The notes under the pieces: model-generated
What the model was told of the DNA's origin: nothing
What the model saw: only the letters and a program-made list of their open reading frames with translations
The model's database searches: none
Shown: positions 1 through 54,513 of the stretch, piece by piece
Layout of the letters: each line of letters begins with the position of its first letter
Position numbering within the stretch: the stretch's first letter is position 1
IMG/VR virus record: IMGVR_UViG_3300027741_000083
Span: 1-54,513 of that record
DNA: 54,513 bases
Strand: one strand, 5' to 3'
DNA from: a virus
Taxonomy: Duplodnaviria; Caudoviricetes
Translations under genes and position numbers: made by a program

Positions 1-135
1 AAAAGAAAATATAAAAAAAGCGTTATCTATTTTTTTGGAATGTAAAAAAAATAATGAGTGGACATCTTATCAAAAAAGTATGAAGGATATATCTATGCCA
101 TATTGGGCAGAAAATAAAGTAGGACAAATGGTAAC
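1..135. repeat. Terminal direct repeat, left copy (circular assembly overlap)
   Basis: 1-135 matches 54379-54513 except position 9 (A vs G); 10-135 is a perfect 126-nt match. Confidence 0.95.
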
Positions 136-170
136 AGAAAGTTTTTAATTAAATAAAAAAGGAGATAAAT

Positions 171-1022
171 ATGGAAATAATGAAGCAAGATCAAGTTACA
201 AACGAAAGTTTTTATTTACAGCAAAAAGCTGAATTAGACCAAAAGGTTAGTACAGCAAAGGCCTACCCCAGGAATTTATTAAAAGTTGTTGAAGAAGCAA
301 AGGCTATCGCAACAATGAGCGAAGAAATAGCAAAATCATGTTTTTATTGCAAGCCAATTGGTGGGAATAAAGAAGCAGAAGGCTGTAGTGTTCGGCTTGC
401 TGAAATTATAGCGGCAAGCTGGGGGAATACAAGGGGCGGTTTTAGGCAAATAAAAAATGATGGGAAACAAATAACAGTTGAGGCTGTTTTTTGGGATATG
501 GAAAAAAACAATGAATCTGTAACGCAAGTCAAAAAGTCTATTATTAAAACAACTGGAGAGCGTTATAGCTTAGATCAACAATCTGTAGTAGCTTCCGCCC
601 TTGGATCAATCGCCCTAAGAAATGCCATTTTTAAAGTAATTCCGAAGTCAATTATTGAAACTGTAGCTACAGCAGCAAAAGATTATTTAATTGAAAATCT
701 TAGGAATTCAAAGAAAAAAGCTAACGTAGGTGCTGGAGATTCATTTGATGAAAAAGTGCAAAAAGCAATAAAAGCTTTTTCTTCTTTTGGGGTATCAGAG
801 CAAGAGCTTTTAATTTGTATCGCAAAAGATTGTGTTGAAAATATAACACCAGAAGATGTTGTAGATTTGCAAGGGTTATATATGGCAATCAAAGAAAAAC
901 ATTTTTCGGTAGAAGAAGTTTTAGGGTATAAAGTTAATTTAAAAGAAAAAGTAAATAAAGCGAAATCAATACTTGAAACAATAGCAAATAAGAATAAACA
1001 AGAACAAAAAAAGGCTAAATAA
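171..1022 (+). CDS. Putative single-strand annealing/recombination protein
   Basis: Follows the RecE-like exonuclease across the circular junction; AKAYPR..SCFY..EGxSVRLAE..WGN motif seen in phage proteins at this position; GGAG RBS. Confidence 0.6.
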   Translation: MEIMKQDQVTNESFYLQQKAELDQKVSTAKAYPRNLLKVVEEAKAIATMSEEIAKSCFYCKPIGGNKEAEGCSVRLAEIIAASWGNTRGGFRQIKNDGKQITVEAVFWDMEKNNESVTQVKKSIIKTTGERYSLDQQSVVASALGSIALRNAIFKVIPKSIIETVATAAKDYLIENLRNSKKKANVGAGDSFDEKVQKAIKAFSSFGVSEQELLICIAKDCVENITPEDVVDLQGLYMAIKEKHFSVEEVLGYKVNLKEKVNKAKSILETIANKNKQEQKKAK

Positions 1023-1510
1023 TGAATGATATATTAAAATCAAGTAAACGAAAAGATTGGGAGACGCCGGAGTGGCTATTTAATCATTTTAATAAAATTT
1101 TTAATTTTGATTTAGATGTATGCGCTACAAAAGAAACTGCTAAGTGTTCAAAATATTATACACCCGAAGATGATGCTTTCAAAAAACCTTGGAATGGTAT
1201 GATCTGGATGAATCCACCGTATGGTAAAAATATTATAGAGCCTTGGTTAAAGAAGGCTCACGACGAAGCAATAGCTGGTAATTGCACAGTAGTTGCTTTG
1301 ATCCCAGCTAGAACTGATACGGCTTGGTTTCATGATTATTGTAGTAAATTTGGGATTATCTTTATTAGAAGGAGGGTTAGATTTGTTGGTGGCGCACATT
1401 GCGCTACCTTTCCTTCTTGTGTAGTTGTTTTTTCAAGATCATCTGGAACCTCTACTAAATTTGTAGATTACGGAATAGACGGATCAAAATTAGATAACAT
1501 ATCAAAATAA
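1022..1510 (+). CDS. Phage DNA N6-adenine methyltransferase (Dam-like)
   Basis: WETP, FDLDVCA, catalytic NPPY and LIPARTDTAWFH motifs. Confidence 0.92.
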   Translation: MNDILKSSKRKDWETPEWLFNHFNKIFNFDLDVCATKETAKCSKYYTPEDDAFKKPWNGMIWMNPPYGKNIIEPWLKKAHDEAIAGNCTVVALIPARTDTAWFHDYCSKFGIIFIRRRVRFVGGAHCATFPSCVVVFSRSSGTSTKFVDYGIDGSKLDNISK

Positions 1511-1600
1511 GTAAAAGAGGAAGAAAGATAAAAAAATAAAGAAATTATTTGCGCTTTTTAGAAAGCGTTGGTAAAAATCCGGTTAACGCCGACAGTATAT

Positions 1601-1691
1601 GGTCGGGGTAGCTTAATTGACAAAGCGCGTTATAGGCATAATTAACCTAAAAAATAACGAGAACGAGGTGCGAATCCTCCCCTGACCACCA
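1601..1691 (+). tRNA. Non-canonical tRNA-like RNA (8/4 fold, expanded anticodon arm, anticodon undetermined)
   Basis: GGTCGGGG/CCCTGACC acceptor stem plus ACCA; D stem GCTT/AAGC; T arm GAGG-TGCGAAT-CCTC; anticodon stem CGTTA/TAACG closes 22 nt. Confidence 0.65.
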
Positions 1692-1792
1692 ATTTACAAT
1701 TAAATAAAACATGGATCTGGCGCTGGTGATGGAGCTGGTGTAGGATATAAAATACAAATGTCTTTAGTCTGTTTATAATATAAGAGGCAAAC

Positions 1793-1987
1793 ATGAACAA
1801 ATATAACTCTAATAAAAAACTACCAAAAAATGGATCAGATTGTTTAATACAAGTATTAGACTGTGAAGATAAAATAGAGGAATTACCAGCAAAATATAAT
1901 AATGGTTTATTTATATGTTTGCGTTATATTTCTGCGCTTAGACCTTGTGATGTAATCGGCTGGAAAGAAATATCAGGAGCTATTTAA
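1793..1987 (+). CDS. Small phage protein, DUF551-like
   Basis: KLP....VxGW pattern; GAGG RBS. Confidence 0.5.
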   Translation: MNKYNSNKKLPKNGSDCLIQVLDCEDKIEELPAKYNNGLFICLRYISALRPCDVIGWKEISGAI

Positions 1988-2165
1988 TGAGTGAATTTAA
2001 AAAAGGCATTACGCCCTACTATTTTAAAAATTTAATAAAATAAATTAATGACATCAGGAAAGACTGACGGGATGCAAACGCCGAAACGGATAGACTGTTA
2101 TATGAGATGATAACTCCGCACAAAAGTAAGCGGAACATAAAAACAAAATAGATAGAGAAGAGCTA

Positions 2166-2693
2166 ATGAACGCCATATTATTAATTGTACTGATAATCTT
2201 CATGATGAGTTGTTTTGCGCTGATCACATCTTTTCTTGTATTAAATAAAGCTAAAAAAACAGAAGAAAAATATTTAAAACAATATAAAGATTTTATAAAT
2301 TTAGAAATAGAAAAAAATAAATTAACTAGATTAATTCCAACAGAATGCTTAAAAGAAATCTCAAAAGTTCTTGATCATGGCGCAAAAAAATATAGTCCGA
2401 ATGGTTGGAAAGAAAAAATTAATAGAGTTATTGAGCCGTTAGGAGAATATGAGCCTATTTTTTATTATGCAATGAAGTCAAAATCTCACGTCGCAAAATT
2501 TCAAACAAGCAAGTTTGATTTTTCGGATGAGAAAAAGCAAATAAAATATTGCCGAATAGAAGGCGACCCCAATGAAAAAGAATCCGGCTGTCATCACCTA
2601 GCCCATGCAATCGTAAATTTGATGTTTGCTTATTGGCATGATATTCAGGCAACGCAACGTTTAAAGTTTATTGGAAAAAATAATCAGAATTAA
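2166..2693 (+). CDS. dATP/dGTP diphosphohydrolase-like (DUF5664) protein with N-terminal membrane anchor
   Basis: LIP..VLDHGAKKYSPNGW and ESGCHHLAHAIVNLMF motifs; hydrophobic first 26 aa. Confidence 0.75.
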   Translation: MNAILLIVLIIFMMSCFALITSFLVLNKAKKTEEKYLKQYKDFINLEIEKNKLTRLIPTECLKEISKVLDHGAKKYSPNGWKEKINRVIEPLGEYEPIFYYAMKSKSHVAKFQTSKFDFSDEKKQIKYCRIEGDPNEKESGCHHLAHAIVNLMFAYWHDIQATQRLKFIGKNNQN

Positions 2694-2701
2694 ATAAAAA
2701 A

Positions 2702-2992
2702 ATGATGGATAGTCCTTTTATTCTAAATATATTTTTGATTTTATTTAATAGTATAGTTATATTTTTTGTTTTATTTTCTAGGAAAATTATAAAAGAAAAT
2801 AAAAAGTTAAAGCACGTTATTAATTTCCAAGATAAAACAATTAAATTTTATGAGACTGTTTACGTAGATAATATGATTTATTGCTATATTTGTTGTAAAA
2901 AGATAAATCAAGCCGCAATGAAGGCAGAAGGGAAAAATGTTATTGACATAAAATATGCTAAAACGTTGAATAATATTAAAAAAGAGAGGTAG
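2702..2992 (+). CDS. Hypothetical membrane-anchored protein
   Basis: N-terminal hydrophobic helix; follows the previous gene closely. Confidence 0.55.
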   Translation: MMDSPFILNIFLILFNSIVIFFVLFSRKIIKENKKLKHVINFQDKTIKFYETVYVDNMIYCYICCKKINQAAMKAEGKNVIDIKYAKTLNNIKKER

Positions 2993-3341
2993 TAATGCGT
3001 ATATTTATTTTAATATTTTTTTAATCTATTTATCAGCGAGGATATTCTGTTTAGAAGTTTTGAAGAATGTAAAGAAGCAGCAATAAATAGGCTCGGGAAT
3101 TTATTAAAACAAGTAGACTATGAATTAGCTCAGACATTAAGAAAATTAGCAGCTTTAAAATTACAAAATAATGGAGGCAATTAAAATGGAAGATAGATGG
3201 GATCGTATTAATGATTCAGAACAATATGAAGATATGTTATATAAATCTAAAGATAATAAAGATCCAGATGATCAAAGAGAGTATCAGTTATCGCAAGAGT
3301 AAGAATATTATTAAAAAATAGGTAACCCTGATTTTAGATAA

Positions 3342-3370
3342 GCCTCTACAATATAAACTATTGTAGAGGC
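3342..3370. terminator. Hairpin between convergent transcription units
   Basis: 12-bp perfect inverted repeat GCCTCTACAATA/TATTGTAGAGGC. Confidence 0.65.
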
Positions 3371-3403
3371 AGATAACACAATAAATATTTCTTCTTGCAT
3401 ATG

Positions 3404-3874
3404 TTATCTAAAGAAATTTAAGACTTGACATCCTTCTAGAACTCCTTCTGGCTGATTAGTTAAATCATAAGGGGGTTTACATGTAGAAGTCTCTGTAATT
3501 CTATAGCCCCTAGTGTCCCAATTTGCTGTCATAATTATAGTTTTTTGTTCAACTGATGTTGATACAAAATTACTACGATAATAAGCCGCCATTGTTTTTG
3601 TAGCTGGTCTTTCTTCTAATTTATAAAGCGTATAGATCCCTTCTGTTAATTCTTTTGAAGATCCTGGCTGCGGCAAAGAAGTCATTAATGTTTGGCTTTC
3701 GCAAAACATTATCATTTGGTAAGGAGAGCCGGGAGGTGAATTTGGTTTTTTTTCACACTTAATATGTGATTTTGGATAAAAAAACTGACCGTCTGGATTT
3801 GGAATATATTGTGCCGAACAAGAAGATGTTATCAATCCTGACAATGCTATAGTTAATAAAGCCTTTAATTTCAT
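3404..3874 (-). CDS. Exported protein/lipoprotein (moron-like)
   Basis: Signal peptide MKLKALLTIALSGLITSSC; GGAG RBS. Confidence 0.65.
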   Translation of the reverse strand: MKLKALLTIALSGLITSSCSAQYIPNPDGQFFYPKSHIKCEKKPNSPPGSPYQMIMFCESQTLMTSLPQPGSSKELTEGIYTLYKLEERPATKTMAAYYRSNFVSTSVEQKTIIMTANWDTRGYRITETSTCKPPYDLTNQPEGVLEGCQVLNFFR

Positions 3875-3979
3875 TTTAAACTCTCCGTTTTTGGTTAATT
3901 AAGAGAGTTTATTGTATAGTTCAAATATTAAGGTTTTATTAAAAAGTAAAGTATTTTTTTAGCGTAATTGATATTTTTT

Positions 3980-4636
3980 CTATAAATTTAAAGTTATTTC
4001 TTTTAATTCTTTTAATTCTGTACAATTATTAATTTCTTTTATTTTAATTTCTAAAGATTTAGATAATTTATATTTTTTATTTTCTAAAAAACTTAAGAAA
4101 TCAATAAATTCTTTTGCGTTTTCTTTAGTAAAAGTTAGATCGTATCCAGATTTACTGGTAAATTTAAAATTTTCTGGAAATTGTTTTGAGATATAAAAAA
4201 CAAGAAAATCATTTGTATTATAAAAAAAAGAATATTGTTCGCCTTTCCACTCAAAACCTTTTTCTATTTCTTGCTCAAAAATATCATTAATTGAATTTAT
4301 TACTAATTGCTTTTCTTGTTCTAATGTTTTTTCTGGGTTTTTAATTCTGTGCTGATAAACAGAAGCCCTAGAAATATAATAGTCTCCTTTTTCCCACTTA
4401 ATCGGAAAATCAGAATTATCTTTTTTTTGGTTAAGTGAAACAAAATTGCCAAATTGATTTTCACCGTCATTAACAATGTGCCTTTTACCTTGTATATATT
4501 GTCTCCAAACCCAAGGGCTAGGCAAATTATAACTAGGCTCCCATTTTTGAAATAAATTTAAAGGAATATTTTGAACAGTTATATTTTTTTCTTTATTTTC
4601 TATAGTAATCCAATTATCAGGGTGATGAAAAAACAT
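3980..4636 (-). CDS. Tail-fibre-associated protein (DUF4376-like C-terminus)
   Basis: Directly after the tail fibre gene; GFEWKG and C-terminal INNCTELKEL pattern. Confidence 0.6.
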   Translation of the reverse strand: MFFHHPDNWITIENKEKNITVQNIPLNLFQKWEPSYNLPSPWVWRQYIQGKRHIVNDGENQFGNFVSLNQKKDNSDFPIKWEKGDYYISRASVYQHRIKNPEKTLEQEKQLVINSINDIFEQEIEKGFEWKGEQYSFFYNTNDFLVFYISKQFPENFKFTSKSGYDLTFTKENAKEFIDFLSFLENKKYKLSKSLEIKIKEINNCTELKELKEITLNL

Positions 4637-4649
4637 AATTATCCTCTAC

Positions 4650-5891
4650 TTAAAATTTTAAAATTGGTAACTCAACGACAAACGGGTTTCTGATGCTGAA
4701 AGGTTGGCCGCCCCCTTCTACTTGAACTGAAGGACCTAATGCTTGAAGCCTGCCTGATCCACCTCCGGGGTTATTAAGTGTCCCTGAAGGTGGAGAATAA
4801 ACTGTAATTGGGTTTCCATTTAATTGATATAAATGGTCGTGAGTAGCTAAAGAAGTTTTAGGTTGTGTATATTGTTCAGCACCTCCAAATTCGCCAATTT
4901 CGTAAATAGTTAAGCCGGGAGGAGCTGAACCTACTCCTCCTCCAATTGCTGATCTAGATAGGTAATTCGGTAAAACAAAACGATTTGATGTTGAGGCCGT
5001 TCCCCATAATCCATTTTGCCCTCCATATAATGCAGATAAAGCAGGATATGAAGCAGTTAGCTGCTCAGAGCCGTCTGGAACAATAAATCCAGCCGGAATA
5101 TTAGCTAGCAACCCTGTAAAACCTATTTTCATCCCGGGAGTGAAAGGGCTTGAAGCAGGAATAATAGAAAAAAACAATACAGTATCTGATAAGGCAATCC
5201 CTACTTGAACAGCATTAAGCCCTGGTTTTAAATTAGTAATCGCTCCAGGAGTTGTAATAGATAAATAATAAAGATCTCCTTTTGATAATCCAGAAAATAA
5301 AGCGCAATTACCAAACTGAATAACACGGCCATTTGTTAAATCTGCTATTCCTATGGCATTTTGAGCAAAAGCACCGTTAGCCAAAGCTTGATTATATGTA
5401 TTTGAAGAAGGGTTCCAATAAACAATATCCCCTTTATTTACATTCTCGTCAAACACAGCTGCAGCTTGAGAAACAGAATTACTTGTACCGTCATCTAAAG
5501 TCCAAAATTTATTGTTAATTGCTGGATCTGTATTAGTTTCTGCTAATGTTTTGAAAGGTAAGATTAATCCATCTCGCAGTTGTAATGCTTTTGACCATTT
5601 TGGATATAGATACGGAAGAGAATCAATAGTTTGGCTTGGATCAATAAAATTAGGCGTACCCCATACTTGATATTGTTTCAATATTTCTGTGATATAATTG
5701 TATAATTGATTCGTTTGAGGCCTTGGTATTGCTTTTGCAGGAGAACCAGAGATAAGATCTAATTCATAATCTGGGGTAAAGCCTTGGTTAAAACTGATAT
5801 CTCCATTGGGTTGTTCTGAATCAGGTATAGGTACTAAATCAGCTCCGCTACCAGAGGCAAAAGGAGTATTAATAAATTTATATGGGTACAT
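4650..5891 (-). CDS. Tail fibre protein with C-terminal tail-collar domain
   Basis: PFA..G..IP..GFTPDYE N-terminus; collar motif IPAGFIVPDGS..YPAL..LPNY; follows baseplate genes. Confidence 0.85.
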   Translation of the reverse strand: MYPYKFINTPFASGSGADLVPIPDSEQPNGDISFNQGFTPDYELDLISGSPAKAIPRPQTNQLYNYITEILKQYQVWGTPNFIDPSQTIDSLPYLYPKWSKALQLRDGLILPFKTLAETNTDPAINNKFWTLDDGTSNSVSQAAAVFDENVNKGDIVYWNPSSNTYNQALANGAFAQNAIGIADLTNGRVIQFGNCALFSGLSKGDLYYLSITTPGAITNLKPGLNAVQVGIALSDTVLFFSIIPASSPFTPGMKIGFTGLLANIPAGFIVPDGSEQLTASYPALSALYGGQNGLWGTASTSNRFVLPNYLSRSAIGGGVGSAPPGLTIYEIGEFGGAEQYTQPKTSLATHDHLYQLNGNPITVYSPPSGTLNNPGGGSGRLQALGPSVQVEGGGQPFSIRNPFVVELPILKF

Positions 5892-5910
5892 TGTTGGACT
5901 CTTATTTTTT

Positions 5911-6291
5911 TTAAACTAAAGATACTAGTCCCAGTATACAGCATAAAGGGCTAATAATATTCAAGTAGTAACATAATTTACTATAAATATTTTTTCCATT
6001 AAAATATTCATCTTTATTTTCAATATAATATTGATAAGCATTTTTTTCCCCTTGTAAACAAGATAATTCCCGGCAATAAAAATTTAAAAAATTTAAAATA
6101 ATTGAAGCTAAGAATAAAAACAATGAATATTTTTGTTGAATTCCTATTGAAACAATAAAACCCATTGCACAAAAAATAATAATAGAAATTTGTCTATATT
6201 TTTCGTTAATTGCTATATTTTTATTTGCAATTTTAATATATTCATTATATTTATTATAAGATTCTAATCTTTCTTGTTCTTTATTTTCCAT
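5911..6291 (-). CDS. Hypothetical membrane protein inserted in the tail module
   Basis: About 3 hydrophobic segments; GAGG RBS; very AT-rich. Confidence 0.6.
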   Translation of the reverse strand: MENKEQERLESYNKYNEYIKIANKNIAINEKYRQISIIIFCAMGFIVSIGIQQKYSLFLFLASIILNFLNFYCRELSCLQGEKNAYQYYIENKDEYFNGKNIYSKLCYYLNIISPLCCILGLVSLV

Positions 6292-6306
6292 TTCGCCTCT
6301 CTTTTT

Positions 6307-6939
6307 TTATAAAATAGTTATAAATAACTTTACCCCTACAGGCCTAGGAATTAAATTATATAATGCTTCATTATAAACTTGTAATATTCTTATTAATTTA
6401 TCGCCTGGGTCTTCTGTAAAAAATAAAGTCAAAGTCATATCTTTATTGTCTACTAAATACATTTGTCCTGGATATCCCGCTTCAGGATAAACTTTTAAAA
6501 AAAATTGATTTGCATCAGGAATAGTTCCACGTGAAACAAAAGAAAAATAACGTAATCTTAATATAAATCTCTTTTCTTCTGTAGATAAATTAAAACCTTG
6601 TCCTGTTGTTGTAAAATTTCCATGATTAAAGTTTTGATTGTTACTAATAGGGGCGGCCGGAGGATTTATATCAAAACCCCATAATTTTTTTTCTGGGCTA
6701 TCTGGTTCATTCCCCATTGAAAGAGGTAAATTTAATATAATAGACCAAACATCTAACCCAAAATCATTTGCTGTTAGCAAGTTAAATACATTGTTATACC
6801 AGTCTCTATATGTTTGCGTTATGATATCTTCATACCATTTATTTTTACTTTTAATTAATCCACCAAGAGCTTTAGTTTGGTCATATTGCCATATTAAAAC
6901 TCCAGGTAAAATATTTATTTTAGGGTTAAATGGGTACAT
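6307..6939 (-). CDS. Baseplate wedge protein (DUF2612-like)
   Basis: WQYD, TANDFGLDVWSIIL, DNKDMT and LIPRPVGV motifs. Confidence 0.85.
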   Translation of the reverse strand: MYPFNPKINILPGVLIWQYDQTKALGGLIKSKNKWYEDIITQTYRDWYNNVFNLLTANDFGLDVWSIILNLPLSMGNEPDSPEKKLWGFDINPPAAPISNNQNFNHGNFTTTGQGFNLSTEEKRFILRLRYFSFVSRGTIPDANQFFLKVYPEAGYPGQMYLVDNKDMTLTLFFTEDPGDKLIRILQVYNEALYNLIPRPVGVKLFITIL

Positions 6940-6949
6940 TATTAATTAT

Positions 6950-8209
6950 TTATGAAGTTTGTATTAGTGTTATAGATGACGGCTGGGTTTTAGCGATTTC
7001 AAAAGGTTTAATAAATATCAAATCGCTTGAAAAAGAAGGAGACCCACTTGCTACTGCGCATTGTAATGATTTTATATTTATTCCTGGAATTTGTCCTAAA
7101 ACTGCGCCTGAAATATCAAAACTTGAAACGCTTGTGCCAACAATAAAACCAGGTTGATTTTGATAAAGTCCATTTGCGTAATTAATAATAGCATCTTGTA
7201 TTTGTTTTAAAGGTGAGGTGATTGTTGAGTTAATTTGTATTACAACCTGAATTAATATTTGCACAATATTAGGTGTATCGAATAAAACTGTTTGAATTTG
7301 TCCGCTTGCAGGATCTGTCACATCAATAGAGCGAGGACTATCAGAGAAACCATTATTATAATTACAGCCTCCAGATTTACTTGCGTAAATTGCTTTTGCA
7401 ACAGAAAGTAGCCAATCGTTATCATCGTTTTTACCATTTATTGAATTAACACACATATAAATTGAATTCTTAGCAATTGTTATACTTGAAGAATCAGGGA
7501 AAGTAATAACAAGAGGTTCACTTTTTGGATTTTCATAAAAATAAGGAGGTGCTTGAACTTCAGGAACAGAAGATACAGCTGCAATCATATTTTGTGCCAA
7601 TGTAGATCCTTGAACCCCTAATATTGTATTTCTATAAATTCTTGCTTGTTGATCTGTTTGAGAGGGAGACCCAACAAGAAACGGCGCTGCGCTATTATTT
7701 ACAGATTCTAAGCCAACATAAGGCATTACGATTTGATTAACAGTATCTGGGTTTGCATTTATCTGTCCGGAATTAACAGCTACAAAAACAACAACAGCTT
7801 CACCCTCACTATCAAAAGTAAAAGAATTTGGATTTACAAATAGTTGAAAAGTTTCGTTTGACTGTATTTGAATTCCAGCTGGTATGGTAGTTAGCGGTAT
7901 ACCTATACATTGGATTTCAATCATAGTATTAGATGCGCCGATTCTTTGCCCACCAAGCAATGAAATTATAGCATCTAAAAAAACGCCTTCTGCAATATTT
8001 GGGTTTAATTGATTTAAAGCACTAGCAACTAATTCTCCGCAAGAGTTTCTTGCTGTTGTTTCAGCAGAGATTAATACGCCCTGCGGAGATTCTGGTGTAG
8101 TAACCAAATTCTCACCAAATGCTTGTTTATATTCAGACTTAACTTCTGCAAGAGTTTGCTCTGAGTCAAATAAGACAATTCCGCTTGGTGTTAAATAATT
8201 AAAACTCAT
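6950..8209 (-). CDS. Baseplate J-like protein
   Basis: SPQGVLI, NPNIAEGVFLDAI motifs; size and gene order. Confidence 0.88.
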   Translation of the reverse strand: MSFNYLTPSGIVLFDSEQTLAEVKSEYKQAFGENLVTTPESPQGVLISAETTARNSCGELVASALNQLNPNIAEGVFLDAIISLLGGQRIGASNTMIEIQCIGIPLTTIPAGIQIQSNETFQLFVNPNSFTFDSEGEAVVVFVAVNSGQINANPDTVNQIVMPYVGLESVNNSAAPFLVGSPSQTDQQARIYRNTILGVQGSTLAQNMIAAVSSVPEVQAPPYFYENPKSEPLVITFPDSSSITIAKNSIYMCVNSINGKNDDNDWLLSVAKAIYASKSGGCNYNNGFSDSPRSIDVTDPASGQIQTVLFDTPNIVQILIQVVIQINSTITSPLKQIQDAIINYANGLYQNQPGFIVGTSVSSFDISGAVLGQIPGINIKSLQCAVASGSPSFSSDLIFIKPFEIAKTQPSSITLIQTS

Positions 8210-8217
8210 AATTTACC

Positions 8218-8610
8218 TTAGATTGTGATCAAGTCATTAAATGATTGAGGACCATATATAGTTCTTATTTTAGCATAATAAGTTAATTGTCCTTCTAAAA
8301 AAGAAACATTAATAGAAACTACTTCTTGTACGCCTGTTATTGTTATAAATATTCTTCTTAAAAAATATCTAAATTGATTTATATTGGGACTTCCAGAAAA
8401 AACACTATCATCAAAAGGTATGCCACGGTTTACAGAATACTTTAATTCACCAATTTTAGTTTGTGCAGCATTCCTGCATAATTGTGATACAGCGTTATTA
8501 TCTAGTCCAATAGCAATATTTCCAAATTCATCAAGATATAGATCATTCCCTTGGGATTCTCTTTGTGAATTTAAACTATTTTGTGTTGTTAAGAAGCTGA
8601 TTACTGTCAT
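8218..8610 (-). CDS. Baseplate wedge/sheath initiator (gp25/gp46-like)
   Basis: NDLYLD..GNI, GE....RGIPF and IRTIYG motifs; gene order. Confidence 0.78.
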   Translation of the reverse strand: MTVISFLTTQNSLNSQRESQGNDLYLDEFGNIAIGLDNNAVSQLCRNAAQTKIGELKYSVNRGIPFDDSVFSGSPNINQFRYFLRRIFITITGVQEVVSINVSFLEGQLTYYAKIRTIYGPQSFNDLITI

Positions 8611-8619
8611 TTTTTATAA

Positions 8620-9354
8620 TTAAACTACGCCCGGTGTTATAGTCCCGGTTGCTGTTATATTCCCCGTTACTGCCAAAACTGGCGTTACCATAGATACGTT
8701 ACCTGTAGAGCTAATTGTCGTTTCTCCCCCCGAATTTACTGTTACAGCCCCTGCAGTTATACTTGCGGATCCGCTTATAGATGCGATTAAACTTGCTGCA
8801 TTTAAAGTCGTGTTTCCGACAGAAATAATATTAATATTTTGAGCGTTTATTGTTATCGTATTTTGACTTAATGTTAATTTTGTTGATCCGTCTATTGATT
8901 GTATAACAAGATTTTCCTGATCACCACTAGATATTGTATAATTATTTAATGGAGCTGGTCTAAAAACACCAAAGGCAAATTGTTTAAATATTTCAGATGC
9001 TGGCCTTGCTTGTTGCCCATTAATCAAGTAATTTGTTGGATCCCTATCGCCAGCTATAATATACCCAAGATCCCCTATTTTTAAAGGAAAGTTAATAATA
9101 AACCCACCGCCACCGGGCTGGTCTACTGGCAAATTCAAGATTGGGTTTCTAGGGATTGTTCTATTTTGTTGATCTATTAACGTAATAGCAGGCCTAACAT
9201 TTACTCTATTTGTTGACCTATTATAAGACATAACAATGGCAGGTATCATTCCATCTGTGTTTTGCCTTTCTTTTTTTAAAATCTCTTTAAACGAACCTGT
9301 TAATGAATCAAGATTAGTAGGGTTAACAGTAGTATTATTTCCGCTAAAACTCAT
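8620..9354 (-). CDS. Baseplate central spike (Gp138 family)
   Basis: IPAIVMSY, PGGGGFIINFPLKIGDLG..DRD OB-fold motif, beta-repeat C-terminus. Confidence 0.85.
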   Translation of the reverse strand: MSFSGNNTTVNPTNLDSLTGSFKEILKKERQNTDGMIPAIVMSYNRSTNRVNVRPAITLIDQQNRTIPRNPILNLPVDQPGGGGFIINFPLKIGDLGYIIAGDRDPTNYLINGQQARPASEIFKQFAFGVFRPAPLNNYTISSGDQENLVIQSIDGSTKLTLSQNTITINAQNINIISVGNTTLNAASLIASISGSASITAGAVTVNSGGETTISSTGNVSMVTPVLAVTGNITATGTITPGVV

Positions 9355-10238
9355 TATAGTATCACTCCGTTTCTTTGGGCTTCGGCAATCCAGTAAAAAT
9401 TATTTTCTCTACTAGAAATATCAAATGCAAGTTTATATACAATATAAGAGCCATTAGCTGTAGGTACTCTATCACTTTTTACAGTTAACAGAGTACCTAA
9501 CCTAGTATAATTGTCAAGCATAAATGTAACTTTTACGCCAAAATTTGTTATTTCCGGAAGATCAATCATTCCTGTTTCTGCACTTACTATTTTTGTTCCG
9601 GCTGAAACTAGAGCTGTATTTTTATTTTTTACAACTAAAACATTGTTTTCTATATATGCGCTGACTCCGCCAATGCTATTTATTCTATCAATTTGTTTTA
9701 AAGCTGCTCCTATAAAGTTGTAATTAGTTAAAGGTTTATCTGTTGCTTCAAACTGTAACGGGATACCAAGGCTCCCTGCAACTTGTTTTGCTATATTTGA
9801 AATTAAATTTGTTGGTACAGCAGCAGGAGTTATTATATTTCCATTTTGAAAAAAGAACGTTAAACAATTTAACGTAACTATATTGTCAGGAGGCTTTGTA
9901 ATAGAGGCTTTAACAACGTCCCCAGAGTATATTAATGATAGCCCAGTAGAAACTCTACCTGCACTAACTGTAATTTGTTTTGCTACTCTATTTGCGTTCC
10001 AAGGGCTTGTCTCTGATAATAAAAACTCTCTTGTCTCTCTTGATAGCCCAGCAATGCTAACTTCACACTCTTGCGGGTTTTCATTGTCAAATTTTGTTCC
10101 TCTCGCAGTGATCCAAAGGCCGTTAGTTCTTAAAACTTGCCCAGCAGAATTTAGCTGTGTTTGCGTCTCATAGTTATAAATTTGATTGTTTACCTGTAGA
10201 GTAACTCTAATTATTTTTGGATCTAATTGATCAAGCAT
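9354..10238 (-). CDS. Baseplate hub protein
   Basis: Gene order; IxGLS, IYSGDV, SAETGMIDLP motifs. Confidence 0.78.
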   Translation of the reverse strand: MLDQLDPKIIRVTLQVNNQIYNYETQTQLNSAGQVLRTNGLWITARGTKFDNENPQECEVSIAGLSRETREFLLSETSPWNANRVAKQITVSAGRVSTGLSLIYSGDVVKASITKPPDNIVTLNCLTFFFQNGNIITPAAVPTNLISNIAKQVAGSLGIPLQFEATDKPLTNYNFIGAALKQIDRINSIGGVSAYIENNVLVVKNKNTALVSAGTKIVSAETGMIDLPEITNFGVKVTFMLDNYTRLGTLLTVKSDRVPTANGSYIVYKLAFDISSRENNFYWIAEAQRNGVIL

Positions 10239-10557
10239 TTTCTATTGCCTGCCGCAATTCTTTATTGCTTATATAAATTAAAACTTGAGAATCTCCAAAT
10301 TTTGTATAATCTGGGTTTTCATCGTCATTAGCTAATAGCATAAAATTACCATTAAACAAATATAAATAACCTAAGATTAAAGTACCAGATGTTAATACTT
10401 GATTAATAATAAGAGGGGTATTATTTAAACTTATACTGATTAAAACAAGATTTTTAGCTCCGTTATTTACTGTTCTTAAAGTAATAGCAAAAAAACCATT
10501 ATCTAATATTATAGTAGCAGTTTGATTTGCGTTATTTTGTAATGGTATCTGTATCAT
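10231..10557 (-). CDS. Baseplate plug-like protein
   Basis: MIQIPL..NQT and PDYTKFG..LIY motifs; gene order. Confidence 0.7.
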   Translation of the reverse strand: MIQIPLQNNANQTATIILDNGFFAITLRTVNNGAKNLVLISISLNNTPLIINQVLTSGTLILGYLYLFNGNFMLLANDDENPDYTKFGDSQVLIYISNKELRQAIENA

Positions 10558-10565
10558 TTTTATTA

Positions 10566-11135
10566 TTAAAATATTTTTTTTATTAAATTGTTTCCGCCTT
10601 CAACTATATTTTGGAAAGTAGTTTGTCTTTGTTTTGGCGTTGCAGGCGTTGGCTGTAAATTTCCTCTATTAGATTGCTGTTTGTCTAAAGGATCTTTTGG
10701 CTGGTATTCTGTAACTAATGTTGTTGCAAACTGAATTTCTATTGTTTTTATATTTATAATACTAGCATTAATCATTTCTGCTGTTCTTTCGTACGGTATA
10801 GAATAAATAAATTGACTTTCAAAAGTTCTTTCTTGCGTTTGAATTATTAACGGGGTTGCATTTAAATATAATGCTTCTATCTGCTGATATAAATTTTCTA
10901 CTTGCCCTGGTGGAATAAATAAATCTATCTCTATTTCTGTTTGATTTAATACTCGGTTATCTGAGACTGTCGATATGTTTTGAACAGTTTCAATCGGATG
11001 TTTTGTAAAAGTAGCATTTGGTTTTGGCTGAACTCTTAAGATTGTGCAATCAATTAAAATTTGAAAAAAGTCTTTATCAAATATACCTATTGGAGTTAGC
11101 GGCTCTCCCTGCCCTAGTGAAAGATTAAAACTCAT
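10566..11135 (-). CDS. Dit-like/tail tube initiator protein
   Basis: HPIE....SDN motif; directly after the tape measure gene. Confidence 0.7.
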   Translation of the reverse strand: MSFNLSLGQGEPLTPIGIFDKDFFQILIDCTILRVQPKPNATFTKHPIETVQNISTVSDNRVLNQTEIEIDLFIPPGQVENLYQQIEALYLNATPLIIQTQERTFESQFIYSIPYERTAEMINASIINIKTIEIQFATTLVTEYQPKDPLDKQQSNRGNLQPTPATPKQRQTTFQNIVEGGNNLIKKIF

Positions 11136-11136
11136 T

Positions 11137-12666
11137 TTAAGCCCTCAATCCGTCTGCATAAGATAATTGCGCATTATTAAATTTATCATTTAAAGCCGAA
11201 GCAATATTAGAAGCAATATCATCAACGCTTGTTGCTTGCGTGCTAATATTTATTTTATCAACTGTTACATTATTACTTGAGCTCCTATTATTTTGAGAAT
11301 TTGCATAAGAAATAGAATTTGAATTAATAGAAGAAAGAGGATTTTGATTTATACTATTCATTGTTTTTCCGGCAGAATTCATTGCTTCTTTTGATCTGTC
11401 ATCTTTTAAAATTGAAAAAATAGATTGGGTTCCATTTGCTTCAAATTTTTTGCTGGAAGAAAATAAATTACTAACAAATTCTACTGCTTTAAAAATACCT
11501 CCAACAATAGCAGACACAGCATTAAAAACATCTTTTAAAGCACTAATTAAATATGAAAATAAAAGTTGCGCAGTCTCCCAAAGAAAACCAAAAACATTTG
11601 AAAGTGTTTCAAAAACATCTATTAAAGCGGGAAATTCTTTTACCATATCGCCTATAAAAGAACTATCGCCCCTAGAAAAAGCTTGCCAATCTTCATAAAA
11701 TATAGCAAAAGCAGCGGTTAATAAAGCAACAATTCCAATAACCGCATAAAATGGAGAAGCTAGTGTAACTGCCGCAATTGCCGCTCTAATTAAGGGTGGA
11801 ATCAAATATAAAGTAATTGCTGATCCAGCAGCTATAGCAAAACCAATAATAAGATCTTTGTGCGTACTAACATAAGTGCCTACTTTTTCTAAAGCTTTTC
11901 CTATTTTTGAAAATATGGGTAAAACCATACTTCCAACTATTCCAAAAAATTTATTAAAAGATCTACTTGTATCTTCCCATTGCTGATTAAACTTACGTGA
12001 TAATTCAGCATCTTCTTTTGTTACAACACCTAGTTCTTTTTGCCTTTTAATAGCGACATCTACTTCTGCCCTTCCTTTTTGAAGCAATGCTATTGTTCCT
12101 TGATCTAGCCCAAGCCTCATTCCAAGACTATTAGCCCTCTGCCTATCTAAACCTTGGAAAGCGTCTGCAAGCTGAGGGAGAACCTGCAGAACGTCTTTTG
12201 CCTTCCCACTTGCGTCTGTCATTGAGACGCCAAGAGACCTAAACAAAATGGATTGTTCGCTACTCACTTTGTTTGCAAATTGCCCAAATGTATTTGATAG
12301 TCTTTCTACTGTAGATTGAAATTCTTGAGCAGATCCGCCTTCTCGTTTAACAGCCCCTCCCCAAGCATCTAGATCTTCAACATTTACATTTAATCTTTTT
12401 GATATAATTCCTAAGTTATCTGCATATTTTGTATATGCAGCAGTACCCGCAATAAGTCCACCAAGACTTGCAGCTCCTAAAATAACTCCAGTATAAGATT
12501 TTGCTAAATTTAATAAAGAACTAGAAAGGCTTTTAGAAGCTCCTTCTGTTTTTTCTAATGTTTTTTCTAGCTCTTGAGTTTTATTTTTTGCAACAACTGT
12601 TTTGGATATTAACTCTTCAGTATTTGCAGTTAAAACTAAGGCAAAACTTTCTACAACACTTGTCAC
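11137..12666 (-). CDS. Tail tape measure protein
   Basis: Ala/Leu-rich helical protein with hydrophobic segments downstream of the tail chaperones; GTG start. Confidence 0.85.
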   Translation of the reverse strand: MTSVVESFALVLTANTEELISKTVVAKNKTQELEKTLEKTEGASKSLSSSLLNLAKSYTGVILGAASLGGLIAGTAAYTKYADNLGIISKRLNVNVEDLDAWGGAVKREGGSAQEFQSTVERLSNTFGQFANKVSSEQSILFRSLGVSMTDASGKAKDVLQVLPQLADAFQGLDRQRANSLGMRLGLDQGTIALLQKGRAEVDVAIKRQKELGVVTKEDAELSRKFNQQWEDTSRSFNKFFGIVGSMVLPIFSKIGKALEKVGTYVSTHKDLIIGFAIAAGSAITLYLIPPLIRAAIAAVTLASPFYAVIGIVALLTAAFAIFYEDWQAFSRGDSSFIGDMVKEFPALIDVFETLSNVFGFLWETAQLLFSYLISALKDVFNAVSAIVGGIFKAVEFVSNLFSSSKKFEANGTQSIFSILKDDRSKEAMNSAGKTMNSINQNPLSSINSNSISYANSQNNRSSSNNVTVDKINISTQATSVDDIASNIASALNDKFNNAQLSYADGLRA

Positions 12667-12668
12667 TA

Positions 12669-12920
12669 TTATCCACCTTTTGCTTTTGCTTGATCTTGCG
12701 CGTATTTTGAAGCTGTATACTCATTAAATTTCATAGTAGCTACTGCTTCATAAATATCTATTGCATCTTCAAGGGTATATACAGTATTTAGTTCATGTAG
12801 AGTTGCTTTACCCTCTGCTATTAAAGATCCAATTAAACTGTTAACATTTTTAAATTCTTGGTAAGGCGCATTATGGCAAAACCTTTTTAAGAAAGTTAGG
12901 CTTTGCCTTTTGGAAAAAAA
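12669..12920 (-). CDS. Tail assembly chaperone C-terminal extension (T frame), likely reached by -1 frameshift
   Basis: Open -1 frame from GGT TTT TTT C (12914-12920) to TAA at 12669, encoding KATLHELNTVYTLEDA; no in-frame ATG before this motif. Confidence 0.7.
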   Translation of the reverse strand, partial: FFSKRQSLTFLKRFCHNAPYQEFKNVNSLIGSLIAEGKATLHELNTVYTLEDAIDIYEAVATMKFNEYTASKYAQDQAKAKGG

Positions 12921-13330
12921 CCAAAATTAAATAACTGTATTTCTTGTTCAAGCTCAATAAGACTTAAAACATTAAAATGAGTATCGATTAAAGAATCTGT
13001 TAACATATTAATAACACCAGGAGATATTTCTACTGACGCAAATGTTCTTAGTTCTGATGTGATTTTTTCTAATTCTGATAAAGATGAATTTCCGCTTTGT
13101 TGTAAAAACTGAATAGCGTGGATATATTTTGATGCTTTAGTAGCAGGTATTTTATAGATTGTTACTTTTTTCCCAGTCCCGGGAATCTTTTTTAATTTTG
13201 CTGCCATCACTGGGTTAGTATTAACTTCTAAAAGTTCTTCTTCAGTAAGACTTGAAATATCTCTTTCGCAGCCGACTTCTACTTCTTTAAAACCAAGACT
13301 TCTTAGTGTATCTAAGTTATAAGTATTCAT
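12896..13330 (-). CDS. Tail assembly chaperone (G frame)
   Basis: Between tail tube and tape measure; ends FNFGFF at a slippery T7 run. Confidence 0.75.
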   Translation of the reverse strand: MNTYNLDTLRSLGFKEVEVGCERDISSLTEEELLEVNTNPVMAAKLKKIPGTGKKVTIYKIPATKASKYIHAIQFLQQSGNSSLSELEKITSELRTFASVEISPGVINMLTDSLIDTHFNVLSLIELEQEIQLFNFGFFPKGKA

Positions 13331-13352
13331 TTTGCTCCCCCAAAATTAAAAA

Positions 13353-13844
13353 TTAAACTGGTAAATTTGTTATAGGTAAATTCCCTACAGGCACATTAAT
13401 AACAGAAATAGAACCAAATTTCATCGTATAAGGTTTAGTTTGATACCGGCCATCTTGACCCAGTGTATGACCTGGTTTTGCATTTGTTAAAGTTCCATTT
13501 TTCAATGTAATAATTTGTGTTCCTGTTGAATTTGTTATAATTACTTCAATTAAATCATTTGTTGAAACTTTACCTTTAAAAATTAAATTATTTGCTACTA
13601 GTTGACTCATAATTAAATCGCCGGCACTATTAGGCATTAAATTAATTGTTAAAGTTACTACGGATGCTTTTACCCAACGACCTGTGTCTCCGTTTGGGCC
13701 AATTACCATATCACCCATATCAATAGCAGGAAGGTCATATGAGTTTGCATCATCAGCAAAAGAAGAGATAAGAACAGGTATATTTCTGAATGTATTACTT
13801 GCTTTTAATACTATCTGTGACCCGCTGCCTGAAATATCATACAT
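13353..13844 (-). CDS. Tail tube protein
   Basis: MYDISGSG, FADD motifs; follows the sheath gene. Confidence 0.8.
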   Translation of the reverse strand: MYDISGSGSQIVLKASNTFRNIPVLISSFADDANSYDLPAIDMGDMVIGPNGDTGRWVKASVVTLTINLMPNSAGDLIMSQLVANNLIFKGKVSTNDLIEVIITNSTGTQIITLKNGTLTNAKPGHTLGQDGRYQTKPYTMKFGSISVINVPVGNLPITNLPV

Positions 13845-13859
13845 AATTTAATCCTCTTT

Positions 13860-15419
13860 TTATACAATAGCGTGTATACCGTTAATTTTACTGATTGAGT
13901 TATCTGCACCATAAATTAGTATATAATCAGCGTTATAAGTTGTTTTTCCGCTTGTAGCGTCTGCGACTTGATTAATTGTAACTCCAAGCCAATAGCCATT
14001 ATTTTGAACAGATAAATAAGCATTTTCATCGCCAGACAAATTGGTTATTTGTTGGATATCATTGTTTGATAATTGATTCCCAATACTAGTCACGCCATTT
14101 GTTAATGCTTGATCTATAACGCTCTCTAATGTTCCACGTATAATTGCTTCCCCGCTTGGGTTTGCAGATATAATCGAGCTGCTTATTAGGTTTGTCATTA
14201 AAGCTGCTTCCATAGCTGCTTTTAACCACATTTCATTTGCGTATAAGTTCATCATTACAGGCGGTTGACCAGCAGCCCTTAAGCCAAATAATTGGCCTTG
14301 TTGAAAAAATGATGTTGGGGTTGATAACTGAACAAGCCCATAATAGTTTATCCCCAACGCATTGTAAGAATTAGCTACAGTTTGGCTATTAACAGAAGGA
14401 GTTAAAGTAGGATCTGGTTGATAATTATAACTACTTGTTGATTTTCTATTGGCAGAATAATTAGTTGAAGCCAAAATTTTCATTGGTAGCATTTCAGAAT
14501 AGCCCGTAGAAGGGTCTGCTATTTCCATGCCTGTTCCATACGCTGTATTTTTTAATTCTGTTGCCCAAGTGACTGCGTTTGCATTTGAGCTGTTAAACAA
14601 AAACATAAAATAAATATTATATGAAGCATTCCAAGCGCATATTTCTTTATATTGTTCTAAAGTTAATTGATCTTGAAACAAGAAAGAACCAAAGTTAACT
14701 CCCCCGGGAAGTCCGATATTTGTAGTTAAGCAATCTGTTAAGCTTTCTGTTAAGCTGCCATTTGCCCATATTGCACCGGTTGACCCGTTTAATGATTGTG
14801 GTAAAAAACCAAAAGTAACAGCTATATCCGTTCCTGTTGTTCCGTTTGTAATAGAAACAGCATCAGCGATAGTATTGCCGCCAGTTAAAACAAAAGCTCC
14901 AGCTACAGAATCCCAGGCTACGGTAGCATCAGCAAATTGAGGTACTGCAGGATATGATGCATTTAAAGCAGTTTCAATAACAGAAGCAATTTCACTATAG
15001 CTAGTTGCAGCAGAAAAATCTAAAGATGCAAGCTCTGCTGTGTTAGCGCCTAAAGTGATATTTATGGATCCATCAGTAATCAGCTGCATATTAGTTAAGC
15101 TAATAGATGGTTTTGCTGCAAAAATCATAGGAGCTATATCAGAACTAACCCAGCGCCCAAAAGAAATAAATGGGGGGGAAGTTAATTGCTTACTCATAAA
15201 ACTAAAATAAGAAACGGCTCGGCTATACTCAACAGAAGAAGTTCCAAAATAATTTCCAACTGCTTGTGCATTTGAAAAGTTTAAATAAGTTTGGGGAGGG
15301 AGTAATTCATTTGAAGTGAAAAGCCTTCCAACTAAAGCTCTTACAGCTATAGTTTGACCAGCAAGCATGCCAGATTTAATATCAATATATTGCTGAATAG
15401 GAATAGCAGAAAAGCTCAT
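13860..15419 (-). CDS. Tail sheath protein (DUF3383 family)
   Basis: VGNYFGTSSVEY..A..YF, NYYG, YANEMWLK motifs; 519 aa. Confidence 0.88.
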   Translation of the reverse strand: MSFSAIPIQQYIDIKSGMLAGQTIAVRALVGRLFTSNELLPPQTYLNFSNAQAVGNYFGTSSVEYSRAVSYFSFMSKQLTSPPFISFGRWVSSDIAPMIFAAKPSISLTNMQLITDGSINITLGANTAELASLDFSAATSYSEIASVIETALNASYPAVPQFADATVAWDSVAGAFVLTGGNTIADAVSITNGTTGTDIAVTFGFLPQSLNGSTGAIWANGSLTESLTDCLTTNIGLPGGVNFGSFLFQDQLTLEQYKEICAWNASYNIYFMFLFNSSNANAVTWATELKNTAYGTGMEIADPSTGYSEMLPMKILASTNYSANRKSTSSYNYQPDPTLTPSVNSQTVANSYNALGINYYGLVQLSTPTSFFQQGQLFGLRAAGQPPVMMNLYANEMWLKAAMEAALMTNLISSSIISANPSGEAIIRGTLESVIDQALTNGVTSIGNQLSNNDIQQITNLSGDENAYLSVQNNGYWLGVTINQVADATSGKTTYNADYILIYGADNSISKINGIHAIV

Positions 15420-15612
15420 GTTTCACCTTATTATTTTTATTATTTTTAAAGGATGATCATTGCGTCATCTTTTTTTTATTTTTATAAATAGATATTATCA
15501 CTTTTCTTTATTAAATTGCAAGTTAATATTTTTTATTTTTTAAAACATAATTATGTTTTAAAGAAACCAAAATAGTTTAAAAAATATACTATCATAGATC
15601 CTATAAATTATT

Positions 15613-15731
15613 AAAAGTAAAGTAATTTATTATTATTTATTTTAAAGAATTACTTTACTTTTTGTTAAGTTATAGTATAATTACTTTATCAAAGCAGTAA
15701 AATTTTAATTAAAAAAGGAGAATATAAAATG
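15613..15731 (+). promoter_or_regulatory. Promoter/RBS cassette, duplicated at 37192-37308
   Basis: AAAAGTAAAG..CTTTACTTTT inverted repeat; TTTACT-16 nt-TATAAT; GGAGAATATAAAATG. Confidence 0.65.
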
Positions 15732-15992
15732 ACAATTAAAAAAGAATATGAATTTAAGTGCAGCGTAGGCAACTCAAGATTAAATCATTACGCAGTAGAT
15801 TTTTATGTATCTAGACTAGATGACAATAAAATCATGCTTAAGCTTGAGAAAAACACTATATATACAAATAAACATATAGTACTAGATAGACGAAATTATA
15901 AACACGCAGTAGGCGAGTTGGAAGGAGCTTCGAGATTAGCTTTTGTGTTAAATAAGTATTTCGATTTTGAGTTTGATATTCCCAATGAATGA
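15729..15992 (+). CDS. Hypothetical protein
   Basis: Strong AAGGAG RBS behind the duplicated promoter. Confidence 0.65.
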   Translation: MTIKKEYEFKCSVGNSRLNHYAVDFYVSRLDDNKIMLKLEKNTIYTNKHIVLDRRNYKHAVGELEGASRLAFVLNKYFDFEFDIPNE

Positions 15993-16102
15993 AGCTGAAA
16001 TCCATATTTTTGATACTGCTGTGGCTGGATGTGTTAAATATAAAATAAAATACGGTTAATAAAATTTTGCTTTTTGCTTGGGTGAATTAAAACAAAAAAG
16101 AG

Positions 16103-16375
16103 ATGGAAATGACGCAATTATCACAATATGGAAAAACAAAAATGAAACTAGAATTTGGAAGAACATTTGACGATCATGGTTTTATAATTGAATCAGTTGA
16201 ATTTAAAACTGATGATGGAAGAAGCGGAACAGTGCAATTAAGTAAACGTGAAGAGTCCTTACATTGCGAGTTTTGCACTGATGATGAATTTAGCGAAGAA
16301 GAGAGGGATTTTGCTATGGGAAAATTTATGGAAATGCTTGAGATAATAGCTTGTAACACCTATTCAGTGGCTTAA
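16103..16375 (+). CDS. Hypothetical acidic protein
   Basis: ORF in plus-strand island; start could be 16142. Confidence 0.55.
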   Translation: MEMTQLSQYGKTKMKLEFGRTFDDHGFIIESVEFKTDDGRSGTVQLSKREESLHCEFCTDDEFSEEERDFAMGKFMEMLEIIACNTYSVA

Positions 16376-17152
16376 TTAAAAATTTGAGATTTTACGTTTT
16401 AAAAACGGGAATCAATTATAATTACTTTATCGCAGCAATCAAGCTGTTTAAAAAGCGGGTTAAATAATGTACGGATTAATTTTTGATTCAGGGAAAAAAG
16501 TTTTAACTAGAAAAGGCCAGAAATATGTCTTTAACGCAACCCCAACAGAAGAATTTTGGGAAGCTTGGCGAAGCGATAAAGGATCGGTAAAAAATAAAGG
16601 ATTTAGTGTAAGCAAAAAAGGTGACGGGTATGATTCTGCATGGTTTGTAAATCGCTGGGAAGACGTACCCGATCACGTTAAAAAATTAGATAAAGAATTT
16701 AATCGGCTTTCAAAACAGGAAGAATTAACAACAGAAGATGTACTATTAAAACCTGACAATTTAAATTATTTAGGTTATCAAAAAGTAGGGATCACTTATG
16801 CTCTTCAAAAAAAGTCATGTTTGATCGGAGATGAGATGGGGCTTGGTAAAACAATACAGGCAATTGGCGTAATGAATAACATTTCTGATTTTAAAACAGC
16901 AATTATAATTTGTCCTGCTTCATTAAAAGTTAATTGGTATAGAGAGATTAAGAAATGGCTGATAAATCAAGATTTAACTATTGAAATTATAACATCAAAA
17001 TCTTTAGATCAAAGTTTTGATAAAAATATTTCGGAAGTATGTATTTAACTAAACTAGCATAAAATATAATCAAAATAAGATTTATTTAATATTTTACTTG
17101 ACTAAAACTTTATTTAAGTATAAAATTATACTCATAAACTCAGGGTGTAATC

Positions 17153-18103
17153 ATGAAAACTAAAATACAAAATCGCTCTACTAAAGACGATATTATCACA
17201 AAAGAAATTCCAATGGCTTGTTCTAATGAAAAACTAGCTGTTGAATTTATGGAAGCTAAAAGATGGGGCGATCATCCTTTTTGCCCATGCTGTGCAAGCC
17301 TTGATGTTTATCAAATGCGAAGTTTAGATGGTGTGCGTCAAGAAAACTTTCGTTGGCGTTGTCGTGATTGCAGGAAGCAATATACTGTGCGTACAGGCAC
17401 TGTATTTGAAGATAGCAAAATAGAATTACGTCATTGGTGTTTTGGCTTTTGGCGTGCCTCTACTTCTAAGAAAGGCGTAAGTGCTTTAGAAGTTCATCGT
17501 CAAACAGGTTTATCTTATAAATCCTCTTTATTCATGTTAAATCGTATTCGTTTTGCGATGGCTGATAGCGTGCAAGATCCACTTAAAGGTGATGTTGAAG
17601 TAGATGAAACATACGTTGGTGGAAAACCTCGTTATAAGGGGCAAAGCAAGCGTGGACGTGGAACTAACAAACAACCCGTGGTTGCTCTAGTAGAGCGTCA
17701 GGGACGGGTTAAAACCAAGCCAGTGGCTAACGTAACAGGTAAAACTTTGAAGACTCTAATACTGGATAATGTTTGCAAGACTTCACGTATCATTACAGAT
17801 GAAAACCCTTCTTATAATGGGATAGGTCAACATTACGAAGGAGGTCACGAATCAGTATGTCATAGTGCAAAAGAGTATGTGCGTGGGGATATCCACTCAA
17901 ATACTATTGAAAGCTTCTTTGCTATTGTTAAAAGGGGTTTAAATGGCATCTATCATGCTGTTAGCAAAGAGCATCTACATCGCTATATGGCTGAATATGA
18001 ATTTAGATACAATTTTAGGGAAATGGAAGACGGAGAACGCACCATTCAGGCTATACACTCTTCACAAGGAAAGAGATTAATGTACAAAGAATGTATAGCA
18101 TGA
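17153..18103 (+). CDS. IS1595-family DDE transposase
   Basis: Zn ribbon CPCC..CRDC, VEVDETYVGG, ITDE, HSNTIESFF, YMAEYEFRYN. Confidence 0.95.
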   Translation: MKTKIQNRSTKDDIITKEIPMACSNEKLAVEFMEAKRWGDHPFCPCCASLDVYQMRSLDGVRQENFRWRCRDCRKQYTVRTGTVFEDSKIELRHWCFGFWRASTSKKGVSALEVHRQTGLSYKSSLFMLNRIRFAMADSVQDPLKGDVEVDETYVGGKPRYKGQSKRGRGTNKQPVVALVERQGRVKTKPVANVTGKTLKTLILDNVCKTSRIITDENPSYNGIGQHYEGGHESVCHSAKEYVRGDIHSNTIESFFAIVKRGLNGIYHAVSKEHLHRYMAEYEFRYNFREMEDGERTIQAIHSSQGKRLMYKECIA

Positions 18104-18159
18104 TCTAATTTTGTTTATTAAAACCGAACTTTAAAATTTCTAAAGATCGGCTCCCTCGT

Positions 18160-18270
18160 TTAGTGTGGGTAACTGCGGCAGTGCTCACGTACATGCTCTA
18201 TTTTGCCTTTTTTAAAGCGCAAATATGGACATACGTGAACTCCCTTTGGCAAATTACAAATAATAGCCAT
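18160..18270 (-). CDS. 36-aa basic peptide (IS cargo)
   Basis: AGGAGG RBS; MAIICNLPKGVHVCPYLRFKKGKIEHVREHCRSYPH; below the ORF-track size cutoff. Confidence 0.65.
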   Translation of the reverse strand: MAIICNLPKGVHVCPYLRFKKGKIEHVREHCRSYPH

Positions 18271-18414
18271 AATAAGTCCTCCTACTTGAAGATTAAAAGT
18301 ATGAGTGGAAGTTGACTTATACTGAGGAAGGTGTAAGAATTACGACGTAGTATCTTGTGAAAGCCTTCATCAGTGATCATTAAATTCCGCTCATGATGGT
18401 TGATATGTCTAGGT

Positions 18415-18456
18415 CGGTAATGATAAACGCACTCACGAAAGGGTTTATCATTACCG
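18415..18456. terminator. Perfect 14-bp hairpin in IS cargo
   Basis: CGGTAATGATAAAC / GTTTATCATTACCG, followed by CTTGGTTTT on the plus strand. Confidence 0.55.
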
Positions 18457-18521
18457 CTTGGTTTTGGCTGCTAGATCAGCCTTAAATTCTTTTCATAAAA
18501 ATTCCTCTTTAAGTATAAAAC

Positions 18522-19007
18522 TTAAAAATATATGTAAGTTCCTTTGCTGATGTTAATAAGCATATTTTTTTTACACATATTAAAGATACGTGTTGAAAGA
18601 GTGGCTTCTTTCAATTCTATATTGAACCTTTGTCTTAAAATCGTACTAATTTCCTTTATGTGTATTCCAGAAGAGTGTTCCTTAACTATGTTGTAGATAT
18701 TATTTTCTATTTCTAAAGTTTTAGAGCGAGGTTTTTTAGGGATAGTAGATTTTGATATGCTAGTCTGAGTCATTCCATTATGTGAGGGAATATAGGCTGA
18801 TTCAGTTTTACGGGTTATGAATTGACCATTCAATGATGAGGTGGATTCTACAGCTTGTTGTTTCTCTAAATATTCTAAAAGCTTCTCAAATTCATATTTT
18901 AGAGGCCAGAATTTAGCTTGTATTTCAGTCCTTTTTGGCTCCCTAGATAAAATATGATCAAAATAGCTTATTTGATGCTTTACAGTTTTAATGTAATCGT
19001 GTACCAT
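18522..19007 (-). CDS. IS cargo protein with C-terminal winged-HTH-like domain
   Basis: GIHIKEI..IL....ATLSTRI..M.K..L..ISKGTY pattern. Confidence 0.65.
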   Translation of the reverse strand: MVHDYIKTVKHQISYFDHILSREPKRTEIQAKFWPLKYEFEKLLEYLEKQQAVESTSSLNGQFITRKTESAYIPSHNGMTQTSISKSTIPKKPRSKTLEIENNIYNIVKEHSSGIHIKEISTILRQRFNIELKEATLSTRIFNMCKKNMLINISKGTYIYF

Positions 19008-19096
19008 AACATTTCTCGTAGTTGCAGTTTAAGATAAAAGGGGTGTGAACAAGATTCACTTAATAGCCCTGATTTTTATATTTTGTTGTAATGGTT

Positions 19097-19163
19097 TGGA
19101 GCGCTCCGGTATCGAACCGGATTTGTGGCCCTATCAAAGACTCAATCCCACCTGGGGCGCCCC
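19097..19163 (-). ncRNA. tRNA-like RNA without a D stem, with G3:U70 acceptor (IS cargo)
   Basis: GGGGCGC/GCGCTCC-A acceptor stem; perfect T arm TCCGG-TTCGATA-CCGGA; weak anticodon stem; no encoded CCA. Confidence 0.55.
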
Positions 19164-19287
19164 AAATTCTACAACTTGAGCAGTTTATCAGTCCTTTTTA
19201 AAAAGATCCAGAAAATATTTTACTTTTTGAAAATAACTTTTTACTTTTTCGTCAAAAACGCTAACTTTTATTTTGAAATTAAAAAAT

Positions 19288-19422
19288 ATGAACAAAAAAA
19301 AATCTGGCGCAGAACCTCAACGGGTCAAGATTGATCTTAATTGGGAAAGTGCGATAGGGAAAGCTTTAAAAAAACCGCCCCAAAAAGAGGAGTTTGATAA
19401 ATTGAAAACCTCAAAAAAATAA
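19288..19422 (+). CDS. 44-aa basic peptide (IS cargo)
   Basis: MNKKKSGAEPQRVKIDLNWESAIGKALKKPP..; resembles small ORFs I associate with IS1595 elements. Confidence 0.5.
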   Translation: MNKKKSGAEPQRVKIDLNWESAIGKALKKPPQKEEFDKLKTSKK

Positions 19423-20647
19423 GTATCTTCCTCAGTTATCAATATAAATTAAATACACGTTTACTTAAGTACATACTTCCGAAATATTTTAATAATGAAT
19501 TATGAAATAGCTAAAAAAATTCAAGGGAAACTATCTAATAAAACTCGCAATCTATTAATTTGCGATGAATCACATTATTTAAAAAACTATAAATCAGAAA
19601 GAACAAAAGCTGTTTTAAAAATCTCAAAAAAGTGTATAAAAGTAATCTGCATGACTGGGACGCCGATCATGAACCGTCCTGTAGAATTATTAACGCAATT
19701 AGAAATTCTCGGAAACAACGCAATGGAAGGGTTTAATAAAAGTAGGAGAACTTTTTTGAATAGATATTGTTTAGATGATGACGGTCATTACGCAGGAGCT
19801 AGGAACTTAGAAGAATTACAGGAAATACTTAGATCTAATGTAATGGTTATGCGTCACAAAAAAGATGTACTAAAAGATCTACCGCCAAAAATGAGGAAAA
19901 TAATAACACTCGAAAAGAACGAAGCTGTTTTAAAAGAGCAAAAAGAGCTATAAAAATACAAACAAGGAATCGAAGAGTATAAAAAATCACTTTCAAAAAT
20001 CAAAAAATTAGAGAAAAATAATAAGGAAGAATTTGATTCTGCGTTAGCGGCTATCAAATCATTAAAGCATAGCGAAATAGGGTTAATAACAACCCTTAGA
20101 AAAAAAACATCCATCTCAAAAATACCTTATTTAATAGATTTTATAAATGAATTTTTTAATTCTACGAATAGAAAATTAGTTTTATTTTGTCATCACAATG
20201 AAGTGGCAACAAAGATTGAAGAAGAATTTAAAAAAATATGCGTAAAAATAACTGGCTCTGTTGACGTTTCGAAGAGACAAGCTTTAGTAGATAAATTCCA
20301 AGATGATTCTAGTTGTAAATTATTTATCGGAACGTTACATAGCTGCGGGCAAGGAATAACATTAACACCATCAAGCGATGTTTTATTTGCAGAAATAGAT
20401 TGGACTCCTGCAACATTATGTCAAGCGGAAGATAGATGCCACAGGATAGGTCAAAAAAATTACGTAAGTATTACGCATATGGTTTTTGATGAAAGTATAG
20501 ACGGGATGTTAATTGAGAAAATTATAGAAAAGCAAGAAATAATAGATCAAGTGACAAAATAAAATAAAAAATAAAGCTTTACTATTTATTAAAATTAAAG
20601 TAGTATTCGGTTTCTTATTAAACAGGAGGAATTATGGATAAAATAAC

Positions 20648-21169
20648 ATGAGCCATGAAACCTACGTAATCGCAGACACTCACTTTGGCCACGCCGGAGT
20701 CTGTAATTTTGAAGACTCCAATGGCAAGAAAATTAGGCCTTGGAGCACTCCGGAAGAGATGGACGAGGTCTTGGTAGATAATTGGAATAAAACGGTCAGG
20801 GACGTTGACAAGGTGTATTTGCTTGGGGATGTGGCTATCAATAGGCGGTGTTTGCCCACGCTAGGAAGGCTGAAAGGAAATATCATTCTTGTTGCGGGTA
20901 ACCATGACGTTTTCAGACTTGAAGAATATATCCCTTATTTCAAAGATATTAAAGGATGTGTAATTTATAAAGATTATATTTTGTCTCACATGCCGGTTCA
21001 CCCGTCGCAAAAAGAGCGATTCAAAGGCAATATTCATGGGCATTTACATCATAATAAAATATTTTATGATGGTATTGATATTCCGATTATAGATGATTGG
21101 TACCGCTGTGTTTCAGTCGAGCAGATAGATTATAGCCCGATTAATTTTAATTCGGTAATAGGAGGTTAG
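20648..21169 (+). CDS. Calcineurin-like metallophosphoesterase
   Basis: DTHFGH, LGD, GNHD, SHMP, HGHLH motifs. Confidence 0.93.
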   Translation: MSHETYVIADTHFGHAGVCNFEDSNGKKIRPWSTPEEMDEVLVDNWNKTVRDVDKVYLLGDVAINRRCLPTLGRLKGNIILVAGNHDVFRLEEYIPYFKDIKGCVIYKDYILSHMPVHPSQKERFKGNIHGHLHHNKIFYDGIDIPIIDDWYRCVSVEQIDYSPINFNSVIGG

Positions 21170-21170
21170 A

Positions 21171-21506
21171 ATGGGAAAAGAGGAAACTTATTATTTTAAA
21201 TGCCCGGAAACAGAAGAAGAAAAAATTAATGATTCTGTTCATTTTGATACCAGCATACATATTATTAATCTTTCATTTAAGGAAGGAAATAAGTGGTATG
21301 TTAATGATGGCCAATCTAGTTTTTACGCAATTGTTGAAGATGAATCTTTCTTGAAAAAAGTAAAATCTGGGGACGTATCGTTTGCAATTAATGATATCTT
21401 AAGAGTAAAAATCAGAAGGGAGCAGTTCCTTAATACATCTCAAAATAAGCTTAAAACAAAAAATTTCATAGAAGAAGTAAAAAGACATCAAAAACCACCT
21501 ATGTAA
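21171..21506 (+). CDS. Hypothetical protein, possibly the C-terminal part of a larger family
   Basis: GGAGG RBS; FKEGNKW..DG..FYA..DESFL..SF..DIL pattern. Confidence 0.6.
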   Translation: MGKEETYYFKCPETEEEKINDSVHFDTSIHIINLSFKEGNKWYVNDGQSSFYAIVEDESFLKKVKSGDVSFAINDILRVKIRREQFLNTSQNKLKTKNFIEEVKRHQKPPM

Positions 21507-21809
21507 TCGCTAATGCTCTTGCTTCCCCACCACGACATTTCCCTGTTTTTTGACTCATTTTTTGCCTCTTTGTTTGTTGTTAAAGCTCGTTTTAGCTTGC
21601 ATAATGATAAAAAACAAGCATTTTTATAAAAATGCTTTCTAACTGTTTTTTCTAACCCTAATGATGAACTTAGGTGCTTTTTTAATGGGAAAGAATTTTC
21701 TGTTGTCGTATTACACGCTACAATCTATTTTCATTATATTAAAAATAAAGTTTTATATTTGGATGCGGGTAAAATATTGGCTAATTCTGAATTTTTTATA
21801 GATTAATTT

Positions 21810-22388
21810 TTAAAACCCATAAACGCCTTGCTGCTGAATTCCTGAAATAACAGGTATTTCGTATTTAAATGTTCTGTTATAAGTTAGATCAAAAGTAAAA
21901 ACCGGGTTAAATTCATTCCTGTCTTTATCATCAATAAAAGGTATATTTTGAACGTCACTTGGCTTTAAAATTCCAAGACCATTTTCATATAGGCTGTATA
22001 TTGTTCTATCGCTGTAAAGTAGTAATTTTGCTGAATTAACTAAATCAGAAGCGGTAAATGAAATGTCTTCGGGATCCTGAATTTGAAGCCCTGATATTTG
22101 AAAAGTAGATTGGTATTTTTGTGTTTCGGTATGAAACATTTTTTCTTCATCTTCATCCCACGTATCTTTCTTTGAAGGCATTCCATAAGCGTGATCGCCA
22201 GGTATCTTCTGAACAAAAATAATGGTTGAGGGATCGTCCGGCAAGCCCTGCCTTGTCGGTTGATAAGATTGCCAAGTTTGAAAATTAGAATAACCCATTA
22301 AAGTTAAACCTTCATTAAGTATTATTTTTAATAAGCTAAATATATCATTATCAGATATATTTGTAGTGTCTATATTTTTTATTTTCAT
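21810..22388 (-). CDS. Tail terminator/completion protein
   Basis: QPTRQG, STFQIS motifs; last gene of the neck cluster. Confidence 0.75.
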   Translation of the reverse strand: MKIKNIDTTNISDNDIFSLLKIILNEGLTLMGYSNFQTWQSYQPTRQGLPDDPSTIIFVQKIPGDHAYGMPSKKDTWDEDEEKMFHTETQKYQSTFQISGLQIQDPEDISFTASDLVNSAKLLLYSDRTIYSLYENGLGILKPSDVQNIPFIDDKDRNEFNPVFTFDLTYNRTFKYEIPVISGIQQQGVYGF

Positions 22389-22391
22389 TTT

Positions 22392-22865
22392 TTATAGCTG
22401 CCTATTCCAAGCAATATACGATTTTTCTTTTATTTGTTTTGATATTTTTTTTTGATATTCTTCTAATTTTAACTTAAAACCTTTATCAGTATTAATTTTA
22501 AAAACAGAACAAAGCATCCCTATCCACCCATCCATTTTAAAAATATCGGGAACAGATGATTCACATTGTAAAATTTGATCTTTAAATACAAGTTTATCTC
22601 CTGCACTATTCCTTTGAACATCCGTTAATTCTGCGTTTATATAAAAAATATAAAGTATTTTGTTTTGATCAAAGCCATATTGCTCATAAAGATTTCTGTT
22701 TACAGGTTGCAAGCTTCCGCTTATAGTCATAGGATCATCATATTGTGAAATTTCTTGCATCACATCATTATTTATTCTGCTTATAAACTTAAACCATAAA
22801 ACCTCTGTATCGCCTAAAACTTGCATTGCTAGATCATAATTATTAGACCCGTACGTCATAAACAT
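22392..22865 (-). CDS. Head-tail adaptor/closure protein
   Basis: GSLQPV..Y..YG, GDKLVF, DGW motifs; gene order. Confidence 0.72.
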   Translation of the reverse strand: MFMTYGSNNYDLAMQVLGDTEVLWFKFISRINNDVMQEISQYDDPMTISGSLQPVNRNLYEQYGFDQNKILYIFYINAELTDVQRNSAGDKLVFKDQILQCESSVPDIFKMDGWIGMLCSVFKINTDKGFKLKLEEYQKKISKQIKEKSYIAWNRQL

Positions 22866-22928
22866 ATTAATATCTCAATTAGGTGGGGCTGCATTGTTTA
22901 TTATTATTATAATACAAGCCCCAAATTC

Positions 22929-23468
22929 TTATTTTTTAGAAACAACATGTGTTAGTGAGCTTAGCATAAAACCAGAATCAACAAGAGGTTTTCTTAATGA
23001 CGCTGTTATCTTTTTATTGCTTAACTTTTTAGCTCTTGCTTTTACTGTTGCCTCTTTTAATGGAGGCTCTTGTATTTGCGTTATTTTTTTGCTTATTAAT
23101 TTTGAAGCTCTTAGCCCGACTCCTTCATAAACATTTTCTATAGTTTCTTTTTCTTTTAATACGGATTTTAAACCTGAAGAAAATAATTTCGCAATATCTT
23201 GTCTATTTTCTTTTATAGATGATCGAATAAAAGATCTAGATGGTATTCCCTGTTTTGGGCTTCCGTATTCTTGTATGATCGCAATACTAGCGACAGTAGG
23301 AGATTCTTTTTTAGATAACAACTTTGATTTATTTTTTTTATTGTTATTTATATTTTCTTGTTTTTCCGGGTATCTTAACCCGTCAAACCAACCTACTTCT
23401 ATTTTAAGTTTTTGAAGATCTTTTGCTTTTTTTATAATATTATCAAAACCAGAACCTGATTTTTTCAT
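22929..23468 (-). CDS. Neck/virion morphogenesis protein
   Basis: VGWF, IA.IQEYG, IPSRSF, KPLVDSG.M motifs. Confidence 0.82.
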   Translation of the reverse strand: MKKSGSGFDNIIKKAKDLQKLKIEVGWFDGLRYPEKQENINNNKKNKSKLLSKKESPTVASIAIIQEYGSPKQGIPSRSFIRSSIKENRQDIAKLFSSGLKSVLKEKETIENVYEGVGLRASKLISKKITQIQEPPLKEATVKARAKKLSNKKITASLRKPLVDSGFMLSSLTHVVSKK

Positions 23469-23914
23469 TATGAGTAATTACCGTTAAAGCCACGTATCGC
23501 TAAACTATTTGGAACCCCATTTACTATAAAACCACCAGCAGAAGCTGACTGTAGTAAAGCCAAATAAGCTTGGCCATAAGGTGTTGAACTCATGAAAAAT
23601 TGCCAAGAATTACTTACAGGTGGGGCTAATAATGAGACAGCAATTTTATCTACTGTAGACTGCGTGATAGGAAGGCTTCTTTTCCCTTTTGTTGTATTAT
23701 AAAAATATTGGGTAATATGGGCAGTAATATATTGTAGTGCTAGTAGCCTTTTTGCGTTATTTAACCTGCCAAAATTTATATTTGAACAATAACAAGCTGC
23801 CTGATCCCAATTACCCTGTAATATTAATTCTGGAAAAGTTACAGGGTTGTTGAATTCAGGAAAAAGAGAAATAAAAGCTTCATAATCAAATGTAAAAACA
23901 CTTGCATAAGACAT
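23468..23914 (-). CDS. Head-tail connector (DUF4054 family)
   Basis: F..LFPEF, TAHI, TPYGQAYLALL motifs. Confidence 0.85.
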   Translation of the reverse strand: MSYASVFTFDYEAFISLFPEFNNPVTFPELILQGNWDQAACYCSNINFGRLNNAKRLLALQYITAHITQYFYNTTKGKRSLPITQSTVDKIAVSLLAPPVSNSWQFFMSSTPYGQAYLALLQSASAGGFIVNGVPNSLAIRGFNGNYS

Positions 23915-23915
23915 A

Positions 23916-24392
23916 TTATTTATAGTTTCTAATTACTTCGTTTGTTAATTCCAATGGTACAGGCGCTTTTTCTGTATCGATAATTGAAGCTCCTTTTGTT
24001 TGATTAATTTTTTTTAATCTTTCTGGGGTGATAGGTGAAAACTCATCTCTTTCAACTAAATCTTTTAAAACTTTTTCTTTTTTTTCTCCGCTTTTTGAGA
24101 AAGTAATTAAACCATTAGCAAATAATTGTCTAAATGTACTGTCTTGCCTTACTAAATCAAAATCTTCTCTTGATAAAACAGTTTCTATAATATTTCGAGT
24201 ATTAACACCATTATTATCACGCATTGCAACATTTGCGCCGCCATTTATTTTAATTCTTTTTTTTACAGCTAATTGATTAAACCTAGGATTATTTTTGATA
24301 GATCCAGCTTCCATTATTAATGGCAATTGTTCATAAACACAAACTAAAAAAGAATGGGTTGCTGTGGAGTATACATGTATTTTTTCACTCAT
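23916..24392 (-). CDS. Conserved head-module protein
   Basis: VYST..INGGANVA motif; directly after the capsid gene. Confidence 0.7.
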   Translation of the reverse strand: MSEKIHVYSTATHSFLVCVYEQLPLIMEAGSIKNNPRFNQLAVKKRIKINGGANVAMRDNNGVNTRNIIETVLSREDFDLVRQDSTFRQLFANGLITFSKSGEKKEKVLKDLVERDEFSPITPERLKKINQTKGASIIDTEKAPVPLELTNEVIRNYK

Positions 24393-24413
24393 TTTTATCC
24401 CTCATTTTTTATA

Positions 24414-24445
24414 TTGCCTAGCTATAATATATTATAGCTAGGCAA
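24414..24445. terminator. Perfect 32-bp palindrome downstream of the capsid gene
   Basis: TTGCCTAGCTATAATATATTATAGCTAGGCAA. Confidence 0.65.
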
Positions 24446-24451
24446 ATATTT

Positions 24452-25750
24452 TTAAGCTGCATCTAATATTGATAAATTTTGTTTTTCATCAGTAGATGCT
24501 TGTGTGCCTTTAGAATTACCAAAGCCAGGTCCATTATCAGCAGTTGCAACAACAACTAATATAGGACGTTTTGCTTTAGTACCTGCTGTAGCCATACCAT
24601 CTAATTCAATAAAACCATTAATTTCAGGTTTTACGCCGATAGTAAAAAATTCAGCAGGAACAGCTTGCAGCCATGTTTTACCGCCGTCTGTTGATCCGTC
24701 ATCTTTAATGTGATCAGCATAGCAATATACAGCATTTAAGCCAGAAATACCATCTGTAAATTCAGGTGAATATTCAACACGACAATTTTTATAAGTTTTG
24801 TTAATCCATTCATTAACACTAATACCAATTCCGGGTTGTTCTGCTGGTCGATCCAAAGCTTGTTTAAAAGATGAAGGAATAGCAAGAATTATTTCATCTT
24901 TGTTAGGGTCAATATTACTACCAGACTGAACTAATAAAGTAGATGTTAAAAATATAATATCGTTAATTATCTCAATAAAAGTTTTATTATTCCAGTTAGA
25001 GTATCCAGAAACACCAGGAGCAAGAGTTACAGGAGCTGGTAAGCTAGGATCATTTAATATACCTGTCGTAGTATTAAGTCCGTTATTATAACCGTAAAAA
25101 CAAATTTGGTTACGAAGAATTGCCAAGCCACGCATAACGCCAAGACGTTTGTTTGCAGTTACATTTTGCTTCATTTTTGCGTATGTTTCTTCTTCTTGCA
25201 AAAATGATTGCAAACCTAATGCGAAACGAACAATAGACATATAGCCAAAATTTAAGTTTTGACCGGTCAAGTTGTAATTAGAATAATCTTGGTACGGAGT
25301 AGGAGAACCAGATACTTCTAATTGAGTCAAAACAACTTGGTTATCCCATTGATCGCCAGTTACTGTGCGACCCACTAAAGCATCACCTTTCCTTGTTTTA
25401 GTAATATTAAGTATAAAACCCGGATCCCAAAATTGAGTAAATTGAACAGGAACGCCGATACTAGGAATAGTATTAGGAGCTTGTATAAACCCGTTCGTAG
25501 GAGCAACATCTTGTGCATAAAAATTAACACCAGGTTTTAATGCAGAATAAGCTCTTTCATTAATGTGGTATCCTAATTTTTTTTGTGCATTTAATTTATC
25601 TGAAAAATCAGCTGAATCAGTTGCACTTGCAAAATCAAAACAATTTAATTTTGGAGCATTTTCTAAAGAAATTAATTCTGATGCTTTTTTTGCTGATATA
25701 AAACTTTTTGGTATTGGATCGTAGATTATTCCTGTTTGTTGTTGATTCAT
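24452..25750 (-). CDS. Major capsid protein (DUF2184-like)
   Basis: RNQICFYG, GILNDPSLP, ATAG..KRP motifs; follows protease and decoration genes. Confidence 0.87.
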   Translation of the reverse strand: MNQQQTGIIYDPIPKSFISAKKASELISLENAPKLNCFDFASATDSADFSDKLNAQKKLGYHINERAYSALKPGVNFYAQDVAPTNGFIQAPNTIPSIGVPVQFTQFWDPGFILNITKTRKGDALVGRTVTGDQWDNQVVLTQLEVSGSPTPYQDYSNYNLTGQNLNFGYMSIVRFALGLQSFLQEEETYAKMKQNVTANKRLGVMRGLAILRNQICFYGYNNGLNTTTGILNDPSLPAPVTLAPGVSGYSNWNNKTFIEIINDIIFLTSTLLVQSGSNIDPNKDEIILAIPSSFKQALDRPAEQPGIGISVNEWINKTYKNCRVEYSPEFTDGISGLNAVYCYADHIKDDGSTDGGKTWLQAVPAEFFTIGVKPEINGFIELDGMATAGTKAKRPILVVVATADNGPGFGNSKGTQASTDEKQNLSILDAA

Positions 25751-25797
25751 TTAACGCCTCTTTATTTTTATTTTTAAGTTATTTACAAAATATTTTT

Positions 25798-26400
25798 TTA
25801 TTTTATTGTTTTTTCTTTTGTACTTAATCCTGTAGGAGAATAATAAGCTGCGACAGTATTATTAATATTAATAATACATTCAGTTGGCCCAGATCCAGTC
25901 GGATTATTAAAATATTTAATTTCAGCATTACAAGGGGTTTGGGTCGCAGTAGGCGCTGTAAATCTAGGTATAGATGACAATTGCCCTGTTGTATTATTCA
26001 TTACTATTAAATCTCCAATATTTGCTGGAAAATTTGATATAGTAACCGCAACATCGCCTTGCGTAGCCAAAGTAGCCGTAGATCCGTTTGGTAATTTCAT
26101 TGTTGGTGCTAATGGGTTAAAAGCCGTACCAAAAGAAACATGATCATCTTTATTTACTAAAATACCTGCAAAAGGATCGGGGCTTGTTAAATAATTTGGA
26201 TTTCCAGCTTGAACTGTTCCATTTTGATTTTTTACATTAGTATAGCCTGTTGATCCAATAACATTATCAACTGCGTCTCCAGCTAAATTTATTGACCAAA
26301 GTAAATAACTATAAGCAGTCATTGGTGCTGTTGAAAATTTACTACCAGGAAATGCGGTAGGCTGAAAAGTATTTACCTTTAATTGACCTGAAAAACTCAT
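25798..26400 (-). CDS. Capsid decoration/cement protein
   Basis: FAGILVN, ATQGDV..IGD motifs; between protease and capsid genes; likely start MSFSGQ. Confidence 0.72.
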   Translation of the reverse strand: MSFSGQLKVNTFQPTAFPGSKFSTAPMTAYSYLLWSINLAGDAVDNVIGSTGYTNVKNQNGTVQAGNPNYLTSPDPFAGILVNKDDHVSFGTAFNPLAPTMKLPNGSTATLATQGDVAVTISNFPANIGDLIVMNNTTGQLSSIPRFTAPTATQTPCNAEIKYFNNPTGSGPTECIININNTVAAYYSPTGLSTKEKTIK

Positions 26401-26401
26401 A

Positions 26402-27700
26402 TTATTTGCCTCCAAATAGAGAATCTATTTCTGTTTGATATTTATTAGAAACTGCAGAATCCATAGCAGCAGTAGAACTTTCTAAAGAACGAGCTGGAAT
26501 AGCTTGTAAATAAGCGTCTAATGCTATTTCTTCTGCGCCCTTAGGGACGTTTTTAATTTTTAATTCTTTAATACCTTTATTAAGAACATCTAAAAAGCTC
26601 ATTGAATCTGTTGCAAAATGCCCAATATGCTGTTCTAACCTTTTTGCAAAAGATTCTTTTTTTGTAAAATCTTGTTTGCTTTTCATAATTGCTTCGCTTA
26701 CTTGCTTATCAACAAGATTTTTTAATTCAGCAGAGTCCATAGCTTTATAAGCTCCGCTATCTTTTGACTTAGTCATTTCTGAAGATTCATCTTTAGCGAT
26801 TTCTTTTTCTGCTTTTTTCATTTCTTTTTCATCTTCTTTCATATCTTCGTCTTTTACTATAACTTCTTCAGCATCTAATGTTGCTTCTTTTTTCTCCATA
26901 GAAACAATTTTTAACAAAAGATCTATTGCTTTATCTAATTTTTCTTCTATTGTTTTGCTTGTATTAAGTTCAACATCGTCAGTTTTTTCGCCTTCATTTT
27001 CTTCAGCTAAAATTTTGACTTCAACGACTTCTTCTTGTTTTTGTTCTTCTTTATCGTTTAACATCTTTTTCTCCAATCCTGTAATTGAATCACAGGAAAA
27101 GTTTATATAATCCCAGACAGCTATTTTATTTTTAACTTCCCCATTTTTACTATCTAAAGCAAAGTCAAGGCAGTCTAAACTAATAGCAACATCTGACCCA
27201 TTTCTACCTACATCAACAATTGCCTCATGGTTTAATTTTATGTTTTTTTGTCTAACCTTATAAGGTATGCCATTAAAAACACCCGATGAGAGCACATAAA
27301 TACAGCGGTAACCAGCAGATAACTGCCTTTTACCAGAATCAATTAAATCTTTAAATTTTTTTGTATAACCTGTTATTCCGTTTCTTATATATTCGCCATC
27401 AAAATATGGCTTATCAGCTGAAACTCCTTCTATCTGGACATCGTCTGGTAATGTAAGTCCGTCTTTAAAACCAACCATTGTGTGATCGTTAAATAATGGT
27501 TTGCGTTTAAAAGACTCAATACATTCTTCTTTACTTAATTCTTCAGCTGACCTATATACATTTACAATTTCGTTTTCATCAAAAGGATATGAACCGTCTT
27601 CTAGTCGTATTTGAGATCCAGAATAAGGAAAAACGCCAACTTTTATAAGCGGAACATTTTCAAATTCTAAATACCCATTAATATCTTCTTTAAATGCCAC
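26402..27700 (-). CDS. Prohead protease/scaffold (DUF2213 family)
   Basis: GYL..PL.KVGVFPY, LSAGYRC, NHEAIVDVGR; acidic scaffold-like C-half. Confidence 0.88.
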   Translation of the reverse strand: MAFKEDINGYLEFENVPLIKVGVFPYSGSQIRLEDGSYPFDENEIVNVYRSAEELSKEECIESFKRKPLFNDHTMVGFKDGLTLPDDVQIEGVSADKPYFDGEYIRNGITGYTKKFKDLIDSGKRQLSAGYRCIYVLSSGVFNGIPYKVRQKNIKLNHEAIVDVGRNGSDVAISLDCLDFALDSKNGEVKNKIAVWDYINFSCDSITGLEKKMLNDKEEQKQEEVVEVKILAEENEGEKTDDVELNTSKTIEEKLDKAIDLLLKIVSMEKKEATLDAEEVIVKDEDMKEDEKEMKKAEKEIAKDESSEMTKSKDSGAYKAMDSAELKNLVDKQVSEAIMKSKQDFTKKESFAKRLEQHIGHFATDSMSFLDVLNKGIKELKIKNVPKGAEEIALDAYLQAIPARSLESSTAAMDSAVSNKYQTEIDSLFGGK

Positions 27701-27771
27701 TTTAAGCCTTTATTATTGTTTTAATTTATTGTAGGCATTTTAAAACAATATTGCAAGTTTTTATTAAAATA

Positions 27772-29607
27772 TTAATCATTATTATACTCAATAACTGGCA
27801 ACATAATACACTTGCAATTCTTGCTTATTATGTTTGCAGATGATACACTATACCAGCCATTATAACTTTGCATTGTATAAACATGACCGCTAAATACACT
27901 CTTGATTTTTTGACTTACTCTAAAGAGATTCTTGAAGCTGGAGAATCTATTAGGAAATTTGCAGCTAAACATGGGTGCAGCCCTGGAAGGCTCTCTCAGG
28001 CTCTTTATAAATTCATCGGGTACAAAATTCCTATCACTAGGAAAGTCGACTATATAAACTCGAATAAAACTAACATCGTCACAAGTTATGAAAAAGGTGA
28101 AAGCATTCTTAGTATTTCTAAGAGGTACAATATTAGTAGAAGTTCCATACTGAATATCATTAAAGAGTTCGGAATCCTGATCAGGGATAGCAGCAAGGCT
28201 ACTAAAATCAGAATGTCTAAACTTACCACCGACGAAAGAAAAAAACTTTCCGAAATGGCTAGGAAAGCTAGGCTTAAAAACCTTGGAATTAAAGCTAGGG
28301 ATAAAATCATTAGTTATGATATCGGAGAGTGCGAGAACGAACTTTTCAATCTGCTTCTCACTCATGGATTCAATCCAATTCGGCAAAATATTATCGGGGC
28401 TTATAGCGTCGACATCCGTTTCAGGAATGTAGCCGTGGAAGTTAAAATCAGAACTAAGAAGTCTCTTAGCGTTGAAAGTAATATGGAGAGAATTAAAAGT
28501 ATCTTTAAAAGTGACCTTATCCCGTGTTACTTTATTACTAACAGCAAAATCGTTGTTGAAATTATCCCCGATCAAATAATCGCTCTCCTTGATTTCGTTA
28601 GCAGGCAACCACCCCCTAAGGGTCAGTATTGGGTGATTCGGTGTACACTGGAAGACATGCCCTCCGCTCAAGATTATATTAATAATATCTCCACTATAAA
28701 AGTGCCTCCACAAATCAACACAACCATTAGCAAGAGATATTTCTGTTGATCCAACAAAGCAATTAATAGCCTGTGAAGGGAAACCACGTACGCCTGTTTT
28801 TTTATCAATTATAGGTGGGTTATCTATATTATATATTTTACCATTCATCGCAATATGATCTTCCCTTGGATGTTGTCCTCCGCCGCTATGAACCCACTCA
28901 AACTTTTTTTGCCCTATTTCTTTCATTCTTTGAATATTAATACTTGTAAAAACTTTTCTTGTTTGATCTAAAGCTACATTTTTAGCTTTATTATGATGCG
29001 TTTTATATTGTTTTTTTAAGAAACCTTGAATTTCGGGTACCAAATCTTTTAAGCCTTTACCGGTTGTTATAGATCTATAAACAGCTTTTTCAACATTAGT
29101 TAAATAATTTTCTCCTATTGTTTTTATTAAAGCTACATTTTCTTCAATATTAGCTTTCATTATTTGTTTTAAATTTTGGCTAATATTTGAAGTTTTTATT
29201 GTTACAGCACCCGTTAATTTTTTTAGGCTACTATGTAAAGATGCTTTACTAAGTTTTTCTGCTTCTTTTACCATCCTTGTTGAAAAAAGAATACTTTTTT
29301 TATCAAGCCACGGCATAACTCTATTCATTAATTTATTCATAAATATTCTTGATTGGCTGGATATCGCTTCATCCATTGCAATTGATTGGCTTTCAAAAAA
29401 ATCTTCTGAAACGTCAGAATTAAAAAACTTGATCACTGATTTTTCAACATATTCCATTAATGGATCTATAATGCTTTGAACCTTTTTAATATAATAAGTT
29501 TTAAAGCCGGCGTTATAATTTAAAGGAGAACCTTTAAGTATAGTATTTTTTCTACTACTTAACCGATCTCTTTTTTTTTTAGAAATAGAAATTTCTTTTC
29601 TCTTCAT
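27772..29607 (-). CDS. MuF-like minor head/morphogenesis protein containing an intein
   Basis: A.DQT.K, W.HSGGG.HPREDH, and FPSQAIN|CKC rejoined after intein removal (296-aa spliced product). Confidence 0.9.
   Translation of the reverse strand: MKRKEISISKKKRDRLSSRKNTILKGSPLNYNAGFKTYYIKKVQSIIDPLMEYVEKSVIKFFNSDVSEDFFESQSIAMDEAISSQSRIFMNKLMNRVMPWLDKKSILFSTRMVKEAEKLSKASLHSSLKKLTGAVTIKTSNISQNLKQIMKANIEENVALIKTIGENYLTNVEKAVYRSITTGKGLKDLVPEIQGFLKKQYKTHHNKAKNVALDQTRKVFTSINIQRMKEIGQKKFEWVHSGGGQHPREDHIAMNGKIYNIDNPPIIDKKTGVRGFPSQAINCFVGSTEISLANGCVDLWRHFYSGDIINIILSGGHVFQCTPNHPILTLRGWLPANEIKESDYLIGDNFNNDFAVSNKVTRDKVTFKDTFNSLHITFNAKRLLSSDFNFHGYIPETDVDAISPDNILPNWIESMSEKQIEKFVLALSDIITNDFIPSFNSKVFKPSFPSHFGKFFSFVGGKFRHSDFSSLAAIPDQDSELFNDIQYGTSTNIVPLRNTKNAFTFFITCDDVSFIRVYIVDFPSDRNFVPDEFIKSLREPSRAAPMFSCKFPNRFSSFKNLFRVSQKIKSVFSGHVYTMQSYNGWYSVSSANIISKNCKCIMLPVIEYNND
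27817..28761 (-). mobile_element. Intein (315 aa, residues 283-597 of MuF)
   Basis: Block A CFVGSTEI, block B TPNHPILT.RGW.PA, block F SGHVYTMQ, block G IISKN followed by Cys+1. Confidence 0.9.
27883..28749 (+). CDS. Putative homing endonuclease (two HTH plus Vsr/DUF559-like PD-(D/E)xK domain), antisense within the intein
   Basis: GESIRKFAAKHGCS and YEKGESILSISKRYNISRSSI HTHs; DERKKLSE helix; E.EL..LL..GF..IRQ.IIGAYSVDI..VAVEV; ATG at 27883 or TTG at 27868. Confidence 0.8.
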   Translation: MTAKYTLDFLTYSKEILEAGESIRKFAAKHGCSPGRLSQALYKFIGYKIPITRKVDYINSNKTNIVTSYEKGESILSISKRYNISRSSILNIIKEFGILIRDSSKATKIRMSKLTTDERKKLSEMARKARLKNLGIKARDKIISYDIGECENELFNLLLTHGFNPIRQNIIGAYSVDIRFRNVAVEVKIRTKKSLSVESNMERIKSIFKSDLIPCYFITNSKIVVEIIPDQIIALLDFVSRQPPPKGQYWVIRCTLEDMPSAQDYINNISTIKVPPQINTTISKRYFC

Positions 29608-29615
29608 ATTTTTAT

Positions 29616-31316
29616 TTATAAATTATTATTTAAACTTAATTCTTCAAGCTCTTCAATTTCATTTTTCCCTTCGTTTCCATTTTGATTATTTAATTCTTCG
29701 TTTTCTTGTTCTATCCCATTAAACCCACTATTAGGGTTATTAATTAAACGTTTTCTTGCTTCATCCGGCATTATAATTCCAGTATTTACTAAAACAGAAT
29801 CTGTCTCAGCATCTATCTTATTAATTTCTGCTTGTTCTTTTGAAGTTAGCTCATCTAAAGGATTCCATTTAATATCAACAGAAAATTCTTTAACTTCAAA
29901 CTCTGGTAATATTTCTGATTTTATTATTAGTAAGTGGTGCCTATGTAAAACAGGATTGCATCTTAAAACTCTTAAATCTGTTAAATATTCTTTATAACTA
30001 TTTTCACTATAAGATCCTGAAGATTGGAAACCTGTGGGCTCTGAACCCATAAGTTTTACTGCCGGGACATTAGCAGAAGCGGCAACAAGTTGATAATTAT
30101 TCATAATTACTTTATCAACATCAGATAAAGCTGTATCTATATGCTGTATATCATCAGACTCTTTATCAACAACATGATAAGAGTAATTATTAAGCGTATT
30201 AGCTATAAACTGTAAATTTGCTTGAAAATCTGCTTGATTTTGAACAGCTAGCTTTAAATCTGTTTTATATATTTTAGCTCTTTTAGATAACATTAATTTT
30301 GATGCGTCATTTGCGCAGTATTCTGCTTGATAAACTCTTTCAAATATTTGTTGCGTTTTAGGTACCCCCCCATAATAATAAGTTGGTTTTAAAACATCAG
30401 GAACTTTGTTTGTTGTTATAATAACAAGATGAGATCGATGATATCTTTTACCGGCTATAGTCCAATAAGTAGGGTTATAGAAATTTAAACTACCAGGATT
30501 AGTTACATCTTCAGATTCAAGAGAAGGGGTACACCAATACGGATCAACTTGTTTTATTCCTTTATAAGACCCGGGTGTAATTCCATCAATATTAAATATT
30601 TTTTCATAATATTTTGGATCTTTGCTTTCAACAATAAAAAGACATAGTCTAATTCCAAAAATATCACAATTTCTAACTACTTCTACTAATTGCCTATGTA
30701 TATCAAATTTTTTATCAAAATCTTTTAATTTATTTAGCGCTTCTAAAGGTACTTCTTTCCCATCATTAACTGTTATTTCGTAACCATTTCGCACACAATC
30801 TTGGGCTGGAATACTACAAGCTTTATCAATTAGCCAATGTTGCGATAATATTGCGCAAGCTTGCCAGCCTATAAATGATTGTTTTGCAAAAAAATTAAAC
30901 TCTTGAATTGAGTAACCTATTTGATTATTTTGCATACTTGCAAAACTATTTTGATTTTGTATATTAATATTTTGTTCCAATGAAAGTGCAATAGTCTTAT
31001 CTCTAGAGTCCATTGCGACAACAAGACCATCTTTATTCTTTATATTAATTGGTTGTATATCATTACTTGCGTTTCTTCTAAAATTGTTATTAATAGCTAT
31101 AGCTAATAACTTCTCTCTTGTTTTTTCTTCTAATTCATTGTTATTAAAAAAATCTTCTTGTTTTGTTTTGTCGTTAAAAAACGCAGAAAAAACCTGTTCA
31201 TTTCTTTTTTCAATTTCATTTTTTTCAGGAATTTTACTTTTAATTTTAGATTTAAAAATTGATTTTATTTTTTTTATTATTTTCATTTTTTTATTTACCA
31301 TTTTGCATTTGCCCAA
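29616..31316 (-). CDS. Portal protein (DUF1073-like)
   Basis: FIGWQ.CAIL.QHWLI.KAC, NIDG..PGSYKG, IHxS-like, P..KL.G..P.G motifs; between terminase and MuF. Confidence 0.88.
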   Translation of the reverse strand: MGKCKMVNKKMKIIKKIKSIFKSKIKSKIPEKNEIEKRNEQVFSAFFNDKTKQEDFFNNNELEEKTREKLLAIAINNNFRRNASNDIQPINIKNKDGLVVAMDSRDKTIALSLEQNINIQNQNSFASMQNNQIGYSIQEFNFFAKQSFIGWQACAILSQHWLIDKACSIPAQDCVRNGYEITVNDGKEVPLEALNKLKDFDKKFDIHRQLVEVVRNCDIFGIRLCLFIVESKDPKYYEKIFNIDGITPGSYKGIKQVDPYWCTPSLESEDVTNPGSLNFYNPTYWTIAGKRYHRSHLVIITTNKVPDVLKPTYYYGGVPKTQQIFERVYQAEYCANDASKLMLSKRAKIYKTDLKLAVQNQADFQANLQFIANTLNNYSYHVVDKESDDIQHIDTALSDVDKVIMNNYQLVAASANVPAVKLMGSEPTGFQSSGSYSENSYKEYLTDLRVLRCNPVLHRHHLLIIKSEILPEFEVKEFSVDIKWNPLDELTSKEQAEINKIDAETDSVLVNTGIIMPDEARKRLINNPNSGFNGIEQENEELNNQNGNEGKNEIEELEELSLNNNL

Positions 31317-32959
31317 TAAGGAAGTTCTTTACCTTTTGCAAAAGCCATCATCAAAGCATCGGACAAATTTGGCGATTTTGTACTATTAGGCTTTTTATCA
31401 ATTATAAATTTACCTTCTGGTGTCTGTATTGCAACAGGCTGAGAAATTTCTCTTACAAGTTTTAAGTGTAAATTTGAAGATGAGCTAATTGAAATAATAT
31501 TCCCCTCTTCAAAACTTTCTCCATTTACTACTGCTTTATATGTATTTTCAAACCTTCTTCTTAAATCAAAATAAGCTTGCGCCTTCCTGTTTTTATAATA
31601 ATCTTTGTTTTTTCTTGATATAGATTTTTGCATAGAATTAATAGTGCTTTTATCAGGAAAAACTTCTTTCTCAGGATCTATAATAGCACCAGAACCTCTA
31701 AAAGGCTCGAAAATTAATTGAGAGTCTTTAGGTCTTTTTTTATTTATTTCTTCTGCGTCACCTCTAGCTCCTGCTCCAAGCCCGTCACTATCAAATATTA
31801 TTTTTTCGTAACCTTCTCTATCTGATATTTCAAATGCTTTTTCTACCGTTTTAAATAAGTTACTACCAACGCCAGACCACTCTTCAAGGTATTCTACCAA
31901 GAATCCATATATACCACATATTGCATTTTTGTCTATACCTTCGTCGGCTAAATCTAACGCAGCCCACCTTGACCCGCTTGGTTGTATATTTAATTTAATA
32001 TGCGCATCTATGGATGCTTTTACCCATTCAGTAGGTATTAGTATACCTTCAGCAGAAGCATCTAAATCCATATCAAGTTCTTGCGCTTTAATCACTGGGT
32101 TATCAATTTTTTCTACTTCTCTTTTATACCATTCTTCATTTTTTCTTGGATCATCAGTCCACGGAAATTCAAAAAGCCTTTCTTTTTCTGATTCTTGTGG
32201 AGATTCTTTAATTGCTAAAATTTTTTTTGCGAACTCATTCGCACTACCTCTTACTGTAGACCCAAATATTTTTGTATTCGTTGCAGAAACTAAAGAGCTT
32301 TCCATCGAAGAAGCAACAGAAGGTTCAAAAGCAGCGTGTTCATCAATATGAATCCAACTATAACGACTGCCTCGGAATGGCATATTTCCGCCATCCCCCA
32401 TAATTAATGAAGAGCTTTTATTAAAACTAATTTGCATTAATTTTGAGTTTTTACCTTGCTCCCAATTATTTGAAAATTCACGAGGTACGTTTTCAATAAA
32501 AGATCTGCATTTTCCTAAAATTGAATCTGTACTTCCTATCTTATCTATATAAGATGATTTATAAGATGTTATTCCAGCTTTGAAGCCTTCATTAAACATA
32601 CACATTGACGAATCTAATGCAGCTAATTGACTAGTAAACCCTATCTCTCTCGTCTTTACAAAAACGCCGTCTAGTTCATTTTCTAATAAATAAATTTGCC
32701 AATTTATAGCTTGTATTTGCCTGGGGAATAAAATAAAAGGTAATAATGTCGAACTTCCTTTATTAACGCTTCGAGGATCTATTGTTGTTCCCCAGTCAAT
32801 AATAAACCTAGCTATATTTTTTCTATAAAAAGCTTTTAAATTTGGGAAAGTAGAAGGCCTTGTTTTTGAAAGTTTCCTTAAATATTCTATTCTTTCAAAA
32901 CGATCAACAAATATTTTTCCGTATTCTGGATTTTTAAAGTCAAAATTATTTTCAATCAT
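31295..32959 (-). CDS. Terminase large subunit
   Basis: KTREIGFT Walker A-like, IDEHA Walker B, LDLADEG.D and SPNLSDA nuclease motifs. Confidence 0.92.
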   Translation of the reverse strand: MIENNFDFKNPEYGKIFVDRFERIEYLRKLSKTRPSTFPNLKAFYRKNIARFIIDWGTTIDPRSVNKGSSTLLPFILFPRQIQAINWQIYLLENELDGVFVKTREIGFTSQLAALDSSMCMFNEGFKAGITSYKSSYIDKIGSTDSILGKCRSFIENVPREFSNNWEQGKNSKLMQISFNKSSSLIMGDGGNMPFRGSRYSWIHIDEHAAFEPSVASSMESSLVSATNTKIFGSTVRGSANEFAKKILAIKESPQESEKERLFEFPWTDDPRKNEEWYKREVEKIDNPVIKAQELDMDLDASAEGILIPTEWVKASIDAHIKLNIQPSGSRWAALDLADEGIDKNAICGIYGFLVEYLEEWSGVGSNLFKTVEKAFEISDREGYEKIIFDSDGLGAGARGDAEEINKKRPKDSQLIFEPFRGSGAIIDPEKEVFPDKSTINSMQKSISRKNKDYYKNRKAQAYFDLRRRFENTYKAVVNGESFEEGNIISISSSSNLHLKLVREISQPVAIQTPEGKFIIDKKPNSTKSPNLSDALMMAFAKGKELPYWANAKW

Positions 32960-33093
32960 TATTTATTTTTTATTGCTGCATTTATACAGCTAGAGGCTAA
33001 CTTTGATAATTCACAGACAATTTCTGGTTGAGATAAAATTGAGCAGCCAGAAAATAAGAAACAAAATGGGATTATTAATAATAATTTTTTCAT
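32959..33093 (-). CDS. 44-aa lipoprotein
   Basis: MKKLLLIIPFCFLFSGC lipobox; stop overlaps the terminase start. Confidence 0.6.
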   Translation of the reverse strand: MKKLLLIIPFCFLFSGCSILSQPEIVCELSKLASSCINAAIKNK

Positions 33094-33229
33094 TTTTTAA
33101 TACTAGAATATTCGTAAATATTTGTCTGTAATTTTAGCTTAGATTGTATTGTTGAAAATGCAAATGCAAGGCTTACTGAAATAAAAAAAAATAAACTATG
33201 TTTTGCTGCTAATTTTATTACACTCACTT

Positions 33230-33442
33230 TTATTCTCCTTTTGTTGATTTTTCTGCTATTTTTGTGAAAATTTTTGCTGCTAAACCAAAAACAAGAATTA
33301 AACCATTCTGTTCTTGATCATTTATAAAAACTTTGTGCATTTCTAAAAAAACACTAATGTATAAACAAAGATTACCGGCAGATCTCCATTCTTTAGCTTC
33401 TATTGATTTGTATATTTTAATTATTTTATTTATAAAGTTCAT
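33230..33442 (-). CDS. Small membrane protein (possible holin)
   Basis: 70 aa with two weak hydrophobic segments and a charged C-terminus. Confidence 0.4.
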   Translation of the reverse strand: MNFINKIIKIYKSIEAKEWRSAGNLCLYISVFLEMHKVFINDQEQNGLILVFGLAAKIFTKIAEKSTKGE

Positions 33443-33444
33443 TT

Positions 33445-36234
33445 TTAACTATCTGTTTGCATTTTAGATACTATTAAAAACCCGCCCACTCCTGACACAG
33501 GTTTCGAATAAACGTTAGTACCTCCCGATGTTAAAAATACATTTCCATAGTAGCTAAAGATACTATTATTACCCGCAACGCTTTGGATTGGCACAAAAGC
33601 AGCTGAACCAGTGGCGTTTGCACTAATTGAATTGTAGGTTGCAAGCAATACAGAGCTAGAGCCTAAGTAAATCATAGGATTGGCGATTTGAGCGACACCA
33701 CCTAAGCTGGTTACACTGCAATTATTTAAACTTAAATTAAAACTTGCACCAAGTTGAATCATGGCGTTTGTTCCACCGCCTCCAATCGGAGCCCCTTGGA
33801 TTAAGCTTTGGCTAAATACAGCAATAATGGATTTATTATTTGACCCTGTAAAATTTAAAACTATTCCTGTTGACGAAAAAGTACTATTAATAGCAGAATA
33901 AATAGCAACATTATTGCTGTTTGCGATTAAAGCAGCTCCGTTTGTGCTGGTTGCTTGGCTGTTTCTAAAATCCCATAATTCTCCACGATTAAATCGCATA
34001 GCGACCCCTGTACCAAGCACATTGATTGACGAGTTATTTATATAAAGTCGACTGCTATCCGCAACATTCATAACGATACCATCGATATTTATGTTGTTGC
34101 TGATCAATACATCATTTAAGCTTAAAAAAAGATTAGAAGCGGTATAAGATATTGCGTAAGTTTCCAACCCAGTCCTAGCGGTTAAAGTAATGTTTGAAAT
34201 TGAGACGCCATTATCGACATAATCCCCCGCATTACTTCCAGTTGTTGTTATTGAGATGCTTGGGAATTTAACTGCTTTTGGTTGTGATGAGGGAGCTTCC
34301 ATGCCGATAATATCAACCCTTTGTTTATTTATAACGATATTTTCAGTATAGGTTCCGGGCGCAACATAAATTGTTACATTTGTTGCATTGTTGACAGGAA
34401 TCAAGGAAATTACTTTATTCACAGTTGAATAAGGAGAAGATTGAGAACCGGTCGCAGTTGCATCATTACCCGTCGTCGAAACGTAATATACTTTTTCTAG
34501 TTGCTTAGTTGCTTGCCCTACTGTAGCTGAATCTGAAAGTAAAATGCCTGGTTTTAAATTATTAATTTGATAATTATTCAACGATACGTTTGCAATTGGT
34601 GCCGCAATATTATTTAAAGGAGTTTCGGCCGGCAGGTATCCCTGCAATTGACCTACTGTAGCTGCGTCCCCAGTACTTATCCCTTTAGCTAGATTTGTTA
34701 TTTTTTTTGAATTTAAAGATACATCATTTGTAGGTGCCGCAATAGAATTTAAAGGGGTTGTGGAAAGTAAAATATTTTGAGGCGTTGGGGCATCTGAAGT
34801 ATTACCCACTAAAGCTTGGCCGGATAACAAAACCGGCGTTATCATGCGATAATCATTATCAAGATAAACAACTCCGTTTTTATTTGTGTTGTGATTAAAA
34901 GCCATTGGCTGTGTAGTATTTCCATCACCAATTTGTAGCCAGCTTTGCCCATCAACAGTTTTTATCGACAAATATTCAGAAAATAATCCGGTTTCAGAAT
35001 CTATTATTCCTAAAGACCCATTATCTTTATTCCAGACTCCCAATGTAATATCCGTGTCTTTATTTTTCAAAATTAAACTAGCATTAATTTCAACATTTTC
35101 ATTTGCGATTAATTTTATTTCATTTTGTGAAGTTGCAATAAGATCATGATTGTCATCAGTGCTCAAAGTTGATTGTGCAGTTTGATCGGCGCTTTGTAAT
35201 TTTAAACTTGTTCCGTTTTTAATTAATAAATTTGAATCAAACGTATAATTTGTTGGCCCCGTAAAATTTAAATTGCCTAGGTCATCTAAAGAAACACGAG
35301 TACTACTACTATTTGTTGAATTTTGAAAATTAATATTAGAACCATAACCTAATAAAAAACTTCCGGGAGACGCTCCGTCATCGCCAGTTATAATTGTATT
35401 ATTTGATGATATTGACATTGCAGGAACAAGGCCTCCAAGTAATTTTTTTGAAATAGACCCAAAATATGTATTTGTAGGATCTGTTAATAAAATTGGGGCA
35501 TCATACTTATAATTATTAGCCCCTAAATTATTTAAATTTCCTGAAGCATCTAAATTTGTTGTTGCTAATTTTGTATTGTTTGGATTAAAATATCTTGTTT
35601 TTTTGCCAGCTAACATTGTTACGTCATCACTAAATACAGCCCCTTTTTCTGCAACAATTGCACCCGCTGTAGTAATTGTTCCAATGCTTCCGTTTTCGCC
35701 TGTTACTTCTAAATTTCCTTGATTATTTTTTAATTTAACTTTACTAGTATCTGTACTATCAGACAATATTACTGATGATCCTGTATCAACTTGTACACCG
35801 TTCATTGGCGAATTCAAATAAGGCGAAAAATGCCAGATATAATTATTATCTAAATACTGATATATTTTTCCAATTAAATTAGCTGAAGTAAAAGTTAATC
35901 CAGTTCCATATGTAAAATGCATATCGCTTGTTGGTCCAATCGATACATAAGGTCCACCACTAATACTTCCTGCTGGCGGAACACCAAAAGCTTGCTGATA
36001 AGCAAGTAAAGATCCTGTTGTACAAGTTGGGCATGAAATATTATAACCTCCAGTAACTTCTGTTGAAACAATAGGTGTTGAAGCAGTTACAATTGTTGAT
36101 CCACCACCGCCTCCATTAGGAGGATAAACTTTTAAAGCAGTAAGTGGAGCGATTAATTCTGAAACAGGAATAGAAAATAAAACTGAAGGAATTAAAAATA
36201 TAGAAACTGTTAAATATTTTAATAAATTACGCAT
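33445..36234 (-). CDS. Large beta-rich adhesin/tailspike-like protein with signal peptide
   Basis: N-terminal signal-like peptide; two YadA-stalk-like repeats (KITNLAKG..DAATVGQL); YYVSTTGND..PY.T beta-helix cap and beta-helix C-half. Confidence 0.75.
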   Translation of the reverse strand: MRNLLKYLTVSIFLIPSVLFSIPVSELIAPLTALKVYPPNGGGGGSTIVTASTPIVSTEVTGGYNISCPTCTTGSLLAYQQAFGVPPAGSISGGPYVSIGPTSDMHFTYGTGLTFTSANLIGKIYQYLDNNYIWHFSPYLNSPMNGVQVDTGSSVILSDSTDTSKVKLKNNQGNLEVTGENGSIGTITTAGAIVAEKGAVFSDDVTMLAGKKTRYFNPNNTKLATTNLDASGNLNNLGANNYKYDAPILLTDPTNTYFGSISKKLLGGLVPAMSISSNNTIITGDDGASPGSFLLGYGSNINFQNSTNSSSTRVSLDDLGNLNFTGPTNYTFDSNLLIKNGTSLKLQSADQTAQSTLSTDDNHDLIATSQNEIKLIANENVEINASLILKNKDTDITLGVWNKDNGSLGIIDSETGLFSEYLSIKTVDGQSWLQIGDGNTTQPMAFNHNTNKNGVVYLDNDYRMITPVLLSGQALVGNTSDAPTPQNILLSTTPLNSIAAPTNDVSLNSKKITNLAKGISTGDAATVGQLQGYLPAETPLNNIAAPIANVSLNNYQINNLKPGILLSDSATVGQATKQLEKVYYVSTTGNDATATGSQSSPYSTVNKVISLIPVNNATNVTIYVAPGTYTENIVINKQRVDIIGMEAPSSQPKAVKFPSISITTTGSNAGDYVDNGVSISNITLTARTGLETYAISYTASNLFLSLNDVLISNNINIDGIVMNVADSSRLYINNSSINVLGTGVAMRFNRGELWDFRNSQATSTNGAALIANSNNVAIYSAINSTFSSTGIVLNFTGSNNKSIIAVFSQSLIQGAPIGGGGTNAMIQLGASFNLSLNNCSVTSLGGVAQIANPMIYLGSSSVLLATYNSISANATGSAAFVPIQSVAGNNSIFSYYGNVFLTSGGTNVYSKPVSGVGGFLIVSKMQTDS

Positions 36235-36246
36235 AGGAACTCTTAT

Positions 36247-36537
36247 TTATTTTTTAAGTAAGGATGAAACAGGGCTACCCATGATCCATTGAGAAGTTGA
36301 AATTAAAGCAGCTCCAGAATATTCTAAAGTTTGAGTATAATATGTAGGAACTCTTGTTTGCTTGGACACAGCAATTACTGTATCAGATATTAAATTTGGA
36401 CCATTGTAGTTAAAAGAATGTACTACTGAGTCTAGATCAATTTGTGTTGCATCAGGTACGCTTACTACAATTGAATTTGCAAACGCAAAGCAGGGAATAC
36501 ATAAAAACATAATTTTTATTTTTTTATATAATTTCAT
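36247..36537 (-). CDS. Exported hypothetical protein
   Basis: Signal peptide ending AFA; start overlaps the TerS stop. Confidence 0.6.
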   Translation of the reverse strand: MKLYKKIKIMFLCIPCFAFANSIVVSVPDATQIDLDSVVHSFNYNGPNLISDTVIAVSKQTRVPTYYTQTLEYSGAALISTSQWIMGSPVSSLLKK

Positions 36538-37103
36538 TTTTTTACCTTGTTTTTAGATTTTGTTATTTCTATTTTTTTACCGCCATTCATGACTGATTGA
36601 TAATGAATAGCAGATTCTTTTGCGCTAATATTTTCATTTAATTTTAGAGCCTCCCCTTCTTCATCGCTATCTTCAATTTTCTTATTAGCTGTTTCTTGCC
36701 ATCTTCCACGGCATTTTAAAATAAACATGTTAGAAACAGGATCTGGGGGGTATATCCAATCACCTAGAACTTTAGAAATCTTTCCATTTTCATCTACAAT
36801 TTGTTTGGGTGGTTTTCTGATTCCGTTTGCACGAATCATCAAATTTGATGCGCATGCATAAATAACACTTGGCGTACCAGCAGATAGTTCCGTTTTAAAT
36901 TTATTTTTTAAAGTAGTTTCTGAAACGCCAATGATCAAGGCAATTTGCTGTTGAGTAAGACCAAAACCAGCCATTTGCTTAACTTGCGTAGCAACATTAT
37001 CGCCAAATTGTATGCGGGGCTTTCCCGGAGATCTTTTGGCTTCTTTTATTATTTTTTTAGCCATAACGTAAAATGTAACATCCTTTTTAAAATGTTGCAA
37101 CAA
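36534..37103 (-). CDS. Terminase small subunit
   Basis: MAGFGLTQQQIALIIGVSETTL HTH, MFILKCRGRWQE; first gene of the late operon. Confidence 0.75.
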   Translation of the reverse strand: MLQHFKKDVTFYVMAKKIIKEAKRSPGKPRIQFGDNVATQVKQMAGFGLTQQQIALIIGVSETTLKNKFKTELSAGTPSVIYACASNLMIRANGIRKPPKQIVDENGKISKVLGDWIYPPDPVSNMFILKCRGRWQETANKKIEDSDEEGEALKLNENISAKESAIHYQSVMNGGKKIEITKSKNKVKK

Positions 37104-37191
37104 TCTATAAAATAAACTAATAAACTTTTACTAATTCCTACTAATATTAGTAGTATATATTTTATACTAAATAGAACTATATTATTTTAAA

Positions 37192-37308
37192 AAAGTAAAG
37201 CAATTTATTATCATTTATTTTAAATAATTACTTTACTTTTTATTAAGTTATAGTATACTTACTTTACTAAATAAGTAAAAATTAACTAAAAAAAGAGAAT
37301 ATAGAATG
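37192..37308 (+). promoter_or_regulatory. Promoter/RBS cassette, second copy of 15613-15731
   Basis: Near-identical sequence; TTTACT-16 nt-TATACT. Confidence 0.65.
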
Positions 37309-37599
37309 ATAAAACTAGAAAAACTAAAAGGCGAAATAGGATATAGATTATTAATTAACGGTATAGATGTTAGACCAGAAATTTGCTACAACGAATATCA
37401 GTTTGCAGCAATTGGTAAAAACGCAAACGGTTTACGTTTTAATCAAGCTGAAGAATTAGAATTAGAAAAACAATCTAATGGTGATTATATCGTTACAAAC
37501 TTATCAAAATTTGACGACTTTATAGCAACTCCGCCTTCAAAAGGCCCTTTTTCAATCTGGGGTGCTAGTGAAACTGGGGAGGTTATAAATTATGTATAA
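37306..37599 (+). CDS. Hypothetical protein
   Basis: First ORF behind the duplicated promoter. Confidence 0.6.
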   Translation: MIKLEKLKGEIGYRLLINGIDVRPEICYNEYQFAAIGKNANGLRFNQAEELELEKQSNGDYIVTNLSKFDDFIATPPSKGPFSIWGASETGEVINYV

Positions 37600-37831
37600 G
37601 ATTAATAAAAAGTTTAAACCTACGTGGCTTTTTGCTCAAAAAATACCAGATGGGTTTGAATTATTAGGATTAATTACGCGCGATGGGTGGGATAGTGGAT
37701 TATTAATACAAGACCAGAGAACTAAAATATTTATGCAATTAAATCATACTTCTTTGCGTAGTCTTGATCAAAGTGTAGTAAAAAGTATTTTAGATTGTTG
37801 TGCTGGATTAACTAAACGTGATAGCGCTTAA
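37592..37831 (+). CDS. Hypothetical protein
   Basis: GGAGG RBS; overlaps the previous stop. Confidence 0.6.
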   Translation: MYKINKKFKPTWLFAQKIPDGFELLGLITRDGWDSGLLIQDQRTKIFMQLNHTSLRSLDQSVVKSILDCCAGLTKRDSA

Positions 37832-37861
37832 ATTTGAATTTACTTCAACGGAGAATATAAA

Positions 37862-38173
37862 ATGAAAATTGAACTACAAAAAAATAACGAAATAGCTGTA
37901 TCATTATTTTTAATTGAATTTGGTCATACACCAATTTTAATAGCAAAATCAAATAATTTTGATAAAGAAATAATGAAGCAAATAATCAAGCAATTTTACG
38001 TTAAAAATTTTAAAGGTGGCCTTTTTAAAATGTACTCAAATTTTGGCTTTAAAAATGAAAAATATTTAGCCAAGTTTTATTGCCTTACCGAAGAATTTAT
38101 TTCAAGCCCAAAATTAAACGAATTTGATTTTAAATATTATGAAAAAGAAAAAAGCATTTGCTGTATTGTTTAA
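37862..38173 (+). CDS. Hypothetical protein
   Basis: GGAG RBS. Confidence 0.6.
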   Translation: MKIELQKNNEIAVSLFLIEFGHTPILIAKSNNFDKEIMKQIIKQFYVKNFKGGLFKMYSNFGFKNEKYLAKFYCLTEEFISSPKLNEFDFKYYEKEKSICCIV

Positions 38174-38233
38174 ATATAAAATAAATAGCAGATAAATACA
38201 AACTGGCTAGACTAATTAAAACGGAGAGATAAA

Positions 38234-38500
38234 ATGAAAAGATTTAAAATAAGTAATATTTGCACAAAATACAATCTTGTTTTTTTTGAGGCTGAACAAG
38301 AAGCAAAAATATATTTTAATAAATACAATCTGGGGGCTTTTGGATTATCAATTGTTGAGCTGAATCCCAACGACTTTAACACATTTGTTGGTGATAATTG
38401 GTTAAAAAGTGAATCAGAATATGAAGGGAAATTAACCGCACTTTTAATGAAAGAATATTTAGGGGAATTACAAAAAATTATAGCTAAACATGAAGACTAG
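38234..38500 (+). CDS. Hypothetical protein
   Basis: GGAG RBS. Confidence 0.6.
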   Translation: MKRFKISNICTKYNLVFFEAEQEAKIYFNKYNLGAFGLSIVELNPNDFNTFVGDNWLKSESEYEGKLTALLMKEYLGELQKIIAKHED

Positions 38501-38669
38501 ATTAAAATTTTACAACTGAATATGAAACTTAAAAATTAACAAGGAGGTTACAAAATGAGTATTAAACTAAGTAAAGTTCAATATAAAAAACGTGGTCATA
38601 AAATCGAAGCTATTTATCCAGAATTTAGAATTTTTGGACTTAGCTTTTATAAAAAATAAGGAGGATAAA

Positions 38670-38936
38670 ATGAAAATAGAAAATTTAAATTTTAAATTTA
38701 GGACTTATAATAAAAAATTAACAATAGTAGCAGATATAAAACAAGGGGGTGAAAGTTGGATCTGTATAGAATTAAAAACAATAAATTCATATGAAATTAG
38801 ATTATCCGACGGATTTGGACAGCCTGCAAAAGGGGTTTCTGGAACGACTTTATCTTTAAAAGAATTAAAAATATGGATTGAAAAAAATTGTAAAATAAAA
38901 TCTGTAAAAAGAAAAATAATACCTGTTTTAATATAG
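38670..38936 (+). CDS. Hypothetical protein
   Basis: AAGGAGG RBS before the ATG at 38670. Confidence 0.6.
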   Translation: MKIENLNFKFRTYNKKLTIVADIKQGGESWICIELKTINSYEIRLSDGFGQPAKGVSGTTLSLKELKIWIEKNCKIKSVKRKIIPVLI

Positions 38937-38994
38937 TAATTTATAAATAAGTTATAAAATAAAAACATAAGTCATATCAACTAGGAGTACTAAA

Positions 38995-39282
38995 ATGAAC
39001 GGGCTAGACATAAAAAAAATAAGGGAATCTTTAGACGTAACACAAGCACAATTTGCTTATTATATTGGAAAAACAGTAACGACAATAACATTATATGAAG
39101 CAAATAAACTTAAACCAACTAAAAAATCTATAGAAAAGATAATGCAAGCAGCAAATATTATTAATGAACATAAAAAGCAATTTCTTAGATTTAAATCTGA
39201 TTTAAGAATGGTTGCTAAAAATAAAGGATACGACAAAGGAGCTAACCTTTTCATTATGGAATTACTAGACACAAAAATATAA
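38995..39282 (+). CDS. XRE-family HTH transcriptional regulator
   Basis: IKKIRESLDVTQAQFAYYIG....I..YE...KP. Confidence 0.88.
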   Translation: MNGLDIKKIRESLDVTQAQFAYYIGKTVTTITLYEANKLKPTKKSIEKIMQAANIINEHKKQFLRFKSDLRMVAKNKGYDKGANLFIMELLDTKI

Positions 39283-39525
39283 CAATATAATACGATAAAG
39301 TACTTTACTTTGTGTTATTTGTACTTTATAATATTTTTTTAATTATAAATGGAGGTTTAACAGTTATGGAAATACGTTCAAATATCAGTTTCACTGAGCA
39401 AGTAAATATCCTAGTTAATTCAATATCTGTATTTAAAGATTTAGAGTAAACAGAAATAGAAAACTTTTTAAATAAAATAAATGAAGAGTTTTTTGGTTGG
39501 AAATTAAAAAAACAAGGAGTAGATT

Positions 39526-39771
39526 ATGGAAAATAAAGAAAAAGAAGATTATAGAGTAACTAAGCTAAAATCAATTATCTCTGCGGGTGATTTTGATCTC
39601 GCCCTAAGCTACGCATCACAATTTAAAATTTTTACTAAAAAACTAAAATTTGCAGAAAAAGCAAATTCAGCAAATAAAAACCCTGCTTTTTATAAGCAGC
39701 TTGGCGTGGATATACAAGATCTAAACAAAGAAGCCGTTAACGAACTTAAAAAGGTGTTTGTTGAGCAATAG
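39526..39771 (+). CDS. Hypothetical protein
   Basis: AAGGAG RBS; NPAFYKQLG.D motif. Confidence 0.65.
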   Translation: MENKEKEDYRVTKLKSIISAGDFDLALSYASQFKIFTKKLKFAEKANSANKNPAFYKQLGVDIQDLNKEAVNELKKVFVEQ

Positions 39772-39926
39772 AATTTACAAAGACCTTTTAAAACTTAAAG
39801 AAAAATACAAGGACAGATTGTTGGAGCTTGACCGGCTTATAGAAATAGGCGATCCAAATTGCAATATAATTGATTGCCATATAGAATTCCAAAAATTTTT
39901 ACAAAGAACACAGGAGGATATGAAAA

Positions 39927-40358
39927 ATGAAACTAACGCTTGAGCAGATTTTAGAAGAGTTAAAAGGCTATAATTTTGTTTGCATTACCAATCCCGATTA
40001 CTTCATTCCCTTTAAAACGGTAGAGCTTTGTTTTCCTTTAAATAAGCCGATTTTAGATGAAAATAAAGAGGATTGGATCTATGAGAGGGGTACAAAATAC
40101 TTTCAGATCCCCGAATTTTTATTAGACTACTCCGGAGACTGGCGCAATTCGCTGAGGTCGAGGGGGGATATTAAGCCTTCTATTGTTTACGTAACAGAGA
40201 AAGACTATTTAGTTGGTCGTAATTTAGAATGCGGATATGACAGCTACGAATGCCCGAATTGTGAATGCGACGAGCTTAAAAAACCACATAGCGAATATGA
40301 CGGATTTGGAACAAAGTTCTGCCCTGATTGCGGCATAAAACTAAATTGGGTTGATTAA
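39927..40358 (+). CDS. Hypothetical protein with C-terminal Zn ribbon
   Basis: YECPNC..KFCPDCG; AGGAGG RBS. Confidence 0.65.
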   Translation: MKLTLEQILEELKGYNFVCITNPDYFIPFKTVELCFPLNKPILDENKEDWIYERGTKYFQIPEFLLDYSGDWRNSLRSRGDIKPSIVYVTEKDYLVGRNLECGYDSYECPNCECDELKKPHSEYDGFGTKFCPDCGIKLNWVD

Positions 40359-40643
40359 ATGTCAAGTAATATGTTTTCTTTAAATCAAGTTTCAAGCTTA
40401 GAATCACAATTCCCTTGTTGCGGTAGAGAATTAGAAATAGAAAGAGACCAAAGAATAGCAATAGATCATATTAGGCGTTGCTCGCATTGCAACAAAGAAT
40501 TTATATTCGAAGAGCTGCTTGACAAGGTTAAATCTGTAACAGAAAAAGAAAAGGCTGTAATTTTAATTCCTTATAATGAAGTTTACGAGCCCGCGCCATT
40601 TGAAGATCTATATAACGAACAGGATACCCGGCATTTTATTTGA
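40359..40643 (+). CDS. Hypothetical Zn-ribbon protein
   Basis: PCCG..CSHC. Confidence 0.55.
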   Translation: MSSNMFSLNQVSSLESQFPCCGRELEIERDQRIAIDHIRRCSHCNKEFIFEELLDKVKSVTEKEKAVILIPYNEVYEPAPFEDLYNEQDTRHFI

Positions 40644-40700
40644 AACAAAAACAGGAGAAAATGTAAAAACTTAAAGATTTCATTTATAAATAACGGTATT

Positions 40701-41492
40701 TTATTTAACAACAAAAGCCTTAAGCGGGTAGAATACCAAAGAATTTCTATATCCCCCCTCTTTCGTTGCATGAATAGGCGTCACTCCATGAATATTTTTC
40801 CATGCGGGATAAACTAGAATTGAATTGTTAGCGGAATCCATTGTGGCATTATAATCAGGAACATGAAGGTTTCCACCTGTTGCATTCATCTTTTTAGTTA
40901 TAATTACATTTACAGCCCCAACAATATTACCAGCGTCTCTGTGAAAAGGTGCTGAAATATTATAATTAGAAATTGAACTAGTAAACAAACGTCCAAACCT
41001 CCACTCTTTCGGAACTTTTTCAAATAGTTTCATTTGTTTTTCAAATTGTTCTGGAAATATTTCTTTGATTAATTCTTCACTTTCTTTTGCAAGCAACAGC
41101 ATAGCTTGCACAAACGTTTTGGCCGATGGAATCTGATGTATACTGGATCGTGTTAAATAATTCCTTCTAAGATGAGCTTTAGGTGGTATACTGCCTAAAA
41201 TCGCCGAATACTGAGCTACCTGATTTTTATATCTCCATTGTTGTTTCTCGTCATCCCAGCCATCGTTATGTTTTCGAAGCATTTTTGTTTTTGGTACATT
41301 CTTGCTTCTTAATTCTTTATTTGCTAAATCTGCCAAGTCAATCATTTTTTTTGGCATCTTTTTTATATAAAAACCGACCAAAACGCCGTCTTCATAAAAC
41401 ATACAATCTTCTGTTATGTTTGGCTCAATATCAGGGCATTGCTGCCCCATTTTTACATTGTTTCCAACTTTTATTAAATCTATTTTTTTCAA
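40701..41492 (-). CDS. 2OG-Fe(II) dioxygenase, TET/JBP-like
   Basis: FTSSISNYN..FHRDAGN (HxD), GGNL, HGVTPI (distal His), RNSLVFY (2OG-binding Arg). Confidence 0.85.
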   Translation of the reverse strand: MKKIDLIKVGNNVKMGQQCPDIEPNITEDCMFYEDGVLVGFYIKKMPKKMIDLADLANKELRSKNVPKTKMLRKHNDGWDDEKQQWRYKNQVAQYSAILGSIPPKAHLRRNYLTRSSIHQIPSAKTFVQAMLLLAKESEELIKEIFPEQFEKQMKLFEKVPKEWRFGRLFTSSISNYNISAPFHRDAGNIVGAVNVIITKKMNATGGNLHVPDYNATMDSANNSILVYPAWKNIHGVTPIHATKEGGYRNSLVFYPLKAFVVK

Positions 41493-41504
41493 AGAACTAC
41501 CTTT

Positions 41505-42410
41505 TTAATTTATTAATATTTCCTTCCACATTTTGTTTTCATATTTTGTTGGTAAAAGATTGCTTTTTAATGGTTGTTTTCTTAGCGATAAAACAAGCTG
41601 TTCTTCATTTTCCACAGCATAACAATTAACCCCTTTCTTATATACACTTCCTTCAACATTACACCAATTTTCATGCAAAATTAAAGTACAATCGTGGTAC
41701 TCGGCCTCTAAAAATGTATATTGAGTCCCGCCTCCATCTTTTTTTATTGTTGACAAATCAATAAGAAATTTTGTTTGCGCATATAAAAGACTAATTTCTT
41801 CTAAATTTTTAGAGTAATATCCTTTGTAATACTGATCAAAACCTAATTGCTTCAATTTATGAAAATAGTAAATATGATTCTTATAACCATAAATTTCTAT
41901 ATCAGCCCCAATGTTATTAGCTTTGCAAATTATATCAATATTCTTGTCAAAATCTACCCTGGAAAGTGATCTATTAAAAGACTTTATGGCTTCTTGTTTC
42001 CTGTATTTAAAAAATGGATGTTTTAAAAATTTATTTTTTATGCCAATTTTATTTAACAATAAATGAACAGTCTCCCTTATTGTTATAACATTATTTTTTT
42101 TACAAAAATTTATTATTTCAGGCGAGAGTTCTGTTGGGTCATGTATTATGATTGTTGCGGAATTAAAAAAATCAAGATATTTTGTATTGGCTTTATCTAC
42201 AGCAAGAATTATCGGATTTTTAAATTTATCAATTATTGATGACTTGATGTTTTGATATTTTAAATCTCCATAAAATAAACCGCCACCGCCAAAAGTCTCT
42301 TTAACTTTTAGAATATGATTTGCACCAAGTATCTTTGCAAGATGATAAGAAAAAGAAACCCAGCCGCCATATTGGCTATTGCTTAAATAAATAAGGTTAT
42401 TATTGAACAT
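41505..42410 (-). CDS. Glycosyltransferase (GT-B-like), putative DNA-modifying
   Basis: YGGW, IHDPTE, SRVDFDKN, GGGTQYTFLEA motifs; translationally linked to ParB-N and next to TET/JBP. Confidence 0.78.
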   Translation of the reverse strand: MFNNNLIYLSNSQYGGWVSFSYHLAKILGANHILKVKETFGGGGLFYGDLKYQNIKSSIIDKFKNPIILAVDKANTKYLDFFNSATIIIHDPTELSPEIINFCKKNNVITIRETVHLLLNKIGIKNKFLKHPFFKYRKQEAIKSFNRSLSRVDFDKNIDIICKANNIGADIEIYGYKNHIYYFHKLKQLGFDQYYKGYYSKNLEEISLLYAQTKFLIDLSTIKKDGGGTQYTFLEAEYHDCTLILHENWCNVEGSVYKKGVNCYAVENEEQLVLSLRKQPLKSNLLPTKYENKMWKEILIN

Positions 42411-43032
42411 CTAACTTTTCTTTTTCTGACCTTAAATAATCTAAAAACATATATCCGATATAAGCATCTTTGCTTTTCCAAAATTGAACAAGATCATAAG
42501 CTTCTTTGTAATGCTCTAATTCAAAATCAATGACTATCGCCTTTCTTACTCCTTCTGACATTTCATTAGTTTTTTTGTTTAATTCATCTGCATTATCATC
42601 TAATATAGAATAATCAACCTCTTTGTTTTCTTGAAACAAACTATCAATTTCAAACTCACGAAAACCAGTGAAATCTAAGTCATATTCTAATTCTCTTAAA
42701 AGCTCTAACTCTTTTATCAATAAAGAATCGTCCCATCTTGAATATTGAGAAACTTTATTGTCTGCTATTCTAAACGCTTTAATTTGAGTTTCTGTTAAAT
42801 CATCTACAATAAGGCAAGGCACTGCTTCATATGAAAGTTTTAAGGCGGCTAAAAAGCGAGTATGCCCGTTTATTATGTTGTAATTTTCATCAATAATAAT
42901 TGGGGATCTAAAGCCAAATTCTTCTATGCTTTTTGCGACAGGATCTATCGCTGCAATATTATTGCGGGGATTGTTTTCATACGGCTTTAATTCTGTTGGG
43001 TTAATTAATATAATTTCCGGTATTTTTTTCAT
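42400..43032 (-). CDS. ParB/Srx N-terminal domain protein
   Basis: LKPYENNPR, SIEEFGF..PIIID, GHTR..AA, FRIADNK. Confidence 0.9.
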   Translation of the reverse strand: MKKIPEIILINPTELKPYENNPRNNIAAIDPVAKSIEEFGFRSPIIIDENYNIINGHTRFLAALKLSYEAVPCLIVDDLTETQIKAFRIADNKVSQYSRWDDSLLIKELELLRELEYDLDFTGFREFEIDSLFQENKEVDYSILDDNADELNKKTNEMSEGVRKAIVIDFELEHYKEAYDLVQFWKSKDAYIGYMFLDYLRSEKEKLDVQ

Positions 43033-43544
43033 TTTTATTTTTGTATGTTTTTTTTAGTTGAAATTAAAAATCTTTTACTATCAAAAGATCCAAACCTTCT
43101 TTCTAAGTGTTTAATACACCCTTCTTGTGTTTTTAAGCAAACAATATTTCTATTAACATCGCTTCTTAAAAAAGTTTTATTTTTTGAATCGTAAATCACA
43201 TTCATTAAATAACCTATTTTTTTAAATTTCTTTTGTTGGTTGGTATGTGCTTTCAGATAAATGAATAATTTTATAAAGAATATCTTCTATTGTTTTACCT
43301 GTTAAAAAAGTAGCTACCTCCTCTCTTTTATAAATACCAGAATAAATATTTTTTTCTTTATTAAAATTAATTTTTATAGATTTTTCAGACATTTTAATAA
43401 TTTAAATTATTTTTATATATGTTAATTTTATAGTTTATGGATATTAACACGTTTTAATTTAATTAACAATCCTTTTAAAAAATACAGAATGTTCTTTTTT
43501 TTTTATCAATCAAAAATTACAGTTAAAAATATTATTAATTGTTT

Positions 43545-44681
43545 TTAACAACAAAATCTTTGTTTAACGTATTGATATAAATCATTTGATTTTTTGTAAA
43601 TAGATTCGGATAAAGCATAACCTGATAAAATAGAAGCTGGAGTAGTACCCACCACTGTTAATATTCCAAAAATTATATTTGCGATATTAGACTCTGATTG
43701 ATTAAATAAAACTGCTGAATTTTTTGATGCGCTTGATCCAAGCCCATAACTTGACATTGATTGTACAAACAAAAAAATTGCACCAAAAATAATTCTTAAA
43801 ATATTTTGAAATTTTTCTGCTCCAAAATTTAAAATTATTTCACTCATTTTTTGAGCAAACATTTTAAAACAGTTATAATATAAATCTGAAAAACCATAAC
43901 AAGCAGCTCCGCTAAGAACATAAGCTGTTATTTTTGTAAAAAGATTATCGTTAATTTTTTCAGAAACGACAGATGAGATAGAGGGGGTAAACGCAGCAAT
44001 AACAACTAAACTTGATATGTAGCACAAAACGCTCATTAATTTTATAAAAAATCTTACTGCATTGTTTTGTTGCTCAAGAAACGCTTCATAATTAATAGAT
44101 ACTTGATTTCTAGCATCGCAAAAACCTGATAATGCTAAAAAACCTGATAATCCAGACATTATTGCTAATATTACATTTAACACGTCACTTGTTTGCCCTT
44201 TATTTAAACCTAACGAATCAAATATTAAATCGGCTGATTTAGCAGATAAAAAACCTAACGCAACACTTCCAATTGGGTTTAAAATTGATAATATTTTTTG
44301 TGTTTTATCTTTTTGTATTTCTACAGCAGCCCTTCCTCTGTTAGGAGCTTCCGGTAAAGAATTTAAAGAGATTATAGATACACTTGCCATACCTACCAAT
44401 CCAAAACATAAACTCATTGGATCTGAAAAACCAAAAGATTTTGCGCTTGCATTTGCGCCAATAAATCCAGCCGAGCCTCCCAACAAAGAGGCAATTATTT
44501 TTGAAATATATAAACAGAAATTTATTTTATGTTTCCCTTCGTCAGATTCAAAATAAGAAACGACGGGAAGGCAACAAGCCATTGAAGAATTTAAATTTTG
44601 ATTTGATGCACCTACGGGAAAATAAAATGGCATGGGAATATTAAAACCCATTTCAATGTTACTTACATTTTGCCTATACAT
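43545..44681 (-). CDS. Multi-pass membrane protein, moron/effector-like
   Basis: About 8 hydrophobic segments; GAGG RBS; ends in CC. Confidence 0.7.
   Translation of the reverse strand: MYRQNVSNIEMGFNIPMPFYFPVGASNQNLNSSMACCLPVVSYFESDEGKHKINFCLYISKIIASLLGGSAGFIGANASAKSFGFSDPMSLCFGLVGMASVSIISLNSLPEAPNRGRAAVEIQKDKTQKILSILNPIGSVALGFLSAKSADLIFDSLGLNKGQTSDVLNVILAIMSGLSGFLALSGFCDARNQVSINYEAFLEQQNNAVRFFIKLMSVLCYISSLVVIAAFTPSISSVVSEKINDNLFTKITAYVLSGAACYGFSDLYYNCFKMFAQKMSEIILNFGAEKFQNILRIIFGAIFLFVQSMSSYGLGSSASKNSAVLFNQSESNIANIIFGILTVVGTTPASILSGYALSESIYKKSNDLYQYVKQRFCC
44343..44418. repeat. 76-bp imperfect direct repeat, second copy at 45601-45676
   Basis: 7 mismatches; both copies encode FGLVGMAxVSIISLNSLPE. 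Confidence 0.85.
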
Positions 44682-44965
44682 AATAATATCCTCTTAAGTT
44701 TTTTATTTTCATATTTTTTCAAAACCCTTTTTACCGTTTAATCTTAGTATTGTTTTATTTCGCATCAAAAAAACTTTTATCGAGTTAGATTCAATACATT
44801 TTTTTCATTAATGAGCTTATATAAAAATCACTCATACCTGTCTCTTTTCTTAATTGACTTTATCCTTTTAACAAAACAGACGCCCCAAATAATACCAATT
44901 GCCCATGCTGAAATATGCAAACAAATTAAAGATAAACTTATATACACCTCTTTATTTAATAACTT

Positions 44966-45394
44966 TTATCGGATATTTGATCTACTTTTTAATTCTGCTA
45001 ATTCTTTAAGTGCATACCCTCGACAATCTGCACAAATCTTAACCCTTGGAGGAAAGCATCTGAGAGATTGCCTTTCCACAGGTTTTTTACACCAGTCACA
45101 AGGTATAAGGTCTTTATAATCACTACACTCAACCTCCTTTTCGTGACAATTGCACTTACATTTTTTAAAATTAGTTTCTTCGCACTCAGAACAATAAAGA
45201 AATGCTCCGTACGAATTATAATGAATCCAAGCGTTGCAGCCTTTTATACAATTCGCACAATCACTTATAGTCATCACTTTTAAAGGGTGTGTTTTTTTAT
45301 GCTTGATCAATTTATTATGGACTGGCTTAGGATTAAAAGGTTTTAGGGGTTCAGAATTATCAAAATCTTCTTTACTTAAGTTTTTTAGTTTCAT
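44966..45394 (-). CDS. Cys-rich Zn-finger protein
   Basis: Several CxxC pairs; C-terminal DksA/TraR-like C4 spacing. Confidence 0.6.
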   Translation of the reverse strand: MKLKNLSKEDFDNSEPLKPFNPKPVHNKLIKHKKTHPLKVMTISDCANCIKGCNAWIHYNSYGAFLYCSECEETNFKKCKCNCHEKEVECSDYKDLIPCDWCKKPVERQSLRCFPPRVKICADCRGYALKELAELKSRSNIR

Positions 45395-45714
45395 AATCTA
45401 TCTCCTAATTCAATAATCTTTTGAGTTGATATTAATTTAACCCTATTAAATCCGTCTGAATATGCTGGATGAGAAAGGTGATTATAACTATTAGTATTGC
45501 AGATAATACAGCTGCCACAATTATTGTGCATTTTAACAGACTCGTGGCCATGTATACTGCAAGTTAATACATATTCAAGCTCAGCATCCAATCCGATTAC
45601 AGGAGTTTCTGGTAAAGAATTTAAAGAGATTATAGATACATTTGCCATACCTACTAATCCAAAAGAGAAGCTCATTATTGGCGGGAAACTTAAGGGTATT
45701 CTCCTTATATGCAT
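45391..45714 (-). CDS. Hypothetical chimeric protein
   Basis: N-terminus duplicates part of 43545-44681; Cys/His-rich C-half. Confidence 0.5.
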   Translation of the reverse strand: MHIRRIPLSFPPIMSFSFGLVGMANVSIISLNSLPETPVIGLDAELEYVLTCSIHGHESVKMHNNCGSCIICNTNSYNHLSHPAYSDGFNRVKLISTQKIIELGDRL

Positions 45715-46530
45715 TCAAACTTCCGGCTATTAGCTATTTAGCCAGTCAACCCGAACTGTACGTGTGTTTTTTATTAACTCATGAAAATCATAGCTTAAGT
45801 AATTTTCACTTTCATAAAAGGAAGCAAGTTTCCCGAACTCTTATTATACGCTTTTTATTGTTCCCTTTCAAAAAATACTAATTAATAAATTCTTTCTTAT
45901 GTTTTCCACAAACTAAACATATATCTTTTATAAGCGATAAATGCTTACAATCAGAAGGACCTGGCAATAATTTTTTAAAAGCCCAGAAAGAAAATAAATC
46001 TTTTTCAAATGAAGACAAATTTTTATTTTCCTCTAATATTTTTTGCAAACATTCTTCGGGAATAAATCCCTTCATATTTTTAAACTTTTTTTTTAAATCA
46101 CTCATGCTCACCTTTTATTTAACTAAATCCGTCATGAAACCTAATACCCGTTCCGTCGTTGTTATCTCCGAAGAACATAGGATATCTCGGTTTTTTAGCA
46201 TTAACTTCCTTATCTATTTTCTTGATAGCTGCGAGAGGATCTTTATGTCCTTTATTCCGTAGCATTTGATATACTTTTGATTCAACGCTCATAATTTTTG
46301 CCTCTTTTAGTAATTTTAAAAATCTGGATATTCGCTCCACGATACTATTTCAAATTGAGTATAATTTTCTCCTTCATGTGACCTGTCTAAATCGGGCAAA
46401 CCTTCTATAAAAAATTTTGAAATAATACCCTCATCGTAATGCGCAGTTTGGTTTTTTATCTTTTAGTTTAAACCACTTGCTCATATTAAATCATTCATAA
46501 TTATAAAATCCGTTTCAATTATTAAGCATA

Positions 46531-47190
46531 TTAATCTTGTATCTCAATCAAATTTCTTATGTTTATTAAAATTTGATCTTGTATTATTTGTTTTTTTTCA
46601 GCATAAGAAGCAGCAGCACAAGCAACAAAAGAAGCAGTATCAAAATCATCATCAGAAGCGACAGAAGCAGCGCCAGAAGCGGCAGAAGCGGCAAAAGCGG
46701 CAGAATAAGTAGCATTAACACCAGAAACACAAGCATTAGAAGCAGCATAAGCAGCAGAAGCGGCAGAATAAGTAGCATTAGCGGCAGAAACACAAGCAGT
46801 GGTGCGCATTGCGCCACTTTTCCGTTCAGAAGAAGCATCAGCAGCAGCACAAGCAGCATAAGCAACAGATTTCAAAAATTTTTTTGTTATAGATGTATCA
46901 CCATTACACCATTTTTCAACTGTTTCAATAGCTTCAAAAGCACTGACTTCTTCTTTTTTTACAAATTTCATAACCAATTTTGCATTTTGACAAGCTGAAT
47001 TAACAATAGCTTTATGATCTACTCCCATTTTATTAGCTAACCAATATAGCCAATGGTATATTTCACATGTATTCCAAGTTTGTTTTAAATCAAAGTTTTT
47101 TTCTTCGACCCAGTTAACAGCCTCATCGCATGCTTCAAGTTCATTTAATTTTAATAGAAATTCTTCATGGCTTAAGTTTTTTAGTTTCAT
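46531..47190 (-). CDS. Ala-rich repeat phage protein (Imm5-like region)
   Basis: LEACDEAVNWV..W..CE..WL.W motif; internal 63-bp tandem duplication (ACVS..NATYSAA). Confidence 0.65.
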   Translation of the reverse strand: MKLKNLSHEEFLLKLNELEACDEAVNWVEEKNFDLKQTWNTCEIYHWLYWLANKMGVDHKAIVNSACQNAKLVMKFVKKEEVSAFEAIETVEKWCNGDTSITKKFLKSVAYAACAAADASSERKSGAMRTTACVSAANATYSAASAAYAASNACVSGVNATYSAAFAASAASGAASVASDDDFDTASFVACAAASYAEKKQIIQDQILINIRNLIEIQD

Positions 47191-47268
47191 AATTTATCTC
47201 TATTCAAATTCTTTTTAATAACCTTATGCTCAGAATAAGTTACTTTAATTTTTCCAATTATAATAACT

Positions 47269-47457
47269 TTAAAACGGACAAGTGTCAGTGTCAGTTTTAT
47301 TTTTATTTTTAGTATTTCTAGACCTTAACATTACTTCAGCCATTTCATATGCCTGTATAGCACGTCTTTCTATATGCGATTCTGTATCAATATCGTCATC
47401 TTTTAAAATAGTCGTAAAGATTTTAATTGCAAAATAATCTTTTAGGTCAAATCCCAT
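47269..47457 (-). CDS. Small phage protein
   Basis: LKDYFA....AYEMAEVML..R motif common in phage early regions. Confidence 0.65.
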   Translation of the reverse strand: MGFDLKDYFAIKIFTTILKDDDIDTESHIERRAIQAYEMAEVMLRSRNTKNKNKTDTDTCPF

Positions 47458-47481
47458 ACTTTTTCCCTCTTTATATTAAAA

Positions 47482-49108
47482 TTAATACTCTTTTCTTTGT
47501 GGAAGTTCTATCCCTAGTACATATGCAACATCTGCCGCATTCGCATTAACGTGTATATTGCATTTTGCGGTTACAGATGAGGAAACTATGGCATAACAGC
47601 TTTCAGTATTAAAATACCTTTCTAAAAAGTCAATTAAACCATAATAAGAATTTTGACCATAAGACCCGTTGCTTATTATTAAAAACTTATCTTCCTCTAT
47701 TTTTACTGAAAATTCAGGTAATGCTCTATCTAAGATTAAAAGATCATTCGTTTCAATAGAGAATTCTTTTTTTAAATTAGTTTTTAATTTTGATAAACTT
47801 ATTACATATGCGTCTACATATCTTCTCATTTTGCTCTCCTTAAATTTTTCCAAACCCTTTTAATATAACGTTATAAGCTGCTAAAACACCGACTTTAATA
47901 AAGTAAATATCTCTTTCTGTTTTTTCGTCTAAAAAATGAAGAGGAAGAGAATGTCCAGATTTTTTTATAGCCTCAGACAATATCCTATTAATATAAAGTA
48001 GTGCGCCGTCATCTAATTCTGGGTTACTTATTTTAGTAAAATAAATTCTATGAGGAAAATTAATATTTATAGCGTAATCTATATCTTTATCTTTATTTAA
48101 ATTGAACATTATTATCTCTTATTTATGCTGCTTTTAAACAAATATGCCTAAAAGATGAATTTTTTGCTTCTAACTTTTTTTTAATGATTTCGGGCATATC
48201 TATAATAGATTCAAGCAAAACCCTGCTATCACCAATTGCCATATAATCACAATTCAAAACAGGGTGTGGAATACCTTTTTTTTCATATTTATTAAATAAA
48301 GAAATAGCTGCTTGCTTATTATTATCAGGGAAGGCTACATCTCGATTATGCCAGCCTGGATAAATTTGATAAGGGCCAGGATCTAAAAGCTTAGTGACAT
48401 ATTCTTGAATTAAATATTGTTTACCAGACCATCTATCAACTTCTAGTAATCTTATTCTTGCACCGTGACTATATGTTTTTTTATTTTCCATTTTCGTTTT
48501 CTCTCTTTTCCGATTCAATCCCTTCACAAACCCCATTTATCATGTTTTTATCTGCCTGTTCTGTATTTCTTAATATTTCATCTATTGATTTATCAACAAG
48601 ATTGTAGATTGACTTCTCTATAGCTGTGATTTTTTTTTGAAAGTCTTTTATTTTTAAAGACATGTAATCGTTCCCAGTCTCTTTAAATGCAAAATTTAAA
48701 AAAAAAAGCTCTATTGATATTTTATCCAAGCTCTCCAAATGTATTTTTATTTCTGTTAATTCATTCATTTTATATCTCCATTAAATTGGTGGTCGTGGCT
48801 TGATTTGATACAAGCATGTGATGTAGCTTTCATGAGGGTTGCAACCTACTGTAGCCTCTGCGTCTTACCTTCCGCCACACGACCTTAAAACTATTTATAC
48901 TACATCAATTCGTAGCTAACTCTTCGTTTAAGGTAAATATTACTCCTTGTCTAAAAAAAAGTTTTAGATATTGAGTGTTTTCAAGAGGAACTAAAAGGCC
49001 TGAGCTAATTAATTCATTCAAATAATCATCAAAGGCTTTTTCAACTCTACCCTCAAAATTATTGACAACTTTCTCAGTATCACCTTTTGTTACTATATTC
49101 CCTTCCAT
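47482..49108 (-). other. Cluster of short hypothetical early genes (47482-47853, 47840-48109, 48123-48536, 48481-48768, 48905-49108)
   Basis: Tightly packed co-oriented ORFs, several with GGAG/GAGG RBS; no recognisable motifs. Confidence 0.55.
48787..48884 (-). tRNA. Non-canonical tRNA-like RNA with expanded anticodon arm
   Basis: Perfect GGTCGTG/CACGACC stem plus ACCA; D arm GCG/CGC; T arm GCTTG-TATCAAAT-CAAGC; GAGG/CCTC stem closes 17 nt. Confidence 0.65.
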
Positions 49109-49146
49109 TTTTATTATCCTCTATACATCAATTATAAATATATCTC

Positions 49147-49223
49147 TGGTGTGCCCAAAGGGACTCGAACCCCTGACCAACGGATTATGAGTCCGATGCT
49201 CTAACCAACTGAGCTATAGGCAC
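49147..49223 (-). tRNA. tRNA with CAT anticodon, probably tRNA-Ile2 (lysidine)
   Basis: Canonical 77-nt cloverleaf with CT-CAT-AA loop and encoded CCA; C4:G69 and C5:G68 favour Ile2 over Met; own promoter TTTACT-17 nt-TATACT. Confidence 0.9.
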
Positions 49224-49681
49224 AAATTAATTAAATTTAGTATACTTTACTTTAAATAAAAAGTAAAGCTTTATTTAAAAATAATTCTTAAAATCTTCTG
49301 TATGTTTCCATGCAGGCCTAGACTTCCTTTTTCGTAATACTTTATTTGATTTAGACTCATAAACTTTAATTACTAATCCGTCTTGTTCTTTAATGTAAAA
49401 CTTCTCTTCATTGTTTTTTTTATATTCTGCCATTTTTTTTATTTTTCTTTTTTATAGGGGGCAAATATTGCTTAAGCTTTATTTTTTATAAATTTATTTT
49501 TTCTCTCAATTCTATTCATCTTCAGAAAAATTATGATCACAATTTATTTGTTTTAATTGATCAATTTTTGGTATTTTTTCCATCGGTGAATGACCTAAGG
49601 GATTAGAGCATTTCTCTTTATTACATTGCATCAAATGCGTTTCTCTGCAAATATTTCTATACTTTATTTTTTCTTGTTCAT

Positions 49682-50050
49682 TCATATTTTTTTCTCTATG
49701 TAATCTATTAATAGTGAAATATTAATACTAGGTTCTTCTTTGTTTTTAGGATGTTTAGCAAAGATTTTTAATGTTGTTAATATCTCATCAGATGTTCTAA
49801 TCTTATTATTAGAAGTTTCGCTTGGATCAATTAAATATTCTTCTGGAACAGTAGTTAGATAATCCTCACTTTTAATAAAATAATGATAAAATTTTTTTTC
49901 GTCTATTAGACCAGAAAGAACGTTAACTACTTCCCATATTCTGTCTTTATCCCCATTTATAAATAACGATGAAGTAAATATCATATCTTTTATTTTTAAA
50001 AACTGCCCCTCTTTGAATTTATTCATCATTTCTTCTTGTTCGATCATCAC
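49682..50050 (-). CDS. Hypothetical protein
   Basis: KFKEGQ.. SH3-like N-terminus; ORF in the early operon. Confidence 0.55.
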   Translation of the reverse strand: MMIEQEEMMNKFKEGQFLKIKDMIFTSSLFINGDKDRIWEVVNVLSGLIDEKKFYHYFIKSEDYLTTVPEEYLIDPSETSNNKIRTSDEILTTLKIFAKHPKNKEEPSINISLLIDYIEKKI

Positions 50051-50193
50051 AATTCCCCCTGTAATATTTTAAAGCATTGTACTCTTTTATAACTACTAAG
50101 CAAGTATATTATAATATTTATACGCTTAATAATAAAGCTTTACTTTTTAAACGTTATAAATTAAAATAAATTTTCAATTAACAAAAAGGAGGT

Positions 50194-50466
50194 ATGATGG
50201 ATAATACAACAAAGTACAAAATAGAGGCGTTATCAAAATCACATGACTTTAGATATGCTAAATTAATTGAGGCAATCTCTGAAAAAAAATCACAAAAAAT
50301 AGATGATTTAAGCTCAATTAATCATATTAAACAAATATTATTTGATATTGAAGCGATCAGGATGGAAATAGATCAAATAACAAAACCAAAAAGTAAAAAT
50401 ATTTTTGTTGAATTAAAGGAAAAATTTATTAAACGGCTAGAGTTACAACAAAGTTTTTTTATATAA
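50194..50466 (+). CDS. Hypothetical protein (stand-alone moron)
   Basis: Own promoter (TTTACT 50139-17 nt-TAAAAT), AGGAGG RBS and terminator. Confidence 0.7.
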   Translation: MMDNTTKYKIEALSKSHDFRYAKLIEAISEKKSQKIDDLSSINHIKQILFDIEAIRMEIDQITKPKSKNIFVELKEKFIKRLELQQSFFI

Positions 50467-50477
50467 ATAATATTTTT

Positions 50478-50508
50478 GCCCAGCTTAATTTTAGCTGGGC
50501 GTTTTTTT
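50478..50508 (+). terminator. Rho-independent terminator
   Basis: GCCCAGCT/AGCTGGGC stem followed by a T-run. Confidence 0.8.
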
Positions 50509-50509
50509 A

Positions 50510-50914
50510 TTAAAATGGTATTTCATCATTAAAATCTTCGTTTCTAACGCTTTTTTCTTCGTAATTATTTTCTGATTTATATTCTTTTTTTTCACGATCC
50601 TGAGAAAGTTGCGGTAAAACTATTTCTGGATATAGTATTTTTTTTATTTCTCTTTGAACTCCATCATTATCTGTATATTTTTCAAAAGATATTGTTCCGC
50701 AAATTGTAAGACGCATACCTTTTTTAACGTATTTTTGAGCGATTTCAGCCGTTTTATCAAAACAGGCTACCACCCACCATGCTTGATCTGTTTTCTCTTT
50801 CTCTGATTTGCTCATAAGCGGTGCAACACTAAAACTAGCCCATAGCTTTCCGCTTTGAGTTGATCCGGTTTTAGGGTCTGCTCCGACATTTCCAACAATT
50901 GTTATTTTTTGCAT
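50510..50914 (-). CDS. ssb: Single-stranded DNA-binding protein
   Basis: IVGNVGADP, KKG, C-terminal DEIPF; likely ATG at 50914 with GAGGGAG RBS. Confidence 0.93.
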   Translation of the reverse strand: MQKITIVGNVGADPKTGSTQSGKLWASFSVAPLMSKSEKEKTDQAWWVVACFDKTAEIAQKYVKKGMRLTICGTISFEKYTDNDGVQREIKKILYPEIVLPQLSQDREKKEYKSENNYEEKSVRNEDFNDEIPF

Positions 50915-51069
50915 TTCTTCTCCCTCGTTAAATTTTAATTCTTGATTCATTTTTAAAGTTTCAATTATAACTATTCATTTATTTTTTTCTGCTTGTTCTT
51001 TAACCGATCTTTCATGACACCAAACACAATATGGTGGTTTTACACAACAATTCATTTTTTCTTCTCCTG

Positions 51070-51475
51070 TTAAATTTCTATTGGTTCTAAATTAAAAAAG
51101 TGCTTAAGTAATTTTTTTTTAAGCTTGTATACTGGAGTCATAGTAGCTTTCCCTCCTTTTACTTCCCAGAGCTCGTAAGAGTCATCTAGTTTTGTAATAC
51201 GAAAATCAATAATCATTTTAGGAGGCCTCTTACAATTAAGAGGAAATTTAAATATAACTTGCCTTTCTACCGCTTTTATTTCTTTATTTTTTAACTTATG
51301 TTCAGCTAAAATTGCCACTTTTGCTTCTTTTTTTGAATCATAAACTACCCCATTTACTGTAGTTTTTATTGCGTTATATTTATTTTTTTTTATTTTATTA
51401 GTTGATTTATAGTTATGATTCAAATTTACTAATCTTGGTTTTTTTTTATTTAATATTAACATTTTTATTATTTTT

Positions 51476-51492
<17 letters not shown>
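51070..51492 (-). CDS. DUF1064-family endonuclease
   Basis: NKYNA.KT.V.G..YDSKKEA, IDF, EVKG, YKLKKKL. Confidence 0.88.
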
Positions 51493-52663
<1,171 letters not shown>

Positions 52664-52666
52664 TGA

Positions 52667-52924
52667 TTACTCCTCCTTGTGTATTTCTATTTTACAATAG
52701 CAATTTTTTAATTGCTCTCTGCAATAAAAACAAATAGAGGCTATTATAGCCTCCATTGCTAGACTTTTATTATCAAAAAAAAATAGAGTACAATTATTTT
52801 TTTTACAAATATCATTTACTTCTAATTTTTCTTGATCCGTATTTATAAAATAAATTTTATTATAAAATTTATTTTGGTTCTTAATTTTAAAAAAAAATTT
52901 TTTAAGAAAAAATCTTTGTTTCAA
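52667..52924 (-). CDS. Hypothetical protein
   Basis: Fills the gap between the Cro-like and initiator genes. Confidence 0.45.
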   Translation of the reverse strand: MKQRFFLKKFFFKIKNQNKFYNKIYFINTDQEKLEVNDICKKNNCTLFFFDNKSLAMEAIIASICFYCREQLKNCYCKIEIHKEE

Positions 52925-52925
52925 T

Positions 52926-53162
52926 TTAATCTATGTCAGGACGGATTTTATTTGCTTTTATTTTCCCTTTTGAGTCTTTTTCCATCCATCTCGCCCTTCG
53001 TTTTGGCACTCCTCGCCTTGTTGTAAACCAGTGAGTAATTGCTGACTCATTTATTTTTAACTTTTTAGCTAGTTTATATTGACTACCGTAATAGTCAGTA
53101 ATTATTTTTCTAACTTTTTCCAAAAATAAAAGATCAAACTTTTTTTCTTCTTTTTCGATCAT
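52926..53162 (-). CDS. Cro/YdaS-like HTH regulator
   Basis: YGSQYKLAKKLKINESAITHW..VP..RA..E..SKGKI.A..IRPD. Confidence 0.85.
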   Translation of the reverse strand: MIEKEEKKFDLLFLEKVRKIITDYYGSQYKLAKKLKINESAITHWFTTRRGVPKRRARWMEKDSKGKIKANKIRPDID

Positions 53163-53194
53163 GTTTTTCTCTGTTTTATTGATAATAACTTAAA

Positions 53195-53300
53195 ATTATA
53201 TTTTAATTATTATACTAAGTAAAGCTTTATTTATAATAGTTTTATTTTAATATTTATTTTTAAAATAAAGCTTTACTTTTTATAAATATAAGATTACAAT
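53195..53300. promoter_or_regulatory. Divergent sigma70-like promoters with palindromic TAAAGCTTTA sites
   Basis: Minus: TTTACT (53218-23)-17 nt-TATAAT (53195-200). Plus: TTTACT (53272-77)-17 nt-TACAAT (53295-300). Palindromes at 53220 and 53266. Confidence 0.75.
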
Positions 53301-53329
53301 TCTTTTTTATAAAAAAAGAGGCTAAAAAA

Positions 53330-53533
53330 ATGTTAATTTTAACAAGGAAAAGAAATCAAAAAGTGCTATTAAAAAAAGGAGATCTTGAAATCGGTATTAT
53401 TGTATTGGGTGCGCAAGGAGGTCAAGTTAGACTTGGTTTTGAAGCAGGTCCCGATGTAAGAATAGACAGAGAAGAGATATCAATAAAAAGAAAAAAAGTT
53501 TTTCAAAAAGAACCTATAACTATAAATCATTAA
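53330..53533 (+). CDS. csrA: Carbon storage regulator CsrA/RsmA homolog
   Basis: MLILTRK..Q....GQVRLGFEA...V.I.REEI. Confidence 0.92.
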   Translation: MLILTRKRNQKVLLKKGDLEIGIIVLGAQGGQVRLGFEAGPDVRIDREEISIKRKKVFQKEPITINH

Positions 53534-53548
53534 TAAGGAGGAAATAAA

Positions 53549-54513
53549 ATGCAAGGAAAAAAGCAAAAGACAAACTGGTTAATAAATAAATACGATCCTG
53601 AAAAGGGAATTAATTTTAAAAAAGGAGAAAATGTCAAAGTTTTTGATATGTCAATTGAAGATTATCATAATGAGATTGGCTTATCATCTTCATCAATCAA
53701 AATAATCTTACAGAACCCCCAGAAATTTTATATAAAATATATTTTAAAAAAAGAAAAAAATAAGACAGAACGAAGCGAGGCACTTAAAATTGGAAGCGCT
53801 ACGCATGCTTATTTAACAGAAAGAGAAGAATTTAAAAAAAAATATTTTATACAGTTAGAATATCTTAATAAAAATACTAATAAATATAAAGCTTTAGCAC
53901 AGGAAGTAAAAAAATCAGGGAAAGAAATATTAGATAAAGATAAATTCTTTGATTTGATGGGAATGAAGAAATCATTATTTAATAGTGTTATTTATAATAA
54001 AGAGGATTTAGAATCTGCTGGATTAAATTCTGAAAAGCCTTTGAAAGGAGATTATGTATTTACCGATGGTTACGCTGAGAAATCGATTTTTTGGAAAGAT
54101 AAAGAAACAGGTTTAATTTTAAAATCAAGACCTGATTATTTTAAAATAGACGGTTTATTTAATTTTATTAATGATTTTAAAACTGTAGCAAGCGCAGAAG
54201 AGAACGATTTTGGTAGAGCAATATATTTGTATGGCTATTATATACAGGCAGCTATGGAATTAGATGCTGTTTTTCAGTTAACTGGGATAAATGGTAATTT
54301 TTTAAATTCAACCGTTGAAAAAGAATATCCTTATTGCGCCGCTTTTTATTCTTACAATGACGCTTTAATTGAAATGGGAAAAGAAAGTATAAAAAAAGCG
54401 TTATCTATTTTTTTGGAATGTAAAAAAAATAATGAGTGGACATCTTATCAAAAAAGTATGAAGGATATATCTATGCCATATTGGGCAGAAAATAAAGTAG
54501 GACAAATGGTAAC
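53549..54513 (+). CDS. RecE/exonuclease VIII-like PD-(D/E)xK nuclease (DUF3799-like); runs across the junction to TAA at 146-148
   Basis: AAGGAGG RBS; YH..LSSS.IK, GSATH, E.SIFW.D.ETG..K.RPD, DFKT, Y.IQAA motifs; absent from the ORF track because it spans the window end. Confidence 0.88.
   Translation, partial: MQGKKQKTNWLINKYDPEKGINFKKGENVKVFDMSIEDYHNEIGLSSSSIKIILQNPQKFYIKYILKKEKNKTERSEALKIGSATHAYLTEREEFKKKYFIQLEYLNKNTNKYKALAQEVKKSGKEILDKDKFFDLMGMKKSLFNSVIYNKEDLESAGLNSEKPLKGDYVFTDGYAEKSIFWKDKETGLILKSRPDYFKIDGLFNFINDFKTVASAEENDFGRAIYLYGYYIQAAMELDAVFQLTGINGNFLNSTVEKEYPYCAAFYSYNDALIEMGKESIKKALSIFLECKKNNEWTSYQKSMKDISMPYWAENKVGQMV
54379..54513. repeat. Terminal direct repeat, right copy
   Basis: Matches 1-135 with one mismatch. 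Confidence 0.95.

What the first reader, a model, noticed from the sequence alone, without database searches (positions are those of the whole stretch)
27817..28761. Intein whose homing endonuclease is encoded on the antisense strand
Seen: the MuF gene holds a 315-aa intein (C1 to N, then Cys+1, with TxxH block B). Its roughly 220-aa interior shows no LAGLIDADG or HNH motif and reads like non-functional filler. The opposite strand has an uninterrupted ORF of about 290 codons (27883-28749) lying wholly inside the intein and covering nearly all of it, including block B. It encodes two HTHs, a NUMOD3-like helix and a Vsr/DUF559-type nuclease core (Q.IIGAYSVDI..VAVEV). The two frames share triplet boundaries, so each must avoid TTA, CTA and TCA. 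The plus ORF has about 20 Leu and nearly 30 Ser with none of these codons, although TTA is very common elsewhere in this AT-rich genome. Known: intein homing endonucleases normally sit in frame between the splicing blocks. Inference: this is a dual-strand selfish element that splices as protein from one strand and expresses a free-standing endonuclease from the other, uncoupling homing from late head-gene expression. I recall out-of-frame endonucleases being reported in other phage insertion elements, so novelty needs a literature check.
Basis: partly seen in the sequence, partly recalled or inferred. Interest (0 to 1): 0.93.

Follow-up and report, generated by a model that had tools for sequence, protein, structure and literature searches.

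The report
Intein with antisense-encoded homing endonuclease
A phage head gene carries a self-splicing protein insert whose DNA also encodes, on the opposite strand, a well-conserved DNA-cutting enzyme; the arrangement is real and widespread in phages, but it was first described in a 2025 preprint.

Summary
The MuF gene (27772-29607, minus strand) holds a 315-aa intein (27817-28761). A 288-codon ORF (27883-28749) lies on the plus strand with the same codon boundaries. It has none of TTA/CTA/TCA, which make up 7.9% of codons in 22 other long ORFs of this 31%-GC phage (P about 3.5e-11).

The plus ORF is a real gene:
- It folds at pLDDT 92.5, with two HTH units and a Vsr-like nuclease; the top PDB match is homing endonuclease I-Bth0305I.
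- It has 1071 relatives among 50%-identity cluster representatives.
- It lies antisense inside MuF/head genes in 19 of 20 phage loci I fetched.

Substitutions favour the plus frame in the middle of the element (124 vs 38 and 75 vs 38). They favour the intein frame over the Hint N lobe (27 vs 45). The sense-frame interior models as disordered.

In Acinetobacter phage IME285 the homologue stands free beside an intein-less MuF and uses 13 TTA/CTA/TCA codons.

Expression, DNA cleavage and splicing were not tested.

A 2025 bioRxiv preprint (10.1101/2025.01.02.630785) reports antisense VSR-like endonucleases in actinophage inteins. This is therefore a new member of a known kind, now shown to be widespread outside actinophages.

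The parts
27772..29607 (-). MuF-like head morphogenesis gene, 611-aa precursor including the intein
   Evidence: ORF. Pfam Phage_Mu_F E 2.2e-9, above its cut-off. phrog_15127 'head protein' E 3.2e-65, matching residues 38-607.
28762..29607 (-). N-extein (MuF residues 1-282), ending ...GFPSQAIN
   Evidence: Intein-less relatives read ...QAIN-C(K/R/G)C... without interruption.
27817..28761 (-). Intein, 315 aa (MuF residues 283-597): Cys1, block B T322-x-x-H325, C-terminal Asn597
   Evidence: C, T, N, H, P of block B, the terminal N and the +1 C are invariant in 56 of 56 sequences. A2 numbering is true numbering minus 1. Pfam Intein_splicing E 4.5e-7, below its cut-off. Foldseek top hits are mini-intein splicing domains.
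28558..28761 (-). Hint N-terminal lobe (about residues 283-350, blocks A and B); boundary approximate
   Evidence: pLDDT 72-88. The minus frame is the more constrained here (27 vs 45).
27934..28557 (-). Sense-frame interior of the intein (about residues 351-558): open frame with no predicted fold
   Evidence: True residues 406-531 and 533-558 have pLDDT below 50 with a 56-row alignment. No LAGLIDADG or HNH family hit. The plus frame is the more constrained here. Part of it is deleted in relatives P0181 and P0188.
27817..27933 (-). Hint C-terminal lobe (about residues 559-597, blocks F and G, ...GHVYTMQSYNGWYSVSSANIISKN)
   Evidence: pLDDT 71-91. G, H, V, Y, T and the terminal K and N are conserved.
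27772..27816 (-). C-extein (CKCIMLPVIEYNND) and stop codon
   Evidence: The +1 Cys is invariant.
27883..28749 (+). Antisense homing-endonuclease-like gene, 288 aa plus stop. Its ATG is the reverse complement of the His575 codon of block F; its TGA is the reverse complement of the Ser287 codon of block A
   Evidence: (Met1 in at least 90% of 66 relatives).
27883..28302 (+). DNA-binding half (residues 1-140): two HTH units and a long helix
   Evidence: HTH_28 at residues 62-96. The A1 profile matches the two-HTH protein 2LVS, E 3e-6, positions 8-100. Helices listed.
28303..28617 (+). Vsr-like nuclease core (about residues 141-245): E151, Q168, D177, E186
   Evidence: Invariant or near-invariant columns. 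Foldseek hits 3R3P and 3HRL. Profile hit to 3HRL E 1.7e-4, positions 154-248.
28618..28746 (+). C-terminal beta-hairpin tail (residues 246-288) encoded opposite the Hint N lobe; 'YWVIRC' lies opposite block B 'TPNHP'
   Evidence: Strands 248-257 and 277-286. Reverse-complement reading. The tail is also present in the free-standing homologue.

Best explanation
This is a mobile intein of the 'antisense Vsr-like homing endonuclease' type, sitting in the conserved QAIN|C(K/R)C site near the C-terminus of a phage MuF head-morphogenesis protein.

Minus strand. The 611-aa precursor is translated through the whole insert. The Hint domain is made of the two ends of the intein: Cys283, T322xxH325, Asn597 and Cys598. 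It splices out and leaves a 296-aa MuF. The roughly 200-residue sense-frame interior only has to stay open and harmless.

Plus strand. The same codons, read in the same phase, encode a separate 288-aa protein. It has two helix-turn-helix units, a helical linker and a Vsr-like nuclease. It is made from its own antisense message.

Proposed mechanism. The protein most likely recognises and cuts the uninterrupted MuF site of a co-infecting intein-less phage. Repair from the intein-bearing allele then copies the whole element.

What is shown: both frames are real, conserved and under purifying selection, and the dominant constraint switches strand along the element. What is inferred: transcription and translation of the plus ORF, site-specific cleavage, homing and splicing.
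For: 1. The double open frame is not chance. There are no TTA/CTA/TCA in 293 codons against a 7.9% background (P 3.5e-11). The free-standing homologue in a 34%-GC Acinetobacter phage uses 13 such codons in 311.
2. The plus protein belongs to a large family. 1071 representatives match at E<=1e-3, 249 at E<=1e-10, mostly colinear proteins of about 290 aa.
3. The AlphaFold model of the plus protein has pLDDT 92.5 and pTM 0.74 with 66 rows. The sense-frame interior has pLDDT below 50 with 56 rows.
4. The fold matches homing endonucleases. The best PDB matches are the I-Bth0305I catalytic domain 3R3P (prob 1.00, TM 0.67 on the target, E 2.6e-3) and the DUF559-like protein 3HRL. The A1 profile hits 3HRL at E 1.7e-4 and 3R3P at E 0.038. 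Pfam MTES_1575 matches 14 of 66 members, DUF559 2 of 66 and HTH_23 27 of 66. Viral structure hits are named DNA mismatch endonuclease, DUF559 and homing endonuclease.
5. The arrangement is conserved. tblastn finds 51 phage records. Of the 20 I fetched, 19 have the match antisense inside the annotated head/MuF gene. In those 19 phage loci and the IMG/VR relative L005 (20 loci) both frames are open and share codon boundaries.
6. Selection switches strand. Among codons with one changed base, those silent only in the plus frame versus silent only in the minus frame number 124 vs 38 (HTH part), 75 vs 38 (nuclease core), 27 vs 45 (opposite the Hint N lobe) and 4 vs 8 (opposite the Hint C lobe). Plus-frame BLAST scores exceed minus-frame scores in 48 of 55 locus pairs.
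7. The intein looks competent and mobile. Splicing residues are invariant. Intein-less MuF relatives of about 295 aa carry the intact site: 191 hits, and 103 of the 120 listed have NCxC within the last 40 residues. Intein presence changes at least 13 times on a 174-row extein tree. Two relatives have shortened inteins in which the HTH-coding part is deleted.
Against: - There is no evidence of expression. No RNA run holds the stretch. There is no Shine-Dalgarno sequence before the ATG, although MuF itself also lacks one. Promoter-like sites are no more frequent than in shuffles (6 found vs mean 7.4) and no terminator-like site was found.
- The family has no invariant His, so the EDxHD catalytic motif of the characterised relative I-Bth0305I is not met. 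The Lys of a classical ExK motif is not conserved either. The catalytic mechanism is therefore uncertain.
- Structural matches to nucleases are probable but weak by E-value (2.6e-3). Pfam nuclease families do not hit the window's own protein; its best is UPF0102 at E 0.06.
- Contigs of four related metagenome runs showed no intein-less allele of this phage. The nearest extein relatives with and without the intein are all distant, at tree distance of at least 1.3 apart from one 97%-identical sequence. Recent homing in this lineage is therefore not shown.
- The 13 changes on the tree are far fewer than for shuffled labels (mean 47.7), so much of the distribution is vertical. The two sets were also sampled by different queries.
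- The sequence pairs used share members and are not independent.
Confidence: 0.78

Rival explanations
1. The plus ORF is a real, selected protein, but it no longer acts, or never acted, as the homing enzyme of this intein. It could instead be a DNA-binding regulator, or a nuclease used against competing phages (marker exclusion), or a nuclease with some other target. On this reading it merely resides in the intein.
For: No invariant His of the EDxHD motif, and the ExK Lys is variable. Much of the intein distribution looks vertical: 13 changes against 47.7 for shuffled labels. No intein-less allele was seen in related populations. The preprint also reports that several VSR-like cases look vertically inherited (section 15). 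The free-standing homologue persists next to an intein-less MuF.
Against: E151, Q168, D177 and E186 are invariant or nearly so across 66 sequences, which argues for a retained active site. The gene is found almost only inside or beside the same MuF site, as expected of a site-specific homing enzyme. Shortened inteins that lost the HTH part exist, as the homing cycle predicts.
Confidence: 0.15
2. The plus ORF is only a shadow. On this reading it is an open antisense frame and a spurious protein family, produced by conservation of the intein frame and by gene callers working on short contigs.
For: All relatives share the same codon phase, so conservation in one frame leaks into the other. 'YWVIRC' lies opposite block B 'TPNHP'. 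Both proteins found come from contigs of 1-1.6 kb.
Against: The absence of TTA/CTA/TCA has P about 1e-11. The plus frame gives Pfam HTH hits above the cut-off and folds at pLDDT 92.5, while the sense interior does not fold. Silent changes favour the plus frame 124 vs 38 and 75 vs 38 in the interior. In Acinetobacter phage IME285 the minus frame has 13 stops and the plus protein is intact and conserved, up to 159 bits against other loci.
Confidence: 0.03
3. The insert is not a working intein. On this reading MuF is made as a fusion or truncated protein, or the gene is dead, and the Hint-like ends are relics.
For: Pfam Intein_splicing scores 30.2 bits, below its 35.8 cut-off. The penultimate residue is Lys, not His. 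Foldseek matches to mini-inteins are weak by E-value, about 1e-2, with TM about 0.38 on the target.
Against: Cys1, TxxH, the terminal Asn and the +1 Cys are invariant in 56 of 56 sequences. The frame is kept open through 315 codons in a 31%-GC genome. The insertion lies exactly in the NC(K/R)C motif that intein-less MuF proteins conserve. The minus frame is the more constrained over the Hint lobes.
Confidence: 0.04

Closest known systems
Inteins with anti-sense VSR-like homing endonucleases in actinobacteriophages (Gosselin, Arsenault and Gogarten, bioRxiv 10.1101/2025.01.02.630785; abstract and sections 8 and 15 read, plus passages)
   Same: A full intein whose endonuclease is encoded on the opposite strand. 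The nuclease is Vsr-like, preceded by a long helical region, and is related to 3R3P. Minor capsid proteins are among the hosts of non-canonical inteins. My tblastn hits include the MuF-like minor capsid genes of Gordonia phages Vivi2, Fosterous, Affeca, Angelicage and Malisha (E 1e-17 to 7e-9).
   Different: The present case comes from a 31%-GC uncultured phage found in freshwater metagenomes. I find the same module in phages of Edwardsiella, Klebsiella, Aggregatibacter, Vibrio, Pseudomonas, Pantoea, Salmonella, Cronobacter and Idiomarinaceae, and in 1071 protein clusters. The codon-phase identity, the strand switch of selection and the free-standing form beside an intein-less MuF do not appear in the parts of the preprint I read. 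Its supplements were closed, so I could not check which phages and host genes carry its VSR-like cases.
Anti-sense LAGLIDADG endonuclease ORFs in inteins (Synechocystis DnaX and Chloroflexus SpoVR-like). Known to me only through the preprint's citations of Gorbalenya 1998 and Gogarten et al. 2002; those papers were not read
   Same: An endonuclease gene on the strand opposite an otherwise continuous intein.
   Different: A different nuclease family (LAGLIDADG), different host genes, and cellular genomes.
I-Bth0305I and the EDxHD / Vsr-like homing endonuclease family (Taylor et al. 2011, PMC3239194; Dassa et al. 2009, PMC2677866; passages read)
   Same: Two-part architecture: N-terminal HTH/NUMOD-type DNA-binding repeats and a C-terminal Vsr-like nuclease. 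Found in phages, in introns, in split inteins and free-standing. 3R3P is the best structural match.
   Different: Those genes lie on the same strand, between the halves of a split intein or in a group I intron. The composite EDxHD motif with its catalytic His is not conserved here. By sequence the family is closer to 3HRL, DUF559 and MTES_1575.
Free-standing homing endonuclease genes next to their target gene in phages (T4 seg/mob type 'intronless homing'; recalled, not checked here)
   Same: In Acinetobacter phage IME285 the homologue lies convergent to an intein-less MuF and overlaps it by 7 nt. It lies next to that MuF's C-terminal CKC motif, the homologue of the intein insertion site.
   Different: In the window, the endonuclease gene is embedded inside an intein and shares its codons with it.

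Membership tests
Intein (class 1 Hint domain) | N-terminal Cys/Ser nucleophile and block B TxxH | tested here: met
   Cys283 and T322-P-N-H325. These columns are invariant in 56 of 56 sequences (A2 numbering is true numbering minus 1).
Intein (class 1 Hint domain) | C-terminal Asn followed by a Cys/Ser/Thr +1 residue | tested here: met
   Asn597 and Cys598 are invariant. The penultimate residue is Lys, not the common His.
Intein (class 1 Hint domain) | Hint fold or family-model match | tested here: inconclusive
   Pfam Intein_splicing scores 30.2 bits, below its 35.8 cut-off. Foldseek top hits are mini-inteins (prob 1.00, but E about 1e-2 and TM 0.38 on the target). The model has pLDDT 60-91 over the two lobes.
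Intein (class 1 Hint domain) | Protein splicing activity | not testable with these tools
   Needs expression of the precursor.
Intein with antisense-encoded homing endonuclease | A long ORF on the opposite strand, inside the intein, encoding a nuclease fold | tested here: met
Intein with antisense-encoded homing endonuclease | The antisense ORF is conserved and under purifying selection in relatives | tested here: met
   The antisense arrangement is seen in 19 of 20 phage loci; both frames are open in those 19 and in the IMG/VR relative L005. Silent-change counts favour the plus frame in the interior.
Intein with antisense-encoded homing endonuclease | The antisense ORF is expressed and drives homing | not testable with these tools
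   No RNA holder was listed. There is no promoter evidence.
EDxHD (I-Bth0305I) homing endonucleases | Vsr-like catalytic fold | tested here: met
   3R3P is the best PDB match: prob 1.00, TM 0.67 on the target, 97 columns.
EDxHD (I-Bth0305I) homing endonucleases | Composite E-D-x-H-D catalytic motif including the His general base (Taylor 2011) | tested here: not met
   Invariant or near-invariant residues in the nuclease part are E151, Q168, D177 and E186. There is no conserved His.
EDxHD (I-Bth0305I) homing endonucleases | N-terminal HTH/NUMOD DNA-binding repeats | tested here: met
   Two HTH units. No NUMOD family hit as such.
DUF559 / MTES_1575 (Vsr-like PD-(D/E)xK clan) | Match to the family models | tested here: inconclusive
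   MTES_1575 matches 14 of 66 relatives and DUF559 matches 2 of 66 at E<=0.01, but neither matches the window's own protein. The family profile hits 3HRL at E 1.7e-4.
Phage MuF / SPP1 gp7 head morphogenesis protein (host gene) | Phage_Mu_F domain and a position after the portal gene | tested here: met
   Pfam score 38.5 bits, above the 29.6 cut-off. PHROG head-protein families match. In the related loci the gene follows the portal gene.

The most novel reading that the evidence does not exclude
The module may be a single ancient two-strand gene pair that is adaptive as such, not a tolerated accident.

- About 80 codons would encode parts of two folded proteins at once. The Hint N lobe lies opposite the endonuclease's C-terminal hairpin, and the block F His codon is the reverse complement of the endonuclease's start codon.
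- Each strand's selection would then protect the other from decay.
- The endonuclease would be transcribed against the late operon, and so be made at a different time from MuF.
- This mutual protection could explain why the module persists across phages of Actinobacteria and several orders of Gammaproteobacteria and in more than 1000 protein clusters.
- It would rank among the most widespread long antisense overlapping gene pairs known in phages.
Probability: 0.3. Interest if true: 0.75.

Novelty: new member of a known kind. Interest (0 to 1): 0.55.

Why it matters
Long antisense overlapping genes are rarely demonstrable in bacteria and phages. Here the low GC content of the genome makes the case statistically clean, and a natural control exists: the free-standing homologue uses the 'forbidden' codons freely.

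The element shows how a free-standing endonuclease and a mini-intein can merge into one mobile unit. This bears on the 'splicing first' view of intein origins discussed by Dassa 2009 and in the 2025 preprint.

It also has practical consequences. Annotation pipelines call only the MuF strand in every intein-bearing phage record I inspected. A whole endonuclease family is therefore largely invisible in phage genomes, including in cultured phages of Klebsiella, Pseudomonas, Salmonella, Vibrio, Edwardsiella and Aggregatibacter, where it could be tested directly.

Tried and rejected
DNA-level search. blastn of 27700-28900 against the phage collection found nothing. Only protein-level searches find relatives.

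Word-indexed protein search. It gave just 2 relatives, whereas the exhaustive HMMER search gave 1071. The first figure reflects the index, not rarity.

Expression.
- No RNA holder was listed for the stretch.
- Contigs of runs X2, X4, X5 and X7 laid on 26900-29800 showed no joint that skips the intein. This is not evidence that intein-less alleles are absent.
- The promoter scan found 6 sites against a shuffle mean of 7.4, and the terminator scan found none, so neither says anything.
- There is no Shine-Dalgarno sequence before the ATG at 27883, but several genes of the phage, MuF included, lack one too.

Nuclease domain alone. phmmer of residues 140-260 against PDB sequences gave only chance hits. 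I could therefore not map catalytic residues onto 3R3P residue by residue.

Lower divergence of the intein. Against L005 the intein differs by 2.4% and the flanks by 5.9-7.4%. I considered this as evidence of recent homing and rejected it as ambiguous: double coding alone removes most silent sites.

Origin of the free-standing form. I looked for Hint remnants in the minus frame of the Acinetobacter gene. I saw none that I would trust, so whether the free-standing or the embedded form is ancestral stays open.

Literature. Searches were run.
- Only the 2025 preprint describes antisense endonucleases in inteins within this library.
- PMC8966425 and PMC6669764 (passages) and PMC3556154 (passages) were irrelevant.
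- I recall, without checking, that the old InBase registry listed an Aaphi23 'MupF' intein; no paper in the library confirmed it.
- Supplements are closed, so the preprint's lists of phages with VSR-like cases (its clusters 60 and 91) could not be compared with my loci.

A slip of mine. In some searches I cut the reference at 29604 instead of trimming the stop codon, so Met1 was dropped. Numbering in A2 and in the MuF model is therefore true numbering minus 1. I corrected for this in the report.

Rows left out.
- A2 uses 55 of the 66 intein-bearing hits. P0156, P0185, P0189, P0201, P0205, P0207, P0211 and P0214-P0217 were dropped as fragments or partial matches.
- A1 uses 65 of the 150 listed hits, chosen as full-length colinear matches.
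- The tree uses 118 of the 120 listed intein-less proteins (two shorter than 250 aa were dropped) out of 191 found. It was built with FastTree and without support values.
Full report
WHAT IS THERE

The window is a complete 54.5-kb uncultured virus record with 31% GC. A 611-aa ORF lies on the minus strand at 27772-29607. It is a MuF/SPP1-gp7-type head morphogenesis protein: Pfam Phage_Mu_F scores above its cut-off, and several PHROG head families match, one of them (phrog_15127) over residues 38-607.

Residues 283-597 form a 315-aa insert at window 28761 down to 27817. It starts with Cys, carries TPNH, and ends in Asn followed by Cys. The Pfam intein model matches it below its cut-off.

On the plus strand an ORF runs from ATG 27883 to TGA 28749, 288 codons, or 293 from a TTG at 27868. 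The stop-to-stop frame is 301 codons. It sits in the same codon phase as the minus frame. Plus residue i lies opposite MuF residue 576-i. The ATG is the reverse complement of the His575 codon in block F, and the TGA is the reverse complement of the Ser287 codon in block A. The plus ORF therefore covers 288 of the 315 intein codons.

IS IT MORE THAN CHANCE?

In this phase an antisense stop corresponds to a sense TTA, CTA or TCA.
- In 22 other long ORFs of the window (8063 codons) these three codons make up 7.9% of all codons and 68% of Leu codons.
- The plus ORF has 22 Leu and 28 Ser and none of the three. P is 3.5e-11, or 1.2e-15 given its Leu and Ser content.
- The MuF frame has 20 such codons in its 282-codon N-extein. 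Inside the intein it has only the two that bound the plus frame.
- The other 22 ORFs have antisense-open runs of 29-142 codons.
- The intein is also richer in GC (37% against 28% in the N-extein). It lacks the low GC3 of the extein: 0.36 against 0.17.

THE PLUS ORF ENCODES A REAL PROTEIN

- An exhaustive HMMER search of 1.84 billion cluster representatives gave 1071 relatives at E<=1e-3, 249 at E<=1e-10 and 9 at E<=1e-30. Most are about 290 aa and colinear.
- An alignment of the window protein with 65 of these (A1) has invariant G72, R101, Q168, D177 and E186. M1, G148, G150 and E151 are nearly invariant.
- With that alignment AlphaFold gives mean pLDDT 92.5 and pTM 0.74, and no segment falls below 50.
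- The model shows two helix-turn-helix units, a long helix, an alpha/beta nuclease core and a C-terminal hairpin.
- Pfam HTH_28 matches above its cut-off. The family profile matches the two-HTH protein 2LVS at E 3e-6.
- The best PDB structural matches are the catalytic domain of homing endonuclease I-Bth0305I (3R3P: prob 1.00, TM 0.67 on the target, E 2.6e-3) and the DUF559-like protein 3HRL.
- The family profile finds 3HRL at E 1.7e-4 and 3R3P at E 0.038.
- Pfam MTES_1575 matches 14 of 66 members and DUF559 matches 2 of 66.
- In the viral structure library the best named matches are 'DNA mismatch endonuclease', 'DUF559', 'Nuclease associated modular domain 3' and 'Homing endonuclease' proteins.

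THE SENSE-FRAME INTERIOR IS NOT A DOMAIN

I modelled the whole MuF precursor with 55 relatives (A2). True residues 406-531 and 533-558 have pLDDT below 50. The two ends of the intein score about 60-91 (model numbering is true numbering minus 1 because I dropped Met1 by mistake). Foldseek returns mini-intein splicing domains first: Mtu RecA, Ssp DnaB, Npu DnaB and gp41-1. These have prob up to 1.00, E about 1e-2 and TM about 0.38 on the target. No confident endonuclease-domain match appears; full-length endonuclease-bearing inteins appear only at low probability, 0.30-0.41, ranks 21, 31 and 36. No LAGLIDADG or HNH family matches. The splicing residues (Cys1, T/N/H/P of block B, V and Y of block F, the terminal Asn, the +1 Cys) are invariant in 56 of 56 sequences.

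THE ARRANGEMENT IS CONSERVED AND WIDESPREAD

tblastn of the plus protein against 50,697 phage records finds 51 records, at 23-28% identity. Their hosts are:
- Pseudomonas (14 records)
- Klebsiella (8)
- Gordonia (8)
- Vibrio (4)
- Acinetobacter (3)
- Salmonella (3)
- Edwardsiella, Haemophilus/Aggregatibacter, Idiomarinaceae, Pantoea, Cronobacter and an enrichment-culture virus (the remainder)

I fetched 20 of the 51. In 19 the match is antisense to, and inside, the annotated head/MuF/minor capsid gene. That gene usually follows the portal gene. Two of the 19, Aaphi23 and S1249, are identical in this region. In those 19 loci, and in an IMG/VR relative (L005), both frames are open and share codon boundaries. 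In the high-GC Pseudomonas and Gordonia loci openness alone means little. In no intein-bearing record is the plus ORF annotated.

WHICH FRAME IS SELECTED, AND WHERE?

Translating the same DNA in both frames, the plus frame scores higher by BLAST in 48 of 55 locus pairs, or 38 of 45 without the free-standing locus. This holds even though the minus frame contains the splicing blocks.

In codon alignments of eight pairs I counted codons that differ by one base and asked in which frame the change is silent:

| Region (plus residues) | Silent in plus only | Silent in minus only |
|---|---|---|
| HTH part, 19-140 | 124 | 38 |
| Nuclease core, 141-225 | 75 | 38 |
| Opposite the Hint N lobe, 226-288 | 27 | 45 |
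| Opposite the Hint C lobe, 1-18 | 4 | 8 |

The stronger constraint therefore lies on the endonuclease in the middle of the element and on the intein at its ends. The reversal serves as an internal control. The pairs share some members and are not independent.

Shadows run both ways. The plus motif 'YWVIRC' is the reverse reading of block B 'TPNHP'. The minus motif 'FNFHG..DVD' is the reverse reading of the plus motifs 'VAVE.K' and 'Y.ID'.

A NATURAL CONTROL AND A CLUE TO ORIGIN

In Acinetobacter phage vB_AbaM_IME285 the homologue is annotated as a gene of its own. Two further Acinetobacter records match in the same way but were not fetched. In IME285 the gene is convergent with an intein-less MuF and overlaps it by 7 nt. 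That MuF ends ...MCKCRAKLIIEIPDNLINQ. There the opposite frame has 13 stops. The gene uses 9 TTA, 1 CTA and 3 TCA at 34% GC. The protein still matches the embedded ones at up to 159 bits and keeps the C-terminal hairpin. Freed of the intein, the gene uses the 'forbidden' codons, which shows the constraint in the window is real. I could not tell which form is ancestral.

SIGNS OF A HOMING CYCLE

- Intein-less MuF relatives of about 295 aa are common: 191 at E<=1e-10.
- 103 of the 120 listed have NCxC within their last 40 residues, typically ...GIPGQAINC(K/R/G)CTM.PV. This is exactly the sequence the window would regain on splicing.
- On a FastTree of 174 extein sequences (56 with the intein, 118 without), presence changes at least 13 times, against a mean of 47.7 (minimum 40) for 200 label shuffles. 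The distribution is patchy but largely clade-wise, and the two sets were sampled by different queries.
- Two relatives (P0181, P0188) have inteins of 195 and 171 aa in which the part that encodes the HTH half is deleted. This is what decay of the endonuclease would leave, and it shows the sense interior is dispensable for keeping the frame.
- Against a 98%-identical relative, the intein differs at 2.4% of bases and the flanking genes at 5.9-7.4%. Double coding is a sufficient explanation for this.
- No intein-less allele of this phage was seen in contigs of four related runs.

WHAT IS NOT KNOWN

I found nothing on transcription or translation of the plus ORF.
- No RNA run holds the stretch.
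- Promoter-like sites are no more frequent than in shuffles, and no terminator-like site was found.
- There is no Shine-Dalgarno sequence before the ATG, though MuF also lacks one.

DNA cleavage, its site, homing and splicing are all inferred.

The catalytic chemistry is uncertain. The family lacks a conserved His, so it does not meet the EDxHD motif that defines I-Bth0305I's family. The Lys of an ExK motif varies.

COMPARISON WITH WHAT IS KNOWN

Dassa et al. [quoted passage not shown] All were on the same strand (PMC2677866, passages). Taylor et al. 2011 showed that I-Bth0305I cleaves next to its intron insertion site. They solved its Vsr-like domain and noted N-terminal NUMOD/HTH repeats (PMC3239194, passages).

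The preprint of Gosselin, Arsenault and Gogarten reports 63 actinophage inteins with non-canonical endonucleases, among them antisense LAGLIDADG and antisense VSR-like ones.
- It obtained an HHpred match of the VSR-like protein to 3R3P.
- It states that minor-capsid inteins carry only non-canonical endonucleases.
- It proposes invasion of an intein by a free-standing endonuclease gene.
- It cites Gorbalenya 1998 and Gogarten 2002 for earlier antisense LAGLIDADG cases.
(bioRxiv 10.1101/2025.01.02.630785, version dated 2025-10-20; abstract, sections 8 and 15, and passages.)

The window's protein is homologous to antisense ORFs in Gordonia phage MuF genes (E 1e-17). It therefore very likely belongs to the same family as the preprint's VSR-like cases, although I could not see the supplements that list them. 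Among my other literature searches, only this preprint treats the subject.

VERDICT

It is a new member of a recently described kind, not a new kind. This analysis adds five things to the parts of the preprint I could read:
- a statistically clean case in a low-GC phage;
- the spread of one homologous module far beyond actinophages;
- the invariant shared codon phase, with start and stop codons anchored on intein blocks F and A;
- the strand switch of purifying selection along the element;
- the free-standing form beside an intein-less MuF.

Interest 0.55.

Noticed in passing
L008 413-2118 (Acinetobacter phage vB_AbaM_IME285, MH853786.1): A free-standing homologue of the antisense endonuclease is annotated as a hypothetical protein. 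It is convergent with an intein-less MuF and overlaps it by 7 nt. It uses 13 TTA/CTA/TCA codons. Two more Acinetobacter phages (P1068, BUCT629) match in the same way but were not fetched.
   Followed up: partly
P0181 and P0188 (metagenome MuF proteins, 481 and 456 aa): Shortened inteins of 195 and 171 aa. The segment that encodes the HTH half of the endonuclease on the other strand is deleted, while the Hint lobes and the 'FNFHGDIP' stretch remain. These are probably decaying elements.
   Followed up: partly
window 27817-28761 compared with flanks 26402-31746, against L005: Between two 93-98%-identical phages the intein differs at 2.4% of bases and the neighbouring genes at 5.9-7.4%. Within the intein the 3' two-thirds (28183-28782) differ by only 1.3-1.7%.
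   Followed up: partly
window 27817-28761: The intein has 37% GC against 28% in the N-extein, and it lacks the extein's low third-position GC. This fits a foreign, possibly higher-GC, origin, or the cost of avoiding TTA/CTA/TCA on both strands.
   Followed up: no
L003, L015, L016 (Gordonia phages Vivi2, Fosterous, Angelicage): The MuF-like genes that carry the module are more than 1000 aa long, about twice the length in the other phages. They must therefore contain further domains or inserts downstream of the intein.
   Followed up: no
L011 2-3169 (Pseudomonas phage vB_Pae_BR313c): The frame antisense to the late genes stays open for 1056 codons in this high-GC phage. In such genomes an antisense ORF can arise at no cost, which makes them a plausible birthplace for the arrangement.
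   Followed up: no
window 26402-27700 (-): The gene downstream of MuF has a long, very acidic, Lys/Glu-rich central stretch and looks like a scaffold or protease-type head protein. Its listed GTG start at 27700 is uncertain; an in-frame ATG at 27478 gives 358 aa.
   Followed up: no
rank 2 (A7KV39, 266 aa, unnamed in the tables at hand): The second-best viral structure match aligns over 273 columns, so it covers both the DNA-binding and the nuclease halves. It is 266 aa long. I did not identify it.
   Followed up: no
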